Below, piece after piece: positions 1 to 64,000 of a DNA stretch of 64,000 bases. The position numbers and the translations under genes were made by a program. The notes beneath the pieces are model-generated. The model made no database searches and was not told the DNA's origin. It saw only the letters and a list, made by a program, of their open reading frames with translations. Numbering within the stretch: position 1 is the stretch's first letter; every line of letters starts with the position of its first letter. The DNA comes from Botryllus schlosseri (taxonomy: Eukaryota), in NCBI GenBank assembly GCA_051294905.1, contig CM119382.1, positions 25,854,001 to 25,918,000 on the forward strand, read 5' to 3'.

Positions 1-18
1 GGGAGGTTTCTGGTTGGT

Positions 19-545
19 TTGACAGAAGTTACCAATTCTGAAAAGATAATACTTCTCCGTTCCATCCTAAAAATTGACAGTAATTACTGGGAGCATGATA
101 TTGGTGTTTCAAGTTCAACACATTTTGATCATTTCAAACAAGTCATTGAAGGTGTGGCTACTGAAATTACCGGATCAGTTTTATCTCCTGACAGTGAGGA
201 GGTTTCGTATGTTGTTGCAGGGTACATTGGTAAGAAGGTCCTCGCAAAATTGGCTTGTGAAATATGTTCTGAGTTATTTTTTGATGACTTTGATTGCGCA
301 AGTTCACGTTATTTCGATTTACTCGATCGTGGGGGACTGCTTGCTCCCTCAGAACCACTCGCTAAGTTTGTTGCATCCGCTTTTCAATCCTAGATGGTTC
401 TGATAAAATAATCTGCTCTCATCCTCGGGTTGCAGTGAGGGAAGCTGGCGAATATGTTTTGCATCGTTTTGGGAGGGCCTTGCACTTTGCATGTTACGAT
501 CATCGAGATCGAGCTTTGAAATTAGCCAGCAAAATTATTGTGAAC
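19..545 (+). pseudogene. P-element/THAP9-like transposase C-terminal remnant (copy 1)
   Basis: Translation SPDSEEVSYVVAGYIGKKVLAKLACEIC...DRGGLLAPS resembles the P-family transposase C-terminus; stop at 391-393; nearly repeated at about 2430-2900. Confidence 0.65.
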
Positions 546-1050
546 CAGGGCCTACTATATTCACGGCATTATCTGGTACAGAACAACGGCAAGAGCTAAC
601 AGGCCGATGCTCATAAAACAGACATCAGCGATTATGTATACGATTTCGCTTCTCGCTACCAGACACCTTTCCTCAGATAAGTCTAACAGAGCCGTATAAC
701 AGGCGAAAGCCGTACTTTCACGCAAAAGAACACAAAGTGACTAGTGACAGCGTCGCAGATGCAGTTATCCATCAAGTAAGCTAACTATTAAGAATACCCC
801 GACTTGCTCAATGCTCATGCAAAGTATTTTATTGCATGGAAAACAATTAAAGCACGTGAAGAATAAATTGGTAAAAACGAACATGTTGCTTAGTCATATA
901 AGCTTCGATAACTAGTACTGTTCATCAAATGTATCACTGAAGTATGTAAGCTACGTTTTGCTCAACTGCCGTTTTTTAAAATCCTTCACACCGTCTTTTC
1001 TCACAGAAGCATTTACCGGCTTCTGCTTGTTATTGTAATATATGTTCACA

Positions 1051-3411
1051 CGGGGCCTACGATATTTACGGCCTTGTCTGGTACATTACACTTGCAAGAG
1101 CTAACAGGCCGACGCTCACAAAATAGATATTCGCGATTACTCTGTACGTAACAATGGTCGGTTGTTTTGATTGGACGATTACCCTCGACGTGACAATCGG
1201 GGATTTCGCTTCTCATACCAGACTCTTCGCATTCTGAAGCGAGTTCTCGAGTGGAAGGCTGCCAGAGATGTTTTAAGATGTCGTTTTTACCGTCTTGTAC
1301 TATTAGGCAGGCTACAGTAATGAGATTGAACTAGCAGACCCATCACGTTTGAGATGAAGTTTTTAAACTGGTCGCCGCGTTTAAAATGTTATAGAATGAT
1401 GCCGTGATTCGCTAATGCTAGGGACTATATACTGTGACTGTAGTGGCGTCGCTGCTTGGCTGTCGTTTTGACCGGCTTATAACATGATGTAGCATACCGG
1501 TATGCAGTGGTTAAATAGTTCTTTGTGATGCGTATTATGCAACCACAGCACCATCGGTGAATCATTTGTGGTGGTATTTCATGTGGCCTTTCTCTTGCAG
1601 TGAATTTTGACTGATTGTGTAATTGTTACTTGGGGACTCAGGTTTGGCTTAAAACAAAATAATCGTTAATGGTCAGTTAATGCTCCGTTTATGGTTGTAA
1701 GTCTGGATATTTGACAACTGTACAAAAAGTTTCATCGTTTCAATTTCTATTGGATAATTTGGAGCTACAAAAATGAATATATTTTGTGAATATACGTGAT
1801 TGGAAGCCAACGAAGAATTCTGTCCTGCTTCAAATCAAAGTACATCAAAGATTGTGGCGTGCGAAAAAAAACTGCTTTTAAATAGAAAAGCTGTTCCTTC
1901 CATATGATCCGAGCAGGAGCTGCAGCAGCCTTAATTGATCCCGACTGTGAGTCCTTGCAGAAAACCACCAAAGAGAAGGATATTTCAGTAATATCTTCAC
2001 AAAATCAGGGAATATGATGATAAGCTGGATTCGAATTTACGTGAAGCACCAAAATTGACGTATACCTTATTGCTCAATACGAAGCAGAATGTCAATTTTG
2101 CTCTGGCTCCAATCCAGAAGTCAAATATTGCAACTTGCTGAAGTTACTTGCCAAGCAAGGATGATATCGCTTCATTCTTGAGCCTTACCAATGCTTGGTG
2201 GACAATTGTCAATTGGTGACATAGATTTTCAAAAAACCCTTGGCAAAGCAGTGGTTCCACAAGATAACGCTAGTTGGCTTATAAAATGGAGCGGATGTAA
2301 CCCCCAGAAGTATTCCCTGTCAAAGCAAACCTCAGAAGCTCCGATTGAAACCATGCAGTCACAGTTACAGAATATGGCAGACTTGTATGCAGAGGAGTAT
2401 ATATTATTCTAAGAAAATTCCAAAGTGACCCGATTGATCGAAAGTTCTGATGGTATAAAAAATTGGCATAAATTACTGGGAGCATGATATTTCAAACAAG
2501 TAAATTGATGATGTGGCGATTTAAATTACCGGATCAGTTCTATCTCCTGACAGTGAGGAGGTGTTGTATGTTGTTTCTAGGTACATTGGTAAGAAGGTCC
2601 TCAGAAATCGGCTTGACAGATATGTTTCAAGTTATTTTTTGAACAGTCCGGTGGTGCAAGTTCACATTTTTTCAACTTACTCGCTCGTGGAGGACTGCTT
2701 GCTCCCTCAGAACGACTCGCCAAGTTTGTTGCATCCAGTTTTTCAATCCTAGATGGTTCTGACAAAATCATCTGATCTCACCCCCACGTTACAGTGAGGG
2801 AAGCTAGTGAATATGTTTAGCATCATTTTCGTGGGCCTTTGCGTGTCATGATCATCGAGATCGAGCTTTGCAATTGACAATCAAAATTATTGTAAATATG
2901 TGTTACTTTACAATAGGAATCAGATGCTGGTAAATGCTTCTGTGAGAAAAGATGCCGTGAAGGACATAAAAACAATAGTTGAGCAAGACGTAGCTTGCAT
3001 GTGATGCATTTCATTCGCAGTACTTGTGGTCGAAGCTTGTATGTTTGTATGTGCATGTTTGTTTTTGCAAGCAGTTTCTCATATGATATTTGTACCAATT
3101 CTTCTTCACATACTCGAATTGATTTTACCATGCAATAAAAGAGTTCATGAGCAAGTCGGGGTTTTCTCACTACTTAGCCCACTTCTGCGATCGGTGGATA
3201 TCTGCATCTGCGACGACGTCTCTTGTCACTTTCTCGCGGTAAGATAATGATTTGGCCTGTTATACGAATACAATCAGCTTATTTGAGGCGAGGCGTCTGG
3301 TAGCGAGAAGCAAAATCGTGCATAAACGCGAATTTCAGTTCGGCGACCATCGGCCTGTTAGCTCTTGCAAGCGCAATGTGCCAGATGAGGCCGTGAATAT
3401 CGTAGGCCCCG
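1051..3411 (+). mobile_element. Degenerate P-superfamily DNA transposon remnant bounded by inverted terminal-like repeats
   Basis: CGGGGCCTACGATATT at 1051 and its reverse complement ending at 3411; internal fragments (REAPKLTY..KQNVNFALA; SPDSEEVLYVVSRYIGKK) resemble P transposase; no TSD found. Confidence 0.5.
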
Positions 3412-4347
3412 TTCGAGTATACTGTATGTGGATGCTTTTCGACTACATGGAGTTTCATGTGACGAGACCATGACAGGTGGCCTACGACAGCTGTACGGTA
3501 TGTTGAAGCTTCAAGGAGCTGCAAAAGGAAATCTGCTCCGAGAATGGGACGAGAAACGTCCGCGAGGACAAACCGGCACTCGTACGTTTATGTGCCGATG
3601 TGCAGTATTTCCGTTCTGTATCCGTAAGTCTTGATCTCTGAGCCATTTGCTGCTACCAGAATGGGACCGGTATTGCGAGAGAGGCGATCAGAGCGTAGCG
3701 CCGGAAGGATGCTAACTTGGGCTCCTGTGTCTATACCAGGAACCTGCGGGCGGATTTGGCATCGTTAACGATCAAGAGGCAGCTACGAACCCCACCAACC
3801 GCGATCGGCGTCGTCGTTTCCCTGTCGAGTCTTTCTGCGACGCGCGTAGCGTACCAGCGCCGAAGTTTCACTTTTCCAATGAGATACCAACTGGGCAAAC
3901 GCACAAGCACACCCTTATTTGCAGTTTTGAGCCTCCATACCGAAAGTTTTGTGGTAGTGACAGATGAAAACTCCGGTCGCGCTGTCTACTGTAGCAGACC
4001 GCTAGTCCTTTTAATCCAATGTCCCTAGTTGACGCTAGGTATCTTACCACATCATGACAACTAATCAACTATCAGGATTCTACACTAGTATTGCGCAAGC
4101 TGCTTCGTATGCATTGTTACGCCAAACATAGTCCTAGTAACAGAAAAAAGGCAGTACTCTAGCTAAAACTTTACCAACCCGTTCTCATTGGCTAGAGCAT
4201 CACAATCGCATTCATTGTTACGCATTTTTGGGTATAAAAACCCACGTTTTCTCTGTTGCGGCCCTTGAGATCTGAGATTCACCTCAGCGCCTGACGTACT
4301 TTTCTCTGCAATACATCCGACCGAGTGAATTCGTGTGAGTTAAGGAA

Positions 4348-5660
4348 TCAACGCCGAAGACAGTAAGCTACAAGCAAGTCGTTCAGATACCTACTGCTCC
4401 AGCACGACACACCCTTACTGAGTGATATCCAAAACTGTGACAACGGCTCGTCTTTATACTTAGACATCAGGGTGGCATCACAGTGCTTTCTCAATAATGT
4501 TAAGATTTCACTCATTAATATCGGTTGTACAAGATCGGTTGTACAAGGATTACCAATCAAGTAATTTCCCTTCCGCGGGTCTACACTTTCTGGAAAATAT
4601 TTGTCAAAACTGACCTGTAGCTGCTCTAAGTGTTGACATATAATAGCAAATAACTCCTGTGTGTCTACAGAAGCATTTGAAACGGCGTCTTCCATAGAGG
4701 GAAACATATCAATATCATCTTTCTCAACATTGTTCTTCGATAACATCAGTTTGTGTTTCAAGGCATCGGTTTTGTTACGCAGTGTAAATATGTTGGTGTG
4801 ATTACCTTGCGGCGACCTATTCAGGTCATTCATGCGGCTGAAAATTATTGCTAAATACGCTAGCTTTGCGGTACACATCTCATCTGATAAGCGTTCTTTT
4901 AGTGGAGAATTTGCCTCCAATAGAAACTGCTTGACTTTCACTCTCAACTCAAATAGTCGAGTAAGAACACATCCTCTCGAAAGCGATCTTACTTCCGCAT
5001 GAAGTAAACGATGATGATGTTGCGCACCCGGGCTATCGCACAAAGCCTCAAATGCACTTCTCGGCAACGTATATATTTTATAATTCTCACTGCGCCGTTC
5101 AGAACTTCGGTCAATTCAGGAGACATTTTTTGGCACATAAATTTTCCCGGTGAAGAATGCAATCTGTAACGAGTAGATCTGTGTTTGCCACTTTTTAATT
5201 TTCGCAGTTACACCCGAATAGCACCCCGTCATGTTAGCAGCATCGTCAGAGCAAACACCGACACATTTCCCCCAATCTAAACCCGGTTCTTGGACATAAG
5301 TATCAAGATATCGAAATAATTCTGAATTGGTCGTTCGTCCAGTTAGTGTAGGAACAAAGAAATTCGTCAATGATACTGCCTTCATTTTCATATCGAACAA
5401 AGCAAGCAAGTATTGCACAATTACTCAAATCAATGGATTCGTCAAGTTGTACAGCGAAATATTTCGAATTCTTTACTTGCTCAATAACTTGTTGTTCCAC
5501 ATCAACTGCCATATCCAATATTCTCCTTTGAATTGAATCATTTGATAGTGGCATGGCTTTAAGTTTGTTAGCTAGTTCCATACCCAAAACCTCTTTTGCA
5601 GCTGCTAACAGGCATGGATTTATTAAATCTTCTCTTATAGTAAAATGCTTTTACGCTTTG
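4348..5660 (-). pseudogene. hAT (Buster/Charlie, ZBED5/SCAND3-like) transposase, frameshifted
   Basis: Motifs LSNDSIQRRI, FAVQLDESIDLSN, CVGVCSDDAANMTG, LLLHAEVRSLSRG, KLAYLAIIF spread over three reading frames. Confidence 0.9.
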
Positions 5661-6069
5661 ATAATTAGGAGGGGAAGGAGGGGAATTATATAAGATGATC
5701 TGAGAAGACCAAGACCAAAACATCGATGTTAAAGATTTCAATTTATTCGTGTGAAATGTAGTGATTGCCATGTGCTGTGTAGTAATAGGATATCTGACGC
5801 GACGGCCGGAACTATCGTTTCTGCGGCGATTGTGTTTGTCATACTGACTGTCATACTGACTCCCAAGACGGAATTGATAATTACCGCACGTCGCTGTTTT
5901 GTAGTTGTATATATTCATTACTACGTTACGCAGGGTATACTACGAGAATATCGAAATTGATTCCCCTCATTCGAGGCGTTGGCTACTGATGTGAGTCAGT
6001 TGAAAAGCATCAACTAACAGTATGAAGTTATTGTTTCATCAGCTTGCATTTTGCGATTAAGATAAAAAA

Positions 6070-6122
6070 TGTCTCGCGGACCGGCAAGAATGCGGCCGCG
6101 GACCGGCGGTTGAGAACCACTG
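6070..6122. mobile_element. hAT-type terminal inverted repeat (unpaired)
   Basis: Ends GGTTGAGAACCACTG followed by ATCTAGTG (nnnTAnnn target pattern); partner end not found. Confidence 0.6.
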
Positions 6123-6159
6123 ATCTAGTGCACACCCGTTTTTCTACTCCGTGCTATCC

Positions 6160-6290
6160 GTGATTGCTGAGCGCCTAGCAGGATAGCCGCGGATACCAGT
6201 TTTCGAGTCTTTGGTCTGACCCGGCTGGGGATCGAACCCACGACCTACCGATAGAGAAGCCGGACGCATTACTGTCTCGCTCGGTGTTGA
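6160..6290 (-). mobile_element. tRNA-derived SINE fragment
   Basis: Minus strand has B box GGTTCGATCCC followed by GCCGGGTCAGACCAAAGACT...TGGTATCCGCGGCTATCCTGCTAGGCGCTCAGCA core; A box degenerate. Confidence 0.7.
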
Positions 6291-7889
6291 TAGTTTTCTA
6301 AATCAAATGATTCCAGTCAATCATGTATACCTCTTCAGGTCAAATATGGGCTACTACAATAATGAATTGAATTCTGCAGTCAAGGCCAGATTTCCGGTCA
6401 ACAAAGATATGGACACAAGCCCCGAACTACTGCAATCTCCGGCTAAGCAGATTTGCGTCGTCCCGATTGGCAGATGCATTGCGGGTACAGGGTCAAGTGA
6501 TTTAGTACAGTGGCTTATGGAAAAGCGATAAGTGTTTAAATATATTTGTTTCGTATTGGGTCAGTGGTATTTTGTGCGTATAGAGCTTTAAATGATTAAT
6601 TATTCTAACATTCAGGATTTTTTTCAGCCTAATATATCGTGTCCGTATATTGGTATTCTGTGTAATTCGACATGTCGAAGATAATCCGTTCATCAGGTGG
6701 TAGTGGCAGTCTTTGCTGTGCCTATGGGTGCAGTAAAAGGCGGAAGGAGTTATCCTATGAGTCGTGTGCAAGAAGTAATCGTGACGGCAGTAGTGATGAA
6801 GAGTCGATGGCAAAGCGTCGATAGATTCCCCAGAACTTTCCACCGGTAAGCGAATAACAGATTAAGCATAACAGCCAGACATGTCCAGATCAGCCACAAT
6901 TGTAATAAATAGGTCATGGTAAAGTGACAGCAGAACATTTCGTCGCAGCTATATGAAACGACCAGACCAGACTACCAGCAGAAATCCATGTTACCATATC
7001 AGCTATGTAATGTTCATCATCAATATCTGTAATAATCTGTCTGTATTCTGTCCATGATCGAGTACAAGCAGTTCGGCCAATATGAAGGATCCCTTCTGAA
7101 ACGGGGAATTCGTTCACCACTTGCAGGCGCCTTTGCATTTCCTCGATGAAAACACGGCATCTAGGCTACAGCCGCTTCCTTCACAATAAAGCAGTGATGC
7201 TGTAAAGGTTTTTGTGAAGCAGCTGTTGTTTGTTCATCATGCATTTCGTACCTCAACATGTCCTGAATTAATCTTAAATCATCATCTGCGAACCTACCAA
7301 CAATGCACTTTCAGAATCCCCGCCGGTAGCAGAGTCATTGAACACCTAGTCAGCAAGCTGCTGCTGTCGTGATCATTGAAGCATAGGCGATTAGCCAATC
7401 AAGAGCCGTGGTTATGTGATTACTAGTCTTCTCGCCGCTCTATGGTCGGCGGCACGCCCATTCTTCAGCAGCTACTTTCAAAGGCTTTGCCCGAAATCTT
7501 AACGGCTTTCCTGTAAGCTGCTTTCAGGCTCATTGTTTTTTTTATCAATAATCTATAGAACGAGACACAATCACAGGGTATTTTTTAAGATTTTCCAACA
7601 AATTTTGGACAAGCCTAATGGACATTTATTACATATATAGCTCAGTGTATGGACATGGACATTTATTACAACGAGACTGGAAGACTGCGAGCGAGACACT
7701 TCTCCTGGTCTACTGACCAGGACGAGAGATAGTCTTCTTTCGAATATTGGAGCTACAGCTGTAGTCAGTGTCGATTTGCCTGATGTGGGATCTCCTGTCG
7801 TTTCAAGAAATATTGGTTCTAGTGGCGAAGACAATGTTAACAAAGAGGTCGATCCTGACACTTGGCCGGAGGAATTGGATTTAACCGCA

Positions 7890-8600
7890 GATGACCGACA
7901 CACCGTCAGGTGATGGATGGCTGTCCGACAGGCATGTAAATATGTCAATACAATTGATGAAGAAAAAACCTCCGTACATAGGAGGCTTACGGGACGCCAT
8001 CACTGCTTCTGCCACGGGATACTATCGTACAATCGGGTTTCGTTGTACAAATGATAACTTCAGGCACACTGGGTTACGATTCCCAATCGTTTTTTCATCA
8101 TGTGGAATACCATGGTGTATGACTCTATGGTGACACAAAATGATCATAAAATGCTAAAGGATTTGTATCATATGAAACTAAACCGGATGAAGCGGCGCAT
8201 CAGCTTCAGGAGGGTGAACATATTGCCGGTATTGAAATTGCAAAAGTTCAAGAGCGAGGGAATGAATGTGGCCTATTTGCAATTCCTAATGCCGCGAGCT
8301 GCTGCGCAGGCATATGCCGAACAACCATGAATTTTCAGCAACGTTATTCAAGAAATGCTTTTAGTGCAATCGCTGGAAAACGTTGACACTGGTATGTTAT
8401 TCAAAACAGCCACCTGGACAGTGAATGATAGAAATGCAACGTCTTCAACATCTTGTCGCTTTCGAATATATTACACGTACAGGAAAATTGATGATAGTGA
8501 AATGTACGAGATGCAAATACTGGTATCCTTTTCGCTGTGTTTCAGGCAATGTCATCCATTCAAAATGGATATGCGACCTTTGCCTGAAAAAGGTAGTACG
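7890..8600 (+). pseudogene. Ulp1-like cysteine protease plus PHD-finger remnant of a DNA transposon (Ginger-like by inference)
   Basis: WLSDRHVN, HWVT, YDSM and VQERGNECGLFAI motifs in different frames, then MIVKCTRCKYWYPFRCV...WICDLC. Confidence 0.6.
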
Positions 8601-9027
8601 GTCGGTGACGACGCCCTCGCGATACGTGAGGAATACAAAGAAATCCAGACTGTCAGCAGACAGTCGTGTTACCGAACTTTACGAGGCTGCACGAAGGATG
8701 ACACCGACGTTTTCATTGCCAAGTGAATATGCTATTTGCTATTTCGGTGGGGATTCTGTCTTTGGATGAATACTGACAAAATATAGATAGCCACCGTAAA
8801 GGGATTCACTCATCAGTTTCCTATGTTTTCTCACTGTGTTCTCGGAATCTTGCAGCGACACATCTTCTCTACACATTCTTGCATGAATTAGCATATATCA
8901 TTCAGTATGCGGAGAACATTTATGGAAAGTCTCACGGCAGTGGGTTCCAAAAAATTGGCACACGCGTCGTCATCAAGTTGGTGTCTCAAAATATACATCT
9001 TCCAAAAACTTTTACAAACGGCTAGTG

Positions 9028-10160
9028 CAGGGGTGGGCAAACTTTTCAGCTCGCGGGCCGCATTCAACATCTGAATGCATTCGCGGGCCGCACTATATAA
9101 ACTTGGGATTATAAACCAAAACGCAATATTGGTATTTGATTATGTAGTGAGGACATGGAGATAATACATTTGCTTATAACAAACCGAACAATGTTTTGAT
9201 GATATCGTACACGCGTCAGAAACAGTGGCGAGATTTCATAGGCTGGTCGACCTCAATAACCAATTTGTCAAAACTATAGAGATGAAAGTCGGTTGTCCCG
9301 ATTCTTAGAAGAGGACTGAAATTTAAATATGGGAGCAGCGATCTGTTCATAGATTTACTAATTCCAGTTTTGGTTCAGTTCCAGGACACACAATGCTGAC
9401 AGCATCATAACCATGTTAGCTTCAAATACGCTTCTACTGTGTGTAGATAAAATATAAATACCCAATTCTACGCATTCAGAGAACGAATCTACCTAAAACA
9501 CACGAGAATCGTTTTGTATAAGCACATCACTGAAATAATTAAAACTGGAGTGGCCAATCTAAAATCACACTCTTGATCCGAATTATGTCTATCGCGTTTA
9601 GGATTTCTGTGATGTTTAGCAGTTGAAACATTTTAAACTGCGTGGGTCTTGAAATCGGGCTGTCGCGCCAGAAATTAAACATAAAAAATATTATAGGAAG
9701 TAATTACCTTAGAACAGTGGACACGCCCCCCCCCCCTTATATGACGGTGAAAGATTTCGCGCCCCCTTACCGTAATATCACAAAATGCAACGAGGGCGCT
9801 AGCAAACCTAATGGATAGTTTGATGGCGTGAGAAGGTGACGACTGTGGATGAGAGATTTCTAAATATGTAATTCAGACTAATTAGAGATCAATAACTACG
9901 AATTGAATGTAAATCGCGCAGAGCGCGAAAAACTTTTCAGTTGAGCTCAGCTTCGCGCCCCGTTCAGATGCTTTCACGCCCCCAGTTTGAGAACCACTGC
10001 CATAGAATTATCATGATGAAATATACTAAGAAGAAGTTTACTCAAGTCCCTGCATTAATGCGATTTTTAGTGCGCATTTTATCAATATTTTTGATAAGTT
10101 TCTTCAGACTCTGGCGGGCCGCACAGAACGGTGTTACGGGCCGTAGTTTGCCCACCCCTG
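9028..10160 (+). mobile_element. Non-autonomous hAT (Buster-type) element, copy A
   Basis: TIR CAGGGGTGGGCAAACT at both ends; perfect 8-bp TSD GGCTAGTG (9020-9027 and 10161-10168). Confidence 0.95.
9715..9999 (-). mobile_element. Older hAT MITE nested in the 9028-10160 element
   Basis: Ends CAGTGG and GAGAACCACTG; flanks CCTTAGAA / CCATAGAA (7 of 8 match); one TIR internally deleted. Confidence 0.75.
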
Positions 10161-10979
10161 GGCTAGTGGAACTGCACAATGCGCGTGATTTTTCAAACAT
10201 GATTGTCACTTGGCATATCAGATTTCCTAGAAGTCACATTGCTCCTGATTTTATTTTGTGTTTTAATCTGCAATGTTTGAAGTTAAGTGTTACATAACCT
10301 CCAGAGCAGTGGTTCTCAACCTTTTTGGCTTCGCGGACCCCGTCAAGTTTTAGTTCAATTTTAGCTCTATTTTGGTGCAACCTTCATCTGTCTTGTGCAA
10401 ATATGAACTGTAGGCTTGTGATAAACAGCAAAATAATGATTTTTCTTGAAGATAACATCATACTATTTATGTAGAAATTGGTGGACTTTTATTATTTCAA
10501 AGCTAATTTTGCTGCTGTATTTCTTGAAGTACGTGGTCGTGTCTTGAAAATCCGCGTCTTCGTTTTGATATGAACGAGGAGTGCCGAAAACCATTTCAGC
10601 AAAGATAGGTGGAGGCTAATGCAATATTAACACATCCACCTAACGCTTCTGACGATACTTTTGGTGTGATCGCAACATTTATGGCACCAAAATGAAGAAA
10701 CACATATTTTATGAACATATCACGTCCAGCATCTAGCGCAGGGACGGCCAACATACGGACCGCTGGCCGGATTCGGCCCGCGACGGCATTTTGATCGGCC
10801 CGCAGAGAGTTTCTACCGTCAAAGTGAAATCCTAATCTAAAAGTATAGACAAATTTTATGCTCCAGAGAACGGATACAAGTTTTCCAACCAGAGAAAGAC
10901 TGTCATGAAACAACTTGTTCTGTTCTGGTTCACATATATATTTACGAGCAAACATTTTCGACCATGAACAATTGCTCAT

Positions 10980-11280
10980 TAACAAGACAAGGCTGCATGC
11001 CAATATAACTGATGATATGAATTTCAGGGTTGGAGCGTAATGCCTTGATAGCAACGAAACACTCCTTGTTCATCAAAAAATCAGCCTTGTCGATAGGGCA
11101 TCCATAATAAGAATGCACAAAATCTGACAGCCGAGCTTTAAGAGCAGGTATATCATTGTCCGATTTATGACGAGTGTAAGCCGAAAATATTCGGGTTCAT
11201 TTCAATATGAATATACTATTCAATTGTATAATAAAGTTCTGTACCTCCAAGAAGCTGTTCCCTGCATTGGGACAAATTAT
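10980..11280 (-). mobile_element. Old Penelope-like element ORF fragment
   Basis: KARLSDFVHSYYGCPIDKADFLMNKECFVAIKALRSNPEI aligns by eye with KAKLGDLAHAYCGTPVDAGDFLMNKDCLEAIKSLRSNEKI of the PLE at about 31600-31720. Confidence 0.7.
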
Positions 11281-11376
11281 GGAAATACTTCGGAAATTTT
11301 TATTTCAAACGACTGTTCTGACCTTTTGTTTCGTTAAAATTTCTTGAAAAAACTTGCCTCTTAAGTCGGTTGTGTG

Positions 11377-11470
11377 TAGAGCCCGACCGATATTGGATTT
11401 CTGAGCCGATACCGATAAGACCGATATCCAGTACCTCCACCGATAACCCCGATATATTCAGCCGATATTC
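11377..11470 (+). repeat. CCGATA-motif array, probable hAT MITE end
   Basis: TAGAGCCCGACCGATA start followed by several CCGATA motifs. Confidence 0.45.
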
Positions 11471-12525
11471 AAAAGATATGGAATCTAGCTCAAGGCCCAT
11501 ATTTAACACCCCAGAGCATTTCTTTCAACAACTTTACAGCCATTGATATGCTTGAACATGAAATAAATGATCAAGGAACTATAAAAATGTATCAAAAGCA
11601 CCAATCCAGCAGTTGCAGATTACAGTTCACGAAGCACAATTTCTCGGCCCTTCCTCCAAAGAGTGAACTTCTGTGGTCTTCCATAGATGATGTATATAGT
11701 ACTAAACACAGTGAGCAGTCTTTCACTTGGTAGCATAGTTAGTGGCACAGCAGGAAATCTTTCTTCATTTCGGTTCCACCGCTCCCTTGCAGGGGATCTT
11801 TCCTTCAATGGTTTAACCAAATATTGATATTGATATTATCATCATCATATTGTTTAATCGTAGGTTTGCATATTTACAAAAACTATAAAACTATACAATC
11901 GATTGCAACTGCGCAATGCATATTGCACATCTTACGGTTGAAAATCAATATCAGAATGGGGGAAGCACCGGCCACAGCGAGCTCCGAGCTGTTCTGTGGC
12001 CGGCCACAGAATGACATGTGAATTTCACAGCTTTAGGGGAACTTATAGGGATTTTCTGACAGATATCTGGTATATATTGTTTTTTTCAAGTCTATGCAGT
12101 TGCATATGATTAGCTGTGACGAGTGTCAGCCGAATATTTAGGTCTATTTCTATAAATAAAAAGATACAAATCAACACTTACCAGTTACCAGTTTTGATGA
12201 TGTCTTCATCGCTTCTAGCTTTCTATACCATTATTTTCTGTTTCATTTGGCGGATATTCCCCTTTTTAATGCATTCTTTACATCATTTTGTGTGTTTTTA
12301 ATTGATATATAGAGACTATTCCAGATCGTTTCATCTTCTTCCTATCGTTTCATTGTATCGCTATTCGTCCGGTATTTCGGGTGAAAATGCATATAAACTG
12401 AGCTAAATTCTCGCTCTTACCTAGTTCTATTTACTGTACGCCCATAATAGAACATAATTGATCATGCATTTGACCACGATTGGACCACGTACAGTACTTA
12501 TCATTAATACTAACTTGATATATTG

Positions 12526-12765
12526 CAGCCGGCCATGAAATTTGGCTATGGCCGGCCATGAAATTTAGTCATGGCCGGCCATGAGAATGAGTTTGACATG
12601 GCCGGCCACGGAAATTTCATGGCCGGCCATACTGAAATTTCATGGCCGGCCATCAAAATCACCATGGCCGGCCACAGAATAGCACTTTTCATGGCCGGCC
12701 ACGGAATATCTGTGGCCGGCCACGAAATTTTCCGTGGCCAGTAAGTGGCCACGGGAATGCTGAAT
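12526..12765. repeat. Array of palindromic TGGCCGGCCA motifs
   Basis: About nine GGCCGGCC palindromes spaced by roughly 15-25 bp, often with GAAATTT; outlier motifs at about 11966-12006. Confidence 0.85.
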
Positions 12766-12889
12766 GTCCGTCTCAGCATTTGTGCACAACTCCTCAGAAG
12801 TTTCATGGGATTTCAAATTGCCGCATGATTATAGGCTGCACATTCAAATTGCCGTATGATTATAGACTGCACAGAATTCTTCATATAAA

Positions 12890-13658
12890 CCCCAAGAAAA
12901 GATCGTGATGCAGCTTGCTCAAGTTCAGTAACTACAAAAAACGACTGCAAAAAACGACTGACAGCTAAATATCTAATTGGAGTAGCTCTCAATGGAGCAA
13001 TAACTTTCATCAGTGATGGATACCCTGGAAGTACCAGTGACAAAATGATCACCAAGCTTTCAGGAGTATTAAGCATTTCCAGGTCTGTATCAGCATTCGA
13101 ATCATCGACAGATTATATGTAGACAGACACATACCGTCTATTTGAGATATTGAAGTTGGATGATTTCAGAATCAATCAAATTATTGTTTCATGAAATTTG
13201 AATCACCATTTGATGACAATAACTTCAAGTCTAAAATAAGGTCATCTCCAGGCGTTCCATTGAATATTGTTTAGCTATTTAAACATTATAATCCGTAAGA
13301 TTATATGATGCTTCTTTATAACAGGCTGTAGATTTGGTTCTGGCAGATGAAGGATTTGTCATTCATTCATGAATTGATGCCAAGCGGTGTTTCGTTGAAT
13401 CTACCACCATTTCTAGCAGGAAAGAAGCAATTTACAGAGAATGAGGAAAAGTTCTGCAAAAAGATAGCTTCTTGTAGAATACATGTTGAGAGAGCGATAG
13501 AAAGAATACGCAATTACAAAATATTAAATATGGTTACTAGCACGAAGACACCTTTCGCAGATAACCTGGTGCAACTATGTGCAGTTCTAGTAAATTTGCA
13601 GTCTCCAACCATTGAAGGAGTATTTGAGCGATACCTAGAATCAAATAATCCAGTTTAG
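12890..13658 (+). pseudogene. ISL2EU/Harbinger-type DDE transposase 3-prime remnant
   Basis: LIGVALNGAITFISDGYPGSTSDKMITKLSGV, then LADEGF, LNLPPFL, IASCRIHVERAIERIRNYKIL; probable intron between the blocks. Confidence 0.85.
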
Positions 13659-14002
13659 ATTCAATGCAGAATTTCTCGTAATGTTTTGAATCAAAATAGT
13701 TGTAGTGCCCACGGTTTCAGCTGATAGTTGTAGTGCCCACAGTTTCAGCTGATATATTGGAAACTGCAGATCTCTTTTGTTGATTGTGTATTTTCTGAAT
13801 GAACAAACAAAGATATAGATTATGAAATTGAGCATGAGTATATTCAGTCAAAATTAATGATAGCCAGAACAGGAAGAAATTATTTCGAAGATGTGACATG
13901 TGGCAAAAACGTATCCAGATAGAAATTGGCCAATTTTGGCATGTTTTCTTCGCCCCAATGATTGTCCTTTATTACTGTTATGATTCGCATATCTTTTGTT
14001 GT

Positions 14003-14300
14003 TCACAGTACAAAGTGACACGATAAAGTCTTAGTAGCTACCATTTCCGCTTGAATTTGATGCCAATATTCGTGGTTTTTCATCTGTACACCGCACTGAT
14101 CCAAGTATGTTGAAGTGTCTTTTTTTTGTTTCTCCATCATGATTTGAATAAAAATTTTGTTCCGGTGAGACCATGGACACTTTATTTCTAATACCCATCT
14201 CATGCCATCAGCAGTAAATATAATGCCATCGGGTGTGCACCCAAGATATCCACAAGGGAATAGAAATAACCCAGCCTTCTCAACAGTGTTGCCGGTGAAG
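14003..14300 (-). pseudogene. YqaJ/lambda-exonuclease-like domain remnant (ISL2EU second ORF)
   Basis: TGNTVEKAGLFLFPCGYLGCTPDG...LEIKCPW...YWHQIQAEM; converges on the transposase at 12890-13658. Confidence 0.85.
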
Positions 14301-14590
14301 CAGACTTGTACAAACTAAACATTTAGTTAGTTGACGGTCAACTAACTAGCGATTTTTTGAGTAGTTCTAGTTCTAGTTGTAGTTGCGGATTTCGAAAATT
14401 GCGTGGTTCTAGTTCTAGTTGTAGTCGCGGATTTCGAAAATAGCGTAGTTCTAGTTCTAGTTGCGGATTTTGAAAATTCCGTAGTTCTAGTTCTAGTTGT
14501 AGTTGCAGATTTTGAAAATTCATTAGTTCTAGTTCTAGTTTTAGTTGCGCATTTAAAAAAAACATTAGTTGTCGAACAACTAGAAAACAC
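14301..14590. repeat. (GTTCTA)n / GCGGATTTCGAAAAT composite repeat with terminal hairpin, probable non-autonomous DNA transposon end
   Basis: Four units of about 39-45 bp at about 14360-14545; perfect 11-bp stem TAGTTAGTTGA-cgg-TCAACTAACTA near 14323-14347. Confidence 0.7.
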
Positions 14591-15068
14591 TCGTGTGTCC
14601 TGCCCTGCGCGATGAGAACTCTCCTCACGTGACAAGTGAGGTTACTTAGGGTTACTAATATGATCATGACAAAGGATCAAATGCTCATTGCTGGATCATA
14701 GTTAATACATTGATTATGCTGAGTTCACTGATAACTCGGCAAATTTACAACAATCAACAGTGCGCAGGGGACGCGATCTCGCGCTGAGGTTGTTTACTAT
14801 AATTGGAATGTGAACTAGTGATCTCCTGCTGTGCGCTGGCGAGTATTATCTCGGAACTCAGCTGTCGCGTCTGCTAAACTTGCGAGATTTGATTCGTTAT
14901 GATGATGCCGACCACGCCTGCCCTGGCACAAAGAGAAGACGATCTGGATTCTCAGAAATGAACTCGACAAGTCATCAATACCTTGCGATCCCTTGCGTGT
15001 ATGAATCCTCAGAAGTGAACTCGTCATGTCAACTATACTATACGCGCGTACGAATCGCTCTCTCCCAG

Positions 15069-15400
15069 TATAGATTACTAACCTACGGATAGATACTCAA
15101 GTCCCGTCGATATGCTCCGGCAAGTTATACTTGCTGCTGAGCAATTTAAAAGCAGTGGAGTTATAGCTTGCGACCCGAGGGCTGAAATGAAATGAAACTG
15201 GTCTTAATCGAGAGCCGATTCCGAAAATACAAATTAAAATCTTGTCGGGGATATGGAACCGCCTCTAAATCCTCGGATTATCCTTGATCGGTCGATAACC
15301 CGCGATTTATCAACGAAAAACTCACATAACTCCGCTTCTACTGGTCGGAATTGACTCAAATTTGTTTTGCAACGTCTTTGAAGACAGCTCAACAATTAGG
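15069..15400 (+). mobile_element. Truncated copy of the TATAGA-terminus foldback MITE family
   Basis: Starts TATAGATTACTAACCTACGGATAGATA as at 19677 and 59494; right end not found. Confidence 0.6.
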
Positions 15401-16399
15401 GGTTGGCAAAAATTTTTTTTTTAAGTTTTCATAATAAATAAAATATTTTAATTGGATCTGTGGAGTCCTATACTTGTTAGAATTGAACCAAATTTGGTGT
15501 GCAGTGTTTTTTTAGGGTAACTTGACAATTAAATCAGTGAATGGCTGGCATCCGAAAAAAAGTTATTTTTGAACAGCCCTAATACACACTGCAGAGCGAA
15601 GACAACCACTATGCTATGCGAACAGACTTTATGTATGCGACATATTGAATTCCACATTATGACTCAATACAGATACGAACACACAAGATATTGGGATGAA
15701 AAGCAAATCTTGACTATTGGAATAATTATTCTTACAAAGCTCCATTCGCATAGAATACTACAAATCTATCACGGATCAAATATATTCAAAATTTAACCGA
15801 TTTTCCATAAGCTCCTGTACTAAATCCGCCGGCTTACTGCCCACAATGCACCTGTCCATGGTGATCACGTCAATTTACTTCGCCGGAGATAGCAGTAGTT
15901 TCGGGGCTTGCTCTCTCCCTCTCCGCGTAAGGTCTGCGTAAAAACGAGAGATAAGATGCTCTTTTGCGACGAGCAAACGAGAGAACAGCAGAGAAAGGAA
16001 ATAAACTGAAGAAATACTTTACGGGCCCTGCACTCTCGTATGTTTTATGCAAATGTGCACTACGATTAAGGTAGTAATTGTCACTAGTGCTTTGATAGAA
16101 TCAACTTCAGGTCAAGATATGAAGCACTATTTGGATGCTTTGTATACAAGATTGGAGGCTAAAACAATATCACATATTCAACACCAGCAGTCAAATATCA
16201 CCAGACTTGTTTAAATATTTGAAGAATATGATTGAAAAAGAGCCAAGAAGCCAGAGTTATTAGTTCAGAACTTTAGAATAACTACGGGAAGCGTTGAAGT
16301 CTATGTGCAGCAAAAAGTGATTTGTATGTTGACGCAAATACAATGTGATCAATTTTCTTCTTCAATTTCCGAAAAACAGTGCTATTGTTATTCTTCGAA

Positions 16400-17680
16400 C
16401 AATTGTATCATAGGACTAGAATGAATACGCTCAAATGTAATTTGCCCGAGCATTTCTGTTCAGTAGGAAATTGACATTTGATTCTACTCAGCGGGCTTTT
16501 GATGCTTAGCATCAGAATCCATTCCAGCATCAAACAGGAGGACGTTTGAGCCAATGGTATTTTCAAGTCTTTTCGGACACGAATAAAATTCTCTGGAAAT
16601 GTCCGGGTTTTCACGATTATCTCCAGATTTCCTGATCTGGCGAAAAAAACGCTTCCAAGGGATCCTGATTCAACCTCTTGGTGATAATGTAGTAATTCGG
16701 CGTCAGCAATGGCAGGAATGTTCGAGTCAAATCAACGATTGCCATTGTCGCTAACTCGAGACCTTCATACGTTTCCCAGCTCCAGAATTCATTGGGTTTC
16801 TCAGTTGCTGTTTCTCCAGTACAACACTCTCTCCATTTTTGCGTTTGAAGCAAGAAATCATTTTCCATTAAGGCCAAGCTGTACTGCAGTACTGGTCTGC
16901 TGTACTACTACTGTACTACCACTGGTCTGTACTGCAATATGGCTGCAAGTCGGCGTTGTAACTGAACTTGGTTGATGTATTCACAACGTTGAGCCACTTG
17001 TTGAAAATACTAGCAAATCATGCAGAAGCTTCCATATCCTCTCCTCCGCATAATACGCGAAACACTATTAGACAGAGGCTGAGCAACAAAAATCACCCGC
17101 GCCTTCGCAAACCTGTGCATACTAATGTGCATACGTCAATTTGCAGCATCTCAATTCCGTCGTTTCAAACTGTTTTGAGGACAGCTGTAAAATGCAGCCA
17201 TCGAATAAATTTACCACCCTTGTTGAGAAGTTTCGTACCACCTGTGCGGCTGGCGTAAAGGTTGTTGCGTACGGTTTTTAACAAATGGGGAGGGTCTAAA
17301 TTCAGAAACATCTCGTACCGGGGTTGAATCTATTTTTGCATTTGTAAGGATACTTCAAGTTCAAGTTATTCAGCTCTTGCACATCTTGCGATTTGCACTG
17401 AGTCCATCAGCAAGAAACGCTGCTACCCGAAATCCACAATCCTCTTGAGAAACCGACACGTTCCCAGAATATACCTGAAGTTGTTGTGTGGTAGGCCAAG
17501 GGTTTGGAAAAAGACGTTACCAGGCCATTGACATAAACTTTCTTCGAATAGTTGATTTGTTGTTTGAGTTCTTTGTCTGTTTAGCAACCCCTATGTTTTT
17601 AGGATGTCCATCAAAACCAAACAAAATTTATTTCATGAAAATCGATTCACCGGTTCAAGATATATGGGAGTTTTAAAAAA
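16400..17680 (-). pseudogene. P-element/THAP9-like transposase remnant
   Basis: LNLDPPHLLKTVRNNL, YIITKRLNQDPLEAFF and SWETYEGLEL motifs; several stops and frameshifts. Confidence 0.85.
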
Positions 17681-18399
17681 TGCACTTTTGATGCTTAGTC
17701 AACCGTATGAATTATGATTTTACAGACCAAGAATTTTAGAACTTTATTGTAAATTAGTCTAAGCTTCAACCGAAGTGCAATTTCAGAAAGTATATAGTGT
17801 GATGCATAGTTTGAAGCTTTTTCCCATGTCGAAAATCCAGAAGTCAGAAGTGAAATAGATGTTCAGATGTCATACATGACTAAAATGAGTCAAGCGTAGC
17901 AAATGTTTCAGCGCTCTATTGAAAAAAGCTAGCAAATGTTTCAACGCTCAATTGAAAAAAGCTATACTTGGAAGTGATTGAGTAAGGTATCGTATGAAAG
18001 CTAAGAGCAAGAGTATTGCCATCAGAGGAATAGCAATAGTGATTTCAAGGATCTAGGCGGTGTAATATTAAGAAAATTGTAGCCATATTTTCCTTTTGCA
18101 GTGAGATATTTAGGTTGCATAACTCGCGCAACTACTTTATATTTATACGATTAACGATTAGTTGATTCTAGCTATCTATGGGCTCATTGAGTAGCACAAC
18201 CAGATGATTACCGAGAGAGATGCCAAGGAACTAGTTGGTGAAATATTAGGAAAACTGATGTATTTTCCATTTGTCATAAGATATTTTAGACTACGGTGTC
18301 ACTGACCCAGATGCTTTGTATTAGTGTGACCCGTAATGTTCATGAATCAAAGCAGCTCATTCTGTGTGTACTCTGAAAGATTTATATATCAGGAGTTCA

Positions 18400-19560
18400 A
18401 AGTCCAGCATCCCTAAATGACAGTTGTGCTTTCATCATCTGTTGCACTTCGACCATACAATGTGTATTGACAGGTTCGGCAGGAACACATGCAGTATGTG
18501 TGGGTTCAATTCACCAAAATGTTAAATTGATGTTGAAGGGGGGTCAGTTCAAGCAAACCTAGAATGGTTTGATTTATATGATTGTATGAACGATGATTCA
18601 AACAAAGAATGTATGCTACAGCGCTGCAACAACTGTCCCTCTCATGATGTTGTTGAGAATTTATAGCTTCTAAATTGGTTGTCTGCACAAATGTCACATT
18701 TTCACAGTGGGTCACGACCGGCAAAACTGAATGTTTTTTTCAATCCGTTCCTGTTAATAACTTTTTGGATCTTTTATACAAAAAGCAGGTCAAACGTCTT
18801 CTCAACCCTTTCATCGCCAAGCAGCAATCAAATTATTTGAAATCGCGAAAAGAAAAATTAGAAGATGACACAGTTTTGTGTTTGCTTGATTTCAGCGAAA
18901 ACTATTTTTTCTACGTTCAAGACGAAGTTTAAGGCTATCATTGGACCCACAGGAATCGCACTGTACATCCTAGGGTATGCTTTTATAGCATGAATCCCCT
19001 TTAAAGTATGTGCTATCTCTCAGAATATTTGACTCGTGATGTTGGGATGGTGTACGAAATCCAAAAACAATTAATTGACCGCCTTAACACTAAACTTCAT
19101 CAAGATTGAATACTTTAGTGATGGCTGTGCGGAAAATATAAAAGCTGCAAAAAATTATTGATCTCATGCCAGCATCGAGAGGATTTGGGAATAGCTGCTG
19201 AATGGGCATTCTTTGCTACCAGTCATGGAAAGTCGGCTTGCGATGGAATTGGCGGTGTAGTTAAGAGGTTAACTGCAATGGAAACCCTGAGAAGACCAGA
19301 AAGAGACCAGATTATAAACTTGGAAAAGTTGTTGGACTACTGCAAAAATAAACTGAAAGGACTACTGCAAAAATAAACTGAAAAGTATTTATTTCAACAA
19401 TATCCAAACAAAAGAATTGACGGAGACGAGGAAGTGGTTAGAACTGAGGTATGCTTCTGCTAGTACAATAAAAGGTACCAGAAGTTTTCATACCAATTTC
19501 CTTGACAAAAATAGCTAAAAAAGAATAAAATTTGACCCTCAAATCTGCAGCGAATTCGAC
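18400..19560 (+). pseudogene. DDE transposase remnant, Sola2-like
   Basis: LLDFSENYFFYVQDEV, YFSDGCAE, WAFFATSHGKSACDGIGGVVKR, GTRSFH; superfamily assignment from memory of motifs. Confidence 0.6.
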
Positions 19561-20244
19561 TTCAATCAATAAGCCCATTACATGGCCGTTCGGGTCACCT
19601 TCGAAGCTGACTCGTCAATCCGACTCTCTCGTTTTTGAAAAAAGAGAAAAAATCACACTGCTTCAATCCGTTCTACTATAGATAACTAACCTACGGATAG
19701 ATATACAACACCCGTCGTCACGCTTGCTTGCTCGGAGGAAAATACTGTTCAACAATCTGAACGCAACGTAATTGCCAATCCCACAGCTGACGACCCGAAC
19801 GCTCAAATTAAATAAATTTAATCTTATTTGAAAGCTACTGTCGCACTGATTCTGAAAATGTACTTTACAGTCTCATCAAGGCAATGGAACCATCCCGAAA
19901 TAGTCTTCTAAGTCTGAAAATCGGCATTGTTCTAAACAATCGCAGCGACGCACCACAATGGCCATAACAATGCCCCTTGCATGGTTGCGATTGTTCAGAA
20001 CAATGCCGATTTTCAGACTATGCGGTGTATTTCGAGGCGGTTCCATCGTCCTGATCTGATTTTAATCTATATTTTCGGAATCGGTGCGACAGTAGCTTTC
20101 AGATAAGATCAACTTTATTCAATTTGAGGGCTCGGGTCGTCAGCTATGGGATTGGCAATTACGTTGCGTTCAGATTGTTGAACAGTATTTTCCTCCGAGC
20201 AAGCAAGCGTGACGACGGGTGTTGTATATCTATCCGTAGGTTAG

Positions 20245-23200
20245 TGTACTATTCCTCACTATTCCTTATCTGTACTTTCCATCATTAGTTGATTGATCCA
20301 CGTTGATTACGCTCACTCTCCTTACGTAGTGCTGCGAGTAGGTAATCCGATGTCAGTTGCTCTAGCTAGGTGTTGGGTCTTGCGTTATCGTATTTGAACT
20401 GTTCCTATACTGTGTATCTCGTTTGTCGTCTGTTACAGAATAAGTTTAATAAAGCCTATCTCTAGGTCAGAACAATTTATTAACTTATTCATACGGCTTC
20501 AATGGACAAGGTTCTGAAACCTCGACGTCGAGCCAGGCTCGGAGACTGCTGCTGCTGAGTTCAAACATTGGCTTAAAACGTTCAACGACTACTTGGAGGC
20601 GTTAGCAGCCGCTGACTTACATCCAGACAAACTCAAGGTGCTAACAAATCTGATATCATTTCAAGTCTTCCGCAACATAGCTGATATTGATGATTACGAC
20701 CTTGCCATTGGTGCTCTGAAAGAGCTCTACGTGAAGCAGAAGAACACCATTGCGGCTAGGCATGAATTACTGACTTGCAAACAACTGCCTGGCGAAGCTA
20801 TAGACAGTTTTGTCATTCGACTGAAGTCACTCAGCAAAGACTGCGGGTGTCAGGCAGTTTCAGCTGAACAATATCGGTTGGAGCTGATTCGCGATGCCTT
20901 GATCGCTGGATTGCAATCACCGTCAATTCGCTAGAGACTTCTAGAAGAAAGCGCGTTGACTTTCGGCGATGCCTTCAAGAAGGCACGTGCAATGGAAATC
21001 GCTTCCCGGGATTCCAAAGCCTACCAACCGACTTCGTCATGTGCCACAAGACTGCATGCGCCGAGACAACAAGGCGGGGGCGAGACTCATAATGAAGATG
21101 GCAGCGCTCGCCGAAATCCAATCTCTTCGAAACGGCCTTGCTTCTTTTGTGGAGACGCGATGCATCCTCGCATGAATTGCCCGGCAAAAGATGCCGTATG
21201 CAGATATTGTTATATCACTGGCCATTATTCAAAGGTGTGTCAATCTCGCCTACGAAACCTTCCTCGAATCAATACGGAAACCGCGTCGATACAAGGTCCC
21301 GTACCTCCCAGCAGAGGAGAAATAGAATTTAACCCGAAAACGACTCTATCAGCTACTGATCGGTCTAGAGTACTATGCGATGTCAAGGTTGATAATTTGG
21401 ACGCAACTTCATTGATGGATACTGGTTCAGGGGAATGTTTCATGGATCAAAAATTTGCCGACAAATATCGAGAAAAATTGAACATCCAGCCAATCGTTGG
21501 CGAGGTCACGCTAGCGGAAACTTCTATACGCATGCCGATTGAAGGTCAGTGCCTCGCTCGCCTCATTGTGGGGAATAACGACTATCGAAATGTTTCGTTT
21601 CACATACTGAAGAACTTGGCAACTGACGTCATCATCGGCGAAAGAATTTTCAAGGAACACGAAAGCGTCACATTCACGTTTTCGGGACGGCGGCCTCCGC
21701 TCACCCTGGATGCCTTATCAAAAATGGCAGTTCCTTATCCGAAACCATTCAGTCACCTTAGCAAGGATTGCCGCCCTGTTGCGGACAAACAACGGAGATA
21801 CTCACGGGCAGATCTCGCCTTTATCGCAGAAGAAACGCAACGTCTACTTGCTGACAATCTTATCGAGCCAAGTAATTCGCCCTGGAGAGCTCAGGAACTC
21901 GTTGTCAAAAACGAACACTCTACCAAACGACGAATGGTCATTGATTACAGCAGGACAATTAACAGATTCACTCAACTCGACGCTTATCCGCTGCCACGCA
22001 TCGAGGACATTGTGAATAAGCTTGCTCAGTATAAGATATTCACAACAGTTGACTTGAAATCGGCATATCATCAACTCGAACTGGATCCGCGTGACCGAGA
22101 ATTTACTGCCTTCCAGTCAGGAAGCGAGTTGTTTCAGTGGCGACGACTTCCTTTTGGTCTGACAAATGCTGTACCTGAATTTCAACGAACAATCGATTAC
22201 ATTGTCAAGCAGAATAACCTGAAAGGCTGTTTTCCGCATCTGGACGATATAACAATCGCTGGGATGAATCAGGTTGATCACGACAACAATGTGAAGGCCT
22301 TCATGAACGCTGCTTCACGCGCCAATCTTACCATCAACGAAGCTAAGACGCAACTTGCTAAGTCCGAAATAGCTATTTTGGGGTACAAGGTCGGACACCA
22401 GTCTGTTCAGCCGGATCCAAAGAGAGTGACACCGCTCCTAAATCTCCCATATCCGGAATCTCAGCTTCAGTTGAAGAGGATGATAGGGTTGTTCGCCTAC
22501 TACGCTAGATGGATTGCAAATTACTCGACTAAAATCGGACCGCTAATCAAAGCCACGATTCCTTTAGACAACGATTCCCGTGAAGCAATTGCTCTCATCA
22601 AACAAAACCTGGCCAACGCCGCATTACGACCCATCAATGAATCTATGCCCTTCACAGTAGAAACTGACGCTTCAGATTTTGCGATCGCCGCAACCTTGAA
22701 TCAGGAACGCCGCCCCGTTGCATTTCACTCGCGCACCCTATCGCCAGGCGAACAACGACATTCGGCTGTTGAAAAGGAAGCATATGCTGTGGTCGAAGCG
22801 CTACGGAAGTGGAGGCATTTGCTCACCGGGCGGCATTTTACATTCGTCACTGACCAGAAAAGTGTCTCCTTTATGTTCGACAATCGACACACCAGCAAAA
22901 TCAAAAACGACAAAATCGCTCGTTGGCGATTGGAACTAATGACGTTTAGCTATACTGTCATTCATCGGCCCGGCGTGGAAAATGTCGGCCCCGACGCTCT
23001 AACGCGCGCCCATTGCGGATACATGGGAAAACACCACTTGCGCGATCTGCACATTTCACTCTGTCACCCTGGCGTGACCCGCATGTCTCACTTCGTACGA
23101 GTCAAGAATTTGCCATTCTCCATGTCAGAGATACGTACCATGACTTCACAGTGCGAAGAATGTCAGCAAATCAAACCGCAGTTCATTCGCTCCTACGAGG

Positions 23201-24398
23201 AGAAACTAATCAAGGCGACTCAACCCTTCGAACGTCTCAGCCTCGATTTCAAGGGTCCGTTACCCAGCGTTACGAAAAACAGGTATTTCCTCACTATCGT
23301 CGATGAATATTCACGATTTCCATTTGCATTTCCCTGCGCAGACATGTCTGCGAAGACGGTTATCAAATGCTTAACGACACTGTTTTCTGTATTTGGGATG
23401 AGTTCATACATACATTCCGACCGATGGTCGTCTTTCCAGTCTTACGAACTCAAATCTTGGCTCAACTCTAAAGAGGTTTCTACGAGCAGGACCACTAGCT
23501 ACAACCCTCGTGGAAACGGACGATGTGAAAAGTACAACGGCGTGATCTGGAAGGCGATTCAATGCTCGTTGAAATCTCGACGTCTTCCTCTCGGCCATTG
23601 GGAGGATGTGCTATTGGACGCTCTACATTCAATTCGGTCGTTGCTGTGCACATCAACAAATTGCACTCCTCACGAGAGAATGTTTCATCACTCTCGCCGC
23701 TCGACAAATGGCACCTCCATTCCGTCATGGGTGAAACCGGGTCCTATCTATGTCAAGCGACATGTGCGAAATAAAGACGAACCCTTGGTGGATGAGGCGG
23801 AGCTCCTCGAGACAAACCCTGCTTACGCCCATGTCAGGCTTAACGACGGCAGGGAAACTACGGTATCGGTTCGGGATATTTCACCGCGCAATTGCACCGA
23901 CGTAACCAGCAGAGCTGAATTCAGTAACCACAGCCCGAGTGAAGATTGTTCTGGTGGACAAGTCTATAACGAAGACGCCACGATTCGTGATGCTACCATT
24001 GCCACTAGCACCAACGAAGGAAATAACGAAAGTTCGCAACCGAACATTGAACCTGAAAAATCACCGCTTCGTCGTTCACCGCGCGTTCGAAAGGCCGTAG
24101 ATCGATATGGCGCAGTACCCTATTATTGACAATGTATCACACTTTGTTTCGCAAATATTTTACGGGGGGAGAATTTACTATTCCTTATCTGTACTTTCCA
24201 TCATTAGTTGATTGATTCACGTTGATTACGCTCACTCTCCTTACGTAGTGCTGCGAGTAGGTAATCCGATGTCAGTTGCTCTAGCTAGGTGTTGGGTCTT
24301 GCGTTATCGTATTTGAACTGTTCTGTTCCTATACTGTGTATCTCGTTTGTCGTCTGTTACAGAATAAGTTTAATAAAGCCTATCTCTAGGTCAGAACA
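20245..24398 (+). mobile_element. Gypsy/Ty3 LTR retrotransposon, near full length
   Basis: LTRs 20245-20474 (TG...CA) and 24174-24398, nearly identical; 5-bp TSD GTTAG; polypurine tract GGGGGGAGAA at 24164-24173; domain order gag-PR-RT-RH-IN. Confidence 0.97.
20502..24129 (+). pseudogene. gag-pol polyprotein with an early frameshift and an in-frame TAG at 20932-20934
   Basis: MDKVLKP start then shift to DVEPGSETAAAEFKHW; CCHC knuckle CFFCGDAMHPRMNC; protease DTGS; RT HLDD; RNase H ETDAS; integrase HHCC and DFKGP. Confidence 0.93.
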
Positions 24399-24499
24399 GT
24401 TAGTTATCTATAGTTCTACAGAGTCGCTTGGAGACGACTTGTGCAGTACCGGTACTTGGAAAACGAATCCACCAGACTACTGCTATCTACCACCATTTC

Positions 24500-25110
24500 A
24501 TCATCATCATCATCATTGGTTTATTAGCAATTTTATCAGTTCAATACACCACAAAAATGCGATACAATGAAAAGACAGGAAGATGTCGAAGCGACAAGGA
24601 GTAGTCTATGGAATCTGACACCCACCTTGGCCTAGGCGATGTAAAGAGGAGGCATGCACACTGAATGAAAGTAAAGAAGATAGTATAGAAAAAGAATGCG
24701 ACAAGAAATAGGGCGGCATGTCATGGGAAGCGAGATCGATAGGTCAGTCGTGGTCCGGTAATCTTGAGGATGGACTGTATTTATTTAGTAGTAATTGCTT
24801 GTATTTCGACTTGAATGTGGACATGCTCGTCGACTGTCGGATGGCCGGCGGGATACTGTTCCACACATCAGGTCCGGCATATTTGATGGAGCGATGATCT
24901 TTTCGGTCGATCATATGATATTTGGACGACGTGGACGCGCGTGTGTTGTACTTGTGCGCTTTTGATTCAGAGGTAAAGAAGTCATTGAAATATTCGGGGC
25001 AACGACCGCAGTGAAACTGATACATAAACTTGGCGATTTCTCGTTTCCGCATATCTTCTATGTTTAGGACGCCGAATCTCTTCCGCAGCGACCACCATTT
25101 CGTGTTCATA
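24500..25110 (-). mobile_element. L2/Crack/Daphne-like LINE 3-prime end
   Basis: IAKFMYQF...HKYNTR...SIKYAGPDVWNSIP...TFKSKYK C-terminal motifs; possible (TGA)n tail near 24498-24513. Confidence 0.75.
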
Positions 25111-25409
25111 TTTCATGCAACCGGCACTTATTTCAACTGGGTGAAAATTAACGCTATTTCAACTGGGTGAAAATTAACGCTCTATCAGTACATACTCTGC
25201 ATAATACAAATATGCAGAGTGTCTTATTTGTTCAGCGTCACAACGTATGAAGCGAGTATGGCCAATAATATAACTTGCGCAACCAAGTATCAGAAAGAAT
25301 AATACAAGGTGTATTGGGCCATTCTAGAATTGCGTAGTATTTCTGGTTATATCAACCCTTGTAGCATATTCCCGAACCCTTGTGGCATATTCCCGAGCTG
25401 GGTCCCTAA

Positions 25410-25680
25410 GTGCTGTGTATCACTGGAGTTGTGACCAACATGACCATTCAAATGCGATCGGATTTACAGCACTTCGGCAAGCTGTCTCATGACGTCACTT
25501 CAAGACGACTTGACCATGTAAATGGGCTTCATGTGCTAAACAAACGTAAAATGTCAAAACATGGAAAACCAGGCTGTTATGTCGCTGCTACCTACGACAA
25601 CTCTCTTATATTGGAAGTGGATGAATATAATGCAGACGTCAGTGTCAAATTCATGCACCCAGAAGGTCCATCAGTTTCCT
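25410..25680 (+). pseudogene. C-terminal domain fragment of a Sola2-like transposase
   Basis: GCYVAATYD...VSVKFMHPEGPS motif typical of the tail of proteins like that at 18400-19560. Confidence 0.45.
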
Positions 25681-28250
25681 TATAGTGAATGATACGCCCA
25701 AGGTATTTGAAAGTTTTCAATATGATGATTATGCAGAGAGCAGATCGAAGTCAGGTAAGCCAGTTCTTCAGTGTGGTTAAATATCATAGTTTTTGTTTTC
25801 GACTCATTAATTTGTAATCCAAAATCAGTAAGAACTTCTGATAGCAGTTTCAGGCCTTCCTGGAGAGAAGATTGGTCTTTGAAAAAGAATTCAAGATCGT
25901 CCGCATAGCCTGAGCCCATGTTGACAGCTGTTCCTTGGTAGTTTTTGTCCCTTTTATTTTCTCGTGCATAGTCCGGTGTGCGAAAATGATACTGGCTGAA
26001 AGCGATATCAGTTAGTTCCGATCTGTGTAGGAAAACTCTCACGGCATAGTCCATGTAAAGATTGAAGAGGATAGGGGATTCGGGGCCGCCCTGTCGAACT
26101 CCGGATTTTGTGGAAAAAGTTTGGTTAGTGTGGCTTTTCAGTTCGGTTGTTGTGGATCGATACAGAGAGGCAAGTAAGTTCACGATTTTGGTTCCCTTAT
26201 CCTCACCGATTCGATTTCGTAGCGACTGAATTAGCCACGTTCTGTTGACGTGGTCGAACGCAGAGGAGAGATCGACAAACAAGGCATATGTTTGTATATC
26301 AGTTTTTTCAGCAATGATTTGAGACTGCTTCGTGACATATATACAGTCGGTGGTTCCCTTCCCTTTTCTAAAGCCACATTGGAATTCGAGAATTTGCTGG
26401 TTATACCATTCCTCTATTCTTGATATGATTATTTGTATTAGCAGTTTACAGAATACGCTTCCAACTTGAATAGCGCGATATGTTGATGGATCGGTTCTGC
26501 TTCCTTTGTTTTTCCATATGGCAGTTAGCTTGCTGTGGCCGAATGATTGGGGTAATTTTTCAATCTCCCATATTGTTTGGAACAATTCTGTAATTTTATC
26601 CATGATCAATTTTGATGACGCCATTGCTCTCAAAATCTCCGGTGGTACGTCTGAACTGGATTTCTTACGCTTCAGTTTTTCAATAGTTCGTCTAATTTCC
26701 TCGAGTGTTGGTGGGTCTTCATCGATAGTGGAGCTTTTTTCTCGCATCAATTTTAAAGCATTTGGAATGTATTCCAGATCATTTGGCATCCCAACCGATT
26801 TCTCATTTCCTTGAGCGTCAAAATGTTTTTTGAAGAATTCAGCCAGTTTACTGGCTTGGCAGGAAATTGTGGTATTGCCTTTACCCAGAGTAAAACCGTG
26901 TGCTTTAGCGTTTTTGAACAGAGTTGCGGTTTCCCTGTTTATCGCATTTAGATTTATTTTTTCTGCTTCAGTTTTCCAGTGCCTGTTCATCAAAAAGTTT
27001 TTCCTTTTTCTAATTTTCTTTCTGAGGAGTGTTATGGCACTTTGAGAGTCTGGATTGTTCCGTCCCACGTCTTTCAGTTTCTGTAGCAAATCGTTCAGTG
27101 CTTGATCACTTTCCCATATGTTTCCGAATTTTTCCTTATTATATATTTCGGAAGTATATTCTCCGTGGACTATTCTCCGTGGACATTTGCATCGATACTG
27201 CTAGCTTTTCGTATAGTGCGTCCACGTCATTTTGCTGGCAGTCAGTTGAAAGAGATTGTTCTACATCTTCGATTAGCCTGTTTTTGTAGTCGGTATTATT
27301 TAGGTAGCCGAGGTCCGATGCCCCGCTCTCTTTTTCTTTATTAAGTTTCCGTGGTCTGAAACGTTCTTGTCTAGTAAATGGTGTTTTCATTTTTGCCACT
27401 AGAATTGTATGATCTGAATTTATTTGAACAGATCTTTTTGCACTGCAGTCGGCCATATATTGCCTCAGCCAGGATTCACAAAGAATGTAGTTCAATTTTT
27501 TTCGCGTTTTGCCATCTGGGCTAGTCCATGTTGTTTTCTTCCGTTCGTGATGTATATAGAACGTGCTAGAAACGCACAGGTCTTTCTCTCTGCAGAAGTT
27601 GATCAGGCGATCACCGTTATCATTGCATGTGCAGTTCATTATGCAATTCTTGCCATTGAAAGAGCTGTGTGTTTCGCATAGGTTCGTCGTTGCATTCATA
27701 TCTCCCATTACAATAATTTTTCGATGCTGTTCACCGTCATCTGCTTGGCAGACTTTGGAAAGACTATTGTAAAAATCGGCCTTGGTTGATGACGCTTTAT
27801 CTTCCGTCGGGGCATAGGTGATAATAAATTTTATGTCAAGGTTGTGTACGTTAATTTTTGCCACAATCAATCTGGGTGATATGTTAATTACGTCTCGAAT
27901 CTTTATGAAGCTGCATTGTCGAATTATTATGCCGACGCCATGTTTTCGAATGGATTTGTGCCCTTGCCAGTAAAATTTGTATTTACATCCATTCGCCTCA
28001 ATAACTTTTTCTCCGCTGTCAAGTCGTTTGATTTCTTGTAAACCGACGATGTCTAGGCCTGCGTCACTTATTGCTTTGACGACTTCGTATGCTTTCTCGT
28101 CCTCTCTCATGGTTCTGACATTTATAGTTCCAAATTTCCACTATCTTTTGTCTTGGTCTCTGATGGATTTTCGATTCAGAACATTTCCGGATGGTGCTGA
28201 ATCACTGCATCCCATCCTGTGAAGTATATGGTTAGGAGATATTGTTGGTC
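25680..28250 (-). mobile_element. RTE-like non-LTR retrotransposon (APE plus RT), frameshifted and truncated
   Basis: GTINVRTM, DIVGLQE, GDMNA, SDH endonuclease motifs; FVDLSSAFDHV, GVRQGGPESPILFN, YADD RT motifs; ends near the FKYLG thumb motif. Confidence 0.9.
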
Positions 28251-28254
28251 CCTG

Positions 28255-28920
28255 AATTTCATGGTCTGTGATTTTGATTGTGGCGTCATACTTTGCCTTT
28301 TTGGTTTTGCTTTTAAACCTGTTCAAATCCCTTCAGTGTGCCGATAACTCTTGAAAAGAGGCACCCGAAAAGTCTTCGAGTTTAATAAATATACTGCTAC
28401 AATGGATGTTGTATTGAAAGCTATATTCAAGTTCTGTACCACGAACCAGCTATTTAAGTACTTCCGGAAAGGGCACAGTGTCGCTCAGCTGAACAAATTG
28501 AATTTGTTAGTCAAGAGCCGAGGGAAGATCAGAGCTTTGCGGTCGTCAATAGATCACCTAAAGAAATGCGTCGAACTACGGGTAGTTCCGAAGCGCATCA
28601 GGATTAGAATCGACAAGTCTCGCGCTCGACATAGCCCCAACATCGAACGGGCATTTCTTTTCGATGAGATCGAGAAAAAGAAATCTTCTATACCACACTG
28701 GTGGAAGAAATGTCGATCACTTCAACAAGAAGTCAGAGATTTCCTGTCATTTTTTGACTTGATGCGTTTTTGCCGTTACCTGAGTATCATTGACACTCGC
28801 AAGGAAAAGGAGAACCAGAGGAAGTATGACCGTATCCTCAAAGTTTTATTTCAAAATCGGTTTGGAAATTCGCCAAGTACGGGGAAGAATATCATAGCAA
28901 ATCTTTCGAGTTATAAACTC
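28255..28920 (+). mobile_element. Penelope-like element: pLTR plus 5-prime part of ORF
   Basis: Nearly identical to the reverse complement of 31915-32570 and, in its first part, to the pLTR at 33945-34110. Confidence 0.9.
28346..28382 (+). ncRNA. Minimal type I hammerhead ribozyme motif, U3-A8 core variant
   Basis: Stem I AACUC/GAGUU, core UUGAAAA, short helix II, GAAA, helix III AAG-U-CUU, cleavage triplet UUC. Confidence 0.65.
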
Positions 28921-29127
28921 ATTGAAGCTGAATTCAACGCTACTAGTAGCAGTTTGCAACAATTCAAGAAATATTTCACGCGGTAGTTTCGGAGGTTCAA
29001 GCGTGCCATCATAAAGCGCGTCTGCGCAGATTTCGAAAGTTTCCGACAATGGTACGTTAGTAAAAAGACTTTTCACATCAAATGAGCTAAGAAATACATT
29101 GGACGGATTTAATTTGGCGCGTTTTAA

Positions 29128-31171
29128 GGGGGTAAGGTACTGCTAGACACACAAAATTTTCAAATTGCGATATTTCATGAACAGTCAGTCCTAGATTCTC
29201 AAAAATTGGTATGTGAACTATTTATACTCAACTTTATACACTGTAAAAATTTTAGCATTTTACAAAAATTCCTTGGGCCCGAATTGGGGGGGAGATTGGT
29301 GAATCGGACGGTTAGCACGGGGAAACGCCTGTCTCTTCGATGGATGCCGAGATATCCTAAAAAATGCTTCATAAAGTATCCTAATGCCTCTAAGCACCTG
29401 CTGAAACGCTTGAAACTTCCGATTTTTCGAAAAATTTTACGAAATATGTGTTTGGTACTGGTACGGTGCCGAATTTTCGATTTTTTTTCATAAAATTCAG
29501 ATCATAAGTAGCAAAGTAAGTAAACTAAAACTCTTATAGAAGAAACAATAGTTTCAGCAGGTAGAACAGCCCTACTGCTTGTACTGAGCCAAGTTTGATC
29601 AGAATTGAAGGTCTTCTGATATCAAAATTCGCTTTCCCTGTGACACCATATTAACAAAAACTAGAAATAGGAGAAAATCAACTTTGAAAATTGAAAAATA
29701 TTCTATTGAAAAAGTAGAGCAGGTATTTGAAATCTGTTGCTTTTAAATGGTACAAGCATGCTTTAATCAGTACATAGCCAAATTTGAAGACAATTGAGTG
29801 TGCCTAAATGCAAAATCAGTCATAAAAAGTATGAGTGATTTGATGATTTTTTACTCAAAACTGCTATCCCAGATTCGAAAAATTTACAAACCTTGAATTG
29901 GACATCAGTTAGATGTTGTGAAGATGAAACAACATATCAAGAATACTGCGATATTGTCAAAATACCGATTGCAGGTAGTGTGAGTGGGGATACTTCACCC
30001 ATATTTCACGCGTGATCTTTCAAACATATAATTTTTAGCATCAATTTCATCATGACACTCCAATACTAATTAGAGTTGCATAACCCTTAGCATTCTGCAT
30101 TTGCAAGGTCATGCAATTTGAAAAAAGCTCAATACTTGCAAGGTCCTTGAAGTCGGGTTTGACCATTTGATACATTTTGGATGTCAGCGGATACTTGCGG
30201 ATTGGATCGGTAGCATCTTCAAGTTTTACCTTCAAATAAAAGCACCTCCTTTCATCACAATTGCCGTGCATCGGTTCTTCTGGAGTTGAGCTGTTGGGCA
30301 TCAGTATTGCCCACACTTCCTCGATGCTTCCTGTGCATCTGGTGCACCATTTACGATGGCATTATCATAATACTGGCTCCATTTTGGTGTTTATCTGGTG
30401 ATGACAATGCTTTTTGTCTTCCTGTTCAACATCATCTCTTTTGATGATGTGAACCGACGAAAAATTTCTTTCTTGCAGCACGACACTCCGATGCTAATCT
30501 CTGTGGCAAAGCCTTGCTGGATATTTTGCCAATAGCCCCTGCCTGTTGAACCACAGTCAGGGCAAGTCACAATACATTGAATAACTGCATCATGCATGAC
30601 TTGCTAGGAAAAAGGTTTCCTCTGAATTCCATCCACCACCATCAGACTTCAACGCAGATAAAAGTTCCAAACTTTTCTTGAATGACTTTATCATAATATT
30701 TTCTCCTTCTCTGGTCAAATGCCTGTGTTGTTGTTTTCTTTGTCCCGCCCATTGTAAAATCACAACTAACTATCAGTTTTCCCACAAAATAATTAAAAAA
30801 TCGGCCACCGACAACAGGATAGCTAATCAGTAATCACAGTGTCTTGTGAGTGCTTTACAACTGCTTTGGCTGCCAAAGAATGTTATGATATTCATGCTTG
30901 AGTGATTACAGATATGGCTCTTTTTAATAACTGTTTAAATTATAAGGATGTGGTCTTTAGTGACAATTTTGAGCTGGTTAAAAATATGGGGGGGGGGGTG
31001 TGGGTATGGAATTTTTACGAAAATGAGAGATTTTAAATGGAATTTTAACCTACTTATAGCTTGAAATCATGCAAGATGATTACATTTTTGGAAAGAGCTA
31101 GTCTCATACTTTGTAATTCTGCAATAAAAAAATTATGAAAAATTTTGATGATCTGGGAGTACCTTACCCCC
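29128..31171 (-). mobile_element. Kolobok DNA transposon, internally deleted
   Basis: 14-bp TIR GGGGGTAAGGTACT, TTAA TSD (29124-27 and 31172-75); fragments CPDC...QGFATEISIGVSCCK and HGNCDERRCFY...VKPDFKDLAS..L..C..LQMQN. Confidence 0.85.
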
Positions 31172-32457
31172 TTAATTCGTCTACAAACGTGAACGAGTCG
31201 CGAACGCAGTGGTGCGTATACAAGGATCGAACTGGCTCAATGACGGTGTTGAGCCATTTGGCTAAATTATGTTGTGCCGATCCACACATAGACAATATGG
31301 GGCGAAGAGGTACGTTATCTTTATGTGTTTTCGGTAAACCGTACATACGCGGCCGTTGTGATCCCGTTGGGCGTAGAGACTCGTATAGATTTGAAGGAAG
31401 TACTCCATCCTTCTTCAGTTTGAGAAGGCGACGCTGCAGCCTCATTTCTAACTTGCGCGTGTTATCGTTCATGTCGGCAGGACCCAGGTTGGTGAACTTT
31501 GACGAATCTTGAAGATTGGATTCCATTTTCATGTTGTAATCTACCCGGTTCAAAATCAATCACAACTCCAGAACCTTTGTCAGGATTTGTGATGCAAATT
31601 TTTTCGTTTGAACGTAAGGATTTGATGGCTTCAAGACAATCCTTGTTCATCAGAAAATCACCGGCGTCCACTGGGGTGCCACAATACGCATGTGCAAGAT
31701 CACCGAGCTTAGCTTTCATCGCAGAAAAATATTCCGGAGATAATGGTCTATGGTGTTGTAGTTGACCAATTAATACCTCGAAATCGGCGAATATTTCTTC
31801 TCTCTTAACGCTGTTGGGAGGCAGACAAAAATCCAATCCATGAGACAATACAAATTCGTTGGGAGGCAGACAAAAATCCAATCCATGAGACAATACAAAT
31901 TCTTCGATATCACTGCGCTGAGTTTATAACTCGAGAGATTTGCTATGATATTCTTCCCCGTACTTGCCGAATTTCCAAACCGATTTTGAAATAAAACTTT
32001 GAGGATACGGTCATACTTCCTCTGGTTCTCCTTTTCCTTGCGAGTGTCAATGATACTCAGGTAACGGCAAAAACGCATCAAGTCAAAAAATGACAGGAAA
32101 TCTCTGACTTCTTGTTGAAGTGATCGACATTTCTTCCACCAGTGTGGTATAGAAGATTTCTTTTTCTCGATCTCATCGAAAAGAAATGCCCGTTCGATGT
32201 TGGGGCTATGTCGAGCGCGAGACTTGTCGATTCTAATCCTGATGCGCTTCGGAACTACCCGTAGTTCGACGCATTTCTTTAGGTGATCTATTGACGACCG
32301 CAAAGCTCTGATCTTCCCTCGGCTCTTGACTAACAAATTCAATTTGTTCATCTGAGCGACACTGTGCCTTTTCCGGAAGTACTTAAATAGCTGGTTCGTG
32401 GTACAGAACTTGAATATAGCTTTCAATACAACATCCATTGTAGCAGTATATTTATTA

Positions 32458-32494
32458 AACTCGAAGACTTTTCGGGTGCCTCTTTTCAAGAGTT
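32458..32494 (-). ncRNA. Minimal hammerhead motif, second copy of the U3-A8 variant
   Basis: Reverse complement of 28346-28382. Confidence 0.65.
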
Positions 32495-32609
32495 ATCGGC
32501 ACACTGAAGGGATTTAAACAGATTTAAAAGCAAAACCAAAAAGGCACAGTATGACGCAACAATCAAGATCATGGGCAGGAAGTTCGCAAATTCGCAAAGG
32601 CAGGAAGTA

Positions 32610-34110
32610 CATCTTTCTTGAATATTTCTTGAATTGTTGCAAACTGCTACTAGTAGCGTTGAATTCAGCTTCAATGACACGATGTTCCGTCAATGTAACG
32701 GTATTGCGATGGGTTTACCGTTGGGACCTAGTCTGGCCGATATATTCGTGGGATACCATGAAAGAAATTGTCTGAAAACGTCGCAAAGCCTCTCCTCTAT
32801 TTTAGATATGTCGATGACACCTTTGTTGCCTTTAAAAATGAGCGAGAGTGTAATAATTTCTTCGAAAAATTGAATTGTCTCCATCCAGCTCTACAATTTA
32901 CCATGAAAAAGGAAACTGATGCTGCCCTTCCCTTTTTAGACGTCTTAGTAGAGAGATCAGGACAAACGTTTTTAACGTCGGTGTACAGAAAACCTACTTT
33001 CACTGGTCATTATATTCGTTGGGATTCATTCTGCCCGAAGCGGCGTAAATTAGGATTCATTCTGCCCGAAGCGGCGTAAATTAAACCTCATTTCATCTCG
33101 CGTTAATCGCGCCTTGCGCCTCTGCTCACTGGATAAACTGTTACGCGAATTGGATGATATCCACTTGATTCTCTCCAAAAATGGCTATCCAGACCACATA
33201 TTAAAATGCTCCATCTCTAGGGTATTGAAAAAATCGGATACAGCTCCAATATATGACCCAGAAAAATGCCCGGCATTTTTACACCTACCTTTGCTAGGTA
33301 ATGTGTCTAGCCGATTTGAAAAGCTTATTAAATCGGCTGTTCACCGTTGCTATTACAGCGTTAACACGCATGTAGTGTACACGACGAAACCCTTGTTACC
33401 CAACTCTCGAAAAGATGTACTTCCTGCCTTTGATGCAAGTAATGTTGTTTACCAATACAAGTGCCACTGTGATAGTAGGTATGTAGGACGTACATCTCAA
33501 AGATTGTTTGAGCGTATTAAGCAGCATATCCCAAAATTGATTCTGTCAAAAACATGCGCAAATGATCGCACGGAGCTCGCACGTCAGTGTAAATTGGCTG
33601 GAAAAACAGACTGCTATGATGAGTGCCAAGCATATGCTTCGTCAATCGGTCAGCGTCTGAGCGAAAACCTTGCCTGAGCACAGCACTATGATGACAATAT
33701 GTTCACTGTCATTGCGCGTGGTAGGTCTGTGTTTCATTCAAAAGTGTTGGAGTCTACTATTATTCAGTTGAGATAACCTATTTTATGCAGACAGAAAGAT
33801 TTTCTCTATAACCTACAAATTTCAAATTAGTGCGTGTTGTTCCGTGCGTGTAATTGTTTATTTACAAATTGTGCTGTTACCATAGTACCGTATGTCCGTA
33901 TACTTCGTAGGTTGTTTGTTATTGTTGCCATTGATACAATGCGAATTTCATGGTCTGTGATCTTGATTGTTGCGTCATACTGTGCCTCTTTGGTTTTGCT
34001 TTTAAATCTGTTTAAATCCCTTCAGTGTGCCGATAACTCTTGAAAAAAAGCACCCGAGAAGTCTTCGAGTTTAATAAATATACTGCTACAATGGATGTTG
34101 TATTGAAAGC
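32610..34110 (+). mobile_element. Penelope-like element RT 3-prime half, GIY-YIG endonuclease and pLTR
   Basis: GIAMGLPLGPSLADIF, RYVDDTF, LPFLDVLV, VYRKPTFTG; VVYQYKC..YVGRTSQRLFERIKQH; pLTR with degenerate hammerhead at 34035-34071. Confidence 0.92.
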
Positions 34111-34226
34111 TTTCTTGAGTCGTTGTTGCATTTCAGAACACAACAATCATAGTGTGATCTTCCTGTCACAGTCCACGATCCCGCATCTGCATTCATGTCT
34201 GTTATCTCACAGGCAATACAGTATAA

Positions 34227-35317
34227 AGCCTAGTGCACATTTGCGTAATTCGTACGCGCGTACTGGACGCGTAAAGTATTTTGGTAGTTTCTTTCCTTTC
34301 TCTGCTCTTCTCTCGTTTGCTCGTCGCGTAAAGAGCCTCTTTTCTCTCGTTTTTTTTACGCGGGCATTACGCGGACCTTACGCGGAGAGAGCGATTCGTA
34401 CGCGCGTATTGTTGACTTGCCAAGCTCCCAATCAGATATAGCTTCCAAATATGGTCCAGAAAAATGCCCGGCATTTTTACACCTACCTTGGCTAGGTAAC
34501 GTGTCTAACCGTTTTGAAAAGCTTATTAAATCGGCTGTTCACCGTTGTTATTTCAGCGTTAACAGTTAACACGCATGTGGTGTAGCCTACACGACGAAAT
34601 CCTTGTTGCCCAGCTCTCGAAAATATGTACTCCCTGCCTTTAATGCAAGCAATGTTGTCTACCAATACAAGTGCCACTGTGATAAGATTGTTTGAGCGTA
34701 TTAAGCAGCATATCCCTTAACTGATTCGGCCAAAAACATGCGCAAATGATCGTACGGAGCTCGCATGTCAGTGCAAATTGGCTACCAGACAGCTAACAGA
34801 CTGCTATGACGATTACCAAGCATATGCTTCATCAATTGGTCAGTATCTGAGTGAAAACCTCGCCAGTGCACAGCACTATATATCTTTACTGTCATTGCGC
34901 GTGGCAGATCTTTGTTTCATTTAAAAGTGTTGGAGTCTACTATTATTCAGTTGGACAAACCTATTTTATGCAGACGAAAAGATTTCCTTGATAACCTACA
35001 TTTTTCTCATTAGTGTGTGTAAATCTTTTCGTCTGCATAAAATAGGTTTACTGTTTATTTACAAATTGCGTCGCTATTATAGTACCGTATGTCCGTATAC
35101 AGTAAAGTATCTTACTGTTGCCATTGATACAATGCGAATTTCATGGTCTGTGATTTTGATTGTTGCGTTGCTGACACTCGGCAGCGACAACATGCGGCAC
35201 AGCGCTAAATTTGTTCTCACTTTTCCTTCAGCGATGACGTAACCTCTCGTTTTGGCCAACTTAGTGAGAGAGTGAAAATCGTACGCGCGTACGAATTACG
35301 CAAATGTGCACTAGGCT
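34227..35317. mobile_element. PIF/Harbinger-type MITE
   Basis: 37-bp perfect TIR AGCCTAGTGCACATTTGCGTAATTCGTACGCGCGTAC; 3-bp TAA TSD; related internal sequence at about 15890-16025 on the minus strand. Confidence 0.88.
34432..35168 (+). mobile_element. 5-prime truncated Penelope-like copy (GIY-YIG plus part of pLTR) inside the Harbinger MITE
   Basis: Colinear with 33237-33975 with scattered substitutions and deletions. Confidence 0.85.
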
Positions 35318-35819
35318 TAATAATATATAGATTGTTTATCGTAAAAGTTCTTTGCAAGAAATCAACCTGTCCATATCAAACATAAAACTGTATTACAGGA
35401 ATAAATTCACTAATTATTAAATTACATAAATATATCCGTTTTGACCAGCCATTTTACAAATATATATGCACTATTATCTTAGAAGTCAACCTGATATGCC
35501 ATGATGTTCTCGACTTCTTGTGCAGTCGTGAGTTGTCAGTGGTCACAAACCAGTACCGAAAAACTTCGTAAAACGGCTGAAATCGGCAGTTTTTCGCTAA
35601 AAAAAAGATTCCATGCTAATAATGAACATGCTACTCATTTAATTTTGCATCGATACCCTGAACTGCATCATATCGACAACCCACGGAGATAAATAGCGAA
35701 TCCAACTCCAAAACTGCCATCTGCGCGCACGAAGCAAGATTCACCGACCGCCATCCCTTGGAGTAGGGGTTAAACCCGCTCAGAGGCCAAACGCCAGACG
35801 CCGAGCGGCGGCCAAATGT

Positions 35820-36045
35820 CTGTACGGCGTTTGGCGTCTGTTGTGGTGAGACGCCGAGTAGCTATACGGCGTTTGGCGTCTGTTATGTTCAGACGCCGAG
35901 TAGCTATACGGCGTTTGGCGTCTGTTATATTCAGACGCCGAGTAGCTACACGGCGTTTGGCGTCTGTTATGTTCAGACGCCGAGTAGCTACACGGCGTTT
36001 GGCCTCTGGTATGTTGAGACGCCTAGTAGCTATACGGCGTTTGGT
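35820..36045. repeat. Subterminal 42-bp tandem repeat
   Basis: Unit AGACGCCGAGTAGCTATACGGCGTTTGGCGTCTGTTATGTTC, about five copies; one related unit at about 39245-39290. Confidence 0.95.
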
Positions 36046-36216
36046 GCCTCGGTAAACTGAGCAGAGGCTAACTCATTTCATGGCGCGACTATCAAGTTCT
36101 CGCAACTATGTGATATCTGAGATTGCATATTGTTAATTTTTTGTCATAATAAGCGGTGGCAGAATCCCAAATGATCTATTCTATGTTCAGCTGTATCAAA
36201 TTATTGTATCACCGCC

Positions 36217-36614
36217 CAGGGTTGCAATGAATCGAGTCATGACTCGACTCACAATTTTTTTGATGACTCGAGTCTCTTTCTTAAAAATGGATTTACTCAT
36301 TGTATGACGTATTCAATAATGGTATATTAGGACTGATAAATGGGCCCAAACCTGCCTTTTATCTGTTACAATAACCATGTTTAGAATGGAAAAAAATAAA
36401 CATAAAAATTATCCGAGGCCTTTGATATCACCCCCGCGAGTTCCACAGAAGTGATCTGAAGCTGAACTCGATGGGGAACAGTAAACACCATGACTTGGAC
36501 TCGACCCATTGCTCTCGGGTTGACTCGTTGGGGATTGCTCAGACTTGACTCGCCGGTGAATTGAAAACGACTCGACTTGACTTCTTGAAACCTAGTGACT
36601 TGGTTACAACCCTG
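36217..36614. mobile_element. hAT-like MITE with GACTC motif arrays
   Basis: Ends CAGGGTTG / CAACCCTG; flanks TCACCGCC and TCACCACC (7 of 8). Confidence 0.75.
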
Positions 36615-36679
36615 TCACCACCCCATATTTGTACACTCGCAATGAATTTCTGCATATACAGTATGTAATGAAACCACAA

Positions 36680-36915
36680 TATGAAATAGGCAACGAAACC
36701 ACAGCAGAAGGCAATGAAACCACGGTAAAAGTCATTAAGAAATAAGCAGTGGAACCACAGTAAAAGTAAAAGAAATGAGCAATCGAACGACAGGAAACGT
36801 CATTGAGAAATCAGCAGTGGAACCACAGTAAAAATGACTGAGAAATAAGCATTGGAACCATAATAAAAGTCACAAAGAAATAAGCAGTGGAACCACAGTA
36901 AAAGTCAGAGAAATA
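36680..36915. repeat. Degenerate minisatellite of about 35 bp
   Basis: Recurrent GAAATAAGCAGTGGAACCACAGTAAAA units. Confidence 0.7.
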
Positions 36916-38077
36916 AGCAAGCACATACAACCGACTCCACAAATCTGAGCTTTTCGCATTCCGCTCACTTCAAGGACTCCAGCACACCTTGCACAAACAG
37001 TTTCTTCTGGCGCCAATTCTGAAATTATTCCTTCCTTCAAATATTCATTAGGTATCTTTTCCGGGATCAGTTTATGCTCGAGAAAATACTTCATATTCAA
37101 TTGCATGTCATCAGTAGGAGGTTGAGTACTGTAAATCAAATATTAAGACTCTAAATATGGAATCTTCGAAAGTCATGCAATGAAGATTACCTCGACATAC
37201 ATGATATGAGATCTGGTTCAGTCTGGAACACATACCATTTCGCCAGTGTGATGTGCAAGAATGTTCCAGTTTTCCAAGAGCACAGACATGACCATGAGCC
37301 TCCGTCAACGTCAAATGTCACCCGCACTCTTTCACTAGGACTATAGTATGTCTTCTCGCCAGTGAAGATAGAATAATACTTGTATTTCTTCGAAATATTG
37401 AATGCTTCAAAATTCGCATGCACCACGAGTGGAGCATTGCATTGCACACTCCTCATTCTTTCATTGCTGCATTTTTCACTAGTTGCGGTTGATATTAGCT
37501 TCATTTCAACGAGGGTGTTCAAAACCTTTTCATCTAAATCAATGTTTGCACATGGACGTGCATTTTCTACAGCATCTAAATGATCACATTGGACCCCGGG
37601 ATTTTTGTCCTTGAGGGTCCCAAAAATTGATATACAGTCTTTGTCTTCACACCCAATCAGGCTTCTTAATAAATGCTTCGTAACGTGCAAAGGAGCAGCT
37701 TGGCCTGATGATCCTTGGGAGACCATAAACACACCATTTTTCGGATCAATACAAACTGCAGGAAGGGTTGCTGGAAGGCCGTGGGCACCTCGTTCATGTC
37801 TTGTCAAGCCATGAGACCTTGCATATGACTTGTCGCATTTGGTGCATTGCTTTTTACTTTTGCTATCTGTCGGTTGATTTAAACGACGAGTCTTGCTTTC
37901 CTTGTTTGGTGGCGGATTGCCACATACTTTTTGTAAATGACTTTCAAATGTACCACGTCGACCAAGAACTTTAGTGCAGGTATGGCAGTGGTAGTGACTC
38001 CTGCCTCTGGCCTGACCAATACGTTCCATACACTTCAAACGGCATGGTACGATATAGCCTGGAATATGTGAATACAA
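36915..38077 (-). pseudogene. C2H2 zinc fingers, SWIM-like and CxC module of an HMGXB3/Zisupton-like protein; frameshifted
   Basis: HYHCHTCTKV...HLQKVC, CTKCDKSYARSHGLTRHERGAH, AVCIDPKNGVFMV..G...PLHV.K, WSCLC, PEETVCARC; no catalytic transposase domain visible. Confidence 0.7.
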
Positions 38078-39708
38078 TTAGATACACAAGGGTAAATCCA
38101 TGTCAAATCAACCACACTCGTATCCACTTGGTCTCAGACCAATATGGAATCGGTGTCTCTCACCAAATATATTACGCTAAACGTACCAGGATTTCAACCC
38201 GGATCTCAGATTGCAATGAAAACTGAGCTGGGTAAATCTGGTATATAGCCCTGAGTGCAGTAAACCTAATCAAAATTGGTCCATGCACCACAATTATCGC
38301 CTTTTAAAAAATGACCATTTCGTGGTCACCCACACATGAAGTTTAATCGCTTTCAAGTTCCCTGTTTACTGTAACGGTCATAAAACAGCATAGCCAAGTA
38401 GTTGAGAGTGGATTATAGTGTAAAATGATAGAATATATTGAAGGAAAAATTTCCCCCAATCAAATCGATCATGCATAACATGAACTAGCGCAATTATGTC
38501 TACACGAAAATTGGGAAGTAACATGTCATATGAAAGCTGGTTCAGAGAGAAACATGGCTGACTCCGCTGACATGTCTTTCTAACTAATATTTGATGGGTA
38601 TAAGTAGCCTACCTCTAAATTAATTAACTTAACACAAATACTTCTGAATCCATTGGGTAGGCCTACCGGTTACAATTCAATTTGAGATTAACCAAAGCAG
38701 AGATTGGTTCACTCTCAAGTCTCAGATTTTGCTGAAAATTGCCTCAAAACATGAATTCCAGTTTCAAGTAATCGCAAGTCATTATAATATCAAGCTTTTT
38801 AACACTCAGTCAATTACCCATAAATCACAATCGAGTAGAGATTCTTCACTGAGGATTGCAACATGGCTATATACTCGGTAAGATCTTTACACACCTTGCA
38901 CTTCTTTGTCGACAGCGTGAGGTACACGATGAGCCCAGTGTACCGCCTCGATATGCTCATCTAGCTTTTCTGACGTTTTGAACGTGTTGATTTCGCAGAG
39001 ACCACAATCAAGTTCTTGGACTGTTATGATTCTAATGAGGTGGTGTCAAATCCTCAGCTAGAGCAATCGCTGTCATTGTTGCAAGGAAACTCGATAATCA
39101 TAAGCATCGAAAGACGTCTACCATAGTGTGCTATATAGCAGACATCATTTGTCTGTCGGCGTTAAAGCTCCCAACTTCGACCCTTTAGCAATCCTTCGTG
39201 AGCGTGACTACCCTCAAACAAGATCCTATACGCTAGACAAATTCAGACGCCAAGTAGCTATACGGCGTCTCACATTTCGGACGCCAAACGCCATCTAGCG
39301 TCACCAGTTCAGCCGCCAAACGCCGTGTAGACATTCGGCCGCCGCTCGGCGTCTGGCGTCGGGCGTTTGGCCTCTGAGCGGGTTTATCCCCTGTTGATCC
39401 CTTGACCATAATGGCGGCGCTCGTGACCAAAAATGAAAATCGTCCATTTACAGCTACAACCTGCTAGTTGCTAAGCAATGTTTACATTCGATACTGAAAG
39501 TGTTGACCTAGCACCAGGTGTCGCTGTAAACCACAACATCGATACCATTCAGATGGAACTCTCCATCCCAGCTACGATGTAAATTGCTATGGTACATTCG
39601 TACAAGCAAAAGTGATATCTGCGATACCCGCGATACCTGCGATATCCTAGTATACTCGAGGGCAAAGTAGACGTAACGTACTCAATCGAAGGCAATAGCA
39701 TACTAGCC

Positions 39709-40447
39709 CAGGGGTGTCAAACATGCGCGCCGCGTTCGGCCCGCCAGGCGATTTGATCCGGCCCGCGGAGCAATTGCAAGAAGATTGAAAGATTTTTATA
39801 TCTTCCAGCACATTTGCAACAAAGGTTGAGATATTTTGCAGGAAATGCGTCCACGTTCATAAGCCCCATTATAACCACCCGACTATGGTGCTGTAGTTTC
39901 ACTCCAGTAACCACTAATAACAAGTTGGTTAAATCGACAAGTGCACACTAAGTTCAGAGTTTTCTACAGTGATGGAAAAAAAGTAGATATTCACAGAAGC
40001 GAAAACGCCAATGCATCTGCAATGTATAAATGGAAAATATATTAGTTGCCCAAATAGATGATGTAAACTAAATTCCAACCTACGCGTTTCCAATTCAAGA
40101 TATCGTATTCCTCACAACGCATATGCAGGGCTAATAATAATAATATATCATAAGGGGAGCATAGAATATGCCAACTTACATCGTCGTTAACGCCACTGTT
40201 TTAGCGGTTCTTGAATATATTCGACCAGACAATCATCATATTTTTCGGATTCCATTCTTCGCGAATAAAGGTGTTGCAATTTGCCACTTCAAAAACTCCA
40301 TGATTGGTGTATTACCCATGATATTAGGGTATTCAAGTGAAAAGCAAGAGCACGAGGGGACATTTTGGAATCAGTTGACTGGTCCAGCCCGCAAGCGATT
40401 TGAAGGCTTGAATATGGCCCGCGACGCAATTTGAGTTTGACACCCCT
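39709..40447. mobile_element. hAT MITE (degenerate)
   Basis: CAGGGGTGTCAAAC left end and GTTTGACACCCCT right end; TSD not recovered. Confidence 0.7.
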
Positions 40448-40690
40448 TAATACTTAAGACTTGGCAGTGCCCTGCAGTAGCAGATAGTGGCGATTGGTTT
40501 TCAGTTGATGAGAGAGAGCTGGTCAGTATGCAGTAGTCTTTTTCTTTTCATCCAACCAAAATGCGTAACAAACAAACGGCAATGATGGTGGAGGGTGGTA
40601 TAGAAATCATGCATGCCGGGCATTCGGTATCAGATAGGAATGAACGACACGGGGAGATATCGTAGTGGTGAGCGCCGGTGCCACCAATTA

Positions 40691-43688
40691 CACTGGTCAA
40701 CACATATTTTTAGCTATTTAGCACATTATTCTGTGCTGCGATTGTTGATATACGATGTTCTTTCCAATTCTCTACTAGTTGCTGGCGATTACCCCTGACC
40801 AGTGTCAGCCAAAAATATTCGGGTTCATTTCAATATGAATATGCTATCCAATTGTATATTGAAGTTCTGTACCTCTAAGAAGCTGTTCGCATATTTTTAG
40901 GCAGACAAAGTAAGAGTGGTTTTGAGGGTTCTGAAGGGCACTGATTCCGAATGTGACCTTAGTTTTTTGAAATTGGTTTAGAGATAACCCATGGGGCTTT
41001 TTTGACCAAAATCGCTGTAATGGTTAGATACATAGTCGTCTCAGTCGTACAATAAAGTTTACAAATTCAATCTAGTTGCTATTTTTACACTCAAAAGACT
41101 CTTTTAAATCAAAATAAACCATCATAGTTATCGACTTTCCTGGATATCATGTACATAAATAATCTCCAGTCATGTACATCAGTAGGCCTAGCCTATTTAC
41201 CCAGATTCTCAAATAACATAGCATTAGGTCAATCAGTTTTACGTCAACCACCTATTTAAAATTTAAAATAATCAGTTTAAATATAATATTATTCATTCAT
41301 TCTGTCAATGTTGACATGACATGATGCGAAATATTTGTTTGTCAAAAAAGCAGTTTTTGAAGCCTTAAAATTCTAGTTTTGCACAACGGAAATGCATATT
41401 CTTCTGTAGGTCTATCAATTATTCATTCCACCAAGATAAAAGAGTAGTATAAAACTATGAAATTTGTCCTTGAAAAGCTTAACTGCAATACTCAAATACG
41501 TCTCATTTCTCTTGGCTGGTAAATGGATAATTTTTCCGCTAGCTTAACTGCAATACTCTAACGCAGGGGTGGGCAAACTACGGCCCGCGGGCCGCATGCG
41601 GCCCGTAACACCGTTCTGTGCGGCCCGCCAGAGTCTGAAGAAACTTATCAAAAATATTGATAAAATGCGCACTAAAAATCGAATTAATGCAGGGACTTGA
41701 GTAAACTTCTTCTTAGTATATTTCATCATGATAATTGTATGGCAGTGGTTCTCAAACTGGGGGCGTGAAAGCATCTGAACGGGGCGCGAAGCTGAGCTCA
41801 ACTGAAAAGTTTTTCGCGCTCCGCGCGATTTACATTCAATTCGTTGTTATTGATCTCTTAATAGTCTGAATTACATATTTAGAAATCTCTCATCCACAGT
41901 CGTCACCTTCTCACGCCATCAAACTATCCATTAGGTTTGCTAGCGTCCTGGTTGCGTTTTGTGATATTACGGTAAGGGGGCGCGAAATCTTTCACCGTCA
42001 TATAAGGGGGGGGGGGGGGGGCGTGTCCACTGTTCTAAGGTAATTACTTCCTATAATATTTTTTATGTTTAATTTCTGGCGCGACAGCCCGATTTCAAGA
42101 CCCACGCAGATTAAAATGTTTCAACTGCTAAACATCACAGAAATCCTAAACGCGATAGACATAATTCGGATCAAGAGTGTGATTTTAGATTGGCCACTCC
42201 AGTTTTAATTATTTCAGTGATGTGCTTATACAAAACGATTCTCGTGTGTTTTAGGTAGATTCGTTCTCTGAATGCGTAGAATTGGGTATTTATATTTTAT
42301 CTACACACAGTAGAAGCGTATTTGAAGCTAACATGGTTATGATGCTGTCAGCATTGTGTGTCCTGGAACTGAACCAAAACTGGAATTAGTAAATCTATGA
42401 ACAGATCGCTGCTCCCATATTTAAATTTCAGTCCTGTTCTAAGAATCGGGACAACCGACTTTCATCTCTATAGTTTTGACAAATTGGTTATTGAGGTCGA
42501 CCAGCCTATGAAATCTCGCCACTGTTTCTGACGCGTGTACGATATCATCAAAACATTGTTCGGTTTGTTATAAGCAAATGTATTATCTCCATGTCCTCAC
42601 TACATAATCAAATACCAATATTGCGTTTTGGTTTATAATCCCAAGTTTATATAGTGCGGCCCGCGAATGCATTCAGATGTTGAATGCGGCCCGCGAGCTG
42701 AAAAGTTTGCCCACCCCTGCTCTAACGCGTCTCATTTCTCTTGGCTGGTAAATGGATAATTTTTCCGCTGAGTCAACAAATGTGTATACCTACTAACCCG
42801 AACAAACAAGAAACTTAAGTATGGTATCTGGTATATTCGAATTGGAATGAAAGATTGCAATTTCACATTTGGAAGGAGTTTACTAAATGTAATTTCTCCT
42901 AAGATATAGTAAATAAAACCTTTTGGGTGATCACAAAGCACCCAACTACAAACAGTTGTCCGAAAATTCATAGCTGCATTTCGAAATCTTTAAAACAAAC
43001 ATCAGCATAAAAGTTCACTTCCTGTTCAGTCATCTTAATATATTTCCTGATCATCATGTTGATTAGCAAGGGGAGACGTTCTACCAAGAAATCAAAACAA
43101 CAAAAGAAAGATATCAGGGCAGATGAGATGAACAATAGAACATGTTATGGCAGACCATGCCGGAACCTTTCGAGAAACTGCTCCAAATAGCTTACAGGCG
43201 AAAATCGTACAATGAAACAATTTAGCTTTAAAATAAACTAATAATATTATATTCCAACTGATTATTTCAAACTTACTGTAGGTGATTGATGTAAAACTGA
43301 TTGAATTATTGCCACGTTATTTGAGTATCTAGGTAAATACTTGACAAGAGTGTATTCATGTTCATGATATCCTTGAAAGTATGTAGGCCTAACTATGATA
43401 AATATGTTACTCCTAAATATAGTACTGTTGCTGTATTTTGATTCAAAAGAGTCTTCTGTGCGTAAAAAGAACAAGTAGATGGGATTTATAAACTTTATAG
43501 TACCGCTGAGCCAATTTGATGTCTAGTCATTGCTGATAAATGGGGGATTTTGGTCAAAATAGCCCCATGGGTTATCTAGACAACACAAGCCAATTTGAAA
43601 AAACTAAGGTCATATTCGGAATAAGTGGCCTTCAGAACCCCCAAAACCACTCTTACTTTGTCTGCCTAAAAATATGTGTTGACCAGTG
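40691..43688. mobile_element. CACTA/EnSpm-like non-autonomous element
   Basis: CACTG...CAGTG termini, long imperfect TIRs (about 130 bp), 3-bp TSD TTA; left TIR split by a 176-bp insert flanked by CATATTTTTAG. Confidence 0.75.
41564..42719 (-). mobile_element. Non-autonomous hAT element, copy B (inverted relative to copy A)
   Basis: Same TIR and internal sequence as 9028-10160; perfect TSD CTCTAACG; carries the same nested MITE at 41743-42032. Confidence 0.95.
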
Positions 43689-44266
43689 TTATCTATTTTA
43701 ATTTCAGGGACTTGTTGTGATGTGAATTTGGGGGAGTGGAAAATCGAAAATTTTGAATTTCAAAGCGGACACTTGATATGTGGTGCCAAATATCAAAAAA
43801 ATAATTTCTTTAATTTTTATCAGAGATAGAATTAGAAATTAAGACAGATGTGGAGTTGAATTCATAACCTGAATCTCATTCTCATAGCATGATGTCGATC
43901 ATGAAATATTAAATCTGTTCATCGCTAGTAGGCTAAATGAAACGGATTAGTAAATAGATGAAATCATTATAACCGAAAATTAGTCGAAAAACACAATCAA
44001 AAGCAGTGGGACATAATTTCTCAGGCTGGCAGTGGTATGTGACTGTGTGACACGCGATGAGCGTGGATTTGACAAAACAGATTTGATGATTAGGCTGAAC
44101 TCCAATCGGGTATGATTCTAAGAATAGTGGGTATATTCTCAATATCTTCACTTGTGACACCTTTATTTCAGATCACTTGTCACCAACTCAAAACGGGTTG
44201 CGGGCCACTTTTCAAAATTTGTCCGCATGACTTCTATATCAAGATTAAAATAGGCAACGCTGTTAA

Positions 44267-45200
44267 CCCTTACGAGGTGGGCGTATCATATTTGATATGG
44301 CATGTCTCCGACACCGATTTCTCCATGTTGACACGCCCTTAACATCGGGTACTACGTTTTTTGAAAAGTTGAGACTTTTCCGATGTATAAAGTACCTTAC
44401 TCAAAAATTTTATTTCGTAAAAATGAACAAAAAATAAAAAATAAAATAAAATACGGTTATCACCTAAAACTTCCGGATATTTTCCGAGTGGGAAATATTG
44501 TCGGAAAATCTGCCAGAACATCAGAAGTCGACATGTACGGTTTTCTATGTAAATTTTCACCGTTTCAAACATCAAAACGTTTTCTGGAGAGTTTTCTGAG
44601 GGGGATTTGTAAATTTTGGTCACGCTTCAATGATTTTCAAGATCTAGGTCAAGTTCAAGTGCAAATTCAGAGTCATAAACAGGTTTACTATGCCTGCAAA
44701 TGGTTGGATATGACAAAAGAAAGCATATCGCGTTGTTTTATGCCATAAACCGGACTGCAGGGGCCGATTGAGTCTTGATCATGAACTTGACCTTGATGAC
44801 CACTCACTGACCACGCCCATTTGTAAATTTTATATGTATTTTCCATTTTTCGATATCTGACGAACCGTGCGGTTTACAACCATGGTTGACGGCTTGTTTG
44901 AAACCAGGCAACAGTGGCTACGCACTGAAGCATCACATTCCTCTCTCTGACGCCATCCTGAGGGTCAGCCTTGAAAATTGAGAGAGAGAGAGAGTTTTTT
45001 TTGGGAAAAGCTTGTTTATTTAAACTTATTAAAAAACCTCAGACATGTCATGGGGTGTCGATCAAGGGTGGAATCGGTAGAGGGCTATACTCCGCCCACT
45101 TTTAAACTGGAAAGGCCCAGATTCAAGACCTGGTGGGGTCACGGTGAGAATTTGAAAAGTGAAGGTCAATTCTGCGAAATATGGCCCCACCTCGTAAGGG
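44267..45200. mobile_element. piggyBac-type MITE
   Basis: 15-bp TIR CCCTTACGAGGTGGG; TTAA on both sides (44263-66 and 45201-04). Confidence 0.9.
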
Positions 45201-46724
45201 TTAAATAAACACGTTTTGATAACCCTACAGTCTACGTCAGTACAACGCTAACATGGGCAACAGACAAATCGTGATTAGTCATGTTATGAATAAGCACAGG
45301 CACTCGTGTTCCAGTCGCGCAAAGCGCGAAAAAGTTTTCATGTTCTTGAGTGAATTTCGTCATTATTATTAGTAAATTTTCACATATTACCATCAAATAC
45401 TTATCGTTTCTCAGTCCATGTGATCGAATTCATCGGTAGAGTTGATGCAGGGGGTGTCCACGAAAATTTAGGGAAGTTAGTATTGCTGTGCTGCATCTTT
45501 GGGTGGGCAAATTGTTTTTGGTACCTTTGTTGCACGTTGTTATTTCTCGACATCTCATCAGCAGTTTCAGTATAGTGGGAAGATATTGGATTCGCCCAAA
45601 CATAGGCCTACCCAGGGGCGTATTTAGGGGGGGTAATGGGTGTCCGGTACCCCCCGTTTCCAAGCTCGAACATACCCCTGCCTAAATCTATTTCCATTGA
45701 TCTAATATTTCTTATCGGTAATCCCCGTATTGCCGCGCGGCATCATCACGCCATCGATCGAGCAAACAATGCAGTGCGGTGATGCTTTTTTCTCGTATTG
45801 TTCTCGCGTCTACCGAAGCCCGAGAAGCGCATCGTCACATGGCTCTCTTGTCTCATCTGAGCGCTATTATCAAGTTACAATAACACTCGCAATAGACGCC
45901 ATGAAATTTCGATGCCGCGCGAGTTTATTATCAACAAACGTTTAGAACAAGCGTGCTAGGCTTGTATCATTAGAGATAGCAGATCCCTACAGTACCAAAA
46001 CAGACTGTACCAATCAAATGTCCGATGTGGAATCTACCATGTATTGATCAAATTTGCGATGATTTAGTTCGGTTGCTGTCCTGTTTTAACACGCTTGGCC
46101 AGTAGTAAAAACAATGGAGGCTAGGCCGCTCCGTGATTTGCAGCGCGTGATAGTTCTACATCAATGTTCCACGTAATTTTGTAATAATGCAAAGCTAGAG
46201 TCTCGACAATTCGCAATTGTCACTTTCGCACCGCAAACGCATTTAGGAACGCATTTTGAGTGCGAGCCCAAGCCTGCGCCGGGCCACTGTTATTCAAGTG
46301 ATGCAATCGCACTAGCTCAAGCGTTAATTGGTCTTTACCATCTCCACACACCAAAATCTTGGCAGGCAGTAGATATCATATTGATTTAGAACAAAATTAA
46401 TCCAGATCATGTGCAAAAACAAGCTGAACAATTGATACAAACGAAAACGTTCATTTGCGTATCTTCACTAGGTTCGAGTGTTCGTATATGACCGCAAAAT
46501 GGAGATATCTTCCGCTGTGCTGTAAAATGAACTGCGCGCAGTTTCGTGATAACATCCTCGCTTTGGTAATTAAGGTCAAGATACCTCGCTGTCTCTCTTC
46601 ATGCTGAGTAATTCCCTGTCAACATGCAAATATTTTTTAAATCCGTCTCCACACCCTCTCAGAAGTATCTACTTCTGAGTACAACGAAATTTATTTCGGA
46701 CAATTTCGTTGAACAGCTCTCGAG

Positions 46725-48000
46725 TTATTGCAGTTTGAAAAATGATGATTTTGTGGTTACTCAACCATAAAATTTGGCAACACAAAACCTGTGTATGATT
46801 GTAACTGATATAGCTCAGAGGTTACGCAGAGTAAAGGTCTGAATGTTATTTAGCAATAATTGTTGGTACATCTTCTTCAATTTCCATGAATTTCCCCGCT
46901 CCACAGTATTGGCTCTAGGTTCAAAATGCGATTTCAAAATTGGTATATGTTAAAATCAGTGATGCATAACGATATTTTTCAACTCATCTGGTGCAATTCT
47001 ATTTAAACCAAAATTCACATGCAAGGTGTCATATGAAAGCTGTTTCCAACTAGAATGCACGAAACTTAGTTTTATTATAGATATTTGACAGCAACATGGT
47101 TAAAAATATAATATGGTGCATAATGCAAAATAGGTCATTTTTTAATTAATTTTAATTAATTTTATTCGGTGATTATCTGATTTTGCATTATTATACTTCT
47201 TATATGTTAATCTGTTTCAGTAGTTAATCATTGCCATGCTCAGAAAGTACTTTTATTTATTGCATTATGCTTGCAAGGGTGCTTCTGGGTATACTGACTA
47301 TCAGTAATTCGAGTCAACATACAAATAATATTTCAATTCGTCTTCACACCCTCTCGATTTCTCTTCAATATCATGTACAACTAAAGTACCCAAATCTGAG
47401 TAGAATAGAATTTAATTACTATATCTTTTATTGATCGGTTCTTGAGCAATTGCAGTTTGAAGAATGAGGATTTTGTGCTTACTCAACCATGAAGTTTGAT
47501 GAGTGGAAACCTGTGTATGATTATAACTGCTAAAATCATTACTTATACGGGCTGCAGGTTGTAATGCTGGTAAGCCCTACTGGAACCTCGGTACGTTTTG
47601 CATAATATAACATGTAAGCAGCGATGATCTCCAAGTTGAAGTAATTTATTGAATAATAATAAAAAAAATAAAACATAGAACACAGGACAACGATTCCGTA
47701 CAGGCTGGTGAGCAATAATTGATGGTACATGTTCTTCATTGAATAAGCATTCCCTCCGCATTATAGAATTAAGGTTCAAATCTTGATTTGAAAATAGACA
47801 TACCAGTATGTTGAAATCAGTGATGCGTAACGATATTTCTAAACTCTCATGGCACGACTCTATCTAACTCAATATTCATAAGTAAGGTGTCATATGAAAG
47901 CTGTTACCAATTAGAATACATTAGAATTGGTTATGATTTGAATATATGACAGGAACACAGTTGAAAATATATTTTGACACTATATGCGGAATAGGTCATG
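46725..48000. repeat. Diverged direct duplication, probably old DNA-transposon subterminal sequence
   Basis: Blocks TTGCAGTTTGAA..GATTTTGTG.TTACTCAACCAT at about 46730 and 47450, and AAATCAGTGATGC.TAACGATATT...GTGTCATATGAAAGCTG at about 46950 and 47812. Confidence 0.55.
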
Positions 48001-48577
48001 AGCTAGTTAGAACGCATCTTTTCAATGAACTTTTAGACAAGTGGCAGTCAAATATCACATACAATACCAATTAAGCAACGTTCTATTCTTTCCAAGCTTT
48101 CATTTGACACCTTCCACGAAAAAATCGGTTTAAATAGAATTATGCTAGGCAGAGTTGCATATTTGTTACGCATGGCTGATTTTGAAAACATGATGACTTT
48201 GAGTTGACATTTGACCTCTAACCCCCTGTAATAAAGTTGAAAAGTTGGGTCTATCACAATCAGCATATACCAAAATATCTTACTACATAAATTTGAGTCT
48301 GCCTGGCTGCAATTTGATGACTATAATGTCAATTGCAAGTAGACACAGGTTCCAACCTGTATAGCGTCACGGCCGAGTGAGCACAAAATGTCATTTTTCA
48401 AATTGCAATAACTCTGCAGCGAATCGTCCGATTTTCTTGAAACTAAGTTCGTTATGCTCCAAATTTGATACCTGATCTATGGGAAAATTTTCAATTAGAT
48501 CTAAAGTGTAGTGGAGACGGGCGTTTGTAAGTTGAGAGGGAATTACTCTGCTGTTATCTTCGCTTACGGGTCACAAT

Positions 48578-50517
48578 CAGACATGGGGTAATCGCGATTA
48601 GTAATCGTAATCGATTACGACGATTACAGCATTTTCAAGTAATCGTAATCGCAATCGATTACATTCGAAAAAATTCCCAAATAATCGTAATCGTAATTGA
48701 CTACTTCCCGCATTTAATCGATTTCTTTGTGAAAGAACGATTACATTTTATTTGTATAGGACTATGACATAAACTGGGCATTCGTGAACATGAGCAAGGA
48801 TTATACCAGTTAGTGATAGCACAAACGTTAGATTTCCAAATGACACTGCTCATTATTACGTCAGAAGTGGCCTATTAGCTTTGCTCGTCATTGCGTAAGT
48901 ATGAAGTATCCATTTATCCACACATAGTGAATAGATATTCGGTGTACATTGGTGTGATTGTAAAAACACTCACCCTGATGTTTATCAGGTTATCAGAACG
49001 GTTAATCACCACTCTGCCCAGTTTATAATAGTAACTTATGTATTGATGTTTGGTTATGCTTAGTTAAACGCAGTTTGACCGTTGAGAAGTAGGCTTACGT
49101 AGCACGAACGTACACCGGACAAAGGTTTGAAATTTTGTAGGCCTAATCGTCAAATATAACATTACGGTTTCCACGACGAAGCATTAAAAATCAACAGCTG
49201 CTGATAGATATCATAACCGAGCCGTTTCTCGTAATGGCTGCTTGTATTACATTGTCTGTATTATGTTGAAGGCAGAATTTTATGTTCACTTTCTCTTATT
49301 CTCATATGATTCTACTTGAAACGGGCTCCAATGGTTATTTCACAATGCTTTACTCAACATTTGGACCTGCCGCCATAGCCATCGGCTTATATACAATGTT
49401 AGCGTGGCTTGTAGCTAGAATCAGGACCAAAACAGCAAATTGGGCCCCCATAGCGTAGTAAATTTTCAAGTTGAAGATTTAATTTCGTCAATAATATTGG
49501 TAAATGCATTATATTACTATTCATTTTTAATCCTCTCTCAGCCCCCGATGGTCAGATTTACCTGATGAGCTGGGGGCACGTAATTCATAAGTATAACATC
49601 CTGTATCTTGTAATAATTACTTTAGGGTATGTTGTTAATTCGTGACCTCCGGTCTGTTATATAATCAAAGAGATATTGTAGTGGCCCAGACGTAGCAGAC
49701 TAAAAGAAATACTTGCGTGAGACGCACACACAATTGCCATGTCTTTAATGCTCTGTGGGTACCCGGGTGGCATTTGCATTGTGGGCTCAAATTGGACGGA
49801 CCAGACTATCAGTCACGCCCACCCAGCGCGGCTATTGACAATGGACACATACCCCAAGTTTCGGCCAATGTCTTTCATTAGTAGCACACTTCGTAGATAG
49901 CATGTTGGCCGAAACTGCATATGTCTTTTGGTGCGTCGTGGCGTGGTATTGACTGGCACCTAAATGCCTGTTACTATAACTTATGCATGCTTTTTTTCTT
50001 GAGGAGGAGACGTGTGTATTTCAAAATCAAGCTATATAGAGACATTTAAATCGCGATGCTCGTAGAAAATTTTCAAGTTCATGAAATCTCTCGAAAATAG
50101 TCTATAATTTGTGTTGGTTTACGAAATAGGCCTACTTTTGATTTCCTTTCGAGCTCGCTCTCCGCCCTATTAGGAAATTTTGTGTGCGACAGTTGTGGAC
50201 GTAGCAAGAATGCAAATCGTTGGGTGCGATAAATCGTCCTCTATAAAATGGGCAATGGGTACTTTATGACGTAACAAAAAAATGTCGCATCTTTTTTAAA
50301 GAAAGTTGTCTCATTAGGCCTTTCAGCGCAATACATATATTGTCTTCCAATATAACTTTTAAGATGCAAAATAAATGTAATCGTGAGTAATCGTGATTAC
50401 TTTTGCAATGTAATCGTAATCGACTACTTCCTGATTTTGCTGTAATCGTAATCGCGTCATTCAGAAGTAATCGTAATCGCAATCGATTACATTCACGAAG
50501 TAATCACCCCATGTCTG
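48578..50517 (+). mobile_element. Non-autonomous hAT (Ac/hobo-type target) element with GTAATC arrays, copy A
   Basis: TIR CAGACATGGGG; perfect 8-bp TSD GTCACAAT. Confidence 0.92.
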
Positions 50518-51514
50518 GTCACAATGTTATGTTTAGTTGTACTTAGTTTTGTATATGCGAATGAAGAAGTCACAAACACGAGTAGGATTATGTAACCGTG
50601 GTAATATCTGCATTTCTGCATACATTTAAGCTGATCAATCGGTTAGAACTAGGAACACACTCTCCTTTTAAAAACACCCCCCTATTCTAAAGGTACCCCC
50701 CGTTTTTTTTCGGCTAGATACGCCCCTGGACCTACCAGAAACAAATTTTCTTTGTGGTGAGAACACGATTACAAATTGGTATTGAATTATGGTGCGCATC
50801 ATTTTCCTCTGCAGTTCGCATCTGTACTGTGGGGACCAGATTACAAAGGAAACTACCATATAAATATCGAAAATCTACTCACACTGAACCGCTCGTAGAG
50901 CGAAGAAAATTTCAAGAATAATGCAAGCCTCTTAATAATTAGTCAATTCGTAAATTCAGTTTGCAAATTGACGGCCACGAACACATTCTATTCAAAAGAA
51001 GTGTCAACGGCCGCATAATTTTCCTTCTACTGCCGCAGATTCGCCACCGCTGGACTAAAGATTCGATATTGTGGTTAGCTAGACACTGTACTTGCTGGAA
51101 AACTATCTCCTCGTAAAGCTTGGTCTTTTGAGAAGCCCAACGTCGTTTTCTAAGCGTCCCGGTCTGGGCAGTGGTGGGCCATTGCACATCAAGGCAATAT
51201 GCCAATTCATATCAGCAAATTCTTCTTCCGTGGAATGATATTACAATCGCCGAAGCCGTAACAGCTAGTGAGGAATATTGACATTGGGTACAAGAGAATA
51301 GCTTACTTTGAATAACAACAACAATAATATGTCTATACTAAAATCAATTTCAGCATTTCAAAATGCTTTACTAAGCGTTCTTCCGAAATTTCAAATCAGG
51401 TCGTGGGCCGCAAAATATGACGTCGCGGGCCGCTTGTTGGTGACCCCTGGTGACCCCTGTTTTAGATAGTTGTCAGTTGTCGGCGTTGACTTAATATCAT
51501 GGATATAGATAGAC

Positions 51515-52222
51515 CAGGGGTGGCCAACCTTTTCAGCCAAAGGGCCACATTTGATTGACGAAATATTGCGCGGGCCACTAGCCGCGCGAAATTTTTTAGA
51601 AGTTCAAAGGTCAATAATATTGTCATTTGACTATCTTGAGGGCCTGCTGTATATCGCTGGGCTCAGTTTGCAAGGAATGGACTATTCGGCGTCTTGACCA
51701 GTCGATATCGAAAGCTTCGACCAACATGCGTCACTGTGTCAATCATTTTGTGCCTAGGTTTCACAGCCGACGGTCTTTCTGCGAGCGCAAACGCAAGGTC
51801 GCATATGTTAAACGACACTTTGTCTTGTAATCGCGAATATAGTGAGACTCAATCTGACACATTAGGCGTTCTTTCATTTTCGCAAAAGGGTAACAATATT
51901 AAAAGCAAGAAATCCAGTGACAACTTGTTGCGCGAAGCGTGTAGAAAATTTTTACTTTTGATAAATCTATCGCAAATTATTCTGCTTTGTAGTATTTTAC
52001 GAAGATCTACCAAAATGTGACTGGCTCATGGATCTGCCAATGCGTTGGAACTGGATATTTTAGTCATCATTTCTCAAGTGTTGCGGGCAGACTAATCAAA
52101 TTTTTGATTGGCCTTGCAAGTTCACAATCTATGCAATCCATTTTTGATAATATTACGAATTTCGGAAATTACCTCGCGGGCCACTCAAAACCTTCTCGCG
52201 GGCCACGGGTTGGCCGGCCCTG
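51515..52222 (+). mobile_element. hAT MITE, older copy of the 63241-63921 family
   Basis: CAGGGGTGGCCAACC left end and GGCCGGCCCTG right end; flanks AGATAGAC / ATATAGAT (6 of 8). Confidence 0.85.
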
Positions 52223-53799
52223 ATATAGATTGAGTGATTGATACATTTTGTGAAAATCTTTTAGCTGGACTTTGAATATGGTGGCTTTCTGATGAAAACA
52301 GCTGCTTCCTGCATGTTCTTCACATATTCAACTCAGTGCAGTTCCCCCTCTAGTCTAGTATGATTAGTGCAGTTCCCCCATCTAGTCTAGTATGATTCAA
52401 CAGGTATTAGGAACCAATATTATTCTTGCTAGTGTGAAGGTTTCAATGATTGCATACATACCATAGCATGTGGGGCTCGGTAACTACCATAGCGTTGATA
52501 ACCACTGTGTCCTTATGACATAGTGTGCGGCCTAGCATTAGCATAGTTTTCTGTAGTTGGACAATGCGATGGCCATACACTGTTCTGTTGACATAAGGTT
52601 TTTGTGCAGGTGTGCAAACATGTGTAGTAGCCTGGGTGAAAATTGGTGCATACGATTCAAAATTCTATGATCCAATAACATGACCCAATGACATTACAAC
52701 ATCCAAATGGAAAATTGAGATTGCTTTTCTGCCCCATTTCTTTGCTACACCAACTACTGTATGTATTTTCAAATTATTTCAGTAATTTTTTCGTTCTTAT
52801 ATGAGTTCTGTCATTTCTATTGAAATCCAGCTTCTTTATCCATACTCCAAAATTGAATAGGTTTGCAGCCATCAAATCTGATGAGCATACACTCATACTC
52901 TAATTGTCGTTGCGTCAATTACAGCTTCTTGCGCAGACTACAAATGTGAATAGAATTGCAGCCATCAAATCTAATGCACATACTGGTGTCGTCGAATTGT
53001 TGCGACATTTATATTAAATTTCAAGGCACCAACCAGTCTCGTTTATATCGTCGTGGTGGTATCAACCTAGCTTATGTCCGTTTTTCAAATTTTGAAGCTC
53101 CATTTTTTTAAGCTTGAACAAAATAATTTTCCAAAATGGTTATGTCTGTATCAAAGTTGATCGGGACCAATATATGGCTGAAAGAAGATAAAAATTTCAT
53201 GTTAATTTAATTTTCTGCGTGTCTTCACTGCTTCACGGTTGCAAACTTGCTAGCACTATGTAACGCAAGGCGGAAGTAGCCTATTTATGATGGTAAACTT
53301 GTGTAATCTGACTCCAGAAGGTTACTGTAGGATTCGCTGCGTATATCTTCCTTTCGGCGGAGCCTATCTTGTACACACATAAATCAAAATCACATGGACA
53401 ACTTTCTTGTTTCTGTCTCCACCACTTGTAAAGTTATTGAATCTTTCCAAAACGTAATGTTGAATATCTCCAAATTGATGAATGAATTACGTTGTCCCAC
53501 AAATATATATATACATATTTCACCATACACATATTATATCACATATCATGTCCTGTTATGTTGATCATTTCCTGTACAACGTTTCGAGATTCCGTACCAT
53601 ATGTGCTAACCGTAACACTGCGTTACCAATATATTTCATTTACTGTCATGTTTCAAGATATTCTACTGACTTTGTGTTATTTATTATTACCAAGTTAATT
53701 ACCAAGATAATTACCAAGATATATTCCGTTGAACACTATTTCGTCATTGTTGCACTTACTTCGCCTAGTTTCTCTACCATTAAATTATAATTTCGGAAC

Positions 53800-54190
53800 C
53801 TGTTGACTGGGAGAAATTGAGTTGTGACATCACTGATATAGACATGTAGTGATGAAACAATTGACTCCATTATTAGCTTGCCGTACAATTTGTATTTTAA
53901 ATAGGCTTTTCGAAGTACAGAACTTCAATACTGCAGCAAACAATACGTTCATAATTGTTGAATTTATTCCACTGGTAGCTTTTCGACTGGCTCTCAGCAG
54001 TGAACGCCAGTAAATGAGGTTAACCAAGTTCGAAATATAGAAATAATTTTGTCGTTGTGACGTAATAATGACAAGTACACAAATCGCGAACGGCAGTAAA
54101 CAGCGCACGGTTACCGTACAGCACACACAAAATCACCTGTAGAACAGCCGAATGACAAAACAACACTAATGGAAGATTCCCAGTGTGTAG
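53800..54190 (-). mobile_element. Penelope-like pLTR/ORF-start fragment of a second family
   Basis: Translation RASRKATSGINSTIMNVLFAAVLKFCTSKSLFK parallels RGTRKVFEFNKYTATMDVVLKAIFKFCTTNQLFK of the 28351 ORF; degenerate hammerhead at about 53968-54004. Confidence 0.65.
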
Positions 54191-54194
54191 AGAT

Positions 54195-56010
54195 CAGACA
54201 TGGGGTGATTACTTCATGAATGTAATCGATTGCGATTACGATTACTTCTGAATGACGCGATTACGATTACATCAAAATCATGAATTAATCGATTACGATC
54301 ACATTTATTTTGCATGTTAGAATTTATATTGGAAGACAATATATGGATTGCGCTGAAAACGACTAATGAGATAACAAACTTCCTTTAAAAAGATGCGTCA
54401 TTTGCTTGTTACGTCATAATGCATATATTGCCCGTTTTTATAGTGGACGATCGCTCCCAACGATTTGCATCCCCTCAAAATAGTCGGTTCAACAGTTATA
54501 TTACAGATATTTCGTCAAAGGAGCTATATTTACCCTATATTTTCAATTGTCAATGTCAATCCACATTCGTGACGTCATTGCTTCAAAAAAAGAATCAATA
54601 AAAAACATGTTTTAAACAAAAGCCTTCTTTTAAACATGTTTGCTTTAAATTGATTTTTGTTCTAGAAGCACCACTAATTTATAGTAATGGGCATTTAGGT
54701 TCCAGTCAATACCGTGCCACAACACACCAAAAGACATATGCAGTTTCGACCAACACGCGACTTCATGAAGTGTGCTACTAAAGAAAGACCTTGGCCGAAA
54801 CTTAGGGCATGTGCCCATTGTCAATAGCCGCGCTGGGTGGGCATGACTAATAGTCTGGTCCTTCCAATCTGAGTCCACAGTGCAAATGCCACTCCCGGGC
54901 ACCCACAGAGCCTTAAAGGCATGACAATTTGTGTGTGCGTCTCACAAAAGTATTTTTTCTTTTATTCTGCTACGTTTGGGATACAACAATATCTTTTGAT
55001 TATATAACAGACCGGAGGCCATGAATTAACAACATATACTAAAGTAATTATAACAAGATACCAGACGTAAATCTGACCGTCGGGGGCAGAGAGAGGATTA
55101 AAAATTAATAATGATATAATGCTAACCAATGTTATTGACGCCATTCAGTCTTCAACTTGAAAATATCACCCTATGGGGGCCAAAGACCAACGTTTGGACC
55201 AGGGGACGAATTGCTGTTTTGGTTCTGATTCTAGGTATATCCCACGCTAACATGACATATAAGTCCATGGCTATGACAGCAGTAAAGTCATATGAGAATA
55301 AGATGAAGAGAACAGAAAACTCTGCCTTCAACTTAATACAGATAATGCACTGCAAGAAACGGCTCGGTTATGATATATATCAGCAGCTGTTAATGTTTAA
55401 TGCTTCGTTTTATTTGACGAGTCCAAAATTTCAAATCTTTCTCCGGTGAACGTACGTACTACATAGGCATACTGCTCGCCAATCAGCAACGGTCAAACTG
55501 CGTTTAACTAAGCATAACCAAACATCAATGCATAAGTTACTATTTTGAACTAGGCAAAGTGGTGATTAATTATCCTGCTGCGGGGTACTATGGCTTGTGG
55601 GACGTGTTGATAAGCTGATAAACAGCACAGCTGGTGTTCTTACAATCACACTAATGTTTGTACGTACATCGAATATCTATTTACTGTGGTACGCAATGAC
55701 TAGCAAAGCTAATAGGCTAGTTCTGATGTAATAATGGGCAATGGCATTTGAAAATCAGACGTTTGTGCTATCACGTAACTGGTATAAATAACATCTCTTC
55801 CTTGTTCTCGAATATTCAGTTCATTTCATAATCCTTGTACAAATAAAAAGTAATCGTTCTTTCACAAAGAAATCGATTAGATATGGGAAATAGTCGATTA
55901 CGATTACTTCGGAATTTTTTCGAATGTAATCGATTGCGATTACGATTACTTGAAAATGCTGTAATCGCCGTAATAGATTACGATTACTAATCACGATTAC
56001 CCAATGTCTG
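54195..56010 (-). mobile_element. Non-autonomous hAT element with GTAATC arrays, copy B (inverted)
   Basis: Same TIR and internal blocks as 48578-50517 in reverse; perfect TSD GTAGAGAT. Confidence 0.92.
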
Positions 56011-56079
56011 GTAGAGATTTTCCTTCTGGCGGCAAAATTCTTTCTATATTTCAAACTTGGTTAACCTCATTTACTGGCG

Positions 56080-56119
56080 TTCACTGCTGAAGAGAGCCAG
56101 TCGAAAAGCTTCCAGTGGA
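56080..56119 (+). ncRNA. Minimal type I hammerhead ribozyme motif with canonical core
   Basis: Stem I UUCACUG/CAGUGGA, CUGAAGA, helix II GA/UC, GAAA, palindromic helix III AAGCUU, cleavage triplet UUC; lies in a PLE pLTR fragment. Confidence 0.75.
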
Positions 56120-56792
56120 ATAAATTTAACAATGTGAACGTATTGTTTGCTGCAATTTGTATTTTTTGAATCAGTGTGATAGTAGCTTTCAATTGAGGCT
56201 GGGTTTATTGAATTGTTTATAAGTAGGGCTGGGTTGGGCTGTGCATAATGATTCGAGTACTAGAAATCTGAATCGAGTATCGATTGTAATGATACGAGTC
56301 AAGTAGGCAGAGTTGATTTTTTTCAAGTAGGCTACTAAAATTATAAAAGTTACTTAGCACTAAGAATTGATTGATCAAAGAGAATTTAGATTTGATACGA
56401 TTTACTGCTATGGCAGTTGGCAGTGTTGAAACCAAGCGGTCCTACAGCATTGTGACTAAGTGCGATTATGGTTTAAAAATACCAAATTATCTATCAATAC
56501 TGGCGATCATTCTTGTGGGCGCATAAAAGATATTGAGCTTACCTCATCGTACACACTTTGTCGTCATAATGGGTGATACTCGACTTGAAGCCTAATATTG
56601 GATTCATAATCGAATCACTGAGGTATTCAATTTTCCCTGCCCTAGCTATAAGATTATGATGATTTTATGATGGATTTGGTTGAATATATTTAAGAATTGA
56701 ATTCAATTATATATGACACCTACTTGGTTAGCATTCAATTTCTGGATGCTTTTAATACAGTTTGTCATCCAGTATCCTAATTCATATATAAA

Positions 56793-58115
56793 ATGTTGCG
56801 GATTAAATCAAATATTGGATTCCAAATAGGGCATATGCTAAGAAACATGTCTACTAAGCTGCAAGGAACAAAAAGAATCAAAGATGTCACCGAAAACGTC
56901 TGGACAGAATACACCGCACTCGCCGCAGCTCACAAGGCAGTAAACCTCGGCCAAGGATTTCCAGATTTTAGTCCGCCAGACCACGTCAAAAAAGCACTCG
57001 CCACTGCTTCCACTGGACCGAATCATTTGCTGAATCAGTACACAAGAGGTACGGGCCATCCTAAGCTTGTAAATATATTGTCTAAGGTCTACGGAAAACT
57101 TATGGCGAGAGACATAAGTCCGATGTCTGAAATTCTGATCACAACCGGTGCTTATGGTGCACTGTTCTGCACATTCCAAGCGTTTATTGAAGAGGGTGAT
57201 GAAGTCATTATCATCGAACCTTTCTATGACTGCTACAAACCTATGACTCTAATGGCTGGTGGAATACCTAAGTACGTTCCGTTACGACCTAAATATACAG
57301 AAGGGAAGGAGCCGTCTTCTGGTGACTGGGTGTTTGATTTGGATGAATTGAAGGCGGCCTTCACTGAAAAAACAAAGGCCATCGTTGTCAATAATCCTCA
57401 CAATCCACTTGGAAAGATCTACAATGTGGATGAGCTACAGATTATTGCAGATCTTTGTAAAAAGCATGATGTCCTGTGTATCAGTGACGAAGTCTATGAG
57501 TGGTTACAATATGGAAAAGCTGAGCATGTAAGGATTGCGACACTGCCGGGTATGTGGGATCGTACTGTAACTATCGGGAGTGCTGGAAAAACTTTTAGCG
57601 TTACTGGTTGGAAAATTGGATGGGCAATGGGTGCACCTCATTTGTTGACCCATTTAAGCACGGTGTGGCAAAATTGTTGTTTTCACAGCAACACCCCTGC
57701 TGCAGAAGCAGTTGCTAATGCTTTTGAGAAAGAATTATCGATCTTTGATTCCAACGAGTGCTACTTCAAGTCGCTACCGAAAGAACTTGAAGGAAAGCGG
57801 GACGCCCTTGTCCCTGTCTTAAAGGACATCGGTATGAAACCTATTATTCCAGACGGCGGATACTTCATGGTTGCAAACATTGCTGATCTTGATCCTACAA
57901 TCGGCGAAAAAGAATTTCCCAATGATTTTCGAGATGCTAGGTTAGTCAAATGGATGACTGTGCACAAAAAGGTTGCCACCATTCCTTGCAGCGCTTTCTT
58001 TAGCGATTCGAACAAGGCGCTCGGCTCTAATTATGTGAGGTTCTGCTTCTGCAAAGATGAGCAGACTCTGACGGATATGAAGGCGATATTCGGCGAATGG
58101 AAGAATGAAATTTAG
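56793..58115 (+). CDS. KYAT3: Kynurenine--oxoglutarate transaminase / cysteine conjugate beta-lyase (KYAT1/KYAT3 family, co-orthology unresolved), intronless
   Basis: Uninterrupted 440-aa ORF; [37 protein letters not shown] lysine motif [22 protein letters not shown]. Confidence 0.95.
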
Positions 58116-58399
58116 AAATTTCAAAAATACTAAAACGGTTGCATTTCTATCAGTTCCAATTGTGTGCCAAGCATTGTCATCTTCTAATTTTACTGACTTG
58201 TCTTGAAAAATTTGTCATTTACCTATAAATCATGTCATCAACATGTACACTTTTCGCAGACAAGCGATTTCAAAAGTGTGGGCAATTTTGAGAGATGGGT
58301 GAGAATAATGATGTGGTGAAGAACGTTCATTCGGTCGACTTAATTTCATTAACAATCTAGTTTCTTGCAAAGTTCAATGCATAATTATATTATTGATTA

Positions 58400-58840
58400 C
58401 ACCATGTAACAAAATTTTGCAAAAGTTTTAGTTGGTGAAAATTTTTATGTACTGTGTTTTAGTATTCCAATCTAATTACCAAAATTTTTCCTGAAGTGTC
58501 CCACAAACTTCGAAGAAATGTCAATTTCTCTAATTTTACTCATAATTGCTCCTAAACGCTAATGAAAAGGTTAATATGAACAAATATAGCTTACTCATGC
58601 ATCAAGTAACTAATCAACACTTATAAAATCGACAGAAGTGATTTTGTTTGCGTCAATGGCGTCTGTGAAATGAGAAATCTTCTTATTATAGACAAAAAAT
58701 AACACCGTGTAACAAAATTTTGCAAAGTTTTATTAGAGTAAAAATTTCTATGTATTGTGTTTTGCTATTCCAAACCAATCACTATAATACAAAAATTTCT
58801 TTTGAAGTGTGCCTAGTCTTTGAGAAATGTCACTTTTTAT
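58400..58840. repeat. Diverged direct duplication of about 130 bp
   Basis: TGTAACAAAATTTTGCAAA...TGAAGTGT...GAAATGTCA at about 58405 and 58708. Confidence 0.7.
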
Positions 58841-59493
58841 GATTTCCTGTTTTACTCAAAATTGCCCTGTAATAATACGCATACTTCCTTATTGGACGTA
58901 CAAATCCACTAACAAAACGAAGTAATACGCACAAATACTGGCCACAATAGATTTTAAAAAGATGGAAACACTTCAAAAAATTTCTTGAGTGGTTTTGTTT
59001 GCATGATTTGGATCTATAGACTGAGAAATCCACTGGTATTACGGAATGCCATGAAAATCGTTCATGCGAAGGACATCGTTTCCTAGTTTCAACCTTGGAG
59101 TCGGAATTTCCGCATTTAATCTAGTGAGTCTCGGCTGAATCAACAAGTTCGTGTTGGTTACGAATGTATGGTTTTGGATTTATATCTATATGAGAGATGT
59201 TGAAGTCGTCATCGGAGTCATTCTCTGTATTATAAGAGCCATAAATTTTCGAAGAAACCACTTTCTCATACACTCACCAATCATTGATCAAATTCGTTCA
59301 TTTATTCAAAAATATTTCGCGCTTCGTGGGACTAGAAGCCGAATGAACTCTGATTTTTTTTATCGCATCCATATTACCGATTTGGGCTCGCCTGTGAATC
59401 GGCCGCCAATCCAGATATAGTCCTCATCTGCAATAAGGGGTGCGTCTCTGAATTGTATGAACCAGGCCAGGGGTAGTGCCGGGTCGGATGAAC

Positions 59494-60163
59494 TATAGAT
59501 TACTAACCTACGGATAGATACGCAAGTCCCGTCGTTACGCTCCGGTAAGCAGTTAAGTTACACTTATTGCTGAGCTATCTAAAAGCAGCATTATAGAATG
59601 TAAACGTGGAATGGCAACGACCGATTTTGCAGCTTCATTCCGCTTCGCTGAAGCTTTACTCGGACTTATTTTACGGCAGCTACTGTGGGATGTCTGGCAA
59701 GCCAAAAGTCGTCTTCCAGAGCTCAGAATTAACTGAATCTGGTCTTGATCGAAAGCTACTGTTACACTGACTGCGAAAATGAAAATAAGATTAGGCACTG
59801 AACCGCATAGAATTCGCCCTCCAAGTCTGAATTATCGGCATTGTCCGAATAATCGAAGAGCCGCAATGAACCATTGTTATGGTCATTGTTTTGCGGTCAT
59901 CCGATTGTTCGGAGCAATGCAGATTTTAGATGTTGCGCGTGATTTTTCATCTAAGTGCGGAGGCTGACCATATTTTGATTGATATTTTGGGAATTAGTGC
60001 AACAGTAGCTTTCGATCAAGACCAGATTCAGTAAATTCTGAGCTCTGGAAGACAACTTTTGGATTGCCAGAAATCCTACAGTAGCTGCCGTAAAATAAGT
60101 CTGAGTACAGCTTCTGCAGAGCGGAACGAAGCTGCAAAATCGGTCGTTGCCATTTACATTCCA
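59494..60163. mobile_element. Truncated foldback MITE of the TATAGA-terminus family
   Basis: Left terminus as at 19677 and 15069; inverted arms at about 59610-59770 and 59995-60163; outer right end missing. Confidence 0.75.
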
Positions 60164-60622
60164 TAATGGGAGACATTCACATCCATGGTCACACCACTAG
60201 AGGCGCGCCATTCCAGTCCTTGCATCACTTGGATATAATGTCTACTATCAATGAGCGGTCTCTAATAGATATCGCATCCTTGCAACGGAGAATACGTTTT
60301 ATCAAGCAACAATCGTGCAAAAAATACCAAACCATCATTTTGTTCAAAACGGGGTAGTTATTTTTCATAGATTTAGAGCTATTGTATTTCTAAAACGGGC
60401 TCAATACAGACCGTTCGCCATATTTTTAAGTACCGCTATAGTCTAAATAATTTGTCTCTATTTGGGGTAGTTCCACGGCCTTAGTCATGACAAGAAATAT
60501 TTCATGAAAAGCAATTTCCCAAGCCTCACTGATAGATTTGTCAAGCAAAAAGTATTTATAATAAAAGCCTGTATTTTCCTTCATATATATTAGAGCAATT
60601 TCCGAGCTTTGCGCGTGAAATA

Positions 60623-61921
60623 ATGCCTCAGTATTGTTGCGTTCCGGAATGTAAAAATCGGATAAGGGGGAAACCTTTTCCCCGGCGTAAAGAAATTGCG
60701 ATTGCAGTGGCGAGTTGCAATCAGACGGAGCGATAAGGCGACAAAAGATCTGTGGGAGCCGAACCTTGATTTCGACGTGGTTTGCCACGATCATTTCGCC
60801 AAGTCGGATTACCTGCAAGATTGCAAAAGGAGGCTTTTGAAACCCGGAGCTGTACCGTCAGTATTTGCTGATCGACCTTCGAAGCCCGTTAAAATAAGGT
60901 CTCAGTATAATCGCTCAGTCCCACCGTTGAGCACGCAGCCGCAAATTTTAGAAACTGATGACGAATCGTTACATTTGATGCCAATCCAACACACCATTGT
61001 CTCTACACAGACAGACGCCGTCGATAATAGAAATCTGACCCCTGAGAGTATGCTGTCCGCACGTCCACAAATTCGCGTGGCTAATTTCAAATCAGACGAC
61101 AAAGGAATACAACAATACTTTACTGGCTTTGAGAATTTTGCGCATATGAGGTTGTTTTATGATATACTTTTGGAGAACCCGGAAAAGCCCAAATACCTTT
61201 GCTCAATGCTATCACATATGGATCAACTTTTCCTAGTATTAATAAAACTGCGCCTGAACCTTGATCATCCGTTACTATCCTACATGTTTGATATTTCGGA
61301 GGCCACGGTTTCAAGAATCTTCAATTCGTGGATTAAGCATTCATATTCGACCTTGAAAAAAATGAATATTTGGCCAACAAAATCAACCATTTTACATACG
61401 ATGCCTGAAAGTTTCAAGAAGCAATTTCCATGTACTAGAGTAATAATTGATTCTACGGAAATTCCCATAGAAAAACCCTCCGATATCAATGCGCAGAAAC
61501 AGACCCTTTCGACGTACAAAAACCGAAACACGATCAAAGTGCTTGTTGGAATAACGCCAAAAGGGGCAGTATCATTTATAAGCGATTGGTATGGTGGATC
61601 AACGAGTGACAGGCAAATGATTGAGCAATCAGCCTTTTCTGCAGAATGCATCCTCCCTATTTCAGAAAGGCGATAGTTTGACGTAGCAACGTATCAACAC
61701 CCCTTCCTTCCTGAAAGGACGAGCAAGGCTTGGCGCATCAGAGCGAAAATCGGATTTCGCCGTGTCCTCAAAGCGAGTGCACGTAGAAAGAATAATAGGG
61801 TAGGCTACGATAAGACTTATAAAATTTTGCAGGGTGTTATACCATTCAATTTACTGGCTTTGTGCAATATGATTGTCTTTGTCTGTTTTATGCTGGTTAA
61901 TTTTCGTAAACCTATCATGTG
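60623..61921 (+). pseudogene. THAP-HTH-DDE (DDE_Tnp_4 type) transposase with frameshifts
   Basis: MPQYCCVPEC...FP...W...VCHDHF THAP; DQLFLVLIKLRLNL; VIIDSTEIPIEKP, YKNRNTIKVLVGITPKGAVSFISDWYGGSTSD, RVHVERII. Confidence 0.9.
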
Positions 61922-61924
61922 ATG

Positions 61925-63159
61925 AGTGATCCTCCAATTCCTCTCTCTGACCCATAATGCACAGTCACTCTGCATTACACTCAGTTCCTCTATTTGTTTT
62001 GCTTTTACGCGAGAGACCTGCAAAAACCAACCATTATCAGGATATGAAGTAGTTAACATGAATGCAGCTTACCATGAGCGCATCATCAACCCAGTATTCC
62101 GTAAACTTTCTTTCCAAATAATCATGTTCAACAACTGCGGCAGCCAAATTCGCATGTTGAAACAAATACTTGGCAGATATATCGTGATCATTTGCTGAGC
62201 AATAATGAAGAATTTTTATTCTGGCTTTTTGATGGAAAGCTTCATCATAATTTTTTTCGAACTCCTTTTTCCCATTAAAGATCTCTTCGGCAGTTAAAAA
62301 TTTACCTCCATTTTTTGAGACTGATTGGTGAAAGCTCTGAAGTTCTTCGGTGCACAATTTTTTTATTCTAGCATTGCCGGTCAAACCACATTCAACTAGC
62401 ATCAATGCAATGCAGGCTACATGTTTGCATGGCGCATTCAACCCGTCACCTGCAGTACATTCACATTCGCTGTTCATCAATTCTCCTGACGTGACGTGTT
62501 ACATCTTAATTTGCACCAGTATTTGGCATGACGTTTCATTGATGCCCTGACCATTCCCGTATAAAAATATTGTTCACCAACCATTAGCACGGAACAAGCT
62601 TCAACGCACATGGCTTCCAGCATTTTCATTCCCTTGGAAACTGATTTAACTTCTTTCACGCCATCCGTGCTACCAAACTTTATAAAATAACTCATGATGA
62701 GGGCATTGCTAATGGATGGAATCATATCCGGTTGAAGTGTCATATAACCATTCATTGGCCAAGGAAATCGTTCTCCAGCTGTTCGAATAAAATTCCCGCA
62801 CCTGAAGTCCTCGTTTCTGTCATACGCGCATAACCTGAATACAGATACATTATGTATAATGTATCACGGTCTGTTAAAAAATTATTTAGGATTGTTGTGA
62901 CTGGTGACGATAGGCATGGAGATCTCGATTACAGTTTTTTTTTTATCTAGTCGTTATCTCATGCATGCGCGGGAAAATGTCAGTTTTTGTTTTGTAGAAT
63001 AAGTGTATCAATATTGTTACGGTACTGTCCTGATACTAACCATTCCACCAAATCACTCTTTCGGCCAGAAGTCCTGGCACCTCTTTTGGACAATTCTGTT
63101 TTCAGGCGGTCTACGGTCCACGAGGAAAATGTATTGGCATTCGATGACGTAGAACTCAT
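61925..63159 (-). pseudogene. Spliced SAP-SWIM-(YqaJ) accessory gene, 3-prime truncated
   Basis: Exon 63159-63041 WTVDRLKTELSKRGARTSGRKSDLVE; GT-AG intron to 62834; CECTAGDGLNAPCKHVAC; last exon IEELSVMQSDCALWVRERNWRIT. Confidence 0.75.
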
Positions 63160-63240
63160 AATGTTAGTTGATCTTTTTCGAATGATGTGAATAACTTAAG
63201 ACTAATCGATGGTATGATGCACTGCCGAGTGCCGATAAAG

Positions 63241-63921
63241 CAGGGCTGGCCAACCTTTTCAGCCAGAGGGCCACATTCGATTGACGAACTGTTGCGCGGG
63301 CCACTAGTTCACAGGACAATAATATTGTCACCTGACTATATTGCGGGCATGCCGTATATCGCTGGGCTCAGTTTGCAAGGACTGGGCTATCGTTGTCTGG
63401 ACATATCGATATCGAAAGATTCGACCAACATGCGTCAATCATTTTGTGCCTAGGTTTCATAGTCGACGGTCTTCCTGCGAGTGCAAACTCAAAGTCGCAT
63501 ATGTTGAAAGACACTTTGTCTCGTAATCGCGAATATAGTTAGATTCAATCTGATACATTAGGCGTTCTTTCATTTTCGCAAAGGGGCAACAATATTAAAA
63601 GCAAGAAATCGAGTGACAACATGTTGCGCGAAGCGTGTACAAAATTTTTACTTTTGATAAATCTATCGCAAATTGTTCTGCTTTATTGTTTGTAGTGTAC
63701 GAAGATCTACCAATATGTGACTGGCGCATGGATCTGCCAATGCGTCGTAACAGATATTTTAGTGATCACGTCTCAAGTGTTGCGGCCAGGCTAATCAAAT
63801 TTTTGGTTGGCCTCACAAGTTCACAATCTGTGCAATCCATTTTTGATAACATTAGAAATTTCGGAAATTACCTCGCGGGCAACTCAAAACCTTCCCGCGG
63901 GCCACGGGCTGGCCGGCCCTG
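63241..63921 (+). mobile_element. hAT (Buster-type) MITE inserted in the ISL2EU element
   Basis: CAGGGCTGGCCAACC / GGCCGGCCCTG ends; perfect TSD CGATAAAG. Confidence 0.93.
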
Positions 63922-64000
63922 CGATAAAGGCTTAAATCACTATAGTTTTCTTGGTAGTGAGAACACCGTGAGATCACAAGTAGGACTGGAAGGGCGCGCC

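What the first reader, a model, noticed from the sequence alone, without database searches (positions are those of the whole stretch)
20438..20490. Gypsy element with no tRNA PBS but a self-complementary primer site
Seen: after the 5-prime LTR there is no TGG-type PBS; 20476-20490 (TTTATTAACTTATTC) is the reverse complement of LTR positions 20438-20453 (GAATAAGTTTAATAAA) with one bulged T. The 22-nt loop holds a small CCTA/TAGG hairpin, and a TATA-like stretch lies about 30 bp upstream of 20438. Established: Tf1/sushi chromoviruses self-prime by pairing the transcript 5-prime end with the PBS. Inference: this element, with no visible chromodomain and a Mag-like gag start, may represent an independent or little-described self-priming lineage in which the primer overlaps the polyadenylation signal.
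Basis: partly seen in the sequence, partly recalled or inferred. Interest (0 to 1): 0.8.

Follow-up and report, generated by a model that had tools for sequence, protein, structure and literature searches.

The report
Self-priming Gypsy retrotransposon, no tRNA site
This broken jumping gene has no tRNA primer site; the site instead pairs with a piece of the element's own end repeat, as in many related families in several animal groups, so the group probably starts copying itself with its own RNA, as the yeast element Tf1 does.

Summary

- **The element.** It is a complete but defective 4.15-kb Ty3/gypsy insertion at 20245-24398, with 230/225-nt LTRs and a 5-bp target duplication (GTTAG).
- **The pairing.** One base after the 5' LTR, 20476-20490 is the reverse complement of LTR 20438-20453, which ends in AATAAA. 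The "bulged T" is a 1-nt deletion private to this copy. Most other copies pair perfectly over 16-17 nt.
- **Related families.** All 13 families sampled in this genome (gag 35-46% identical; many copies have intact ORFs and 98-100% identical LTRs) have a 10-18-nt exact complement at the same place. So do relatives from a damselfly, an isopod, a sea anemone and uncharacterised contigs. A whipworm relative pairs 15 of 16. Each family has its own sequence. Control windows never exceed 10 nt.
- **No tRNA site.** There is no TGG-type site, no room for another primer site, and no chromodomain.
- **Best reading (about 0.78).** Tf1-like self-priming, with a primer that ends in the poly(A) signal.
- **Not shown.** The transcription start (RNA reads were too few), the RNase H cut, and the lineage's position relative to Tf1/sushi or Mag.
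- **Prior work.** I found no paper describing this. The scan reached the same reading before on other DNA of this genome (s1-300841, s1-234245, s1-286538).

The parts
20240..20244 (+). Target-site duplication GTTAG, left copy
   Evidence: The same 5 nt follow the 3' LTR at 24399-24403. Solo LTRs of the family also have 5-bp duplications (L023 TGCAT, L028 TTGGG, L029 ATAGT).
20245..20474 (+). 5' LTR, 230 nt, TGTACT...AGAACA
   Evidence: Aligned with the 3' LTR. The start was fixed from other copies, where the polypurine tract is followed by TGTACT.
20406..20409 (+). TATA, 32 nt upstream of the paired segment (possible promoter element; inferred)
   Evidence: Seen in the sequence. A TATA lies 27-31 nt before the paired segment in only 4 of 18 families, so support is weak.
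20437..20453 (+). Proposed self-primer: (A)GAATAAGTTTAATAAA. In the RNA it would pair with the primer site and be cut off after AAUAAA.
   Evidence: Exact complement of the site in other copies, 16-17 nt. The 16-mer has 50 exact places in the genome, none at a scored tRNA gene.
20448..20453 (+). AATAAA poly(A) signal, forming the 3' end of the proposed primer
   Evidence: Seen in the sequence. The paired segment ends in AATAAA(A) in most families; three sampled families are exceptions.
20454..20467 (+). Small hairpin GCCTA-TCTC-TAGGT in the loop. An RCC(T)...(A)GGY stem directly after the primer recurs in most families.
   Evidence: Folds. Energies are not significant on their own (z about -1).
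20476..20490 (+). Primer-binding site, self-complementary type. It lacks one A compared with other copies.
   Evidence: It starts 2 nt after the LTR end (ACA + A), as in most elements examined.
20502..24129 (+). gag-pol reading frame (gag with two CCHC knuckles, protease, RT, RNase H, integrase). It is broken by a frameshift just after 20519 (8 nt missing compared with other copies) and by an in-frame TAG at 20932-20934.
   Evidence: Translation, Pfam, copy alignment. Other copies have open frames of 1246 aa. The nearest solved structure is Ty3 RT/RNase H, E 2e-56.
24164..24173 (+). Polypurine tract GGGGGGAGAA, the plus-strand primer
   Evidence: Lies directly before the 3' LTR here and in other copies.
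24174..24398 (+). 3' LTR, 225 nt. It starts TTT instead of TGT, has one instead of two 10-nt ACTATTCCTY units, and carries an extra CTGTT.
24399..24403 (+). Target-site duplication GTTAG, right copy

Best explanation
The window holds a dead copy of a small (about 4.15 kb) Ty3/gypsy LTR retrotransposon without a chromodomain. It belongs to a large group of animal elements that most likely start reverse transcription with their own RNA rather than a host tRNA.

Proposed steps:
1. Transcription starts in the 5' LTR at or upstream of 20437 (inferred).
2. An 11-18-nt segment of the RNA, usually ending in AAUAAA(A), folds back onto the site that begins 2 nt after the LTR (pairing shown; that it forms in vivo is inferred).
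3. The element's RNase H cuts the RNA at the loop-side end of the duplex, after AAUAAA (inferred by analogy with Tf1).
4. RT extends this 3' end through the short rest of R-U5, about 22 nt in this family, to make minus-strand strong-stop DNA (inferred).
5. That DNA jumps to the 3' R (inferred).
6. Later the plus strand copies the primer back into the site. This would keep the two arms exactly complementary in each family (inferred).

The hairpin may also mask the promoter-proximal poly(A) signal at the 5' end.
For: - **Position.** The complementary site sits exactly where a primer-binding site must be, starting 2 nt after the LTR's terminal CA in most elements examined. In this family only 11 nt lie between it and the gag ATG, so there is no room for another site.
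- **Strength.** Other copies pair perfectly over 16-17 nt. The window hairpin has z -5.7. Control windows reach at most 10 nt (mean 5.8, n = 4370), against 10-18 nt observed in 17 of 19 elements; the two exceptions have a single mismatch or a misplaced LTR end.
- **Family-specific matched changes.** In 17 families, every stem position shows 2-4 different Watson-Crick pair types. Outside the AATAAA part, an element's own arms match 8.9 of 10 positions, against 4.8 of 10 for arms taken from different families. Sister families differ by double changes, for example TTTTAGTCAATAAAA/TTTTATTGACTAAAA against TTTAGTGAATAAAA/TTTTATTCACTAAA.
- **Breadth.** The same layout occurs in Ischnura (16 nt), Armadillidium (14 nt), Trichuris (15 of 16), Actinostola (13 nt), two Logan contigs (18 and 16 nt) and a relative only 35% identical in pol (15 nt).
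- **The families look recently active.** LTRs are 98-100% identical and many copies have open frames of 1206-1279 aa. The layout is therefore the working one.
- **No tRNA signature.** There is no TGG, and the site differs from family to family, so no common host primer fits. The 16-mer is found only in element copies among the places checked. Rfam finds nothing.
- **Precedent.** Self-priming of this geometry is established for Tf1/Tf2 and proposed for Tj1, the sushi group, plant Tcn1 and TAR copia elements (PMC4600332, PMC5341516, PMC6317226).
Against: - No transcription start, primer cleavage or strong-stop cDNA has been observed. The one reads call gave 0-25 reads per run, all inside LTR sequence and none past the LTR end.
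- The start of the complementarity carries no conserved initiator motif. A TATA at the right distance occurs in only 4 of 18 families.
- The rest of R after the primer would be very short in this family, at most 21 nt.
- The tRNA check is partial: 63 scored genes by position only, and no mitochondrial genome in the assembly.
- One distant relative (L057, 34% identical) shows no significant pairing, although its contig holds only part of the LTR.
- This copy itself is dead, so nothing can be tested on it directly.
Confidence: 0.78

Rival explanations
1. The hairpin serves only to hide the promoter-proximal AAUAAA, so the RNA is not cut and polyadenylated at the 5' LTR. Because the complement lies outside the LTR, the signal would stay open at the 3' end. 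Priming would be done by something else.
For: In most families the paired segment ends exactly in AATAAA(A). The complement is present only downstream of the 5' LTR.
Against: Three sampled families (L031/L032, L034, L049) pair through a segment that does not contain their AATAAA. No other primer site exists between the LTR and gag. The constant 2-nt offset from the LTR end, and strict Watson-Crick complementarity of 10-18 nt in each family, are what a copied primer site would give; they are more than masking would need. The two roles could coexist.
Confidence: 0.08
2. The site binds a host RNA, such as a tRNA fragment, a mitochondrial tRNA or another small RNA, that happens to resemble the LTR segment.
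For: Internal tRNA parts and half-tRNAs are known primers in some Ty1/copia lineages (PMC6317226). The tRNA set of this genome could not be read in full.
Against: The site differs between families and always follows that family's own LTR. It is about 80% A+T and has no TGG. All 50 exact places of the 16-mer lie away from the 63 scored tRNA genes. No tRNA was found in 320 kb of held sequence.
Confidence: 0.03
3. The stem is a structural signal for packaging, dimerisation or translation control of the genomic RNA and is unrelated to priming.
For: Leader hairpins with such roles are common in retroviruses. An inner stem next to the duplex recurs in most families.
Against: It does not explain the lack of any other primer site or the fixed position next to the LTR end. 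It also does not explain exact complementarity across families that are very divergent.
Confidence: 0.05
4. Chance inverted repeat in A+T-rich sequence, or a misplaced LTR boundary.
For: The sequence is A+T-rich, and the window copy shows only 9 + 6 paired bases with a bulge.
Against: z -5.7. Controls reach at most 10 nt. The pairing recurs across families and phyla. The LTR ends are fixed by the target duplications.
Confidence: 0.01

Closest known systems
Tf1/Tf2 of Schizosaccharomyces pombe, Tj1 of S. japonicus, and the Tf1/sushi group (self-primed Ty3/gypsy chromoviruses)
   Same: There is no tRNA site. The site just after the 5' LTR is complementary to a segment of the element's own LTR-derived RNA. 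A second stem lies next to the duplex. The overall proposed mechanism is the same (PMC4600332, PMC5341516).
   Different: No chromodomain. The hosts are animals, including insects, crustaceans, a nematode and a cnidarian. The primer is 11-18 nt and usually ends in the AAUAAA signal, so the rest of R-U5 is only about 20-70 nt. That the paired segment is the first bases of the transcript, as in Tf1, is unknown here. Nothing is shown by experiment. Relatedness to this group was not tested.
[quoted passage not shown]
   Same: Self-priming was inferred from sequence alone, because a tRNA-type site is missing and an LTR-complementary site is present (PMC6317226). This shows the trait occurs in more than one lineage.
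   Different: Different superfamily or clade and different hosts. No link to the poly(A) signal is reported there.
Mag lineage of Ty3/gypsy (Bombyx Mag, mosquito Mag-like elements)
   Same: Small elements with a single gag-pol frame and no env or chromodomain. LTRs are short (about 200 nt) with TGT...ACA ends, a clear AATAAA and no conserved TATA, as described for Mag A LTRs (PMC3601003).
   Different: Mosquito Mag-lineage elements are reported with sites complementary to tRNA-Leu or tRNA-Ser (PMC3286476). Here no tRNA-type site exists. Phylogenetic membership was not tested.
Poly(A) hairpin and promoter-proximal poly(A)-site occlusion of retroviruses such as HIV-1 (from general knowledge)
   Same: An AAUAAA close to the cap lies within a stem.
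   Different: Here the complementary strand lies outside the LTR, at the primer-site position, so the stem can form only at the 5' end.

Membership tests
Ty3/gypsy (Metaviridae) LTR retrotransposon | Pol domain order protease - RT - RNase H - integrase | tested here: met
   Pfam finds gag-asp_proteas, RVT_1, RT_RNaseH, RT_RNaseH_2, Integrase_H2C2 and rve in that order. The nearest solved chain is Ty3 RT/RNase H, E 2e-56.
Ty3/gypsy (Metaviridae) LTR retrotransposon | Paired LTRs with TG...CA ends, a target-site duplication, and a polypurine tract before the 3' LTR | tested here: met
   LTRs at 20245-20474 and 24174-24398, TSD GTTAG, PPT at 24164-24173.
tRNA-primed LTR element | A site next to the 5' LTR that starts TGG and is complementary to a tRNA 3' end | tested here: not met
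   No TGG lies between the LTR end and gag. The site differs in each family and matches that family's own LTR. The 16-mer is not at any of the 63 scored tRNA genes.
Self-priming LTR retrotransposons (works like Tf1) | The primer site is complementary to the element's own LTR-derived RNA, and this is conserved with matched changes in relatives | tested here: met
Self-priming LTR retrotransposons (works like Tf1) | The complementary segment lies within the transcript, at its 5' end in Tf1 | tested here: inconclusive
   RNA reads of four runs gave 0-25 reads, none beyond the LTR. A TATA at -27 to -31 occurs in 4 of 18 families.
Self-priming LTR retrotransposons (works like Tf1) | RNase H cuts the RNA duplex to release the primer, and the cDNA carries that primer | not testable with these tools
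   This needs biochemistry or mapping of cDNA ends.
Tf1/sushi group (chromoviruses) | Chromodomain at the integrase C-terminus | tested here: not met
   No chromodomain hit at E <= 0.01 in the 1064-aa pol piece. None is listed among the precomputed Pfam domains of the 120 best homologues.
Tf1/sushi group (chromoviruses) | RT/integrase phylogeny places the element inside the group | not tested
   No reference sequences of Tf1, sushi or other named clades could be obtained.
Mag lineage | RT/RNase H/integrase phylogeny clusters with Mag | not tested
   No reference sequences were available. Only the LTR features resemble those described for Mag A (PMC3601003).
Mag lineage | tRNA-Leu or tRNA-Ser primer site, as reported for mosquito members | tested here: not met
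   PMC3286476, set.

The most novel reading that the evidence does not exclude
An ancient, animal-wide lineage of chromodomain-less Gypsy elements acquired self-priming independently of Tf1/sushi. It built the primer out of its own poly(A) signal. One hairpin would then both hide the 5' AAUAAA and, after RNase H cleavage right behind it, prime reverse transcription. This would free the lineage from host tRNAs and from defences based on tRNA fragments.
Probability: 0.4. Interest if true: 0.75.

Novelty: new variant of a known kind. Interest (0 to 1): 0.65.

Why it matters
- **Reach of the mechanism.** Self-priming is an established but seemingly rare way to start reverse transcription. In the papers I could search it is tied to Tf1/sushi chromoviruses and a few plant lineages. 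A large, apparently active, chromodomain-less group in insects, crustaceans, nematodes and cnidarians would make it a mainstream strategy in animals.
- **Annotation.** LTR annotation pipelines that demand a tRNA-type primer site would mis-score these elements.
- **Host defence.** Such elements would escape host control aimed at tRNA primer sites, the subject of PMC7472051.
- **Evolution.** It bears on the proposal that hairpin priming preceded tRNA priming in LTR elements (PMC3601003).
- **3'-end formation.** Fusing the primer with the AAUAAA signal gives a concrete, testable link between 3'-end formation and priming.

Tried and rejected
- **RNA reads for the transcription start.** Four raw RNA runs were laid on an intact family copy (L003:1330-2130). 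They gave 0-25 reads, all within LTR sequence and mostly running on into other flanks. None crossed into the primer site or gag.
- **Logan contigs of 3.6-4.3 kb as possible transcripts.** They turned out to be LTR-plus-internal contigs of the circular-overlap kind. Their ends say nothing about RNA ends. They were useful only as extra families.
- **tRNA comparison.**
  - ARAGORN found no tRNA in the window or in 320 kb of held loci.
  - There is no COX1 and so no mitochondrial contig in the assembly.
  - Only a position check of the exact 16-mer was possible.
- **Rfam scan of the element.** No family matched at E <= 1.
- **Promoter motifs at the start of the complementarity.** There is no conserved initiator, and a TATA at the right distance in only 4 of 18 families. 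This is weak support only.
- **Inner stem after the primer.** It recurs as RCC(T)...(A)GGY, but the folding energies do not differ from shuffles. I did not claim it as shown.
- **Distant relative L057 (34% identical).** The pairing is no better than controls, and the contig lacks part of the LTR. Inconclusive.
- **Degenerate sister copies L015, L018 and L019.** They have 2-4 mismatches in the stem. They are old broken copies and tell nothing either way.
- **Literature.** Levin 1995 and Lin & Levin 1998 are not held. Six full-text searches found no report of self-priming in animal chromodomain-less Gypsy elements. Subscription journals are not covered.
- **Clade naming by phylogeny.** This was not possible without reference sequences.

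Full report
**What is in the window.**
- The finding lies at the 5' end of a complete LTR retrotransposon insertion at 20245-24398 (4154 bp). The LTRs are 20245-20474 and 24174-24398.
- I fixed their limits from other copies, in which the polypurine tract GGGGGGAGAA is followed directly by TGTACT. I also used the 5-bp target duplications: GTTAG on both sides here, and TGCAT, TTGGG and ATAGT around three solo LTRs.
- The inside encodes one gag-pol frame with two CCHC knuckles, protease, RT, RNase H and integrase in Ty3/gypsy order, and no chromodomain. The nearest solved protein is Ty3 RT/RNase H.
- The copy is dead. Eight bases are missing just after 20519 compared with other copies, which shifts the frame. 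There is an in-frame TAG at 20932-20934. One base is missing in the primer site. The 3' LTR starts TTT instead of TGT.

**The observation.**
- GAATAAGTTTAATAAA (20438-20453) and TTTATTAACTTATTC (20476-20490) are complementary with one bulge, as reported.
- The RNA hairpin is far more stable than shuffles: -14.3 against -3.8 +/- 1.8 kcal/mol, z -5.7.
- The small loop hairpin and a TATA 32 nt upstream are there. No TGG-type site is present, and only 11 nt lie between the site and the gag ATG.

**Other copies of the same family.**
- The genome (495 Mb) holds at least 42 matches to this LTR/junction.
- Most of the other full junction copies read TTTATTAAACTTATTC(T), a perfect 16-17-nt complement of (A)GAATAAGTTTAATAAA. 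The bulge is therefore a private deletion of the window copy.
- The 16-mer occurs 50 times in the genome, against 2 for the reversed control. Five places show both arms perfect and 38 nt apart.

**Related families.**
- A six-frame search with the gag piece found at least 150 matches. They fall into many families 35-46% identical in gag, and many have open frames of 1206-1279 aa.
- I fetched twenty elements. Nineteen had LTR pairs of 160-260 nt that were 98-100% identical, giving elements of about 4.1-4.3 kb. These families look recently active.
- In all of them the bases right after the 5' LTR (ACA, one A, then the site) are the reverse complement of an LTR segment 32-85 nt before the LTR end. 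The exact complement is 10-18 nt in 17 of 19. The other two are explained by a single mismatch and a misplaced LTR end.
- The sequences differ from family to family. Examples: TTTTCAGTTAATAAAA/TTTTATTAACTGAAAA, TTCTATGTTGCTTAAA/TTTAAGCAACATAGAA and AATATTAAAGTAG/CTACTTTAATATT.
- As a control I took 4370 internal 30-nt windows of the same elements. Their longest exact complement to the element's own LTR averages 5.8 nt and never exceeds 10.
- Counted from the loop side, every stem position shows 2-4 different Watson-Crick pair types among 17 families.
- Outside the AATAAA part, an element's own arms match 8.9 of 10 positions. Arms taken from different families match 4.8 of 10.

**Other animals.**
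- Homologues 46-51% identical over about 1200 aa occur in records named Trichuris, Ischnura, Armadillidium, Macrosiphum, Cyamophila and Actinostola.
- I fetched four of these and found the same layout:

| Source | Pairing | Notes |
|---|---|---|
| Ischnura | 16 nt | |
| Armadillidium | 14 nt | |
| Trichuris | 15 of 16 nt | |
| Actinostola | 13 nt | 100% identical LTRs, TSD ATAAG |
| Logan contig L055 | 18 nt | |
| Logan contig L056 | 16 nt | |
| L058, 35% identical in pol | 15 nt | 1 of 167 control windows pairs as well |
| L057, 34% identical | not significant | contig holds only part of the LTR |

**How it most likely works.**
- The site lies where a primer-binding site must lie, nothing else could serve, and it follows each family's own LTR. 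A common host primer is therefore excluded.
- The established model for this geometry is Tf1/Tf2. There a segment of the RNA's own 5' region pairs with the site, the element's RNase H cuts it free, and RT extends it (PMC4600332, PMC5341516).
- Applied here, the primer would be the 11-18-nt segment that usually ends in AAUAAA(A), and the cut would fall right behind it.
- Strong-stop DNA would then cover only the remaining 22 nt (this family) to about 70 nt of R-U5.
- Copying the primer back during plus-strand synthesis would explain why the arms stay exactly complementary in every family.
- Only the pairing, its position and its conservation are shown. The transcription start, the cut and the cDNA are inferred.
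- The hairpin can form only at the 5' end, so it may also mask the promoter-proximal poly(A) signal. This cannot be its only role: three sampled families pair through a segment that lies upstream of their AATAAA.

**What could not be settled.**
- RNA reads from four runs gave almost nothing, and none beyond the LTR.
- The tRNA check was limited to positions, because no more genome letters could be fetched.
- No reference sequences were available for a tree. Whether the lineage is Mag-like, or arose independently of Tf1/sushi, is open. Mosquito Mag-lineage elements are reported with tRNA-Leu or tRNA-Ser sites (PMC3286476).

**Known or new.**
- In the papers I could search, self-priming is described for Tf1/Tf2/Tj1 and the sushi group. 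It is listed for several fungal elements and predicted for plant Tcn1 and TAR.
- Six full-text searches found no report for chromodomain-less animal Gypsy elements.
- I rate it a new variant of a known kind.
- Earlier notes of this scan on other pieces of the same genome reached the same reading. I re-derived the evidence independently here.

Noticed in passing
window 19678-20252: A 275-nt inverted repeat (arms 19678-19952 and 19978-20252, 87% complementary, 25-nt spacer) that looks like a foldback or MITE-type element. The Gypsy element is inserted right at the end of its right arm.
   Followed up: partly
window 14357-14554, 35823-36044, 36711-36920, 12528-12730: Several short tandem arrays with periods of 42, 42, 35/70 and 23/93 nt. 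The last is rich in GGCCGGCC.
   Followed up: no
window 33232-35020 and 28254-28427 / 33943-34116: A roughly 1.19-kb tandem duplication (86-92% alike) and a 174-nt repeat 5.7 kb apart.
   Followed up: no
window 20245-20270 and 24174-24189; loci L002-L029: The family's LTR exists with one or two copies of a 10-nt unit (ACTATTCCTY) at its start. The window copy has two in the 5' LTR and one in the 3' LTR, although both LTRs should be copied from the same template.
   Followed up: partly
G000 C13:4572165-4577382 and C8:3605478-3610711: Some copies of the same family have LTRs about 5.1 kb apart instead of 3.9 kb. The extra 1.2 kb or so was not examined.
   Followed up: no
L052 1-1296 and 5267-5904: The Actinostola element (LTRs 1296-1484 and 5082-5270) sits inside a long array of a 53-nt satellite.
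   Followed up: no
L003:1384-1599 (reads of runs X19, X23): The few RNA reads that hit the family cover only LTR sequence and run on into unrelated flanks. They probably come from solo LTRs inside host transcripts rather than from element transcripts.
   Followed up: partly
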